A stretch of DNA of 62,530 nt, the filler included, from Basidiobolus ranarum (Eukaryota), in assembly GCA_040143965.1 (NCBI GenBank). It is 34 parts of 34 records of this genome, joined end to end, with 100 filler letters (N's around TTAATTAATTAA, not from the genome) between each part and the next. Parts side by side here need not be neighbours in the genome. Positions count along the whole stretch, not along the records: positions 38,745 to 40,484 come from JASJQH010004434.1; 33 more parts are not named here. One strand, written 5' to 3'. The notes beneath the pieces are model-generated. The model was given only the letters and a program-made list of their open reading frames with translations. It was not told where the DNA came from and did not search any database. The position numbers and the translations under genes are program-made. Within the stretch, counting starts at the first letter, position 1, and every line of letters begins with the position of its first letter. Below are positions 1 through 62,530 of the stretch, piece after piece.

Positions 1-1750
1 GTAGGCCTTGGATCCATCACAGTAGCCAAGAAATATGCATTTTGTTCTTTGGGGCTCCAATTTTGAGGATTTTTGAGCAGGAATTAGGCAATATTCTGTG
101 CAACCAACGCTCGTTAGATGATCCACACTTAGTTTTGATCCAGACAGGGCTTCAAATGGTGTAGAAATCCATAGCAATCTTGTTGGGCATCTGTTTGTGA
201 TATAGACTGCAGTGGAGACAGATTCAGCGCAATATTGGTAATCTAACTTTTGATTGTGTAACAGTGAACTTGCCATCTCCACAATGGTCCTATTAGCTTG
301 TTCTGCAACTCCATTTTGCTGTCAAATATAAGGTACAGTAGTTTGTTGCTTAATTGCATGTTTTGAGCAAATACTAGCAAAGTCTTTAGAGAAGTATTCT
401 CTACCATTATCACTTCTTTGTACCATTATTGTTTGTGCTGATTCTTATTCTCCCATTGCTTTCTAGTGCTTGAATTTAGCTAAGGCTTCAGATTTTCATT
501 TGAGAAAGAATACCCAAGTATATCTTGTTTTGTTATCAATAAAAATCATACAGTACCTTTTCCCACCCAGTAAGATGTTTTTCATTGGCCCACATAGGTC
601 AGAATGAATCAGGGAAAAATTCTGACTGGATTTGATCTCTCCAGAGCTTGAAAATGGCTGTCTGTGATGTTTTCCATATATGCAACCTTCACACAGGTCC
701 CATTTAGTGATATTTCCAATTTCCAAGCCTGAAACAAGCTGATTTGGATCATTTGGGTTGGTTTTTGCTCCCCAAAATGGCCTAATCTTCTAGCCTAAGG
801 TTCTATGCCTTGTTTGACAACTTATGTCACCAGTTTTGGCCAGGTTTGCATGCTCAGAATGCAATTTGTTGACTTCTAGATTGTATAAGTTTTGAGTTTT
901 GATCACAGTAGCTAATTTGGTACTATTCTGATCTTCAATAGTGCATGCAGCCTTGCTGAACACAAAATTTAATCCTCAAGTTGTTGCTTGGCTTACTGAG
1001 AGGAGATTCTTGGCTATATTTGATACAAAGAATACATCATCTAATTTTGCAGATGGTGTAGCTCAATTTTGGTCTAAATTGAGTAAAACTGTGCCCTTAC
1101 CAACTGCATCGAGTGCAAAGTCATCACCTAGGTAGACTTTCCTTGTTCATTTTGGTTTTAAGCTGGAAAGCCAATCTTTCCTGTTTGACATATGCTGGGA
1201 AGCTCCTGAATCAATATACCACATTTCTGAGTCTTCTTTAGTGGTTACTGATAAGGCAGACACCAATAGATGATCTCTAGCAGTGATTACTTGATTTGCT
1301 TGTTCTGATTTTAGCTTTCTGGCCAAAATCCTAATTCTGCAATCTTTGTTTAAATGGCCTGGTTTCTTGCAATACTTGCAGATGAGTAATTTCCTAATAG
1401 GGGCACCATGATTGAAGCCTGTTGGATGTTTTACAGTTCCAAAAAATGCCTGTTCTGCAATATTTTGCTGAGAATTAGATCTCCTTAACTCTTCATTCAA
1501 AAACCTAGCACCAACATATTCCATTGTTATTGGCTCTGATCTTGATTGTAGGGCAAGTATGAGGCTCCCATACTTGTCAGGCAGGCTCCCAAGTAGTGTC
1601 ATGACTAAGTCATCTGCATTTAGAGGTGCTCCAATGGAGGAGAGCTGATCTGCCATAGTTTTTATCCAATTTATATGATTAAGCGTAGAAGCATCAGGAT
1701 TCATTGGAATCGAGAATAATTTTTGCCTAAGATATAGCCTATTAGCCAGA
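1..1750 (-). mobile_element. Ty1/copia gag-protease-integrase fragment, decayed
   Basis: Gag LLGSLPDKY, zinc knuckle CKYCKKPGHLNKDC, protease WYIDSGASQHM, integrase CEGCIYGKHHR / LIHSDLCGP / FIDNKTRYTWVFFLK. Stops and frameshifts are present. Confidence 0.95.
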
Positions 1751-1850
1751 NNNNNNNNNNNNNNNNNNNNNNNNNNNNNNNNNNNNNNNNNNNNTTAATT
1801 AATTAANNNNNNNNNNNNNNNNNNNNNNNNNNNNNNNNNNNNNNNNNNNN
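1751..1850. other. Assembly spacer (N44-TTAATTAATTAA-N44); first of 33 identical spacers
   Basis: The same 100-bp pattern recurs every ~1.84 kb. The linker gives stops in all six frames. Contig lengths fall steadily from 1750 to about 1735 bp. Confidence 0.99.
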
Positions 1851-2781
1851 GGAGTAAACGATTCTGTAGTCACTGTAGATTCATATATGAAGGAGAATTT
1901 ATTTGTATACATTAAACTATATTCAATAGTCAGCGATTTCTGAATACTGAATGATTTACTGAGAAATAATTGTAAACACGATGGTGTAGCGCCATGCTCG
2001 GCATCTATATAGAAAAGTATGTGTATGCTACCTTAGTTGTGACTGCAACACTTTAGAGCAAAACTCTATCGTTCAAATTATTTTTGTTTGCTTGATTTCT
2101 ACTATGAGTTCGCACTATGTCTATGTTTTTGATGTGCCCTTATTGTCTACTATAGGAATGCTTCATATTGGCATTGGTTCCCTTTGGGAGGTGTAGTGTG
2201 GCTTTGATTTTGGTTATTAGAAAATGTGATCAAATCCATTGGATGTTTTGGCGAACTCCAAATCAGATCATCAATGCTGTTGTACATCTACTATTACCAC
2301 ACATAACAAGAAGACTGTTTGCTTAGGCTGTCATGAAAGGAAACTAAATTGACCGCTCTCACTGTTGAAATGTCAAAAATACTAAGTTCGCGAACAGTTA
2401 CTATGGCTACGTGTGACTAAATATTTTATGGGGGCGTGTCTATGTATCAATTTCAGCTCACTTCATTATCTATATATATGTTTCTTTACAATTCTCTTAA
2501 AGTTTTGTATCTTCACTTATCATATATAGTTTTTCTTCTGATTATTTGTGAAGCTGTAGCCTATCTTTTGAGTATATATGATGTAGGTCTTATCTATATA
2601 AATATCCCTAGCCACTTCCGAGCCATCTCAATACATAGAGTAGATTCTATTTACTAGATATAACCATATCTGAATATCATTACATAGACGCATTGAGTCA
2701 GAATGTGAGAAATGCTTTATTACTCTTTACTATACTTGATCCATTATCTCAAACAATTTGTTATACCACTACTATCATAAA

Positions 2782-3107
2782 TGTTGAAATTAGCATAGCC
2801 TAAACATCTATATAGTCATGTATAGCTTAGTATTTAGTCATTCCATATTTTACTATGATATCACCTACTATTCTCAATTGGAATTTGCTTAAAAGCTTAA
2901 AGATATATAGATTTTGAGAACTTATCCTAGAGGCCTCAAACCTTGCATACATATCTCTCAGACCTTTTTTAGCATATTCTACACGTTTGTTTGCTTACCC
3001 TTGGACAAAACTATAAATGCCAGTTTTCCACTCAATAAATGAATAAGTGAAAGCCAACAATTCTTCTAGTTCTCCAAATCACTTCCAACAACTCCCGATA
3101 TACTTTA
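2782..3107 (+). repeat. Copia LTR family A copy
   Basis: Begins TGTTGAAATTAGCA and matches the copies at 20888-21235 and 26064-26411. Confidence 0.8.
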
Positions 3108-3289
3108 CTTTAACAATAAAAGTAGAAGAGTGAATAGAGAGATTATATACTGACCAGTTTGCAGCAGCTTAGCATAAATGTGGGCTGCATCTTTTTCAGG
3201 TCACTTGAGTATTATTGCTATGCACACTAAAGGTATGAGGAGCCCCAAGTTGACTATTTCATTAGCACCTCATACCTCCGTTTTAAAAG

Positions 3290-3600
3290 TGTTAAAGTAT
3301 TTGGGAGCCTGTTGGAAGTGGTTTGGAGAATTAGAGAAATTGGTGGTTTTCAATTATTGATTTATTGAGTAGAAAGTTGACATTTATACTTTTGTCAAGA
3401 TATAAGCAAACCAGCGTGTAGAATGTGTTAAGAAAAGCCCCAGGAACATGTGTGCAAAGTTTGGGGCTTCTAGCACTAGTTTGAAAAATCTGTATATCTG
3501 AGAACTTCTAAGTTGGTAAAAATATTCCAAGTAAAATCCTCATGAGAATAATGGGTAATATCTTAGTGAAATATAAGATAACTAAGTACTAAGCTATAAA
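3290..3600 (-). repeat. Copia LTR family A copy, inverted relative to the copy at 2782
   Basis: Closely matches 26064-26370 (gtatttgggagcctgttggaagtggtttgg...). Confidence 0.85.
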
Positions 3601-3700
3601 NNNNNNNNNNNNNNNNNNNNNNNNNNNNNNNNNNNNNNNNNNNNTTAATTAATTAANNNNNNNNNNNNNNNNNNNNNNNNNNNNNNNNNNNNNNNNNNNN

Positions 3701-4138
3701 TCCTCCATTAGTTTGCTGGTAAAGCATATTGATGTTGTTGCGTTATGTCTAATCAGTCAAGTATGTGCATATGTAGAAACTAAACACAACAAGATACTTG
3801 TATTTTTTGATTCTCATTATGGCTGTAATAAAAAGCCTAAAATATCTAAATAAAGGAATGCATATTGATTTGAATTCCTACAGCAGTAAACCCAGCAATT
3901 TGCCATTTGAAAATTAGATTTTTGCAAAAATGGCCGGATATTGAATAATGCATGCCAAATTTGAGGATCAATATTTTAACATGTATGAATACCATTAAGA
4001 TATCATCAAGAAACCACCATCACACTCTCAGAATCCCTGGCAGAATGCAAGCCACCAATATTGTGATGGTTGTCTGATGGTTTTGCTATCTAGAAGGGTG
4101 GCTCTAATCCTGGTCAGATCATTTTATTTTTGTGAGGA
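3701..4138 (+). mobile_element. CMC/EnSpm DNA transposon, transposase-side terminal arm
   Basis: Matches 6320-6756, 51970-52350 and 56082-56510. Ends in a degenerate terminus (ttttatttttgtgagga). Confidence 0.8.
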
Positions 4139-4139
4139 C

Positions 4140-5449
4140 AGAGTTTTTATCTAATTTACATAATCTGCCATAGCTTCATTGGATTTCATTTTAATTGAGA
4201 CTTATTTTTATTCAAAATATAGCCTATTAGACAGACTTTTTGTATCATATAGTCCCTGAAGTGTTTTACAAGCGGGTTGGATGTTTTGGCTGAGTAGATG
4301 TGTCTCAATTGTGAGTTTTTGCCATGTAGACAAAGTGTGGATAGTTCTGTCCTCTGATTCTTGTTAGCGGAAAGAATAGCTTCTGGTGGTCTCTTTAACT
4401 CTATTTCTTCTCCTGTAACAGATTCCTAAAGGTTTGCATCTTCTACCACCATTTGCACCTTGAACCTGTAAGATCAAAGTCTTCACCATCTAACTTTTTC
4501 AAAAAATCAAGGAAATTGAAAAGAGTGAATAGATATTCCCATCAACTAGAGCAATAAACACAGATTTTTGAATGGCAGAATTGAGCGCTAAATAAGCAGA
4601 ATATGAATATATTGACTACTAAGCAATGAGTTGCTATTGACCTGATTTCAACAGCATAGAACATTAGTGGATGTATTTCATGTTTGTGAAATTGCAAAGA
4701 ACCTGTTCTCTTTTAGAAAAGTTATGCTTGAAGGATGTCAGGTGGTGTTCTCTGAAGGGAAGTGCTATATTAAAAAGAATAACAACTCCAATACAGTTTC
4801 AGCTGAAGGAAGCAAGGATCAATATCTTTACTGCTTAGTTGATAGGAACTCCAAATATTCTACTTTATTTGAAGACAAGCTGAGCAAGTTGTCATTGTCA
4901 CATAAACATTTTGATCATCTGAGGCTGCTGAACCTGTAAGCATTGTAAGAGAAGGAAATAGTCTGAAGACTTCAACTATGAAATTCTACCACTAAAGAAT
5001 TGTATGTAGGACACTTATATTACCTCATTCTTTCTAATCTATGTTTACATATGAATAGCACTTCACCTGGAGGTGAAAGAAACTCCATTTAACTTTCCAA
5101 TGACCTGTCAAGACTGACCTTTGTGTATCACTTGAAGCACATGATTCAAAGTCTAGAAGATTGTTAGAAATCAAAGCTGCAGTAGAGAATGAAACAGCGA
5201 AGAAAGTTAAGGCTCTAAGAACAGATAATGGTGGAGAGAACACATTACTGATGTACAATAGAATTCTCAACTGCTGTGGAATTAGTCAAGAAATCAATGT
5301 CTCTTATACTCCACAACAGAAGGTGTCTCTCAAAGGAACAGCTGGACTATAGTAGAAACAGCCAAAGCTATGTTACATCAACAAAAACTTGGCTTGAATT
5401 CTGGGTAGAAACTGTCTCAGCAGTAATCTACTTGAGGCACAGAAGCCCA
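4140..5449. mobile_element. Copia fragments: gag (-, ~4140-4510), LTR family E piece (-, ~4520-4652), protease/integrase (+, ~4655-5449)
   Basis: EKLDGEDF..FKVQMVVED on minus. KVKALRTDNGGE, SYTPQQ and FWVETVSAVIYL on plus. The LTR piece matches 17290-17411. Confidence 0.85.
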
Positions 5450-5549
5450 NNNNNNNNNNNNNNNNNNNNNNNNNNNNNNNNNNNNNNNNNNNNTTAATTA
5501 ATTAANNNNNNNNNNNNNNNNNNNNNNNNNNNNNNNNNNNNNNNNNNNN

Positions 5550-6756
5550 TGTTGCTATTGTTATTATACTCCCATGGCATCAACTCACATTGGCAAATCT
5601 TAGGCAGATACAGTGACTGTGCAAAGATTTTGCAATTGGCTATGAAAAATTATACTCTAGATTTAATGAAGATAGACTGAATCTATGCCTGTATTCAATA
5701 CATTCCCTACTGCATCTTTCACAATGCTTAGAGATTATAGGCCCTAGCTATCCATTCTGGGAGTTCACAATGGAGCACACCTGTGGTGAAATGATGCTCC
5801 ATGTGAAGTTGTCAGTATTACCTTATGCTTATCTGATTAACAATATATCAGCAAAAGCAGTTATGGATGTAATGCAATGGGTTAAGGAGACTCCAGAGTG
5901 TATTAACCTGCCAACAAAGGGCTCTTTTCAATGTGCCTATGGGTTTTTGTATTGTTTGAGCACAATAACAGCAACAAAGCCAATTCCATGCACACAGAGT
6001 AAGTACCTCTATAACTTGGACTAATTTGCTTGTGTGATGATCTGATGGTGTTTTTAGGAAAGCTGCAAGACAGACTTCTTGGTGTGATAGATCAAGATAC
6101 ACAGTGTTATTATTTTAGCCACGGGGTAATCTATTCAAGAAGTGATATATCTACTTGTGGCAGGACATTTGTTGACTGCAAGTTGGGGATATATTGGCTG
6201 AATTTTTTATGAAAATTTGCCAGAATCCAAGAGCTTATTATCATTGTGAATGGTAACCAGAGTCAGCCATTTGCCAAGTGTCAGTGCTGTTCAAAATTTC
6301 AGATGTTTAGCAATTTTTCCACCATTAGTTTGCTGCTACAACACATTGATGTTGTTGAGTTATGTCTAATCAGTCAAGTGTGTGCATATGTAGAGACTAA
6401 ACACAACAAGATTCTTGTATTTTTTGATTCTCATTATGATTGGAATACAAAGCCTAAAATATCTAAATAAAGGCATGCATATTAAATCAAATTCCTACAG
6501 TAGTCAACCCAGTAATTTGCAATTTGAAAATTTGTTTTTTGAAAAAATTGTTGGAAATTAAATAATGCATGCCAAATATGAGGATCAATATTTTGCAATG
6601 TATGATTACTATCATAATACCATCATGAAGCCACCATCTCACCATTAAAATTCCTGGCAGAATGTAAGCCACCAATACTGTGATGGTCTTCCAGTGGTTT
6701 TGCAATCCAGAAGGGTGGATCTGATCCTGATCAAGTAAAATATTTTCTTTATAGGG
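5550..6756 (+). mobile_element. CMC/EnSpm transposase C-terminal region plus terminal arm, decayed
   Basis: IHSLLHLSQCLEIIGPSYPFWEFTMEHTCGEM..VK...PY fits the H-x-L-x-H...GP...W-x-F-x-ME-R-x-CG motif of EnSpm transposases. Ends ...ttctttataggg. Confidence 0.85.
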
Positions 6757-7187
6757 TGTATAAGTCACCATATTCTTCTAAGAGTAAAGAAACTAAAATA
6801 CTACTATAAGTAGCCTCTAGTATACAGAGTCTTCCCCAATTTTGTTAAGAACCTCTAAAAATATTGCTCTTCACAAAGTGGTTTAGTGTATTATAAAAAA
6901 GTAGCTAAATCTGGTCAGAATATATAGAAAAAAAACAAAAGCACTTTATTGAACATGGTAAAGATCATGCTATTATGAGTGGGAAGTTTTTACAAAGAAC
7001 CTTAGGCTAAAATAGATAAACAATCGCATAGAGAGATAAAATGGGTGAGCTGCAAATTGATTTCATGTACTTGTGAATCACTTTTCATGCCTATTTGCAA
7101 TTGGAAGTCCTCTGTCAAAACAGGATCAAGTGAAATACTTGCCAATATCTCTCGGATATTGTAACTTACATTTTTCATAGGGGTATT

Positions 7188-7296
7188 TGTTGGAGGATCT
7201 TGACATAATGGGGGTAGACTTTGATTATTAGAAGCAACTTATGATAGTGTGTTTTAGTTAGTTTATTTTTAAGAGTATATGGTGACTTATATAGTA
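7188..7296 (-). repeat. Copia LTR family C, 3' end
   Basis: Reverse complement of ~51025-51135 (ending CCTCCAACA). A more diverged copy lies at ~6760-6860 on plus. Confidence 0.75.
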
Positions 7297-7696
7297 NNNN
7301 NNNNNNNNNNNNNNNNNNNNNNNNNNNNNNNNNNNNNNNNTTAATTAATTAANNNNNNNNNNNNNNNNNNNNNNNNNNNNNNNNNNNNNNNNNNNNCTTA
7401 CTGTTATTTTTGATTGGGTATACCCCTTTTATCGGATTATTCTCAAACAGCATTGAAGCCAATATATTTTTAGTCAGGTGCTAGCATATTATTCAACAGA
7501 AAGCTGGACATTGCATTGTGGTTTATCAGTCCTTAGACATTTCTAGAGGCTTAAATCCTTTCATAAAACCCAAGAGGCAAGAGACAGACCCATATTACAG
7601 TACATCCCAGAGTTATTCCACCATGGCTATTGCACCCTTTGCATACCTTACAAAACCCTTAAGACATTGCAGTTGTAGTTGCTGCTTACACCCTTA

Positions 7697-7798
7697 TGAC
7701 TTGTTCACTGTGATAGTGCCAGATTGTGCTGTATATGTCATATTGGATAAAGTATTCTAAAATTTATGCGGCACAATTTGGCACTATCCATCACCCTC
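7697..7798 (+). mobile_element. Partial MITE, AGACTTGTTCC-TIR family
   Basis: tgacttgttcactgtgatagtgccagattgtgctg... matches the right arm of 28559-28740. Confidence 0.7.
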
Positions 7799-7799
7799 T

Positions 7800-8714
7800 G
7801 TGTCCTCCTAGGTCTCTGTTGGCTTTGACACCTTATCAGGCATGGTTTGAAAGTAAATCAGATGTGGCCAATTGCAGAGTTTTTGGAAGTTCCACATGTG
7901 CAATAATTCCAGACCAGAAGAGATCAAAATTAGACCAAAAAAGCCAAAATACTTTTTTTGGGATATTGTGATCCAACCCAAGGGTAGAGACTATATGACA
8001 CTGAAGATAAAAAGCAAATCAAGTCAAGAGATGTGGAATTTGCTGAAGAAGAAAAAATTTCAATCAAAACAATTCAGGATCACAAAAAACAACCAAAAAT
8101 TGATGAAAATTCTTCTTTCTCACTCCAGATCCTGATTGGTGAGAAAAAAATTGAAAATACCTCACCTGCAGTCTCCTCAACAAAGCCTGAGGTGGTTTCA
8201 TTGCATAAATTGGTACACAAAGTTGTAGTGCAAGTTTCCCATTTTAGGAGATCTAAATGCATGAGATCTTTACCTGAGTACTACTCTCACTTTGGCTAAA
8301 GGAGCCTAGTGCATATTGAGCATTTCCTGATGAGCCTAAATCAGTACAGGAGGCTATGGAGAGTCCCAACACAGAGTTTTGGAGTGCTGCAATGGCAGAG
8401 AAGTATTCATTACTCATAGATAGCCAAACTTGGACTTTGGCTAAGTTACCTGATGACCAAAAAATAATTGCATGCAAATGGGCATTTAAAGTTAAACAGC
8501 AAGCTGATGGATCTGTAGAAAGAAATAAAGCCAGGCTTATGGTTCAAGGATACTCTCAAATGGAAGGAGTGGACTATAATGAAACATTTGCTCCTATAGC
8601 AAAGTTCAATTCTATCAGAACTGTACTAGCAGTGGCAGCAAAACAAAGCTTAAAAATCTATCAAATGGATGTTAAAGCTGCTATTTTGAATGGAGTCTTG
8701 GAAGAGGTTGTATT
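7800..8714 (+). mobile_element. Ty1/copia integrase C-terminus to RT N-terminus, decayed
   Basis: [69 protein letters not shown]. Confidence 0.95.
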
Positions 8715-8975
8715 TGTTGAAGTTTATTGTCTTTATCATATTTTTTATCTCTATCTCTATACACCCAACTATTATATATATTCCATATAAGTTAGTTAAC
8801 ATTACTTTGTAAAATATTACTTAAATGAAAATTAGCACATATATTATTTGTATATGTGAATAATGTGCAAATTGGCAGTTCCATATTGGAATTTACAAAC
8901 TTGTCCAAATTGCCCCAAAGATAGTTCATTTTACTCCCACAGATGTTCTGAACACAACCCCAGAGTTAGTTTTTG
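8715..8975 (+). repeat. Copia LTR family D (partial) inserted into the RT coding region
   Basis: Begins TGTTGAAGTTTATTGTC and matches 46557-46916. Confidence 0.85.
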
Positions 8976-9243
8976 AAATCCCTAGTCTCTTTGATATAAT
9001 CTCCTGAATATTTTTATAGAGTTCTTCATACCCAAGGTTTGGCTCATACCCAACATGAGTTTGATTCAATATCTCCATCAAAGCCCATCATTGTATTAAC
9101 ATTGCTGAATCAACATTCTTCTAGCTATCTGGCGGATACCCTGNNNNNNNNNNNNNNNNNNNNNNNNNNNNNNNNNNNNNNNNNNNNTTAATTAATTAAN
9201 NNNNNNNNNNNNNNNNNNNNNNNNNNNNNNNNNNNNNNNNNNN

Positions 9244-9478
9244 AATCCTAGTTGAAGAACTCCCTGAATATGAAGCTAGCAAAATTCTAGATTCCAGAAT
9301 TTATTGATGTCAATTGCAATATTTGGTGGACTGGAAAAGATACTCAACAAATGATCAATCATGGGAGCCAGCAACAAATCTTTCCAATTCCAAGGAACTT
9401 TGCCAGGAGTTTCATGAAGCCTAACCAGAAAAACCTGGCTCTATGATGTCTGGAAGCCATCACTAAAGAAGGGGATAC
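9244..9478 (+). mobile_element. Ty3/gypsy chromovirus 3' end: chromodomain and polypurine tract
   Basis: EYEASKILDSR...QYLVDWKRYSTNDQSWEPATNLSNS...EFH is a chromodomain. AAAGAAGGGGATAC (PPT) lies directly before the LTR. Confidence 0.92.
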
Positions 9479-10013
9479 TGTCATGATTCTGATCTTGGCA
9501 TACTGATCCACTGCAAATAGAACTCTTTGATTATTAGGTTACAACATCATATCTGCTGAGATATCCCTTCTTGGCAATCTGGTGTTAGTTCATCCAGATT
9601 ACCTTATATGGAAGTCATGTTCTTTGGAACATTCCATGAAACCTAACTAATCATGTCATCCCACTCTTTGTGTATTTCCACCAAGACCTTCCATGGAAGG
9701 TGACCTGATCATCCTTACATCATCCCTCTTTGTATTGGTCCTTGAAGTCCCTAGCACCCCAGCCCTTGAAGTTGCCACAGTATATTCCCTATTGAGTATA
9801 TTTTGTTTCACCTTGCAATATCTATATAAGCCCCATGTATTCCTTGATCAGATCTCAGTCTGATCAATGCCAGTCATCAATAAATATTCTTGCCTAAGTA
9901 TCTTCCCTGTCCAGTCTTGTCTTGTCTTATCTTGTGGTCTACACCCAAGTACTCTCCTGCCTTCTAGCCTCTTGTCATTGTTCCCAGTCCTTGTCCAGCT
10001 CCTTATTGTGACA
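9479..10013 (+). repeat. Complete 3' LTR of the chromovirus (family B, 535 bp)
   Basis: TGTCA...TGACA terminal inverted repeat. Partial copies at 27007-27093, 42425-42722, 49780-50084 (-) and 51619-51727. Confidence 0.9.
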
Positions 10014-10990
10014 CTTTCATTCAACTCAAGTGTTGAAAAGCTCAATTGAGAACATAATATTTTCTGGAAGTTCAAGATGCAAATTATGCTGGAAGACAGG
10101 GAGCTTTGCAATGTAGTCTGTGGAGATTAAAAGAAACCTTCTGATCTTCTTTATTAGAAGCTGACAAGAAAAGAGACAAGATGGCCTTTAAAGTCATTTG
10201 TTAAAGTTTGAAGTATTGTTAATTTGTGAATATTCAATATGCAAAGACTTTTCTTCAAGCTTGGACTATATTGGAGGAGTGTGAAGAATCAAAGAGTCTT
10301 GCTAATAGACTCTTTCTCAGACAAAAATTCTTCAATATAAAGATGCTCAAGTCTGAAAGTATGGTTACTCATATTGCAAATCTGAGATCTTTGGCAAAAC
10401 AACTAGAAAATATTGGGGAACTATACAGGAAGATAATGTCATTATGACTCTTCTAAGTAGTCTACCAGAAGAGTATTCAAACTTGGTCACTGCCTTGGAA
10501 GCAAGATCTGACAAGTTATCTTTGAAGTTTGTGGTGGCAAGACTAATGCATCAACACATCAGAAGTAAGAATTTGGAAAAAGAATCAGAGAAAGTGACTC
10601 TTTTTGGAGGTGGAAAATGTAGCTTTGGCAAGTACAAAGGTAACAGAAGAAGGAAAGCAGGTTTTTGCTATGGCTGTAACAAACCAGGACACCAGTTAAA
10701 ACATTGAAAATGAAAAACTCAAACAAAAATGAGAAGTTAGAATGAACAAATCTAGTTTCAATCAAAAAGGAAGTTTTATTCATTTCTGCCCATCAGTGAC
10801 CTCAGAACAAGACTGTAGGTTGTGGTATATTGATTCTGGAGCCTCTCAATATTTCTCTCATCAACAAAACCGGTTTAAGACACTCAAAACTGATATAAAC
10901 AAGAAGGTTTATATGGGAGATGACTGGCCACTAGAAGCTCTGGGAGTGGGAGAAATTGAAGTGGATCTTGGGGACACCTCTGGGGGCATG
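10014..10990 (+). mobile_element. Ty1/copia gag-protease, interrupted at its 5' end by the chromovirus
   Basis: WKFKMQIMLEDREL, LLSSLPEEY, CYGCNKPGHQLKH, WYIDSGASQY. Same gag family as 53455-53745. Confidence 0.93.
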
Positions 10991-11509
10991 NNNNNNNNNN
11001 NNNNNNNNNNNNNNNNNNNNNNNNNNNNNNNNNNTTAATTAATTAANNNNNNNNNNNNNNNNNNNNNNNNNNNNNNNNNNNNNNNNNNNNTAATGCCAAA
11101 TAATCACTTAATAGATTCCAATGTAGGTAAGCACTGATCCAAATATTACAAATAATTAATATTTCTCCTAACTAGACTTGTCATCAGGTTTAGTACCAGA
11201 TAGTGCACCATGCGTATGATGGCGCATTTTGATATCCTGCTCATCTATTCAAAATAGTTTCTGCTGAATGCACAAGATACGAGTCGGATTTGTTTCTTTG
11301 TTTCATATCCGTTTCACAATTCATTGTCATGTTCCAAAAGTTCGCATTCCATTCTGATATCTGTGCAAAATACTATCATGAAGCATTATTATCCAAGTTA
11401 TAAATTACAGTATTACAGGTGTAGAAGTGAAGTTAGGGTGAGGGGGACAAAAAGCACCATATGGTGTGAACTTTATTTTGCTTAATTTCTAATCTAAACA
11501 AAGTGACAA

Positions 11510-12837
11510 TCAAGATATTAATCTTTTCAGATATTGTGACAATACTAGATCATATCCATACTTAACTTGATGACCAATGTATTCAAGTTCAGAGGATGTA
11601 AACATAGTGCTAAGGGCCAGAGGTGGTAAGCAGAAAGGAAGGTACTCAGTACAAACTAAATGGATAATAGGACAAAAACCTGGAATAATGCAAATCAAGA
11701 AAGGAGTCTTAGAGTCAAGGTATTGCTTCCAAAGGTTCAGCTGGAAGTCTATAGCAACAGTTTTAGGCTGTTTTGTTTCATGCAGCTGTAAAGCTAACTC
11801 AGAAACAAGAGGATCATCTTGTATCAATTTCCAGCATGATAGTGCATTTGAAGATGGTGTGGCTAACCACTTCTTAATCAGTGAATTTCTGCAGTCATTT
11901 AGTTGGAGTAGATATCTTGCCCTGAGTAAAGCTACTCTGATACGATATGGGAAGAATCCAAAAGTTTGATTCAGAGCATGATCAAAGGGAGTCTGAGGCA
12001 GTAGCTGATGAATCTATCAAGCTTAGAGTAGTCTCTTTGGTTGAGTGGGAGCAATGTACTCCGTATTCCAGAACTGGTATCACAAACTGCTTGAGAAGTG
12101 TTTGACAACAATGATAAGATGTATTGAGTGGTGTAACAGCAAGTAACTTATGAACATCCTGTTTAGCCAAGGCAATTCTAACTGACAAGTGTTTCTTCAC
12201 ATCAATGCCAGTTTGAGTAAATGGAAAGCCTAGATATGTTGCATGGTTCATATGAAGAAGCTGAATATCATACAAGGAAATGGTGCAATCAACTGGAATT
12301 GTTTTGGCACTAGAAAGCTCCAAGTTATTCTCTGAAAGGTATCTCTGAATAGTGGTAGGATCAAGCTGAGGCTGAGAAGTAGAAACTCTGAATTCATCAG
12401 CCAATAAAGTAAGCTGGGATCCAGGGGACAGCTGAGGAAAATTATTCAGAAATATCACAAAAAGCAGAGGACCTAGCACTGAACCTTGCACCACACCATT
12501 GGGCACTGGGTACAGGCAGGAAGTGAATTCAGGATCGAGGATTCTGGCTTTACTGTCAGTAAAGAGGGCTCTCACTAGCATAGTGCAGGACTTGGAAGTT
12601 AAAGACTGAAGCTTACTCCACAGTAGATCTCTGTCTACTAAGTCAAAGGCTTAGATGATGTCAAAGAGAATGGCAGATAGTGGATATTGCAAAGCATTGT
12701 CATGACTGAGTACCACAGCCATATCCAAGGAGAGCTTAGGAAGAAAGCCAAATTGACTAGTGTGAAAGCATGGAAGCCTCTCATGGATGGATTTCACTAA
12801 GAGCAGCTCAAACACCTTCCTAAAAGTAGGTAGCAAA
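11510..12837 (-). mobile_element. Non-LTR (LINE-like) retrotransposon reverse transcriptase, decayed
   Basis: KVFE...SQFGF, FDII*AFDLVDR, GVVQGSVLGPLLF, LLADE (degenerate FADD), YLGFPF. ORFs 12651-12836 and 11982-12581 share a frame and are separated by one stop. Confidence 0.9.
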
Positions 12838-12938
12838 NNNNNNNNNNNNNNNNNNNNNNNNNNNNNNNNNNNNNNNNNNNNTTAATTAATTAANNNNNNN
12901 NNNNNNNNNNNNNNNNNNNNNNNNNNNNNNNNNNNNNA

Positions 12939-13169
12939 GGCGGCCGGGGGGGACGGGGGCGCGGTCGTGGAGGTCGTGGTCGCGGTAGAAGAGGCCGGGG
13001 ACGTGGTCGTTTTGGAAGAGGTCGTGGTCGCTTTGGTCGTGGCCGGTTTGGCAGAGGTGGAAGATTTGGTCGTTTCGGTGGTCGCGGTTTTGGTAGATTC
13101 GGGAGATTTGGTTATGGTGGATATGGATGGAATGATGATTGTGGTGGAGATGATTGCGGAAGCTGTTAG
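12939..13169 (+). CDS. C-terminal part of a Gly/Arg/Phe-rich secreted-precursor paralog
   Basis: Frame absent from the ORF track: GGRGGRGRGRGG...RFGRGGRFGRFGGRGFGRFGRFGYGGYGWNDDCGGDDCGSC*. AATAAA follows at 13264. Shares gaagaggccggggacgtggtcgttttggaagagg with 14642. Confidence 0.85.
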   Translation, partial: GGRGGRGRGRGGRGRGRRGRGRGRFGRGRGRFGRGRFGRGGRFGRFGGRGFGRFGRFGYGGYGWNDDCGGDDCGSC

Positions 13170-25247: not shown

Positions 25248-25753
25248 ATGAAGTTTCTAGCGTCCGGATCATTATTATTTCTCACTACCTTGCAAATAAC
25301 TACTGCTCTTCCGTCATATGGATCCGAAGGCAATAAATCTACTGACTACTGTCAGAGCTTGATTATTAAAGTAAACGCACTAGGTGCTCACCTAGATGCC
25401 AATGTGTGTATTGGTAGATTCGAAGAGCCTGGACATAACACTGTGGATGTTGCTAAGATGGACTGTAATGATCTGGTTGCAGCGGTTAAGGCTTTAGGCA
25501 TCAAGGTTAAGGCAGGTCTTTGCTCTGGAAATGGAAATGGAGGTCACGAAAGTGGCTATAAACAAGGTGATGTCGAAGATTACAATGATAGCAGTGAAGG
25601 TGAAGGTGGTGATTATAACGAAGATCACCCCGGAAATGGCAACGGTGGTTATGATGAAGTGGGCGATGACTACGATAACCGCCACGGTGCAGGCTATAAT
25701 GGGGGTGGTGGCGGCAGCGACGATGGTTATGATGGTGGTGGTAACGGTAGTGG
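25248..25753 (+). CDS. Secreted protein with two Cys-bounded 20-aa repeats and a Gly/Asp/Tyr-rich tail (3' partial)
   Basis: Signal-peptide-like MKFLASGSLLFLTTLQITTA-LP. Repeats CQSLIIKVNALGAHLDANVC and CNDLVAAVKALGIKVKAGLC. Tail of GGYD/GGDY motifs. Confidence 0.85.
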
Positions 25754-25853
25754 NNNNNNNNNNNNNNNNNNNNNNNNNNNNNNNNNNNNNNNNNNNNTTA
25801 ATTAATTAANNNNNNNNNNNNNNNNNNNNNNNNNNNNNNNNNNNNNNNNNNNN

Positions 25854-26411
25854 TTTAACCTGGAGTAAAACTTTGGTTTCAGATTGTTTTTCATTGTTTT
25901 CTTATCCTACAATAGTGTCCCAAAGTCCTTTTTCTTGCAGCAGCTTTTCATTTTAATTTTCCATACTTGATAATTGGTTCAATCCAATTTTTCAGAAGAG
26001 GGAAAAGTTCCATAAATTTGAGAAGTAGTCATTACAGAGAGTGCAAGCTCAGGGCTCATATCCTGTTAAAGTATTTGGGAGCCTGTTGGAAGTGGTTTGG
26101 GGAATTAGAGGAATTGGTGGTTTTTACTCATTGATTTATTGAGTAGAAAGTTGACATTTATAGTTTTGTCAAGATATAAACAAACTAACATGTAGAATAT
26201 GTTAAGAAAGGTCCCAGGAGCATGTGTGCAAAGTTTTGGGCTTCTAGCACAAGTTTGAAAAATCTATATATCTGAGAACTTCTAAGTTGGTAAAAATATT
26301 CTAAGTAAATTCTGATTTAGAATAATTGATAATATCTTAGTGAATTATAAGATGACTAAGTGCCAAGCTATATATGTCTATGTAGGTATTTAGGCAATGC
26401 TAATTTCAACA
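25854..26411 (-). mobile_element. Copia 5' end: complete LTR A (26064-26411), PBS (26052-26063) and start of gag
   Basis: TGTTGAAA...TTTAACA followed by GGATATGAGCCC, then gag ..EKLD*TNYQVWKIKMK. Confidence 0.88.
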
Positions 26412-27596
26412 CACAGGAATGCTATTTTCTTCATTGTTTTGGTTTGAATCAACTTCAATGATTGGATCATGAGAAAACTTATTTTCATCATCATCTGAGG
26501 TAATTTTGGGTGAAAATTTTTCAATTTCATTAAACAAAACATCCCTGGACTTAATTAACTTGGAAATTTTGGTATCATAGAGTCTGTAGGCCTTAGTTTG
26601 AGTACAATAACCCAGAAGTATGCATTTCTTACTTTTGGGATCAAATTTAGACCAATTTTTGGTCACAATTTTGACATAAACAATGCATCCAAAGTTCCTC
26701 AAATGTTTTACATCAGGTTTAACTGCAAACCAAGCTTGATATGGTGTAGAGTTAGACAGACTTAAAAGAAAAGTATATTCTCCAACATTATCTGTACATA
26801 TTTTCTTGATTTTAGTTCCAGTTTCAGTCTTCACAAGTGTTTTAAAATCTCTAAAGATGGAGAGAGCTTCTTCTTTTCTTTCCATAAAGTAGACCCAAGT
26901 TTATCTTGTATAATCATCAATAAATGTGATTATATATCTTTTTCCACCTAAAGATAAATTTTGCATAGGTCCACACAAATCTGAATGAATTAGATCCAAT
27001 TTTTTTCTTGTCTTGTGGTCTACACCCAAGCACTCTTCTGCCTTCTAGCCTCTTGTTGTTGTTTCCAGTCCTTGTCCAGTTCCTTATTGTGACACCTGTT
27101 GTAGATCTCCTGTCTTCAATATCTCTTCTCCAATTTGTATCTAAATAAGCCATCAGATCAAATTTTGATCAAGAATATGTGTATTTTAAGCATAGATCCA
27201 CAGTAACTTTCAAATACCAGAAAATTCACATAACTGTTATGATTTGATCAGATCCATAATTTTGAAGATATTGGCACATAACTCCCACAGAATATGCAAT
27301 ATCTGCCCCTGTTCCAACCATGATATACATCAGACTACCAACCATACATTGATAAGGAAATTTCTGGCTTTCATTTGAATCCAAGAATGTCTAATTTGAG
27401 CCATTTTTGGTCAAGTTAAGATTTGTCTCCATTGGGGTAGATACTGGATAACATTCTTCTATTTTAAACTTCTTTAGTATATCTGGGATATACTTAGACT
27501 GGTTTAAAGTTATTGTTTTGGTAGTTCTATCTATCTTAATTTGGATTCCAAGATAGTACATCAGTTCACCTAGATCAGTCATTTTGAATTTGGCAG
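26412..27596 (-). mobile_element. Copia integrase and RT fragments with an LTR B fragment (27007-27093)
   Basis: KICTDNVGEY, SKFDPKSKKCILLGY, MTDLGELMYYLGIQI, DIEDRRSTTG. Confidence 0.9.
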
Positions 27597-27695
27597 NNNN
27601 NNNNNNNNNNNNNNNNNNNNNNNNNNNNNNNNNNNNNNNNTTAATTAATTAANNNNNNNNNNNNNNNNNNNNNNNNNNNNNNNNNNNNNNNNNNN

Positions 27696-29438
27696 NGCCA
27701 TATCCAACTAATCTTCCTTTGTACGTTTCTATGGTTCCAACAGATTGGATTTTGACTTTTTAGACCCATTTGCAACCTATTGGCTATCTCCCAGATGGAA
27801 GAGGACTTAAAACACATGTTTTATTGTCCTGAAGTGAAGAAAACTCATCTGACATTGCTTTTTCCCATGAATTTGATTCTGGACACTCCAAAGCTTGATC
27901 TAGAGTCTGTGGCTTGTCACAGAATACTGCATAAGTGTATACATCATCATTGAAAGTGTTTCACCAATTTCCTGGCTAATTTCTCCTTCTGGATGATATC
28001 CCGGGTCCTGAATCATGCTTTGATTTAATTGGGACTGAAATTTTGGTTGAATAGGGCTCTGATATAGCTGGAAATTTGTCAGATGCTTCTGGAATAGTGC
28101 TGGTTGTGTTTTCTGGATGTAGAACTGTGAATTGAGGTGAAAAATTTGCTTTTTCATCAAAAATCACTTGATTAACTTCTGATATTTGGTATCAAACAGT
28201 CTGTAGGCCTTGGATCCACAAAGTAACCAAGAATTATGCATTTTCTGCTTTTAGGTTTCAATTCTGAGCATTTTTGAGCTGAAATTAGGCAATATGCTAT
28301 GTACCAAAGATCCTGAGATGATCCACACTTGGTTTTGAACCTAGAGGGCTTCAAATGGAGTAGAATTTTGTAGCAATCTTATTGGGCATCTGTTTTTGAT
28401 ACAGACTGCAGTGGAGACAGATTCAGCCCAATATTGGTAATCTAACTTTTGATCATGTAACATTGATCTTGCCACCTCCACTATGGTCCTATTAGCACAT
28501 TCTGCAACTCCATTTTGCAGTGGAGTATAAGGTACAGTAGTTTGTTGCTTAATTCCATGGACTTGTTCCTTTGTGCCAGGATTTATCAGACCTTGGTTCA
28601 GTATATTAGAGTAAATGTGTTTGAAATTGATCATGCTGGAGGGTGATGGATATTGCCAAATTGTGCCGCATAAATTTTTGAACACATTATCCAATATAGT
28701 ATATACAGCACAATCTGGCATTATCACTAGGAACAAGTCTCATGTTAAGAGCAAAAACTAGCAAAGTCCTTAGAGCAGTATTCTCCACCATTATCACTCC
28801 TTAGTAACCTTACTTTTTGTGCTGATTCTTTCTCTACCATTGCTTTGTAGTGCTTGAACATAGCTAAGGTTTCTGATTTTGATTTGAGAAAGAATACCCA
28901 AATATATCTTGTTTTATCATCAATAGAAGTCATAGAGTACCTGTTTGCACCCAATAAGACATTTTGCAGGGGCTTACATAGTTCTGAAAGAATCAGGTAA
29001 AAATGGTGAGTGGATTTGATTTCTCTAGAGCTTAAAAATTGCTGTCTTTGATGTTTTCCGTATATGCAACCTTCACACAGATCCACTTTAGTGATATTTC
29101 CAATTTCTAAGCCTGAAACAAGCTGATTTTGGATCATTTGGGTCAGTTTCTGTTCCCCAATATGGCCTCATTTTCTATGCCATGTTTGAAAACTTATTTC
29201 ACCAGTTTTGGCCAAGTTTGCATGCTCAGAATTCAATTTGTTGATTTCTAGCTTGTATAAGTTTTGAGTTTTGAACCCAGTAGCTCATTTGGTATTATTC
29301 TGATTTGTGATAGTGCATCCAGCCTTGTTGAGCATAACATTTAATCCTTGAGTTGTTGCTTGGCTCACTGAGAGTAGATTCTTGGCTATATTTGGTACAT
29401 AGAGTACATCATCAAATTTTGCAGATGGTGTAGCTGAA
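27696..29438 (-). mobile_element. Copia pre-integrase/integrase to RT start, same family as 1-1750
   Basis: CEGCIYGKHQR, LRSDNGGEY, VPYTPLQNGVAE, CKWV. Colinear with 1-1060. Confidence 0.93.
28559..28740. mobile_element. 182-bp MITE with 12-bp TIR and 3-bp TSD (CAT)
   Basis: cat[GGACTTGTTCCT...AGGAACAAGTCT]cat. The empty site aattgcatgtt is present in the paralogous integrase at ~352-362. Confidence 0.88.
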
Positions 29439-29538
29439 NNNNNNNNNNNNNNNNNNNNNNNNNNNNNNNNNNNNNNNNNNNNTTAATTAATTAANNNNNN
29501 NNNNNNNNNNNNNNNNNNNNNNNNNNNNNNNNNNNNNN

Positions 29539-31280
29539 CTTTTTGGTGGAAATACAGAAAACTAACACTGGGGTTGTGTTCAGAACATCTGTGGGAGTAA
29601 AATGAGCTATCTTTGGGGCAATTTAGATGAGTTTGAAATTTCCAATATGCAATTGCTAATTCTCACAATATTCACATATATATATAATATACATTCTGAT
29701 TTGCAGTTAAGTGATATATGGCTGAGTAATGTTAGCTAACTTATATGTGATATATGAAATATTTAGGTGTATAAAGATAGAGATAACAAATATGCTAAAG
29801 ACAATACACTTCAACACTCCCACTCAACTAAATATTCATATATCTTACTCCTGACTTAAATCTTAATTCTTCAAATTTTGGCTTGGGTAATGGTTTGGTA
29901 ACATTGTCAGCAATCATGTCCTCAGTTGGACAATACTCTAGTTGGATGTGCTTATTCTCAATAGCTTCCCTAACATGGTGATGTTGAATATCAATGTGCT
30001 TACTTCTAGCATGAAATTTGGAATTTTTAGCTAAAGAAATACAACTTTGATTATCCTTGAAAATTATGGTGGGTGAACTTTGAGACATGCCCAAGTCTTT
30101 GAACAGTTTCCCTAACCTCATAGCCTCCTTTGCTATATGTGATTCTGCAATGTACTCTGCTTCAGTTGTTGAAAATGCTACAGTGGGTTGTTTCTTGTTA
30201 TAACAAGATAAGGCCGCTTCACTGTAGAGAAAGGTATATCCAGTGATAAAACTTCTGTCCTCAATATCATGTCCCCAGTCTGCATCACTAAGCCCAATTA
30301 GATCCTTATTCTCATAAGAGTATTTGTATCTTAATCCCAGATCAGTTGTCCTCTTCAAATATCTGAAAATCCACTCAACTGCTGCATAATGCTCAGATCC
30401 TGTATTTTGCACATTTTGGCTAATTACTCCCACTGCAAAAGTAGTATCTGGCCAGGTTCCAGTCAAAGCATAGAACAACCTACCTACTATAGATTGATAA
30501 GGGAACTCAGGGCTTTCAAAAGACATATTTTGAGCCATATTTGGCCAATTTTCATTGTTTTTGATGGGATTTTCAACTAGTTTCACACCTGGATCCATGG
30601 GAGTTGCTACTGGCTTATAAATCTCCATCCTGTAATGTTTGACAATGCCTGAGATGCATTTAGACTGATTCAGAGTATTGGATTTACTGAATATATTTGT
30701 ATGGATCTGTAGGTCTAAAAAATACATAAGTTCACCTAAATTGGTCATCTTAATTGGACTGATACATCTCTTTTGGTGTTCCTGAGAGCTTCATCATTAT
30801 TTGTAGCTATTATCATATCATCTACATATAATGCAAGTATTACCATACTGTCCTTATCTGTCTTTAAGTAGATGCCCAATCTGCCATACTCTACTGGAAA
30901 TCAAGTGATTCCAAGTTTGTGTCTATCATAGTGTACCAGAACCTGGGTGATTGTTTAAGTCCATAAAGTCATTTTTGGCAGCTTACACATATCCTAAGGG
31001 TGCTCAGGAGCCACAAAACCATCTGGTTGGTCCATGAATATATCCTCTTCCAAGTTCCCATCAAAAAAAGCAGTTTTAACATCCATTTGATGGATCTTTA
31101 AGCTGTGTTTTGCTGCTACTGCTAGTACAGTTCTGATGAAATTAAACTTTGCTACAGGAGCAAATGTTTCATTGTAGTCCACTCCTTCCATTTGAGAGTA
31201 TCCCTTAGCCACAAGTCTGGCTTTCATCTCGCTACAGATCCATCAGCTTGCTGTTTAGATTTAAACACCCATTTGCATCC
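29539..31280 (-). mobile_element. Copia RT-RNase H, PPT (29817-29827) and 3' LTR D (29539-29816)
   Basis: [51 protein letters not shown] is followed directly by TGTTGAAG. Confidence 0.95.
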
Positions 31281-31381
31281 NNNNNNNNNNNNNNNNNNNN
31301 NNNNNNNNNNNNNNNNNNNNNNNNTTAATTAATTAANNNNNNNNNNNNNNNNNNNNNNNNNNNNNNNNNNNNNNNNNNNNT

Positions 31382-31756
31382 CTGAGAGGGAAATGTATTG
31401 AAATGCTATTATCATTAAATCAGGTACGTACCTACTTCTAATTCAATTGAGGATACTCCTACTTCCATATTTCAATATATTGAGGACGTAATTTCTATTC
31501 TCTTATTCGAACTGCTATGCAACAGCCTAAAGATGATATGCAAACTCCTCTACTTCAGATTTTATATGTTAATTGATACTATTTATTAGTCTAATGACGG
31601 TGATCACTTTCTTGCAATCAGGGGCTCTGCAAACTCCTACGCCCCGTAGCTATATGGAAAAGTACAACAATAGAAAGAAAATTATACAAGCTCTTAAATA
31701 TGTGCTACAATATTGTATATCCTGATGTAAACCCAAGTAAATTTAAATCTGTCTAG
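31382..31756 (+). CDS. Possible 3' end of a multi-exon gene of unknown function
   Basis: Three short GT..AG introns give an open phase-0 chain (LRGKCIEMLLSLNQ / DTPTSIFQYIED / PKDDMQTPLLQILY / GLCKLL...). One intron is very short with a GAG acceptor, and I recognise no homology. Confidence 0.25.
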
Positions 31757-32772
31757 ACTAAAGAAGTTGGATACATATGGATTAATCAATCAGTATAGCT
31801 CTTCCGCTATGCACTCTGATAGCATTTTAGCTAAACGTAAGTAAAAAAATAGTCTAGTCCCAGTTGAAAGGCAGCATTCAAAACAACAGTTCTGCATAAT
31901 CCACTGAAATTATCGCGATGTACAAACAGCGAACGTAGGATTTTTTGTTGATTAAAGATATAGAGAACGAGTAATTACATCTAAAAATCTTCAATTCTAC
32001 ATCAACTCGCATGGATCTACGTTGCTCTACTTCCGCTACATAGTGAATTGAATTCATTCAATAATGAAATACTCAACTATTGCTTGTTCTCTCCGCTGTT
32101 CTAGCCATTAATGCCAGTATGTCTGAACGTTCGTACGATCCAAGCTATATATTATAAATTATATATTATATATATTTATTCAAAATGTAGAGTTGAAAAT
32201 AGCTACCAATACTGGTTATTGATGTTGCTGATGAAATTGTAATCGGTAAACTTTTTATGATCAGTAGCATGTAACTAGGGAATCTAAGCAGTACTGTTCC
32301 AATTTTAGTATTGATGAAGAATTTGATAACTTTACAACGCATTAGCTGCCAGTGATATGGAATGAGACTCAAGCTTAAAGCTGTGCTAGAAGAATAATGT
32401 GTATAAAAGTATACTGAATTTTAACCTATAATTTAGATAGTTTCAGTAGATGGCCCTGATCCTGTAATAATATTTCCGATAAATACATACCTGATGAGTG
32501 CTGTATATACAGTAAGTATTGTTTATACCAAATTTATGCAATTCTGAATATGACTATATATTTTCTAACTGTTCCACCGGCATAGTGTTCCTATAATTCG
32601 GAGAGCGGCTACTATTTACCATAAACATACCGATGTTTTACAGTCTTAGGGTGTGACTTCATGATGGAATTCCTCGAATGAATGCAATATAACTCAAACA
32701 TAAAAAATACGACTTTAATTTGCAATATAGCTTCGTTTATTAAACACAGTTATGAGTGCACTATAGCACAGC

Positions 32773-33120
32773 TTATTGGTTAGAGTTGAACACCAAGAGA
32801 TTTGGGGTAGTACCCTTCAATCCGGTAATCACATTCTTGGTGGCCTTGGATACAAGTGCTGCGTATACTTGGGCAGGGGTGTTCAAACCACCTTGGGATA
32901 GGTACAATGCGGCAACACCGGCAACATGAGGACTGGCCATACTGGTACCGGAGATCTTCTTGCTAGCTGAGGTACCTCCGATCCATGCCGAGGTGATGTC
33001 TTGGCCAGGTGCTGAGAGCTTAACACATTTGCCGTAGTTACTGAAGCTGGCGGCTCCGTCGGTGATGGTAGTGGCTCCAACTGCGAATGCTTGTCCAGCA
33101 TTGGCTGGGGAGACATTACA
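32773..33120 (-). CDS. Subtilisin (S8, proteinase K-like) serine protease, C-terminal part
   Basis: Frame absent from the ORF track: CNVSPANAGQAFAVGATT..DGAASFSNYGKCVKLSAPGQDITSAWIG...ISGTSMASPHVAGVAALYL...TPNLLVFN. Contains the catalytic GTSMA motif. Confidence 0.96.
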   Translation of the reverse strand, partial: CNVSPANAGQAFAVGATTITDGAASFSNYGKCVKLSAPGQDITSAWIGGTSASKKISGTSMASPHVAGVAALYLSQGGLNTPAQVYAALVSKATKNVITGLKGTTPNLLVFNSNQ

Positions 33121-33221
33121 GNNNNNNNNNNNNNNNNNNNNNNNNNNNNNNNNNNNNNNNNNNNNTTAATTAATTAANNNNNNNNNNNNNNNNNNNNNNN
33201 NNNNNNNNNNNNNNNNNNNNN

Positions 33222-34962
33222 GGTGAAGCCATCTCGGACCAGGGAATGTTGGAGAATACTGGTGATTGAAGGTAGGCAATCTGGAGCCTCAATACCAATG
33301 AGAGGGTTTGAAATTGGGCCAACTTTATCACTTGTGAGGTGCCTAGCTTGAAATGATCAATAAATATTCAACAATGATATCTAATCTGGCCACGGAATTT
33401 ACTTGAATTGTCTTTTAGACGACTGAACAAATCCCAGAGAGTCGCAATGCAAATGGTTACTATTCTTATACTTTGCTTGTAGGCATCTTCTCCAAATGAA
33501 TTCAATAATAGCTTTTCAAGGTGGTCAATGACCTGCGTTTCCAAATCTTGAACTGACTCTTCACTAATTGAAAATGGATAAGTTACTAGTCATAGAGATC
33601 CATGTTGTTTCTTAATCATACCTGGAATTACACAAGAGAAGTCTCGATTGCAGCTTCAGGAACAATCTGACAAATCGATTAAACTCGCTGATTACATGCA
33701 CACGTCAATTGAGGTTAGCAAACATAATGTAAATACAACACAATCGAATTCATCACGTACTCGTTCGTTTGGTTTGCTCCGGTGGATTTCGAGATGTTTG
33801 AATACAGTGTTTGAAGGTTATTTTTGGCTATAGTAGAAGGGTATTTTGTAACAAGGCTATTTCAAAAGTGTAAGAATTTCAGACGATTACATTAATATCA
33901 ATGGCAATCGATGGAGAACGTACCTAAGACAATTCCAGTACACAGCTTCTATATGATTGCCAGAATAGGTGGCAAGTAGAGCAAGCTGACCGTGAGGTTT
34001 ACCTTTTTGGAGTAGAATGTACATGTTTAAATCTAGAAGAATCAATGTAATACACTAGCTATGAAGTCTTTACCACTATCCGGATACACGCGAACTGCTT
34101 GTGCATAAAAGTCACGAGAAAGAGTCCAATCGCTAGCATCTTTGTTGTTAGAAATTTCTTTGTATCTAGCCAAGTCTCCAAGGTACGTTAAACAGCGTTG
34201 AATACATGCAGCTCCAATTTCTTTATGCTTAGGATATTTTGCTTCTTTCATTTTCAAGAGGTCTAACAATATAATGCACCATGGTTTTGAGTAAAAAAAT
34301 AAAAATGATATTACACGTTCCATGAGATAGTACCAAAGCCAAAAGTATCCACATTTATGTCCGTTTGAAGTTTAACGCTGTTTAGTAAAGTATGATAAAA
34401 ACCAGTTCCCAGATCGAATAGTCGACTTAATTCAACGCGAGAGCGCTGGGCGGCGTTTTTATCTTTAGACTAAAACAATTATTCAATAAGGTATATCTTT
34501 TAAAGTTTGCTTATATATGGTATATGTACCTGCAATTTCTCTAACTGCATCCTTAACATCTTGATTGGACCGTGAAAAATCGTATGCCATAGACGTTCTT
34601 CGATATCATTCTCCTTGGAGAGTTTCAAATCCGATAAAATGATCTCTTCATATAGATCTTTCAAACTGGTTCAAGATCAATACAAATTCACACAAAATAT
34701 ATATATCAAAAATAAACGCTTAAATACTTGCTACGTATATGGGCAGCATCAACAGCAGCCGCTACCGCAGTTTCTCGAGTCTTTGCCTGTCGTGTCTGAA
34801 GCTCTGAGGTTTTTAGGTCCTCTTCGTACCTCAGAATTTCACTTAATAAAAACTAAGTATGTCTATTTACGGAGAAGACGCAAGAAAAATAAAAAGAAGT
34901 TTATTATAAACCGAAAAGCTTATTTCACCTTAATAGCTGCTTTGTAATGAGATTGGACTTCT
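33222..34962 (-). CDS. Est1/SMG5-7 family TPR-domain protein (NMD/telomerase associated), multi-exon, partial
   Basis: Exons read LKDLYEEIILSDL...IEERLWHTIFH; LSRLFDLGTGFYHTLL; RCLTYLGDLARY...FYAQAVRVYPDSG|KPHGQLALLA. They are joined by short GT-AG introns. Confidence 0.88.
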
Positions 34963-35062
34963 NNNNNNNNNNNNNNNNNNNNNNNNNNNNNNNNNNNNNN
35001 NNNNNNTTAATTAATTAANNNNNNNNNNNNNNNNNNNNNNNNNNNNNNNNNNNNNNNNNNNN

Positions 35063-36803
35063 ACTTATTATATTGATATTAGGATATTCCTATTTAGAAT
35101 TTAGGGGCTATAGCTACATTGCTTTCTGTTTCTGATATATGTATCTTTTCTAAAGTGAACTATGATGTTGAATAAGGATTAATTTTCGAACAGTTTCAAT
35201 ATTTGAAGATATATGAAGCAATGGTCACAACTATAACAGGAAGAAAAATGAATTTCCTACACAGTGATAATGGAACTGAACTTAGCAATGAAGCCATGAC
35301 TAGCTTTTGTCAAGAAAAGGAAATGCAGCAGCAATTTGCTATTCCACATAGTGTAAAACAAAATGAAGTTGCAGAATGAATGAATAGGACTTTAGTAGAG
35401 CAAGCATGTACAATGCTGATTGATTCAGATCTGGCTAAGACCAATTGGGGTGAAGCTATTTTAACAGCTACATATCTCCAAAATAGAAGTCCAACACATA
35501 GCAACGATGACTCTGAAATGCCTATTGAAATCTGGACTGGAAACAAGCTTAGTCTGAATCACCTCAGAATTTTTGAATCAATTTTATATTCTCATATTCC
35601 TAAACCTCACCATAAGAGATTGGACAAAAAGGCAATTAAATGTATCTTATTAGGATATTAGAACAAAGGCTATTGTCTCCTAATTGCTGGCACAAATCAA
35701 ATCATCAACTTCAGAGATACTGTATTCATTGAAGAATATCTCAAATTTTCTACTCCAGGGAATTTGATTTTGGCTGAAAATCAAGTTCTCAATTACTCAA
35801 ATTCTCAGTCAACAAGTTCTGAAACCAATCCTGAGCTAACAAGTACTGAAACTAGCTTGGAAAATGATACATTGGAACCAGATACTGGAATTAGGCCAAA
35901 TTTGGAATCTGAAACTATCTATCAAGATTATCCAAATTTAGAAAATATCACATCTGGGACAAGGTCTAAAACATCAGCCACCAATGAATGTATAACAAAG
36001 CTCAAAGCATTACCAATCCCTGTGGTGAATATCCCTAGCAGAAAACCAACAAATAATAATCCTGTCTCAAACTTCACTATGAGTACAGAAACCAAGGAGA
36101 ACGACTTTGATATGATATTCTGGAATCAAGCAGCTATATGAGTAGTGAAACATCAGGCAGCACTCAAAATGCACCAATTAATACCAGAGAACCTGTTAAT
36201 TACTCTTAGGATACTGATAATTTGGAATCAACTTCTGGAAATCAGCATATTATCTCTGCCAACAAAAAATATGGTAATCAGAAAAAGGATATTTTTCCAG
36301 CCATTCATGAATCAGGAAAATGGGCTCAGAAACTGGGCAATAACTTTCTGACCAATCACATATCTAAGAAATATCTTACTCTCAATTTGGCTGATATTGC
36401 ATACAATCAATTATCGGAAGTATGCAATCAATCACAATAAATGTTCTATCAATCACAAAATTGAGGCAATCAGGTCTCAGAAATCCTACAAAGTCAAAAT
36501 CAGAAACATCCTGTAAGTGAAACATCTGACCATTATTCTGAGGACTTTGGATGTCTCTAATCAGAGCATGAAATCAACAGTTTTAGTTCAGAAAAAGGGT
36601 GGAATATATTTGCACATATAACATTTTCTGAACCAGAAAATTTGACACAAGCTCTGAAATCTGATGAAGCAACAAAATGGAGAAAAGCCACTGATGATAA
36701 ATTTCACTCCCTGATCAAGACTACCACATGGATCGTTGTGGTCTTACCTACTGGAACAAAAATTATTGATAATAGATGGGTGCTGAAACTGAAACTTAAC
36801 TCA
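35063..36803 (+). mobile_element. Copia integrase to RT start, decayed, preceded by an LTR C piece (-, ~35063-35192)
   Basis: LHSDNGTE, MNRTLVEQACTML, WGEAILTATYLQNRSPT, KRLDKKAIKCILLGY, EPENLTQAL, NRWVLKLK. Confidence 0.92.
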
Positions 36804-36903
36804 NNNNNNNNNNNNNNNNNNNNNNNNNNNNNNNNNNNNNNNNNNNNTTAATTAATTAANNNNNNNNNNNNNNNNNNNNNNNNNNNNNNNNNNNNNNNNN
36901 NNN

Positions 36904-38644
36904 AGCTATCTATAAGCACTGGTGATTTAGGTCCAGATATGATGGATAGGATCAAAATATTATGCCTCTCACACCATTCAGAAGGAGGAAGATTAAGTTG
37001 ATTAAATTAATTGGCCAGCAAGCCTTTCCAACTTTATAATTGTTTAGTGAGATACCATCCCAAGCCAATGCAAATGCATGATCATGTGTGTTCTCAAAGA
37101 AACCTTGACTTTTCATATTCTGGAAGTGATATCCATCAATTATTTTAGTAATACAATCAGCGTGATGGTGAGTACCTTGGTATTGGATCAATGATCTATA
37201 TTTTGGTGATTTCATCCAAACTTTAAGACAGGGAATCAATGGTATGTAACCCAAATATGAACAATATTTACCTGATTCAGTGATTGCAAATTGTGTGCAA
37301 ACAGTACATGACTTCAGGTTTTTCAGATTGCTGGTGACAGCCAAACAATGATTTGGACAAAAAGGTAGCTTAATTACTGAAGGATAATAAGTCCTACAAT
37401 TGACAAGTGTTTTCCACTTGGAACAGGTCTGTGGCAAGACAATAGTAGCAGGGCTCATTTAAATATTTGTGTTGTGGCATGAGGAAGATATTGTGGAAAA
37501 AGAGCACCTACTATGTAAGGGTGGTATTTCAGATTTAGCCCTTGAATATCAACAGCTGATTCTGAGATGATGCCATAGATTAGTCATCTGGGAATATACA
37601 AGATATTTCTGGAAAAGGCTGGTGATTTTTTTATCATGTGCTGTTTCTAAGCAATTCCATTACACCAAGTTTACCATCTGAAAATTTCAATGCCATTCAA
37701 AAAGCATACAAAATCTGAATTAAAATTGGCTTCCAAGCCAAAGCCAACGGGCATAAAAGAAAAAAACCAGAAACAACAGAGGACTTAATTGATGAGCAGT
37801 CTAGCAATCCACTATCCACTTTGGAAGGTATGAACATGCTGGAAACTAACTCAAGTAATAATGAAGCACTAATCAATCTACTAGACGTGTTCCTTTCCAG
37901 CAATAGTGCAAGTGAAGAGATTGTAATCCCCCAATGTCATAGTAAATCAATAGTTGAGCAAAGTTCAACCAAAACACTGTCAACACCATCAACTTCCTAA
38001 ATGGCTACTTTGCCCACTACTGAACACCACTCTGTAGAAAATTTGGATAGAATTATTACAAAAAGGGAATTGCTGGCAGAACACCATAATAATTTGTAAG
38101 CAATTGTTAGTAAAAACTACAAAGTTGCTATACAGGCCATGACCAGTCATATTGCTACAATATTGCAATTATTGCCCCATTTGGAAGCAACTAGTCAACA
38201 GTTAGAGAGTCACTCAACAATGATACAAGACCTCTAGAATGCTGTACCTGAGCTACTGCAACATGTTGCTCCCTCCATACAGTCTCATATGGGACTTCAA
38301 TTAATCCCACACCATACTTATGAGCATCACCAACGCAATCTAGCTGAGCAGAATATATGTCAGACCATTAAGCCTACACAACAATCTAAATTTGCTTGGG
38401 CATATCAAAGTGGAAATGTTATAGATCTCATAGAAAACCAGCAAACCAAAAGACTCTGGATGTCAGAGCTGCTGTCACTTGCTGTGGTGATGAGTGGCTT
38501 AACATGTTGGAAACTGTGCGGAATCTTGCTCAAAATCTCCTGGATTTGAGCCAATCATGGAAAAAGCAAACACCAGGCATTACTCTGAAGGTTCTTGACT
38601 TATTTCATGTGGCATATCCTGGGTTTTTGCAAGCAAATAGCAAT
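36904..38644. mobile_element. CMC/EnSpm element centre: transposase (-, 36904-37455, internally deleted) and ORF2 (+, ~37727-38644)
   Basis: FCPNHCLA...CTVC, YIPLIP.LK, ALAWDG...CWPINLINL and IISGPKSP are Transposase_21-type motifs. ORF2 is divergently oriented. Confidence 0.88.
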
Positions 38645-38744
38645 NNNNNNNNNNNNNNNNNNNNNNNNNNNNNNNNNNNNNNNNNNNNTTAATTAATTAA
38701 NNNNNNNNNNNNNNNNNNNNNNNNNNNNNNNNNNNNNNNNNNNN

Positions 38745-39233
38745 GTAGATGTGTCATTGCTTTAATAGATTACCCCTTGGCTAAAACATTAGTACTGCAT
38801 ATCTTGATCTATCTCACCAAGAAGTCTATCTTGCAGCTTTCCTAAAAATACTATCAGATTATCACACAAGCAAATTAGTCCAATCATAGAGATACTTACT
38901 CTGTGTCTATGGATTGGGCTTTGTTGCTGTTATTGTGCTCAAACAATGCAAAAACCTGTGAGTACATTGAAAAGAGCCCTTTGTTGGCAGGTTAATATAC
39001 TCTGGAGTCTCTATAACCCATTGGATACATCCATCACTGATTTTGCTGATACATTTTTAATCAGATTAACATATGGTAATACTGATAATTTCACACTAAG
39101 CATCATTTCACTGCAGGTGTGCTCCATTGAGAACTCCCAGAATGTATAGCAAGGGCCTATAATCTCTAAGCATTGTGAAAGATGCAGCAGGGAAAGTATT
39201 GAATACTGGCATAGATTCAGTCTATCTTCTTTA
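38745..39233 (-). mobile_element. CMC/EnSpm transposase C-terminal fragment
   Basis: Reverse-complement match to ~5670-6155. Confidence 0.85.
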
Positions 39234-39342
39234 TGTTGAAATTAGCATTGCCTAAACACCTATATAGTCATATATAACTTAGTAATTAGTTATCTTATAA
39301 CTCACTAAGATATTATCAATTAGTCTCAATTGGAATTTACTT
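39234..39342 (+). repeat. LTR family A, first ~110 bp only
   Basis: TGTTGAAATTAGCATTGCCTAAACACC...GGAATTTACTT, then an abrupt switch to the RPB2-like sequence. Confidence 0.88.
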
Positions 39343-40421
39343 CAACCCTCCAATATCTGCCCTATCGTCATACGTCCCGGAATCGCATGCGGATTAATTA
39401 TTAAATCCGGCACTATACCATCCTCCGTAAATGGCAAATCCTCCTGAGGCATAATTATCGTTACAACACCCTTTTGCGCATGCCTAGACGCAACCTTGTC
39501 ACCAACCTCTATGTACTTATGAAAATCTGTTATCACCTTAATGTGCTTCCGTTGATTATGCAAAACTTCCGTAACCCTCCCTTTATCACATTTAACAACC
39601 CTTATCTTCTTCTCCGTTACCCCATCCACCACCGTACACATTATATCACCCTCTTCTAATATCCCACCCACCTTCGGTACACCATTTAAATACTTCTTCT
39701 CATCAGATGTATCCCTGGTCACAATTATTTTGGACTCATCACCCAAAAGTTCACAGATGTTAACATGTTTGATAAAAGATTGAAATAAACCCCTGTCAAC
39801 AGCAGACTTAGAAATAATAACGCCATCTTCCTGATTATATCCAGTGTATGACTGTATCATCACCACCAAATTAACCCCGTTTGGTTGCTCCTCCATCCCC
39901 AATAATTTATACGCAACCGTATTCACCAATGGCACCTGGGCATATTCCAAAAAGTTTATATCCCCAGAAGTTATTATAGAAGGAACATAAACCTGCATAC
40001 TTTGTTTTATCATAGCAGAAGCAAATACATTACGAGCTGACTGGTTGTGATTAGCACATGGAACCATAGATGCCGGAATACCCATCATCACCACTGGATG
40101 GATTTCCATATGAGTATACATTTGATGGTTACCGTGATACCCTATGTCACCCAACTTAAGTTTATATTGCTCATCAGGATCCACAAACTCTATCTTGCCA
40201 GATTCCAAAAGTTCATCCCAAGAAAGTTTACCCAACTTGTTCCAATCTATTGGTGCACCAGAAAGTTTAAACAGCGGTCTAAGGAACCTTCCTGGAGAAG
40301 TTTTAACATAAATAATTCTTGGGATTGGTTTGTAATATGAGACAGAAATCATAGGATGAATTTGTTTGAGTTTAGTCCTGAGAGATTTGAACTTGCCAGG
40401 GGATTGCTGATAATAGGTTAG
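39342..40421 (-). CDS. DNA-directed RNA polymerase second-largest subunit (RPB2/beta-like) fragment, divergent and probably of large DNA virus type; truncated at both ends
   Basis: [67 protein letters not shown]. The frame stays open upstream to a stop at 40422-40424. No introns. Confidence 0.93.
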
Positions 40422-40955
40422 TTATTACCGTTGCACCCCAGAAACTCATTGTACCCCATACTAGAGTATAACCTAAGAAAGCAGNNNNNNNNNNNNNNNN
40501 NNNNNNNNNNNNNNNNNNNNNNNNNNNNTTAATTAATTAANNNNNNNNNNNNNNNNNNNNNNNNNNNNNNNNNNNNNNNNNNNNCGCCATACAGGCCAAT
40601 GCACGCTCTACACACCACCACGAACGACCATTCGCACGGAGAAACTATTTCAGCCATTCCACTGAGGTGTTTGGGTTAATCCAAAATAAACCAAGATTTA
40701 CGGTGACTCGAATCCGTAGCAACCTACTAAGCCAATAAAACCTTTGTTACTCACAAAATCAGTGTCCCATCAGCCCAAAACAAGGATGAAGTAACATTGA
40801 TATTTAGTCATATCCACCTGGCACATGGGTTTGTTGTCTTCTGTACAAAGGGGCTTTTCCACGTAACTTTTGTAGCCCCGGTTTGGTTCTGCGTTGATAT
40901 ATAGCTTGACCCTATAAATTTGTTACTGAGCCTTACACTTCGACTTTATTTACTC

Positions 40956-41894
40956 ATGTCGAGCTTACCACACATTCCTATTAAATATTTAAGTCTTCTA
41001 ATACTGGTCATTCAGAATAGTGCGTTGACCTTAGTGTTCAAATATTCTACCAACCAAGGTCAATATGCTACTTCGACTGCAGTTCTCCTCTCTGAATTCT
41101 TAAAACTCATACTCTGCTTCACGCTATGTAAGCAAGAGGAGAAGGCTTATCAATGTCACAAGAGAATGCCCATATTCTAACGGATATTTGGCCCTGACTC
41201 TTGGAAAATGATCATTCCAGCTGGACTATACACCATTCAAAACAACCTTCAATATATAGCAGTGAAGCTTCTTGACCCAGCTACCTTTCAAGTTACCTAT
41301 CAGCTAAAGATTCTCACCACTGCTCTTTTTTCGGTTCTCATATTAGGCCGTAGATTAACTCCGAAGAAGTGGGTTTCTCTGTTACTTCTTACACTTGGGG
41401 TAATCCTGGTCAAGACCTCCTCCCAGAAATCTCAGGAGAGTCCGGAATTTAACGCTCAACGAACTCTTGGATTTCTTGCAGTACTCAGCGCGTGTGTATT
41501 ATCGGGTCTTGCGGGTGTTTATTTCGAGAAGATTCTCAAAGGAAGTCAAAGCTCACTCTGGGTTCGTAATACTCAGTTATCTTTCTTTTCGCTGTTTCCG
41601 GCGTTTTTCTTGGGGGTTTTGTGGATGGACGGAGAATCAGTTAGAACCCATGGATTTTGGTATCAATACAATGTATGGACATTCGGGGCAATTGGATGTC
41701 AAGCATTTGGTGGTATGATCGTTGCTGTGGTAGTTAAGTATGCCGATAATATTCTCAAAGGATTTGCAACAAGCATCTCTATTGTATTATCCAGTGTCAT
41801 CTCCATATTTCTATTTGATTTCCAGATGACACCTACTTTCGTGATAGGGGCTACACTAGTTATATACTCTAGCTATTTATATGGTTTGGATTGA
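40956..41894 (+). CDS. Nucleotide-sugar (UDP-galactose-type, SLC35A) transporter with an in-frame TAA at 41178-41180
   Basis: KYLSL..LVIQNSAL, STAVLLSEFLKL, IPAGLYTIQNNLQY, DPATFQVTYQLKILTTA, SGLAGVYFEKILKG, SLWVRNTQLS, VVKYADNILKGFATS. Confidence 0.9.
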
Positions 41895-42424
41895 AAGAAT
41901 GAAATCAGTAGAGATTTTATTTAGAAGGTAATTCAATATGGCCCAGTCACATTTTCCAATCACCTTCAATAAACCGTCTTTCATGGCAAGACAATTCCCA
42001 AAGATTTAAACAGCCCTTTAACCATGCAATCAATAGCAAGAGTGAATAATGGAAGTTAGTTATCTTCTAAAGAACATTCAACTCATATCCACATCGAAGA
42101 CAGGTGTGGATGTGCATGGTGACTGCAAAGAGCATTAATAATTGAAAATATGCAGGCACCGAGGTGACAGAATCCACTGAAGTCTGGTGGGCCTGAAGAC
42201 TCATGATCCTGGATCGAAGAGTAGGATCAGTCTCACCAATTGAATTAATCTAAAATATTTGGCAGGTTCGTACCTTTATGGTAACAGTAACATGACAGCC
42301 AAGTGGGACTTAGGCCGACTTAGCNNNNNNNNNNNNNNNNNNNNNNNNNNNNNNNNNNNNNNNNNNNNTTAATTAATTAANNNNNNNNNNNNNNNNNNNN
42401 NNNNNNNNNNNNNNNNNNNNNNNN

Positions 42425-42722
42425 CATCCCTCTTTGGATTGGTCCTTGTAGTCCCTAACACCCCAACTCTCAAACTTGCCACAGTATATTCCCTATTCAG
42501 TATATTATGTTTCACCTTGCAATTTCTATATAAGCCCCATGTATACCTTGATCAGACCTCAGTCTGATCAATGCCAGTTATCAATAAAGATTCTTGCCAA
42601 AGTATCTTCCTTGTCCAGTCTTGTCTTGTCTTGTCTAGTCTTGTGGTCTACACCCAAGTACTCTCCTGCCTTCTAGCCTCTGGATGTTGTTCCCAGTCCT
42701 TGTCCAGTTTGTTGTTGTGATA
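42425..42722 (+). repeat. Chromovirus LTR B, 3' half
   Basis: Matches 9720-10013. Confidence 0.9.
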
Positions 42723-42929
42723 AGTACTTAAGCTAAATAAAGTCCACACCATCTGGTGCTTTTCATCCCCCTAGCTGTTAAGTGAAGGCAACTTAGTGTT
42801 TTTCTCTTCCATATGACACTACTGAGACTTCATTGCCTACTGTCATTTTCACTAAGAATATGGTATCTATAGCTAAGAGATGTCCACCATGTTGTAAATC
42901 ATTCCACTAGAAAGCAACAGTCAAAATTA

Positions 42930-43300
42930 TAACTATGGCACATTAAATATATATCAAATAGTTTCTTCTTTTTAAACAATTGATACATCCATACTGATAT
43001 CAGAAAAGAGCTTAAATAAAGCATTTCATGATTTCACTGTATCCAGTATTCCAGAGGACTGACTTGTTACCACTAGTTGTTTTCTATGAGAAGATGGCAT
43101 CCTAATTTTCCTATTGGAATGCATGAGTCCCCTCCCCTTACCATAGACAATGCTGCCTGAAATGATTCTCTAATTGATACAGTTTTAGAAACTTTCATCA
43201 ATCAGTGGCAAAAATCCAGATATTGGGAGAAATTGGGTTAGTTGATATTAAAATAGACATTCTTCACAATCAAGTAATGTACCTATTTTCAAAGTATCAC
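42930..43300 (+). mobile_element. Possible decayed pogo/Fot1 transposase N-terminal remnant
   Basis: DIGRNWVS*Y*NRH resembles the VGKNWVSRF..RH end of the CENP-B-type HTH. The region is CpG-depleted. Confidence 0.35.
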
Positions 43301-43982
43301 TAAAGTAATGGCACCATGAATTTTATCCCTTGAATATCTTGTCCTTTTTCCCATCTAATTCTTGCTAGTCTCCAGTTGCCAACCTGGGGCCAAGACTCAA
43401 GCATCTGGAAGCTGAAGGTGCTTTACGCCAAAATTAAGCTCAATCTCATTCTCTCGCTGCTCTCTCTTTCAGTATCAGATAGCTATTAAGAACACAACTC
43501 CTTCTGATCAAAAGTCACATAAAATCAGGAATACTTGCGATTAAATTTACACTAAATCTGCTCCCACTCCCTGTCGGATGTGAATTCGCATTTATTTACC
43601 TCCTTCAGCTACTCTTATATTGTATTACTTGTCCTCTATCTGACCTGTAGCCAAATATATTTTTTTGTGCCATATAGAATGTAAGAAGCATAGAAGTTTT
43701 ATTCCCTATCTACCCAGGCCTTTTAGTAATGCCTTATCACTGTTGCTTTATATGGATGTTACTCTGAGAAAGTGCGTTAAAAAAAATATCCTGGAAATGA
43801 GTATATAGCTATAGAAAGATGTATCAACACCAGTATCTATTATCGACGCAACTTACCAGAGTGTAAACATACCTTAACATATCACACTTTTTTTAAAAAA
43901 ATGAATTTATTAATTTTGCCTTTAGGTCTTTCCTGTGGTATACGTACTAAAAGACCACATATGTATGGTGGTTGAAATGTAC

Positions 43983-44162
43983 TTATTGTCCGAAAAATCT
44001 TTTGTATAATTCAGCTGCTTTTCCAGCTCCACTGTGATCAGAGGTATCATAGCCAGCTCCTCCGCTATTGCCTCCAGAGCCGCCTCCATTACCACCAGCT
44101 CCACTGCCAGGGCCATACGCTCCTCCACTATTACCACCGCTTCCTCCTCCATTTCCACCTGA
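43983..44162 (-). CDS. C-terminus of a Gly/Ser/Asn-rich protein
   Basis: SGGNGGGSGGNSGGAYGPGSGAGGNGGGSGGNSGGAGYDTSDHSGAGKAAELYKRFFGQ*, with varied Gly codons and CpG retained. Confidence 0.75.
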   Translation of the reverse strand, partial: SGGNGGGSGGNSGGAYGPGSGAGGNGGGSGGNSGGAGYDTSDHSGAGKAAELYKRFFGQ

Positions 44163-44263
44163 GNNNNNNNNNNNNNNNNNNNNNNNNNNNNNNNNNNNNN
44201 NNNNNNNTTAATTAATTAANNNNNNNNNNNNNNNNNNNNNNNNNNNNNNNNNNNNNNNNNNNN

Positions 44264-46002
44264 TGGTTGCACGTTGCTCAACTATTGCTTTACTATGTAA
44301 TTGGGGGATTACAATCTCTTTGCAAGCACTGTCACTGGAAAGGAACACATTGGGTAAATTGATCAATGCTTCAGGATTACTTGAGTTAGTTTCTGGCATT
44401 TTAATACCTTCCATAGTGGATAGTGTATTGATAGGCTGCTCATAAATTAAATCCTCTGTTCTTGCTGGTTTCTTTCCTTTCATGCCACCAGGCTTTGGCT
44501 TGGAAGCCAATTTGATTTAGATTTTCAACACTTTTTGAATGGCATTGAAATTTTCATAAGGTAAACTTGGTGTAATGAAGTTGCCTAGAAACAGCTTATA
44601 ATAAACCAAAATTGCCATCCATTACCGCAAATATCTTGTAAATCCCCCAATGACACATCTGTGACACCATTTCAAAATCAGCTGATGATATTGATGGGCT
44701 TTACCTATAATACAACCCTTATGTAGGAGGTGTTCTGTTTTCTACAGTATTCTTCTCATGCTGCAACACAAACATTTAAAGAATCCCTGCTATAATTGTC
44801 ATAAATTCTTCTGCTATGAAAGCCAGAGGCTTCATAGCAAAAATAATCACAAGCATAGTTGCTGCACAAAGCCTTGTGTATAACAACAGTAATAAGAGCA
44901 CCTAATCAACTGAAGTTTTGCTCATTGGGTCTACTGACTGTACTTTGCCTCAAAGTTTTGGTAACACTGCCAAAAGTCAAGACACCATGGAGTTACCAAA
45001 GTTATATGACAAGAATGATGTAGGTAGAAATGCAACTTTGGTCAAACCAGTAAGTCCAGACAACTTTAAGGACTTGCTGCTAGATGTTAATGTTGGTTAT
45101 TCTAGTACCAATGGTAGTATATCAGAAGTTGAAGAAGAAGATGATGGTTTTGTTATGGACTCTTTGTTAATGGCTAACATTAGTCCACTCATAACACTTA
45201 CTGTAAAGAAAGCAGCTTTGATTATTGAGCAGTGCAAAGTTCAATCCAACTTTGCAACCAGATGTTTATTAGTTTTTTTACACTTTTACCACAGTGGATT
45301 GGCAACTGTTGCTTGCCACAGACCTGATACAAGTGGAAAACACTTGTCAATCATATGACTTATAATCCTTCAGTAAATAAACTACCTTCATGTCCAAATG
45401 GTTGTTTGGCTTTCACTGGTGATCTAAAAAACTGGCATCATGTATGGTTTGCACACAATTGGCAATCACTGAATTAGGTAAATATTGTTCATATTCAGCT
45501 TACAGACTGTTGATTCCCCATCTTAAAGTTTTGATGAAATCACCCAGGTATAGATCATTGATCCAATACCAAAGTACCCACCAGTAAGCTGATGGTATTA
45601 TCAGTATACTTGATGGATATTACTATCAGAATCTGAAAAGTCAAGGTTTCTTTGAAAACAAATATGATCATGCATTTGCATTGGCTGTGGATGGTTTCTC
45701 ACTAAACATATTTACTCTTGGAAAAGCTTTCTAGCCAATGATTTTAATAAACTGAAATCTTCCTCCTTCTGAATGGTATAAGAGTCATAATATCTTGATA
45801 CTATCTATCATATCTGGACCTAAATCACCAGTGCTTATGGATAGCTTCTTGTAGTCTTTGATTGTGGAATTTGAATGGTTATCTAATGGGATTCAGATGG
45901 GTGAATATTTTATTGAAGCTAATATCATTGTATGTATTGGTAATACTCCTGCCATCAGTAAACTTGGAGGTTTTTGTGGGCACAATGCACTATCTTGCTG
46001 TA
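44264..46002. mobile_element. CMC/EnSpm element centre: ORF2 start (-, 44264-44510) and transposase N-terminal half (+, ~44800-46002)
   Basis: CPNGCLAFTG, ALAVDG, NLPPSEW, ISGPKSP, GNTPAISKLGGFCGHNALSCC. Confidence 0.9.
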
Positions 46003-46102
46003 NNNNNNNNNNNNNNNNNNNNNNNNNNNNNNNNNNNNNNNNNNNNTTAATTAATTAANNNNNNNNNNNNNNNNNNNNNNNNNNNNNNNNNNNNNNNNNN
46101 NN

Positions 46103-47470
46103 TGATATATTCTCCTGAATATATTTATAGAGTTCTTCATACCCAATGTTTAGCTCATACCCAACACGAGTTTGTGTCAATATCTCCATCAAAGACAATT
46201 TTAATCCATTTGGGATTGACCATTTACTTAACATCATGAAATTGTCAAATTAGATTTGATTTTAATCAATTTTTCAGTTTCAGGAGTGAAATTTCAAGAT
46301 CGCACAAAATAGTTGTGCATGATTGGCTACAATCTCAGTGAACTATGGATCAACATATGTGCAAAGAACATAACTAAAATTTTTCACATATACTACCTGA
46401 ATGCTAATTTGTCACCTTCAAAATCCTTAGTTTCTTTCATCTTTTCTCATAAATATTATTAGTGAGTTGTTCATACCCAAGGTTTAGCACCTATTCAACA
46501 CAAGTTTGTATCAATATCTCCATCAAAGCCCATCATTGTTTTAATGCTGCTGAATCTGTTGAAGTTTATTGTCTTTATCATAGTTGTTATCTCTATCAAT
46601 ATACATATAACTATTTCATATATCAGGAATAAGTTAGTTGATATCACTTAATTGAAAATTGGAACATATATATAAATACATAAATAATGTGAGAATTAGC
46701 AATTCAATATTGGAAATTTCAAACTTGTCCATATTGCCCCAAAGATAGCTCATTTTACTCCTATAGATGCTCTGAATACAACCCCAGTGTTATTTTTTTT
46801 TATTTCCACCAAAATGTATAAATGCTGTATTTCTGGACAAAAAAAAATAATCTCACAGAGCTGTTCACAACTCCACTTTTCCAAAGTTCCTGCAAACAGC
46901 CTATATTTTCCCAATAGAATCAACATTCCTCCAGCTATCTGGCAGATACCGTGCAATATTGTGCCACTTTGTATTAAGTTCTTCCCAGATATCTGAATGG
47001 TCTGCACCAGACTGAATGTCAATATGAATGTGCTTCATCTGAGGCCACTTTCTACATACTGGCACTGCATGTTTCCCTTCATACTTTCAAAAATACTCCT
47101 CAAGTGCTTTGACAATTTTAAACATTCTTGTAGTGTGACATTACAGAGGGTGCTTTGCCATGTTTGTGTGGTTTTTAGCTTGCTTTTAGGTTGAGGGATA
47201 ATTTCAACACTTTGAAAAGTATAAGCTGATGTTGGAGAGCCAACAGCTTGATTTGCTGGTATTTTGGCCTGTTGAGAGGTGCCAGGTGCTTAATAAGCTT
47301 CCAAATTTAGCACTCTTCCAACTGGTGTACCTGGTTTCATGGTGAAACTAAGCTTTTTTGCCAGAACATCTGACTCTGGAAATGCAGATCATTGTAATGG
47401 TTAGAAAGATTTGGTACATGAAACAGGCAAGCCTGAACTCTCTGGCCCCTTTGCTTTTTCCTTGGGTTTA
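46103..47470 (-). mobile_element. CMC/EnSpm ORF2-side arm carrying a solo LTR
   Basis: Its start (KPKEKAK) overlaps 60660-60696, and it continues into sequence matching 14784-15260. Confidence 0.65.
46557..46916 (+). repeat. Solo LTR family D (360 bp) with 5-bp TSD GAATC
   Basis: gaatc[TGTTGAAG...CCCAATA]gaatc. The empty site gctgaatcaacattc is at ~9103-9118. Confidence 0.92.
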
Positions 47471-47841
47471 GCTGATCAGGAATAGGAAGAGGCTGTAGGA
47501 GGCCATAGGGCTGATGTCTTGGAGTCTTCACTTGAGCACAAGTATCACAGGTCAAAACATAAGTCTTGACAAATGCAAACATTTTGGGCCACCAATAATC
47601 CCTTGATACCAACATATATGATTTGGCAACACCAAAGTGTCCTGCTAGTGGTGAGTCATGTCTTTCCTGCATGATTTTGAGTCTGGAAGTGTGGTCTGGA
47701 ATGTAAAGTTGCTTCTTATAAAACAAGAGATCATTTATGATAGAGAAATGGTGGTACAGGTTCAAGCTTGAGAGGTCTTTGGGTGTTTCCTGGGCTTTCT
47801 TGATTGATTTTACCAATGGGTCTTCAGATTGAAGTTTGTGG
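47471..47841 (-). mobile_element. Ty3/gypsy integrase zinc-binding (H2C2) fragment
   Basis: HDSPLAGHFG...VSRDYWWP....VKTYVLTCDTCAQVK..RHQPYGLLQPLPIP. Confidence 0.93.
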
Positions 47842-48745
47842 NNNNNNNNNNNNNNNNNNNNNNNNNNNNNNNNNNNNNNNNNNNNTTAATTAATTAANNN
47901 NNNNNNNNNNNNNNNNNNNNNNNNNNNNNNNNNNNNNNNNNAGTAACAAAACAAATTGACTAGCTGCTCTCTGGTAGATATTGGAGTATATGAGCCATGG
48001 TGTTTCTCAAATATAGCTTCTAGGGTGGTGATAGGAAAGCCAGTAGTTGCTTCTGGATTTATGAGGAATGCCCATTTAGAGTAGAAGGAGAACATGATGT
48101 TAATCTTGTATTGCACTGGCACAAAACTGATTGATCTGGCACATACAAGTTATTTATCTAAGAATTTTAGGTATCATGGTAAAATTCCCTACATTCTGTA
48201 TAATGAAATTTCTGTTTGCATTTATTATCCTAATTACGTCAATTATGTGTAATTACATGGAAATTATATAATAAACTGCATCAGTAAAGTTAATCATACT
48301 TCAATTTGAATCAATTTATTTAGTGTACATATTGAAATGGCTCAAAGTGGAATGCATTATGATTGATCACACTATAGGAAATTAACTTCAACATTTTAAC
48401 CAATAATATAAAAAGATCCCTAATTCTGATTGAAACCAATAAAGTCTAACATCGTAGATATATATGGTAGTTGCATATCATGTGAAAACAGATTCTTCCT
48501 GATTCACAACCCACCTTAGTACAGGAAACCACCACTTCCAAAATTTTGCGTGCACAGTTGAATGAAGGTGTGGGTGGCATGAAGTAGTGCACACCTAATG
48601 ATTTTACAGATTCCTAGGTATCCACTATGAATTCTTGCATGGATATATGGGAGTTATTGTAAACTTGACAGAAGCTGAGGAAGGGGGCAATAGACAAAAG
48701 TAGAAGCAGCTTTTGACTCTGCTTTGGAGAAAATACTACATCTTC

Positions 48746-49679
48746 ATGCCTTCAGAAGTCTACAAGAAAATATACAATAAGACTCATGAGGATAGAAAGC
48801 ATGAATTGAGAAATAGGAATTTCAATTTTGAGTCTGCAAAGACATGATTTCAATTGTGGTTTGCTTGTATGGACCAGAAGTGACCAATGCGGCCTCAACT
48901 TTAGAGACAAAAGATGTTGTAAATAGATATCTACCACTACTCAATGAGACTTTGCAGCAACTGTTGACGGAGATTGCAGAGTTCATTACAACATTTCAGG
49001 ACACTATGGCAAGAGTAATCAACAGAGGTATAAAGAGAAAAGCAAGACAATTTATTGAATCAGAAGATATTCCCAAATGCAAATTGGAGCAGTCTAGACC
49101 ATTGCAGAGATGTACTCAATCACTCCAAATCAAAGAGACTCCTGACAAGGTATCTATTGCACAAGAAGAATCTACACAACTCACCACTAGAATTTAGGTA
49201 ACACCTCTGACAAGGGCAAGAGCCTAATGAGTTGGTTCATCAGCTAATAGTACATATCAACAGCAACACCAGCTTGAAAGAGTCTGTGATGTTTCTCCTG
49301 TTTTTGATGAAGTGCAAGCAGTTGATGAAGAACCAGAAAGAGGAAGCCCCGCATTGTCACACATCATAGTGTGCAATTTGCCTAATTCAACCAAACCAAC
49401 CAGTGAGCTTTTTACATATGGAGAAGAGTCAGCTCCAAGGAGCATGCCACCAGAAAGACATACCGGTTTAATGCGTACTACCACACTACAGCAGCAAAGG
49501 CCAACCGCAAGAATTATTGAACCTTCCACTTGGTTGGATGAAGATCTGAGACCTGAGAGCAATCTACTAAGACAGTGATCTGCAACAATGTGTACCCCCA
49601 CAAGACCAAGACAACTGGTGTTTGAGAGAGATCGTGAAGCTCTTACTGAGCTTGAAGAAGCCACAACACAAACCTCAAT
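48746..49679 (+). pseudogene. Second copy of the unclassified repeated ORF
   Basis: Colinear with 22450-23389 (reverse complement); shared YLPLLNETLQQLL...TTFQDT.ARVINRG. Confidence 0.7.
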
Positions 49680-49779
49680 NNNNNNNNNNNNNNNNNNNNN
49701 NNNNNNNNNNNNNNNNNNNNNNNTTAATTAATTAANNNNNNNNNNNNNNNNNNNNNNNNNNNNNNNNNNNNNNNNNNNN

Positions 49780-50468
49780 AAGTTTGAGAGTTGGGGTGTT
49801 TGGGACTACAAGGACCAATACAAAGAGGGATGAGGTAAGGATGATGTAAGGATGATCAGGTGACCTTCCATGGAAGGTCTTGGTGGAAATACACTATGTG
49901 TGGGATGAAATGATTGGTTAGGTTTCATGGAATGTACCAAAGAACATGACTTTCATATAAGGTAATCTGGATGAACTGACACCAGATTGCCAAGAAGAGA
50001 TGGCACAGCAGATACGATGTTCTAATCTAATAATAGAAGAGTTCTGTTTGCAGTGGATTAGTATGCCAAGATCAGAATCATGACAAAGCCACCCTAACAC
50101 TCAATCCAGACTAGTAGTGTGACACTACAAGCAACATTAATACAAAGGTGGGCTTTGATGAAGATATGGATAACAACTTAGGGTGGATATGAGTAAAACC
50201 TTGGTTATGAAGAACTCTATAAAATATTCAGGAGATTATATCTAAGAAACCAGGGATTTCAAAGGTGACAAATTGGCATTCAAGTGGTAAATTTTTAAAA
50301 TTTGAGTTACATTTTTTGCACATGTGTTGATCCATAGTTTTCTGGGATTGTAGCCATTCATGTGCAACTATAGTACAAGTTTTTATGATGGCAAGTGGAT
50401 GGTCAGTTCAAAATGGATCAAAAATTGTTAGTTTTCTTACAATAACAAACCTCAAATTTTGGTCAGGA
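49780..50468. mobile_element. LTR B 5' half (-, 49780-50084) and CMC/EnSpm ORF2-side arm (+, ~50120-50468)
   Basis: Matches 9479-9775 and 14950-15340 respectively. Degenerate terminus aaattttggtcagga. Confidence 0.8.
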
Positions 50469-50819
50469 TCAGAAGTTTTGAACTAACCTCAGAATTTCTG
50501 TACTTCTTTATTCTCTCTGTATTTCAACTTTACTTATGTTGCTAGCATATTGTGCTACATTGGCTCATATGTTTAAAAGTTAGGTATATATATATTTAAA
50601 TTAACATAAGGGTACTTAATCTTATCCCAAAAATTGGAAATGCCTATTTCTGGGTTTTAATATTTAAATCAAGGGCTGCAGACTCTATCATATAAAACTC
50701 TCTAAGTCACTCAAGGCCCGGGATTTTGTATTTCATGATTGTGAAAAACATTTTCCTGAAATGACTGCAGATGATGATGAAGATCAATTTTCTCCTGATC
50801 CATTCAATCCAATTGATTC

Positions 50820-51390
50820 TGTTGGATAATTAGTCTTTATTCAACATTATAGTTAACTTTAGTCATGATACTTATATCAGAAACAGAAAGCAATGTATCT
50901 ATAGCCCCTACATTCTAAATGGAATATCCCTATATCTATATAACAAGTATGGCTTATCACCCCGACTTATCTATTGTATCTTATTACACAAACTCCTGAA
51001 TATCTCAAACAATTGATTTACTTTTCAACTATACAAGTCACCATATACTCTTAAGAATAAAGTAACAAAAATATACTATCATAAGATGCTTCTAATACTC
51101 AAAGTCTACCCCCATTATGTTAAGATCCTCCAACATGGTAGCAGCAAGTGAATTGGAGTCTTCTTCCCAAAAGGAGATTACTAATATTCCAACTTTCAAT
51201 GGGGAAGATTTCCGTGAAAGGAAATTTGAGATGTCACTTGTGCTTGAAGGAAAACATGTCTGGGAAGTAGTTCAACCAGATGAAGATGAAGAAACTTCTG
51301 AAGAGGAAAGTACAGATTCTGGCACTGAAACAAAGAAGCCAACACATGAAGAAGCCAGGGCAGCCTTCAAAGAAAAAGACAGATTGGTAT
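50820..51390 (+). mobile_element. Copia 5' end: complete LTR C (50820-51135), PBS TGGTAGCAG (51136-51144) and start of gag
   Basis: TGTTGGA...TCCAACA perfect 7-bp terminal repeat. The PBS is complementary to an initiator-Met tRNA 3' end. Gag IPTFNGEDF...KFEM.LVLEGKHVWEVV. Confidence 0.88.
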
Positions 51391-51418
51391 TTAGGAAAAT
51401 AAGTCTATATAAAAGGTA

Positions 51419-51501
51419 TGAAGAGAGTGGGATTCGAACCCACGCCTCCGAAGAGATCACGGCCTTAACGTGACGCCTTAGACCAACTCGGCCATCTCTC
51501 C
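51419..51501 (-). tRNA. tRNA-Leu(AAG)
   Basis: GGAGAGATGGCCGAGTTGGTCTAAGGCG-TCACG-TTAAGGC-CGTGA-variable arm-GTGGGTTCGAATCCCAC-TCTCTTCA. All stems pair, and a TTTT Pol III terminator follows. Confidence 0.97.
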
Positions 51502-51618
51502 ATATACTTTTGTGTGCNNNNNNNNNNNNNNNNNNNNNNNNNNNNNNNNNNNNNNNNNNNNTTAATTAATTAANNNNNNNNNNNNNNNNNNNNNNNNNNN
51601 NNNNNNNNNNNNNNNNNG

Positions 51619-53354
51619 TATCTTCCTTGTCCAGTCTTGTCTTGTCTTGTGGTCTACACCCAAGTACTCTCCTGCCTTCTAGCCTCTTGTCGTTGTTCCC
51701 AGTCCTTGTCCAGTTCCTTATTGTGACAGAAATGGCCTGTAATAAAATACAATTGCCATCCATTACCAGAAAGATCTTGTAAATCCCCTGATGACTAATC
51801 TGTGACAGCATCTCAGAATCAGATGATGATATTGATGTGCAATACTAGAATATCACTCTTACATAGAAGGTGTTCTTTTTCCCACAATATTCTTCTCATG
51901 TTGCAACACAAGCATTTAAAGAAGCCCTGTAATTATTATCACAAATTCTTATGCAATGAAAGCTGGTCAGTCAAATATGTACATATATAGAGACTAAACA
52001 CAACAAGATTCTGACATTATTTGATTCTCTTTATGGCTGGAAAACAAAGCCAGAAATATCTAAGTAAAGGCATGCATATTCATTTGAATTCCTACAGTGA
52101 TAAACCCAGTAATTTGCCATTCAAAATTCCATTTTTGCAAAAATTGCCCAAAATCAAATACACATGCCAAGTATTAGGATCATTATTTTAACATGTATGA
52201 ATACTATCAAGATATTGTCAAGAAGCCACCATCACACCATCTAAATCCCTGACAGAATGCAAGCCACTAACGTTATGATGGTTCTCTGATGGTATTGAAA
52301 CTCCTAATGATGGATTCAATCCAGATCAAAGTGATTTTATTTTTGTAAGGTATGATGAAATTCACTCTCTAATCAAGAATTAAACATGGAACCTTGTGGA
52401 CTTACTTACTGGAAGAGAAGCTATCGTTAATATATGGGTGCCAAAACTGAAATTTAACCCAGGTGGATCTATCAACCAGTAAAAAGGAAGATTAGTAGTA
52501 AAAGGCTATGCTCAGAAACATGGCAATGACTATAATGAGACATTTTCCGAAACACCAGGAATAGATTATACAGAGAGTTTAGCTCCTGTACAAAGGTTTA
52601 ACTTAATTTGATTGATTTTGGCAATTTTAGCTCAATGACAGTACATCATGCACCAAATAAACATTAAAACTACCTTTTTGAATGGAGTGCTTGCTACTAA
52701 GCTCTATAGTGACCAGCCAAATGGATTTGCACAGAAAACCCTAAAGAAGTTTGAATACTCTTGAAAACCCTGTATGGCTTAAAAAAAACTATTCAAGCTT
52801 GGGATAGCAAGATGAATGCTTTGTTCAAAATACTGAAGTTCCAAAGAAGTAATGCTGCCTATAGTAATATAATGGTGACTAATAACTTGTTATAATTTCT
52901 AAGTAGCAAAGAATTATTGAGGTGTTGAGTAATAATAGGCTATTCTCAAAATCCACCAATCATAGTATTTCAAGATAATCAAAGGTATATCAGATTAGAT
53001 AGAAATCCCATGTTGTAGTGTGGAATGGGGATGTGTTGTCAGTCTTCTAAAAGAAACAATTAATAAACCACTACAAATCTTCAGCTAAGTTGAATTTATA
53101 TTTACTGGAAGATTTCTGCTATTGCTAAGCATGATACTCTTAACTAACAAAAGCATTAAAGTGTTGAAGTTTATTGTCTTTATCATATATGTTATCTCTA
53201 TCTTTATAGTTTGGAAGTAAACCTGATGTGGCTAATCTCAGAGTTTTGGAAGTACTGCATATGCAATGATTCCAGACCAGAAGAGATCAAAATTAGACCG
53301 AAAAAGCCAGAAATGTCTTTTTTTGGGATATTGTGATGGAACAAAAGGGTACAG
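51619..53354 (+). mobile_element. Nest: LTR B end, internally deleted CMC/EnSpm (~51728-52350), decayed copia RT (~52351-53010), LTR D start (~53162), integrase piece
   Basis: Matches to the families above. RLVVKGYAQKHGNDYNETF and IKTTFLNG. Confidence 0.85.
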
Positions 53355-53454
53355 NNNNNNNNNNNNNNNNNNNNNNNNNNNNNNNNNNNNNNNNNNNNTT
53401 AATTAATTAANNNNNNNNNNNNNNNNNNNNNNNNNNNNNNNNNNNNNNNNNNNN

Positions 53455-54145
53455 AATATAGTCCAAGCTTGATGGGAAGTCTTTGCATATTGAATATTCA
53501 CAAGTTGTGAATCCTTCAAACTTTGACAAATGACATTAAAGGCCTTCTTGTCTCTTTTCTTGTAAACTTTCAGTAAAGAAGGGTCAGAAGGTTCCTTTTC
53601 ATTGCCAGAGACTACATCCCAAAGCTCCCTGTCTTCCAGCATGATCTGCATCTTGAACTTCCATAAGTTGTAATTTTCTCCATCAAGCTTTTCAACAGTT
53701 GAGTTAATAAAAGTGGTAGTAGTGGTTTCTGCCCTGCTGTAAAGGTTACAACATGGGGCTCATAACCTATTGGGAAGATATGGGCTGTTTGGAGGAACTT
53801 TAGAAAAGTTGAGTTGTGAATAGCTTTGTGAGATAATTATTTATTGTCCAGAAATATAGCATTTATGCATTTTGATGGATATACAGAAAATTAACACTGG
53901 GGTTGTGTTCAGAACATCTGTGAGAGTAAAATGAGGTTTCTTTGGGGTGATTTGGAAAAGTTTGAAATTTCCAATATGGAATTGGTAATTCTCAAATTAT
54001 TCACATATATATATAATAAATGTTCCAATTTTCAGCTAAGTGATATTTGGCTAAGTAATGTTAACTAACCCATATGTGATATATGAAAGAGTTAGGTGTA
54101 TAAAGATAGAGATAACAAATATGATAAAGACAATAAACTTCAATA
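53455..54145 (-). mobile_element. Copia 5' end: LTR D (53768-54145), PBS GGTTATGAGCCC (53756-53767) and gag
   Basis: The LTR matches 46557-46916. Gag VEKLDGENYNLWKFKMQIMLEDRELWDVV. Confidence 0.92.
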
Positions 54146-55190
54146 TTTGGGTCATGTTGGAGCTGAAAATATGGGAAATTTAATATAGAACAAGATGTTT
54201 AAGGACTAAATTTAGTAATTGCACCAGATCTGGAGCTATGTGAAGGTTGACTATATGGTAGGCTACATGGATAGACATTTGTGGGCTCTGGAATGAGCAA
54301 AATGGATAAAAAAATCGGTCCTGATACACTCAGATCTGTGTGGCCCAAAGCAGACAAAATCCTTAGGCAGAAACAGGTACTTTAAGACCTTTATTGATGA
54401 TAAGACAATGTATACTTGGGTGTACTTTTGGGCTAGTAAGGATGAAGCCTTTGATACCTTCAAGAAGTTCAAAGCAATGGTGAAGACTGAAACAGGTCTA
54501 AAGATTAAGATTATCCATACTGATAATGGAGGGGAATATATCTCAAACTCTTCTCTAACTTTTGCTCAACATATAGGTTAAAACACCAGACTACAGTGCC
54601 ATATTCTCCACAGCAGAATGGAGTAGCAGAGCATGCAAACAGATCAATAATGGAAAAGGCAAGATCTATCCTTCACAATAAAGATTTACCACAACAGTTC
54701 TGGGCTGAATTGGTTGCAACTGCACTATGTATTAGGAATAGATGTCTTTCTAGGTCTCTATTGGCTATGACACCTTATCAAGCTTGGTTTAGAAGTAAAC
54801 CTGATGTGGCTAATCTCAGAGTTTTTGGAAGTACCACATATGCAATGATTCCAGACCAGAAGAGATCAAAATTAGACCAAAAAAGCCAGAAATGTCTTTT
54901 TTTGGGATATTGTGATGGAACAAAAGGGTACAGGCTATATGACACTGAAAATAAGAGGCTAATCAAGTCAAGGGATGTGGAATTTGCTGAAGAAGAAAAA
55001 TTTTCAATCAAAACAATCCAACATCAAGAAAAACAACCAAAAATTGATGAAAATTCTTCTTTTTCTCACCAAATCCTAATAACTGAGAAAAACATTGAAA
55101 ATCTTGCACCTGCAGTGTCCTCAACTAAGCCTGAGGTGGTTTCATTGCCTAAATTGGTAGTAGAAGTTGTAGTGCCAATTTCCCATCTTA
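54146..55190 (+). mobile_element. Copia integrase
   Basis: LIHSDLCGP, IHTDNGGEY, PYSPQQNGVAE, KCLFLGY, SRDVEF. Confidence 0.95.
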
Positions 55191-55290
55191 NNNNNNNNNN
55201 NNNNNNNNNNNNNNNNNNNNNNNNNNNNNNNNNNTTAATTAATTAANNNNNNNNNNNNNNNNNNNNNNNNNNNNNNNNNNNNNNNNNNNN

Positions 55291-57026
55291 CTAAACTGCT
55301 ATATTTTGCTCAGATCCATAACAGTGAAGATATTGTCACATAACTCCCACAGCATGTGCAATATCTGACTGTGTTCCAACCATGATATACATCAAACTAC
55401 CAACCATAGATTGATAAGGAAGTTTTTGGCTTTCATTTAAATCCAAGAACATCTGATTTGAGCCATTTTTGGTCAAGTTGAGATTTGTCTCCATTGGGGT
55501 AGATACTGGATTATATTCTTCCAATTTAAACTGATTTAGTATATCTAGGATATACTTAGACTGGTTTAAAGTTATTGTTTTGGTAGTTCTATCAATCTTA
55601 ATTTGGATTTCAAGAAAGTATGTCAGTTCACCAAGATCAGTCATTTTGAATTTGGCAGATAAGCTGGATCCGGTTTTCTCCAAAGTCTTCAAATCATTGG
55701 TTGCTATAATAAGGTCATCTACATATAAGGCTAATAAAACTGAGTTTGTCTTATCTGGCCTGAAGTAAATACTATCTTCAGTACTACTCTTTTGGAATTT
55801 GAGTGTTTCCAAAAATGCATTTATTTTGCTATTCCAAGCTCTGGGAGATTGTTTTCTGAAGTCTGCAAGCTTTTTTAGGGCTATCTGGGTCCATAAAGCC
55901 ATCTAGATTGTCCATAAAGATCTCCTCAGCAAGCTCACCATTCAAAGAAGCAGTTTGAACATCCATTTGATGTATAAAAACTGATATTTAGCTGAAAGTG
56001 CAAGAATCAATCCAATTGAATTAAACTTTGCTACAGGTGCAAAAGTTTCTGTATAAGCTATTCCTGGTATTTGAGAATAACCCCTAACAAAAATTAAATT
56101 GATTTGATCCGGATTGGATCCACCCTTCTAAATTGCAAAACTGTCAGAGAACCATCACATTATTAGTGGCTTGTATTCTGCCAGGGATTTTGATGGTGTG
56201 ACAGCAGTTTCTTGATGGTATTATCATGGTATTTGTATATGTTAAATTATTGATCCTCATATTTGGCATGCATTAGTAATATCTGGCAATTTTTGCAAAA
56301 TAAAATTTTTGAGTGCAAATTACTGGGTTTACTACTACAGGAATTCAAATTAATAAGCATGCCTTTATTTAGATATTTTAGGCATTGTATTCCAGCCATA
56401 ATGAGAATCAAAAAATAGAAGAATCTTGTTTTGTTTAGTCTCTACATATGCACATAGTGGAATGCTCAGACTTAACTCAACAACATCAATATGCTTTACC
56501 AGCAAACTAATGGTTAAAAATTGCTAAACATCGGAAATTTTGAATAGCACTGACACTTGGCAAATAGCTGACTCTTGTTACCATTCACAATGAGAATAAG
56601 CCCTTGGATTTAGGAAATTTGTGTAAAGAATTCAGCCAATATATCCACAACTTGCTGTCAACAAATGTCCTGCCACAAGTAGATGTGACATTGCTTGAAT
56701 AGATTACCCTATGGCTGAAGCAATAATACTGCATATCTCAATCTATCTCACCAAGAAGTCTGTCTTGCAGCTTTCCTAGAAATACCATCAGATTATTACA
56801 TAAGCAAATTAGTCAAAATTATGGAGGTACTCACTCTGTGTCCATGAATTGGGCTTTGTTGCTGTTATTGTGCTTAAACAATACAAAAACTTGTACATGT
56901 TGGCTGACTACTCCCACTGCAAAAGAAATATATGGTTTGGTACCAGTCATAGCATAGATCAAACTACCTGCCATAGATTGATAAGGGAACTCAGGGCTTT
57001 CAATTGACATATTTTGAGCCATATTT
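55291..57026 (-). mobile_element. Copia RT (55291-56081) interrupted by a CMC/EnSpm end (TIR at 56082, extending to ~56895), then another RT piece
   Basis: KQSPRAWN and LALYVDDL. CCCTAACAAAAAT abuts the GYSQ codons. Confidence 0.9.
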
Positions 57027-57126
57027 NNNNNNNNNNNNNNNNNNNNNNNNNNNNNNNNNNNNNNNNNNNNTTAATTAATTAANNNNNNNNNNNNNNNNNN
57101 NNNNNNNNNNNNNNNNNNNNNNNNNN

Positions 57127-57378
57127 GGCATTCTTGAAGTACTGTTGAAGGAGGTTCTTGATGCCATAGAATGTGAAACGTTCACAAAACTCGTTAGGAA
57201 TGATGTACCAAACGGCTTTGGGAATCTTGTTAGGGTTGTCAATGAGTTTCTGGTCAAGTTTAGCATTGAGTTCACGTTCCAAACGTAGGAGTTCCTTTTC
57301 GCGTTCAGTGAGCTGATCCTCATCGGCAGCACCGATTTCCATCTGTTGGAGTTCGTGGATATCCTTTTCGGTGGCCAT
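57127..57378 (-). CDS. POT/PTR2-family proton-dependent oligopeptide transporter, N-terminal part
   Basis: PKAVWYIIPNEFCERFTFYG is the ExxERFxYYG motif. A TATAAAA lies ~50 nt upstream (57425-57431). Confidence 0.92.
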
Positions 57379-58728
57379 GATGTAGAGGAGGAGATGCTGT
57401 CTACTTCGAGTTGGATGAGGCACCCTTTTATATTTTCTTGCCGGACAGTTAGCCAAGATAGTTAACTCTTATCGTGATCGCTAATTGCTTGGAACAGGAT
57501 TGAGTAAATCGAGTAAAGTATTATTGAGAATGGAAGATCATATTCTATGCCTTGAACTTACACCGGTCATCCGGTTCGCGAGTTAGTAACTTATGTTTTG
57601 TACAATGTTGAACCAAACTCTATTTTCAGATGACCAGAGTCAGCTGATTATATTAAAATTATTCAAAAACGAAGTACATCACGTATTTCGTAAGGGCTAA
57701 AGAGTTTTCACAGGATTAGTTTCAAATCCGGCGACTTCAGTTAAGCTCTTTCAGGCAAGATTGAAAATTGGCACGTATATTTTGATCTGCCAAATACAAC
57801 TAATTAAATTAGGATATGGAAAGCCTTCATAGTACAAGTAGAGTAGTACTAGACTAAATATGATCCAGCCACCCAGAATGAGGAGAAATTGCCAGCAAGT
57901 TGCCAGTAATTATACGCTTCAGATTAACATCGTGAAAACCTTATCCATCTACTGTATCAGGTAAAAGCCCACTATTATATGTAGGTGAATAGCATCTTGA
58001 GGTTAAGAGAAATAATTATGTTGCACCGATTGCAAGTTTATTCTTTACATATACTTTCTTGAGTTAACATTCATTTATCCCGAAGTAACGAACTGTTTCA
58101 TGGCTTTTAGGCCCGCTGTGACCAGACGCGATATATGCTACCCGTTACTTATGAGAAGTGGTATAACGTTGGAAATGGTATCCAGTCGATCAGAGTAAAC
58201 GAAAACAGAGAAGAGTATTTAGGAGGTAAGTGGGTAGAAAATATTTACCGTTAAGTGTAACAGGAGGCATAATGAGTCGAAGGGTCTTCAATTTTCTTTT
58301 GTGACGATTTGAGTTTACATAATATAAAATCATAATGATATTAAATTAAAATATTCCCACGAGATAGGGAGTTAAGCACTAGAGTAACTGTGATGATAAA
58401 CCAAGTTTTTTTAGATTTCCCACGAGTTTCGAAGACCATATCTGTCAAATTTTCATGATCTTAAAACTACGGAGTAGAGTATGTACAATTATAGTCCTCA
58501 ATGAAACCGTGGCTTTTTGAATGAGAGGGGAGTAAAAACCTTGAAGCCGATACGTTTGTCTACGAGTGGGAAGATAATTTCGCCGAGAGAATAAAGACTA
58601 CCAGTAGATTGATTCAATTTTATTATTGAGATTAATTTAATGTCAAAAAGATGAAAGTATATTATAATGGAGAAGTGACATAATGCAAGGTGAAAAGATG
58701 AACTAGTAACAAAAATGAACAAGAAAGT

Positions 58729-58860
58729 TTAATGCTGCCCTTTCTTTTCAGCTTCAGCTGCCTGTAACGCAGCATCTCTGTCCTCTTTATAGGTATACTT
58801 GGTGGCCAAGAAGCAGAACACAGCGTTGGCGACAAGGCCAATACCACAGTAGAGGAAGTA
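58729..58860 (-). CDS. C-terminus (last TM helix) of a probable upstream POT-family transporter
   Basis: YFLYCGIGLVANAVFCFLATKYTYKEDRDAALQAAEAEKKGQH* resembles the final TM helix plus Y-x-Y tail of PepT/POT proteins. Confidence 0.65.
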   Translation of the reverse strand, partial: YFLYCGIGLVANAVFCFLATKYTYKEDRDAALQAAEAEKKGQH

Positions 58861-58961
58861 TNNNNNNNNNNNNNNNNNNNNNNNNNNNNNNNNNNNNNNN
58901 NNNNNTTAATTAATTAANNNNNNNNNNNNNNNNNNNNNNNNNNNNNNNNNNNNNNNNNNNN

Positions 58962-60696
58962 AGTATTACCAAAACTTTGAGCCAAAGCATAGCCATTGGA
59001 CTCAGTGGGCAACACTAAAATCAATTTTGTGCACTTATTACTGAGGATATTGCCCAGGCTTTGTGCAGCTGGTGGCTTTGTATAGTGATTGTTTCTGCGG
59101 TTATTTTGTCTATGAAGCTTACCACTTTCATAGCACAAGAACTTGTGACCATAACAGCAGGGCTTCATTAGATGTATGTATTGTGGCACAAGAAAGATAT
59201 TGCTCAAAAAAGAGCACCTCCTACATCAGGGTGGTATTTTAGATATAGCCCATCAATATCATCAGCTAATTCTGAGCCAGTGTCACAGATGAGTCAACAG
59301 GGGATTTACAAGATATTTCTGGTAGCAGATTGCAATTTTAGCTTATTATAAGCTGTTCTAGTAATTTTACTACATTAAGTTAAACATCTGAAAATTTCCA
59401 TGCCATTCAAAAAAACTCAAAATCAAATTCAAAACTCAAATTGGCTTTCAAGCAAAAGCCTGCTGGCAGAAAAGGAAGAAAAAGAGCAAGTACAGAGGAC
59501 TTAATTGAAGAGCAGTCTAGCAATCCACAATCCACTTTGGAATGCAACAACATGTGGGAAACTTACTCAAGTAATGATGAAGGATTGATCAGTTTACCAG
59601 ATGTGTTGCTTCCTAGTGCAAGTGAAGAGATTGTAATCCCCCAAATACAGAGTAAATCAATAGTTGAGCAAAGTTCAACAGAAACACCATCAAGACCATC
59701 AACTTCCAAAGTGGCTTCTTTACCCTCTATTGAACAACCCTTTGTTGAAAATATGGATAGAAATAATACAACAAGGGAATTGCAGGCAGAACACCATAAT
59801 GATTTACATATGATTGTTAGTAAAAATTACAAAGTTGCTATACAGGCCCTGACAAGCCATAACAATGCAATAGCAAAATTACTCCAGCATTGTGAAGCAA
59901 CTAGTCTACAGTTAGAGAATCACTCAACAGTGATGCTAGAACTTTGAATTGCTGAACTTGAGCTACAGCAACATGCTGCTCCCTCCATCCAATCTCATAT
60001 GGGATTTCAATCAATTCCACACCATACATAAGAATGTCACCAAGACAATCTAGCAGAGCAAAATATGTGATGACCAATAAGCCTACACAGAGACCCAAAA
60101 TTGTTTGGGCACTAATTTTCTAGGGCTCATGAAATAGAAATCTCTTAGGAAAATGGCAAACCAAAAGTCTCTGAATCTCAGAGCTGCAGTCACTTGCTCT
60201 GATGATGAGTGGCTTAACCTTTTGGAAACTGTGTGGAATCTTGCTCAAAATCATCTGTATTTGAGCCAATTGTGGAAAAATCAAAAACCAGGCATTACTA
60301 TGAAGGTTCTTGACTTATTTCCTGTGGCTTATGCTGGGTTTTTGTAAGCAAATGGCAATTGGTTAATTCATCCATTTACTCAACTAGTGATTTTTGTCTA
60401 CAAAATGTACTTGTTGTCCTGGTATTTTGATTCCATACAGTAGCTAAAACTTCATTAAACTCCTTTCCTTTTTTTGCTTAGTAGTCCAAATGTTGAAGCT
60501 TTCCTCTGCTTCTCCAATGGTGCTCAAATCATGGTGCCTTTTGGTTTTGTGCTGATTAGGGTTGCTACTACAGGCCTATTTATAAAATATCTCAAAAATG
60601 TACACAATTAATGACTGGGAATAGTAAGAAAAGCAGCTAAAAAAGTACTCAAGGAGCAGGAAGTTAGTAAACCTAAGGGAAAAGCAAAGAAGCCAG
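58962..60696. mobile_element. CMC/EnSpm element centre: transposase 5' start (-, 58962-59150) and ORF2 (+, 59441-60696, probable intron ~60362-60573)
   Basis: Same layout as 36904-38644 and 44264-46002. Confidence 0.85.
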
Positions 60697-60796
60697 NNNN
60701 NNNNNNNNNNNNNNNNNNNNNNNNNNNNNNNNNNNNNNNNTTAATTAATTAANNNNNNNNNNNNNNNNNNNNNNNNNNNNNNNNNNNNNNNNNNNN

Positions 60797-62530: not shown

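Follow-up and report, generated by a model that had tools for sequence, protein, structure and literature searches.

Fundsalphaviruses are endogenous NCLDV-like elements described in 14 fungi from six phyla (Gong, Zhang & Han 2020, Virus Evolution, PMC7017919). Among the hosts are two species of Basidiobolus, B. meristosporus and B. heterosporus, and two of Mortierella, M. elongata and M. verticillata. The genes common to the elements are D5, an SNF2 helicase of the D6/D11-like type, a SAM methyltransferase, RPB2, RPB5, and separate genes for the N and C parts of a split RPB1 (PMC7017919). PolB served as the authors' probe and marker, and on PolB the elements group next to Pithovirus. Retrotransposon sequences were found near some of the elements, and the evidence for a capsid and an ATPase was described as ambiguous (PMC7017919).

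Two other systems of fungi bear on the locus described below. As excerpted from the account of Myers et al. (PMC13524828), Mycodnaviridae (Mycodnavirales) are giant viruses in zoosporic fungi, namely chytrids and Blastocladiomycota; they are related to Imitervirales and Algavirales, and their assemblies reach up to 350 kb. VLEs, which are zymocin-like cytoplasmic linear plasmids, have lately been described from Zoopagomycota and Mucoromycota (2026, PMC13348850). The excerpted part of that report describes NCLDV-derived polymerase genes, a protein-primed DNA polymerase, plasmids of 9 and 13 kb, and a HET-domain gene in one of them.

Here we analyzed an RPB2-like open frame in a 62,530-nt stretch of Basidiobolus ranarum DNA, hereafter called the window. 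The frame probably contains a dead internal fragment of a viral RPB2 gene, which would have come from a fundsalphavirus-type NCLDV-like donor and become integrated in the Basidiobolus nuclear genome.

Results

Layout of the window and of the source contig

The window consisted of 34 pieces placed in strictly decreasing order of length, from 1750 down to 1734 bp. The 33 spacers between them were identical (N44-TTAATTAATTAA-N44) and artificial. Since the pieces are separate contigs, genes found elsewhere in the window, such as the transporter at 41208-41894, are not neighbors of the RPB2 fragment. The features of the contig that carries the fragment are listed in Table 1.

Table 1. Features of the contig carrying the RPB2 fragment, in window positions
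Feature	Positions	Strand	Remarks
Source contig of the RPB2 fragment	38745..40484		1740 bp; spacer-bounded; sole real genomic context
Host interspersed repeat A, retrotransposon-associated	38745..39233	.	87-89% identity to 3 other contigs
Host interspersed repeat B	39234..39345	.	82-89% identity to 4 other window contigs
TGA stop closing the RPB2 frame	39342..39344	minus	Where putative viral sequence meets host repeat B; matches to the repeat stop at 39342-39345
Stop-to-stop open frame	39342..40421	minus	359 codons; first 8 codons not RPB2-derived, overlapping the cytochrome b piece in another frame
Putative viral RPB2-derived internal fragment	39345..40397	minus	Has GYNQED and GDK...SRHAQKG
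Clade signature HNQSARN[VI]F[SA]S[SA]M[IV]KQ	40002..40049	minus	DNA pattern match
Cytochrome b fragment, 29 codons	40396..40482	minus	PF00033, E 4.4e-10; profile positions 112-140 of 189

Host repeats made up the remaining ~600 bp of the contig, beyond the RPB2 stop. Through repeats A and B together, this flank was similar to 7 other window contigs at 82-89% identity. One of the contigs matched by repeat A, at 55291-57026, bears a copia-type RVT_2 frame. The edge of the repeat and the end of the viral homology coincided within 3 bp. The original prediction had described the polymerase gene as embedded in fungal repeats. That description held inside the 1740-bp contig, where repeats A and B adjoin the fragment, and failed at the scale of the window, which is a series of 34 joined contigs.

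On the other side, the cytochrome b piece (87 bp) directly abutted the RPB2 fragment and extended to the end of the contig. This piece is probably a nuclear copy of mitochondrial DNA.

Some features of the window at large were also recorded. Similarity of at least 100 bp to another piece was found in 26 of the 34 pieces. The 20 longest frames scanned, 19 of them on other pieces and one in the contig's own repeat flank, were compared with Pfam; nine had matches, eight to retroelement domains and one to ERG4/ERG24. The transporter mentioned above, which lies on another contig, is a nucleotide-sugar transporter with 86% identity to a Basidiobolus meristosporus protein. Its next matches were Basidiobolus paralogs (68-72%), and other early-diverging fungi reached at most 65%. 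By this similarity, the host is probably a Basidiobolus-like fungus.

Identity and extent of the RPB2 frame

The RPB2 frame was the longest open frame among the 34 window pieces. An intron-free frame of about 360 codons had been predicted, and the count from stop to stop confirmed it (Table 1); counted from the first ATG, the frame comprised 336 aa. In a Pfam scan, frame residues 117-358 matched RNA_pol_Rpb2_6 (PF00562) with an E value of 1.1e-61 over profile positions 2-275 of 373. Rpb2 domains 4 and 5 gave weak matches below the Pfam cut-offs, and PF04560 and PF04565 had no match in the scan of the frame. All of the predicted motifs, PGRMT included, were present in the frame. GYNQED was located at residue 194, GDK at residue 307, and the SRHAQKG block at residue 312, so that the spacing from GYNQED to GDK was 113 aa, as originally measured.

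The frame is a true member of the RPB2/beta-subunit superfamily, but it is incomplete, holding ~35% of the gene, its middle third. The original prediction that it carries all expected RPB2 blocks was therefore wrong. The fragment aligned with residues 453-790 of P0001, a relative of 966 aa, at 51% identity, and domains 4 and 5 stayed below the cut-offs. Missing were ~450 N-terminal and 176 C-terminal residues. The lost parts comprise the N-terminal half, the last stretch of domain 6, and the whole of domain 7, with the clamp and the zinc ribbon. In the comparison with the B. ranarum protein P0245, homology extended about a dozen residues further upstream than in the comparison with P0001. The P0245 alignment started at query residue 9 (~position 40397), within a few bases of the cytochrome b piece.

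A reading of the closing TGA as tryptophan, as in the mitochondrial code, was tried and rejected. The read-through that follows ILEG is unlike the GLxGK continuation of the relatives, and the TGA itself is located within repeat B.

Comparison with cellular polymerases

A search of solved structures gave archaeal subunit B as the best match, with 200 bits (4e-58). Lower scores were obtained for mammalian RPB2 (179 bits), Rpb2 of S. cerevisiae (164 bits) and S. pombe (158 bits), Rpc2 (150 bits), Rpa135 (136 bits), the African swine fever virus homolog (121 bits), and vaccinia rpo132 (71 bits). The scores of the fungal structures are low, and a host ortholog would be expected to score several-fold higher. 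Thus, judged by its sequence, the fragment is not a cellular (host Pol I, II, or III) subunit. The motif forms SRHGQKG and PSRMT, which the original prediction had ascribed to the cellular Pol I, II, and III subunits, were seen in the archaeal structure alignments only.

Relatives and phylogeny of the compact RPB2 clade

Much closer proteins were found in Basidiobolus itself. Among proteins of similar length, the closest was P0244 of B. meristosporus CBS 931.73, encoded on a 164-kb scaffold, with 83% identity and 599 bits. The second closest was P0245 of B. ranarum, with 79% identity, and a Mortierella alpina protein followed at 42%. A search among longer proteins returned ~80 compact RPB2s of ~750-1100 aa that were 37-51% identical to the fragment. 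They had Pfam domains 3, 6, and 7 only and were located on contigs of up to 125 kb. P0001 matched with 374 bits, and the named sources of compact RPB2s in this search were Mortierella sp. GBA30 and Podila clonocystis.

The relationships were examined in two trees, a careful one calculated with IQ-TREE under LG+C20 PMSF from 53 rows and 376 columns (supports are given as UFBoot/SH-aLRT) and a quick one of 97 rows. An ML tree with eukaryotic, archaeal, and viral homologs had been proposed along with the original prediction. Both of our trees covered the compact clade, IMG/VR giant viruses, and archaea, with labelled eukaryotic Pol I/II/III left out, and the fragment fell into a separate compact clade.

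In the 53-row tree, the query was joined with the two Basidiobolus proteins at 100/99, and these three with P0001 and P0002 at 100/97. The compact clade as a whole (26 rows), which includes Mortierella sp. GBA30, M. alpina, and Podila clonocystis, was supported at 100/100. The 18 giant-virus RPB2s from IMG/VR formed a clade of their own (98/97), as did the nine archaeal RpoBs (99/93). The 97-row tree showed the same grouping. The compact clade was thus separate from the sampled giant-virus RPB2s and not nested among them. The claim of a virus-type polymerase rather than a host paralog is supported by the 599 bits to the B. meristosporus protein, as opposed to 164 bits to yeast Rpb2, and by the 100/100 support of the clade.

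As a DNA pattern, the signature HNQSARN[VI]F[SA]S[SA]M[IV]KQ had a single match in the window and none in 100 shuffles. The same pattern was found in one stretch of the IMG/VR viral contigs and in nine stretches of the JGI metagenome contigs, and in 0 of 159 IMG/VR giant-virus loci. A profile scan of IMG/VR returned mostly ordinary giant-virus RPB2s, plus the locus L081. Single-protein scans with P0018 had no match in viral (IMG/VR) or metagenome (JGI) contigs, a scan of genome contigs with P0079 had none either, and a search of the ESM Atlas with P0001 recovered generic RPB2 clusters only.

Gene content around the relatives

The loci of the relatives comprised those recovered with the signature and L081. 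Fifty-eight ORFs were scanned in pieces of 7-21 kb taken from contigs of up to 93 kb. The frames in these loci were intron-free and densely packed, with 33-46% G+C. A Nucleocytoviricota core of replication and transcription genes (PolB, D5, and a multisubunit RNA polymerase) was spread across L081, L165, L166, L167, L169, and L171. A D5-type primase-helicase was found in L081 and L165 (D5_N and DUF5906) and, on DUF5906 alone, in L166. Family-B DNA polymerase with its exonuclease domain (PF00136 and PF03104) was found in L081 and L167, and an SNF2/ResIII helicase in L081 and L171. RPB5 was present in L162, L167, and L168. RPB1 occurred as separate genes, the N-terminal one in L169 and L171 and the C-terminal one in L162, L167, and L168. 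HET-domain proteins were encoded in L165 and L167, and a DUF5757 protein of ~650 aa lay directly beside RPB2 in five loci.

The Pfam families of the capsid, the A32 ATPase, and VLTF3 were matched by 0 of the 58 ORFs in these 7-21 kb pieces, so the label "virus" is carried exclusively by replication and transcription genes. The SAM methyltransferase of the gene list of Gong et al. (2020) was not seen in the loci scanned. When four unannotated neighboring ORFs were searched against PDB sequences, three had no match and one had a weak esterase-like match (E 0.005). The compact RPB2 clade is, by prediction, viral (NCLDV-like).

When the 34 window pieces were compared with 11 loci of the relatives by tblastx, strong matches were confined to the RPB2 contig. 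Weak, repetitive-looking matches to these loci were recorded for the piece at 12938-14683 (best E 3e-8). The fragment's own 1740-bp contig had no second viral gene.

State of decay and selection

Fifty-nine of 62 clade-invariant residues, defined in a 30-member alignment, were kept in the query, and its frame was still open. The three changes were S to T, A to G, and I to V, two of which are common to the B. meristosporus protein. P0244 itself kept 91 of 95 invariant residues. P0245 of B. ranarum kept 56 of 67, and it had radical changes and ended in unrelated sequence.

The query and P0244 differed in 6 of 92 conserved columns versus 34 of 182 variable columns (Fisher p = 0.0065). Between the query and P0245, there was no bias of differences away from conserved columns (p = 0.25). 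Because the frame is open and the conserved residues are intact, little decay would have taken place since the sequence left a working viral gene. The simplest reading is that the query diverged from the B. meristosporus copy inside functional viral genomes and then integrated fairly recently. Alternatively, there may have been one old integration, followed by slow decay.

Discussion

Integration and its alternatives

The putative donor would be an NCLDV-like virus with a compact RPB2, RPB5, a split RPB1, D5, PolB, and an SNF2-type helicase. In the virus, the RPB2 protein and RPB1 would form the catalytic cleft. Viral DNA and mitochondrial (cytochrome b) DNA may have been captured together at a chromosome break. 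At integration or after it, the 3' side of the RPB2 gene would have been cut off by, or joined to, retrotransposon-related repeats. With both ends of the gene missing, the fragment could not build a polymerase in the fungus, and the relic is predicted to have no function.

The original prediction had envisaged an integrated or co-sequenced virus. Integration in the fungal genome is supported by the contig, in which the viral fragment adjoins host repeats. One could suppose instead that the contig is an assembly chimera, i.e., that reads of a free or episomal virus, sequenced together with the fungus, were misjoined to mitochondrial and repeat reads and that nothing was integrated. The contig is just 1740 bp long, the assembly it belongs to is highly fragmented, sequences of three unrelated kinds meet in it, and its viral part is undecayed, with 59 of 62 invariant residues and an open frame. 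We nevertheless consider a chimera unlikely. The viral homology breaks off in the middle of the gene at both ends, and one of these ends lies within 3 bp of the edge of a repeat family that is present in four other contigs. Furthermore, a close relative resides on the 164-kb B. meristosporus scaffold and a decayed copy is found in B. ranarum; these two copies indicate that integration happens in the genus Basidiobolus.

The lack of ~450 residues at the N-terminus and 176 at the C-terminus, the clamp and zinc-ribbon region among them, and the termination of the query copy in a repeat make it very improbable that this is a viral polymerase gene domesticated by the host and kept under selection in Basidiobolus. 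Such a role could be suggested by the open frame of the query, the conserved residues that the query and the B. meristosporus protein both retain, and the differences that avoid conserved columns (p = 0.0065). However, 11 of 67 invariant residues are gone from the B. ranarum copy, which runs out into unrelated sequence, and divergence inside viruses before separate integrations would explain the selection signal equally well.

The RNA polymerase of VLEs is a fused beta/beta-prime protein, found on contigs of ~8-26 kb, whereas the RPB1 pieces and the RPB2 of the relatives are separate genes. It is highly doubtful, then, that the fragment stems from the RNA polymerase of a VLE, even though HET-domain genes are also found in L165 and L167. 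As far as the excerpted report goes, VLEs do exist in such fungi, with NCLDV-derived polymerases and, in one case, a HET-domain gene, but they have a protein-primed polymerase and plasmids of 9 and 13 kb (PMC13348850), as opposed to the ordinary PolB (PF00136 and PF03104) and the contigs of up to 125 kb of the relatives.

The fragment might also be read as a divergent RPB2-type subunit of cellular origin, whether the source is the host, a contaminant eukaryote, or an archaeon. In favor of this, archaeal RpoB chains are the top solved-structure matches (4e-58), and the homolog list includes archaeal proteins from rank 82 onward, at 36-37% identity. The reading is nevertheless close to refuted: yeast Rpb2, Rpc2, and Rpa135 reach 164, 150, and 136 bits versus 599 bits for the Basidiobolus copy, the compact clade is set apart from archaea with a support of 100/100, and D5, PolB, and helicase genes lie next to its members.

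Meaning of a well-preserved copy

If the fragment is an integrated piece of a viral RPB2 gene, as we favor, it is a further well-preserved trace of the large DNA viruses of early-diverging terrestrial fungi, none of which has been isolated. Its good preservation hints at recent virus activity in Basidiobolus. The pattern of the copies, of which the one in B. meristosporus looks intact and the one in B. ranarum is decayed, is a further hint of the same kind.

We tentatively raise the possibility that the integration is young and that its source was a virus lineage still circulating in Basidiobolus and other soil fungi. Three observations are consistent with it. The frame is unbroken and retains 59 of 62 invariant residues despite truncation at both ends. 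Where the fragment differs from the B. meristosporus copy, conserved sites are avoided, which would be expected had the copies diverged in replicating viruses. The metagenomic relatives are dense and intact-looking, on contigs of up to 125 kb, some with fungal-type HET-domain genes. If this were true, terrestrial non-zoosporic fungi would host living, mid-sized, never-isolated NCLDV-like viruses, and Basidiobolus would be a place to look for one. The combination of HNQSARN[VI]F[SA]S[SA]M[IV]KQ and SRHAQKG picks the clade cleanly from metagenomes and could serve as a probe.

The endogenous viral fragment is genuine and represents a further copy of a published element type in a published host genus. 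The lineage, the gene set, and the host genus were all published in 2020 (PMC7017919), and the fragment reveals no new kind of biology and is largely expected. The original prediction of a fungal lineage in which few such viruses are described was overstated, as the same study already names two Basidiobolus hosts, B. meristosporus and B. heterosporus, and counts RPB2 among the shared genes (PMC7017919). An irido-, asco-, or marseille-like affinity had been suggested as a possibility in the original prediction, and the published placement of the lineage on PolB is next to Pithovirus (PMC7017919).

Comparison with known systems

The fragment shares similar domain 6 blocks with archaeal RNA polymerase subunit B. 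It differs in that the identity is 36-37%, in the motifs SRHAQKG and PGRMT in place of the archaeal SRHGQKG and PSRMT, and in its separate clade. The GVMAG RPB2s of IMG/VR belong to the same family and have the same conserved blocks, with 31-37% identity over the fragment. Unlike the fragment, they are ~1000-1100 aa long, lack HNQSARN.F.S.M.KQ, and form a separate clade.

Mycodnaviridae resemble the present case in being fungus-associated Nucleocytoviricota with integrated copies as well as active infections, according to the excerpted account (Myers et al.; PMC13524828). In contrast to the present clade, they have zoosporic hosts and constitute a different lineage, a distinction drawn from the excerpted description only.

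The closest likeness is to the fundsalphaviruses, which share with the present clade the hosts Basidiobolus and Mortierella and the retroelement flanks. Five of their six shared genes and the PolB marker were found in the loci of the relatives, the SAM methyltransferase being the exception. Unlike the published elements, the present copy is an internal fragment of 1.05 kb on a short contig of its own, joined to a piece of cytochrome b. Since Gong et al. (2020) probed with PolB, a lone RPB2 fragment would have escaped their listing. The gene set, the hosts, and the retroelement flanks match those published (PMC7017919), and from these three features we infer that the fragment would belong to the fundsalphavirus lineage.

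Genomic surroundings of the compact RPB2 genes

In five metagenomic loci that carry a compact-clade RPB2 (L161, L164, L166, L169, and L171), the RPB2 gene was directly adjoined by a gene for a protein with the Pfam domain DUF5757, 625 to 670 amino acids long where the frame was complete. A sequence search of solved structures returned no match to this protein, which may be an uncharacterised partner of the compact-clade RNA polymerase. The HET domain proteins encoded on two other loci, L165 and L167, hint at fungal hosts.

The window itself consists of 34 short contigs, ordered by length from 1750 to 1734 bp and strung together artificially, with a spacer of the form N44-TTAATTAATTAA-N44 between them. 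Arguments from "neighbourhood" across a spacer are therefore invalid. Repeats common to another window contig were found in 26 of the 34, and both host gene pieces and retrotransposon fragments were present. One of the 34 contigs, at 12938-14683, gave weak tblastx matches to L169 and L164 (best E value, 3e-8), which look repetitive or low-complexity. The cytochrome b fragment beside the viral RPB2 fragment probably represents mitochondrial DNA that was copied into the nuclear genome; this cytochrome b sequence deviates at two positions from the usual LPxGQMS motif.

Features in the window and on metagenomic loci of the compact clade
Feature	Location	Strand	Remark
HET (heterokaryon incompatibility) domain protein	L165:2-1783	minus	virus-like metagenomic contig of compact clade
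HET (heterokaryon incompatibility) domain protein	L167:12044-13897	plus	virus-like metagenomic contig of compact clade
Sterol reductase piece, ERG4/ERG24 family	window 18476-18949	plus	host gene
Nucleotide-sugar transporter piece	window 41208-41894	plus	host gene; 86% identity with a B. meristosporus protein
Copia- and gypsy-type retrotransposon fragments (gag, RVT_1, RVT_2, integrase)	window 1150-1749, 8320-8787, 11985-12650, 26409-26900, 28748-29167, 47340-47840, 54527-55189, 55339-55902		
Cytochrome b fragment, 29 codons	window 40396-40482	minus	directly abuts viral fragment

Decay of the Basidiobolus copies and reach of the clade

The stage of decay differs among the Basidiobolus copies. 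P0244, the relative from B. meristosporus, has kept 91 of 95 clade-invariant residues and reaches the natural C terminus, whereas P0245, from B. ranarum, has lost 11 of 67 such residues and ends in unrelated sequence.

NCLDV-like sequences from moss have been placed within the fundsalphavirus lineage (Gong et al., PMC7017919), to which the compact clade probably corresponds. One clade member, the 398-amino-acid P0248, is a EukProt entry with an SM prefix, and its data-set label does not look fungal.

The compact clade scored higher against archaeal RNA polymerase subunit B than against eukaryotic Pol II, and its archaeal score was about level with that of the RPB2s of metagenomic giant viruses. 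This order of scores may bear on the point at which the compact clade branches.
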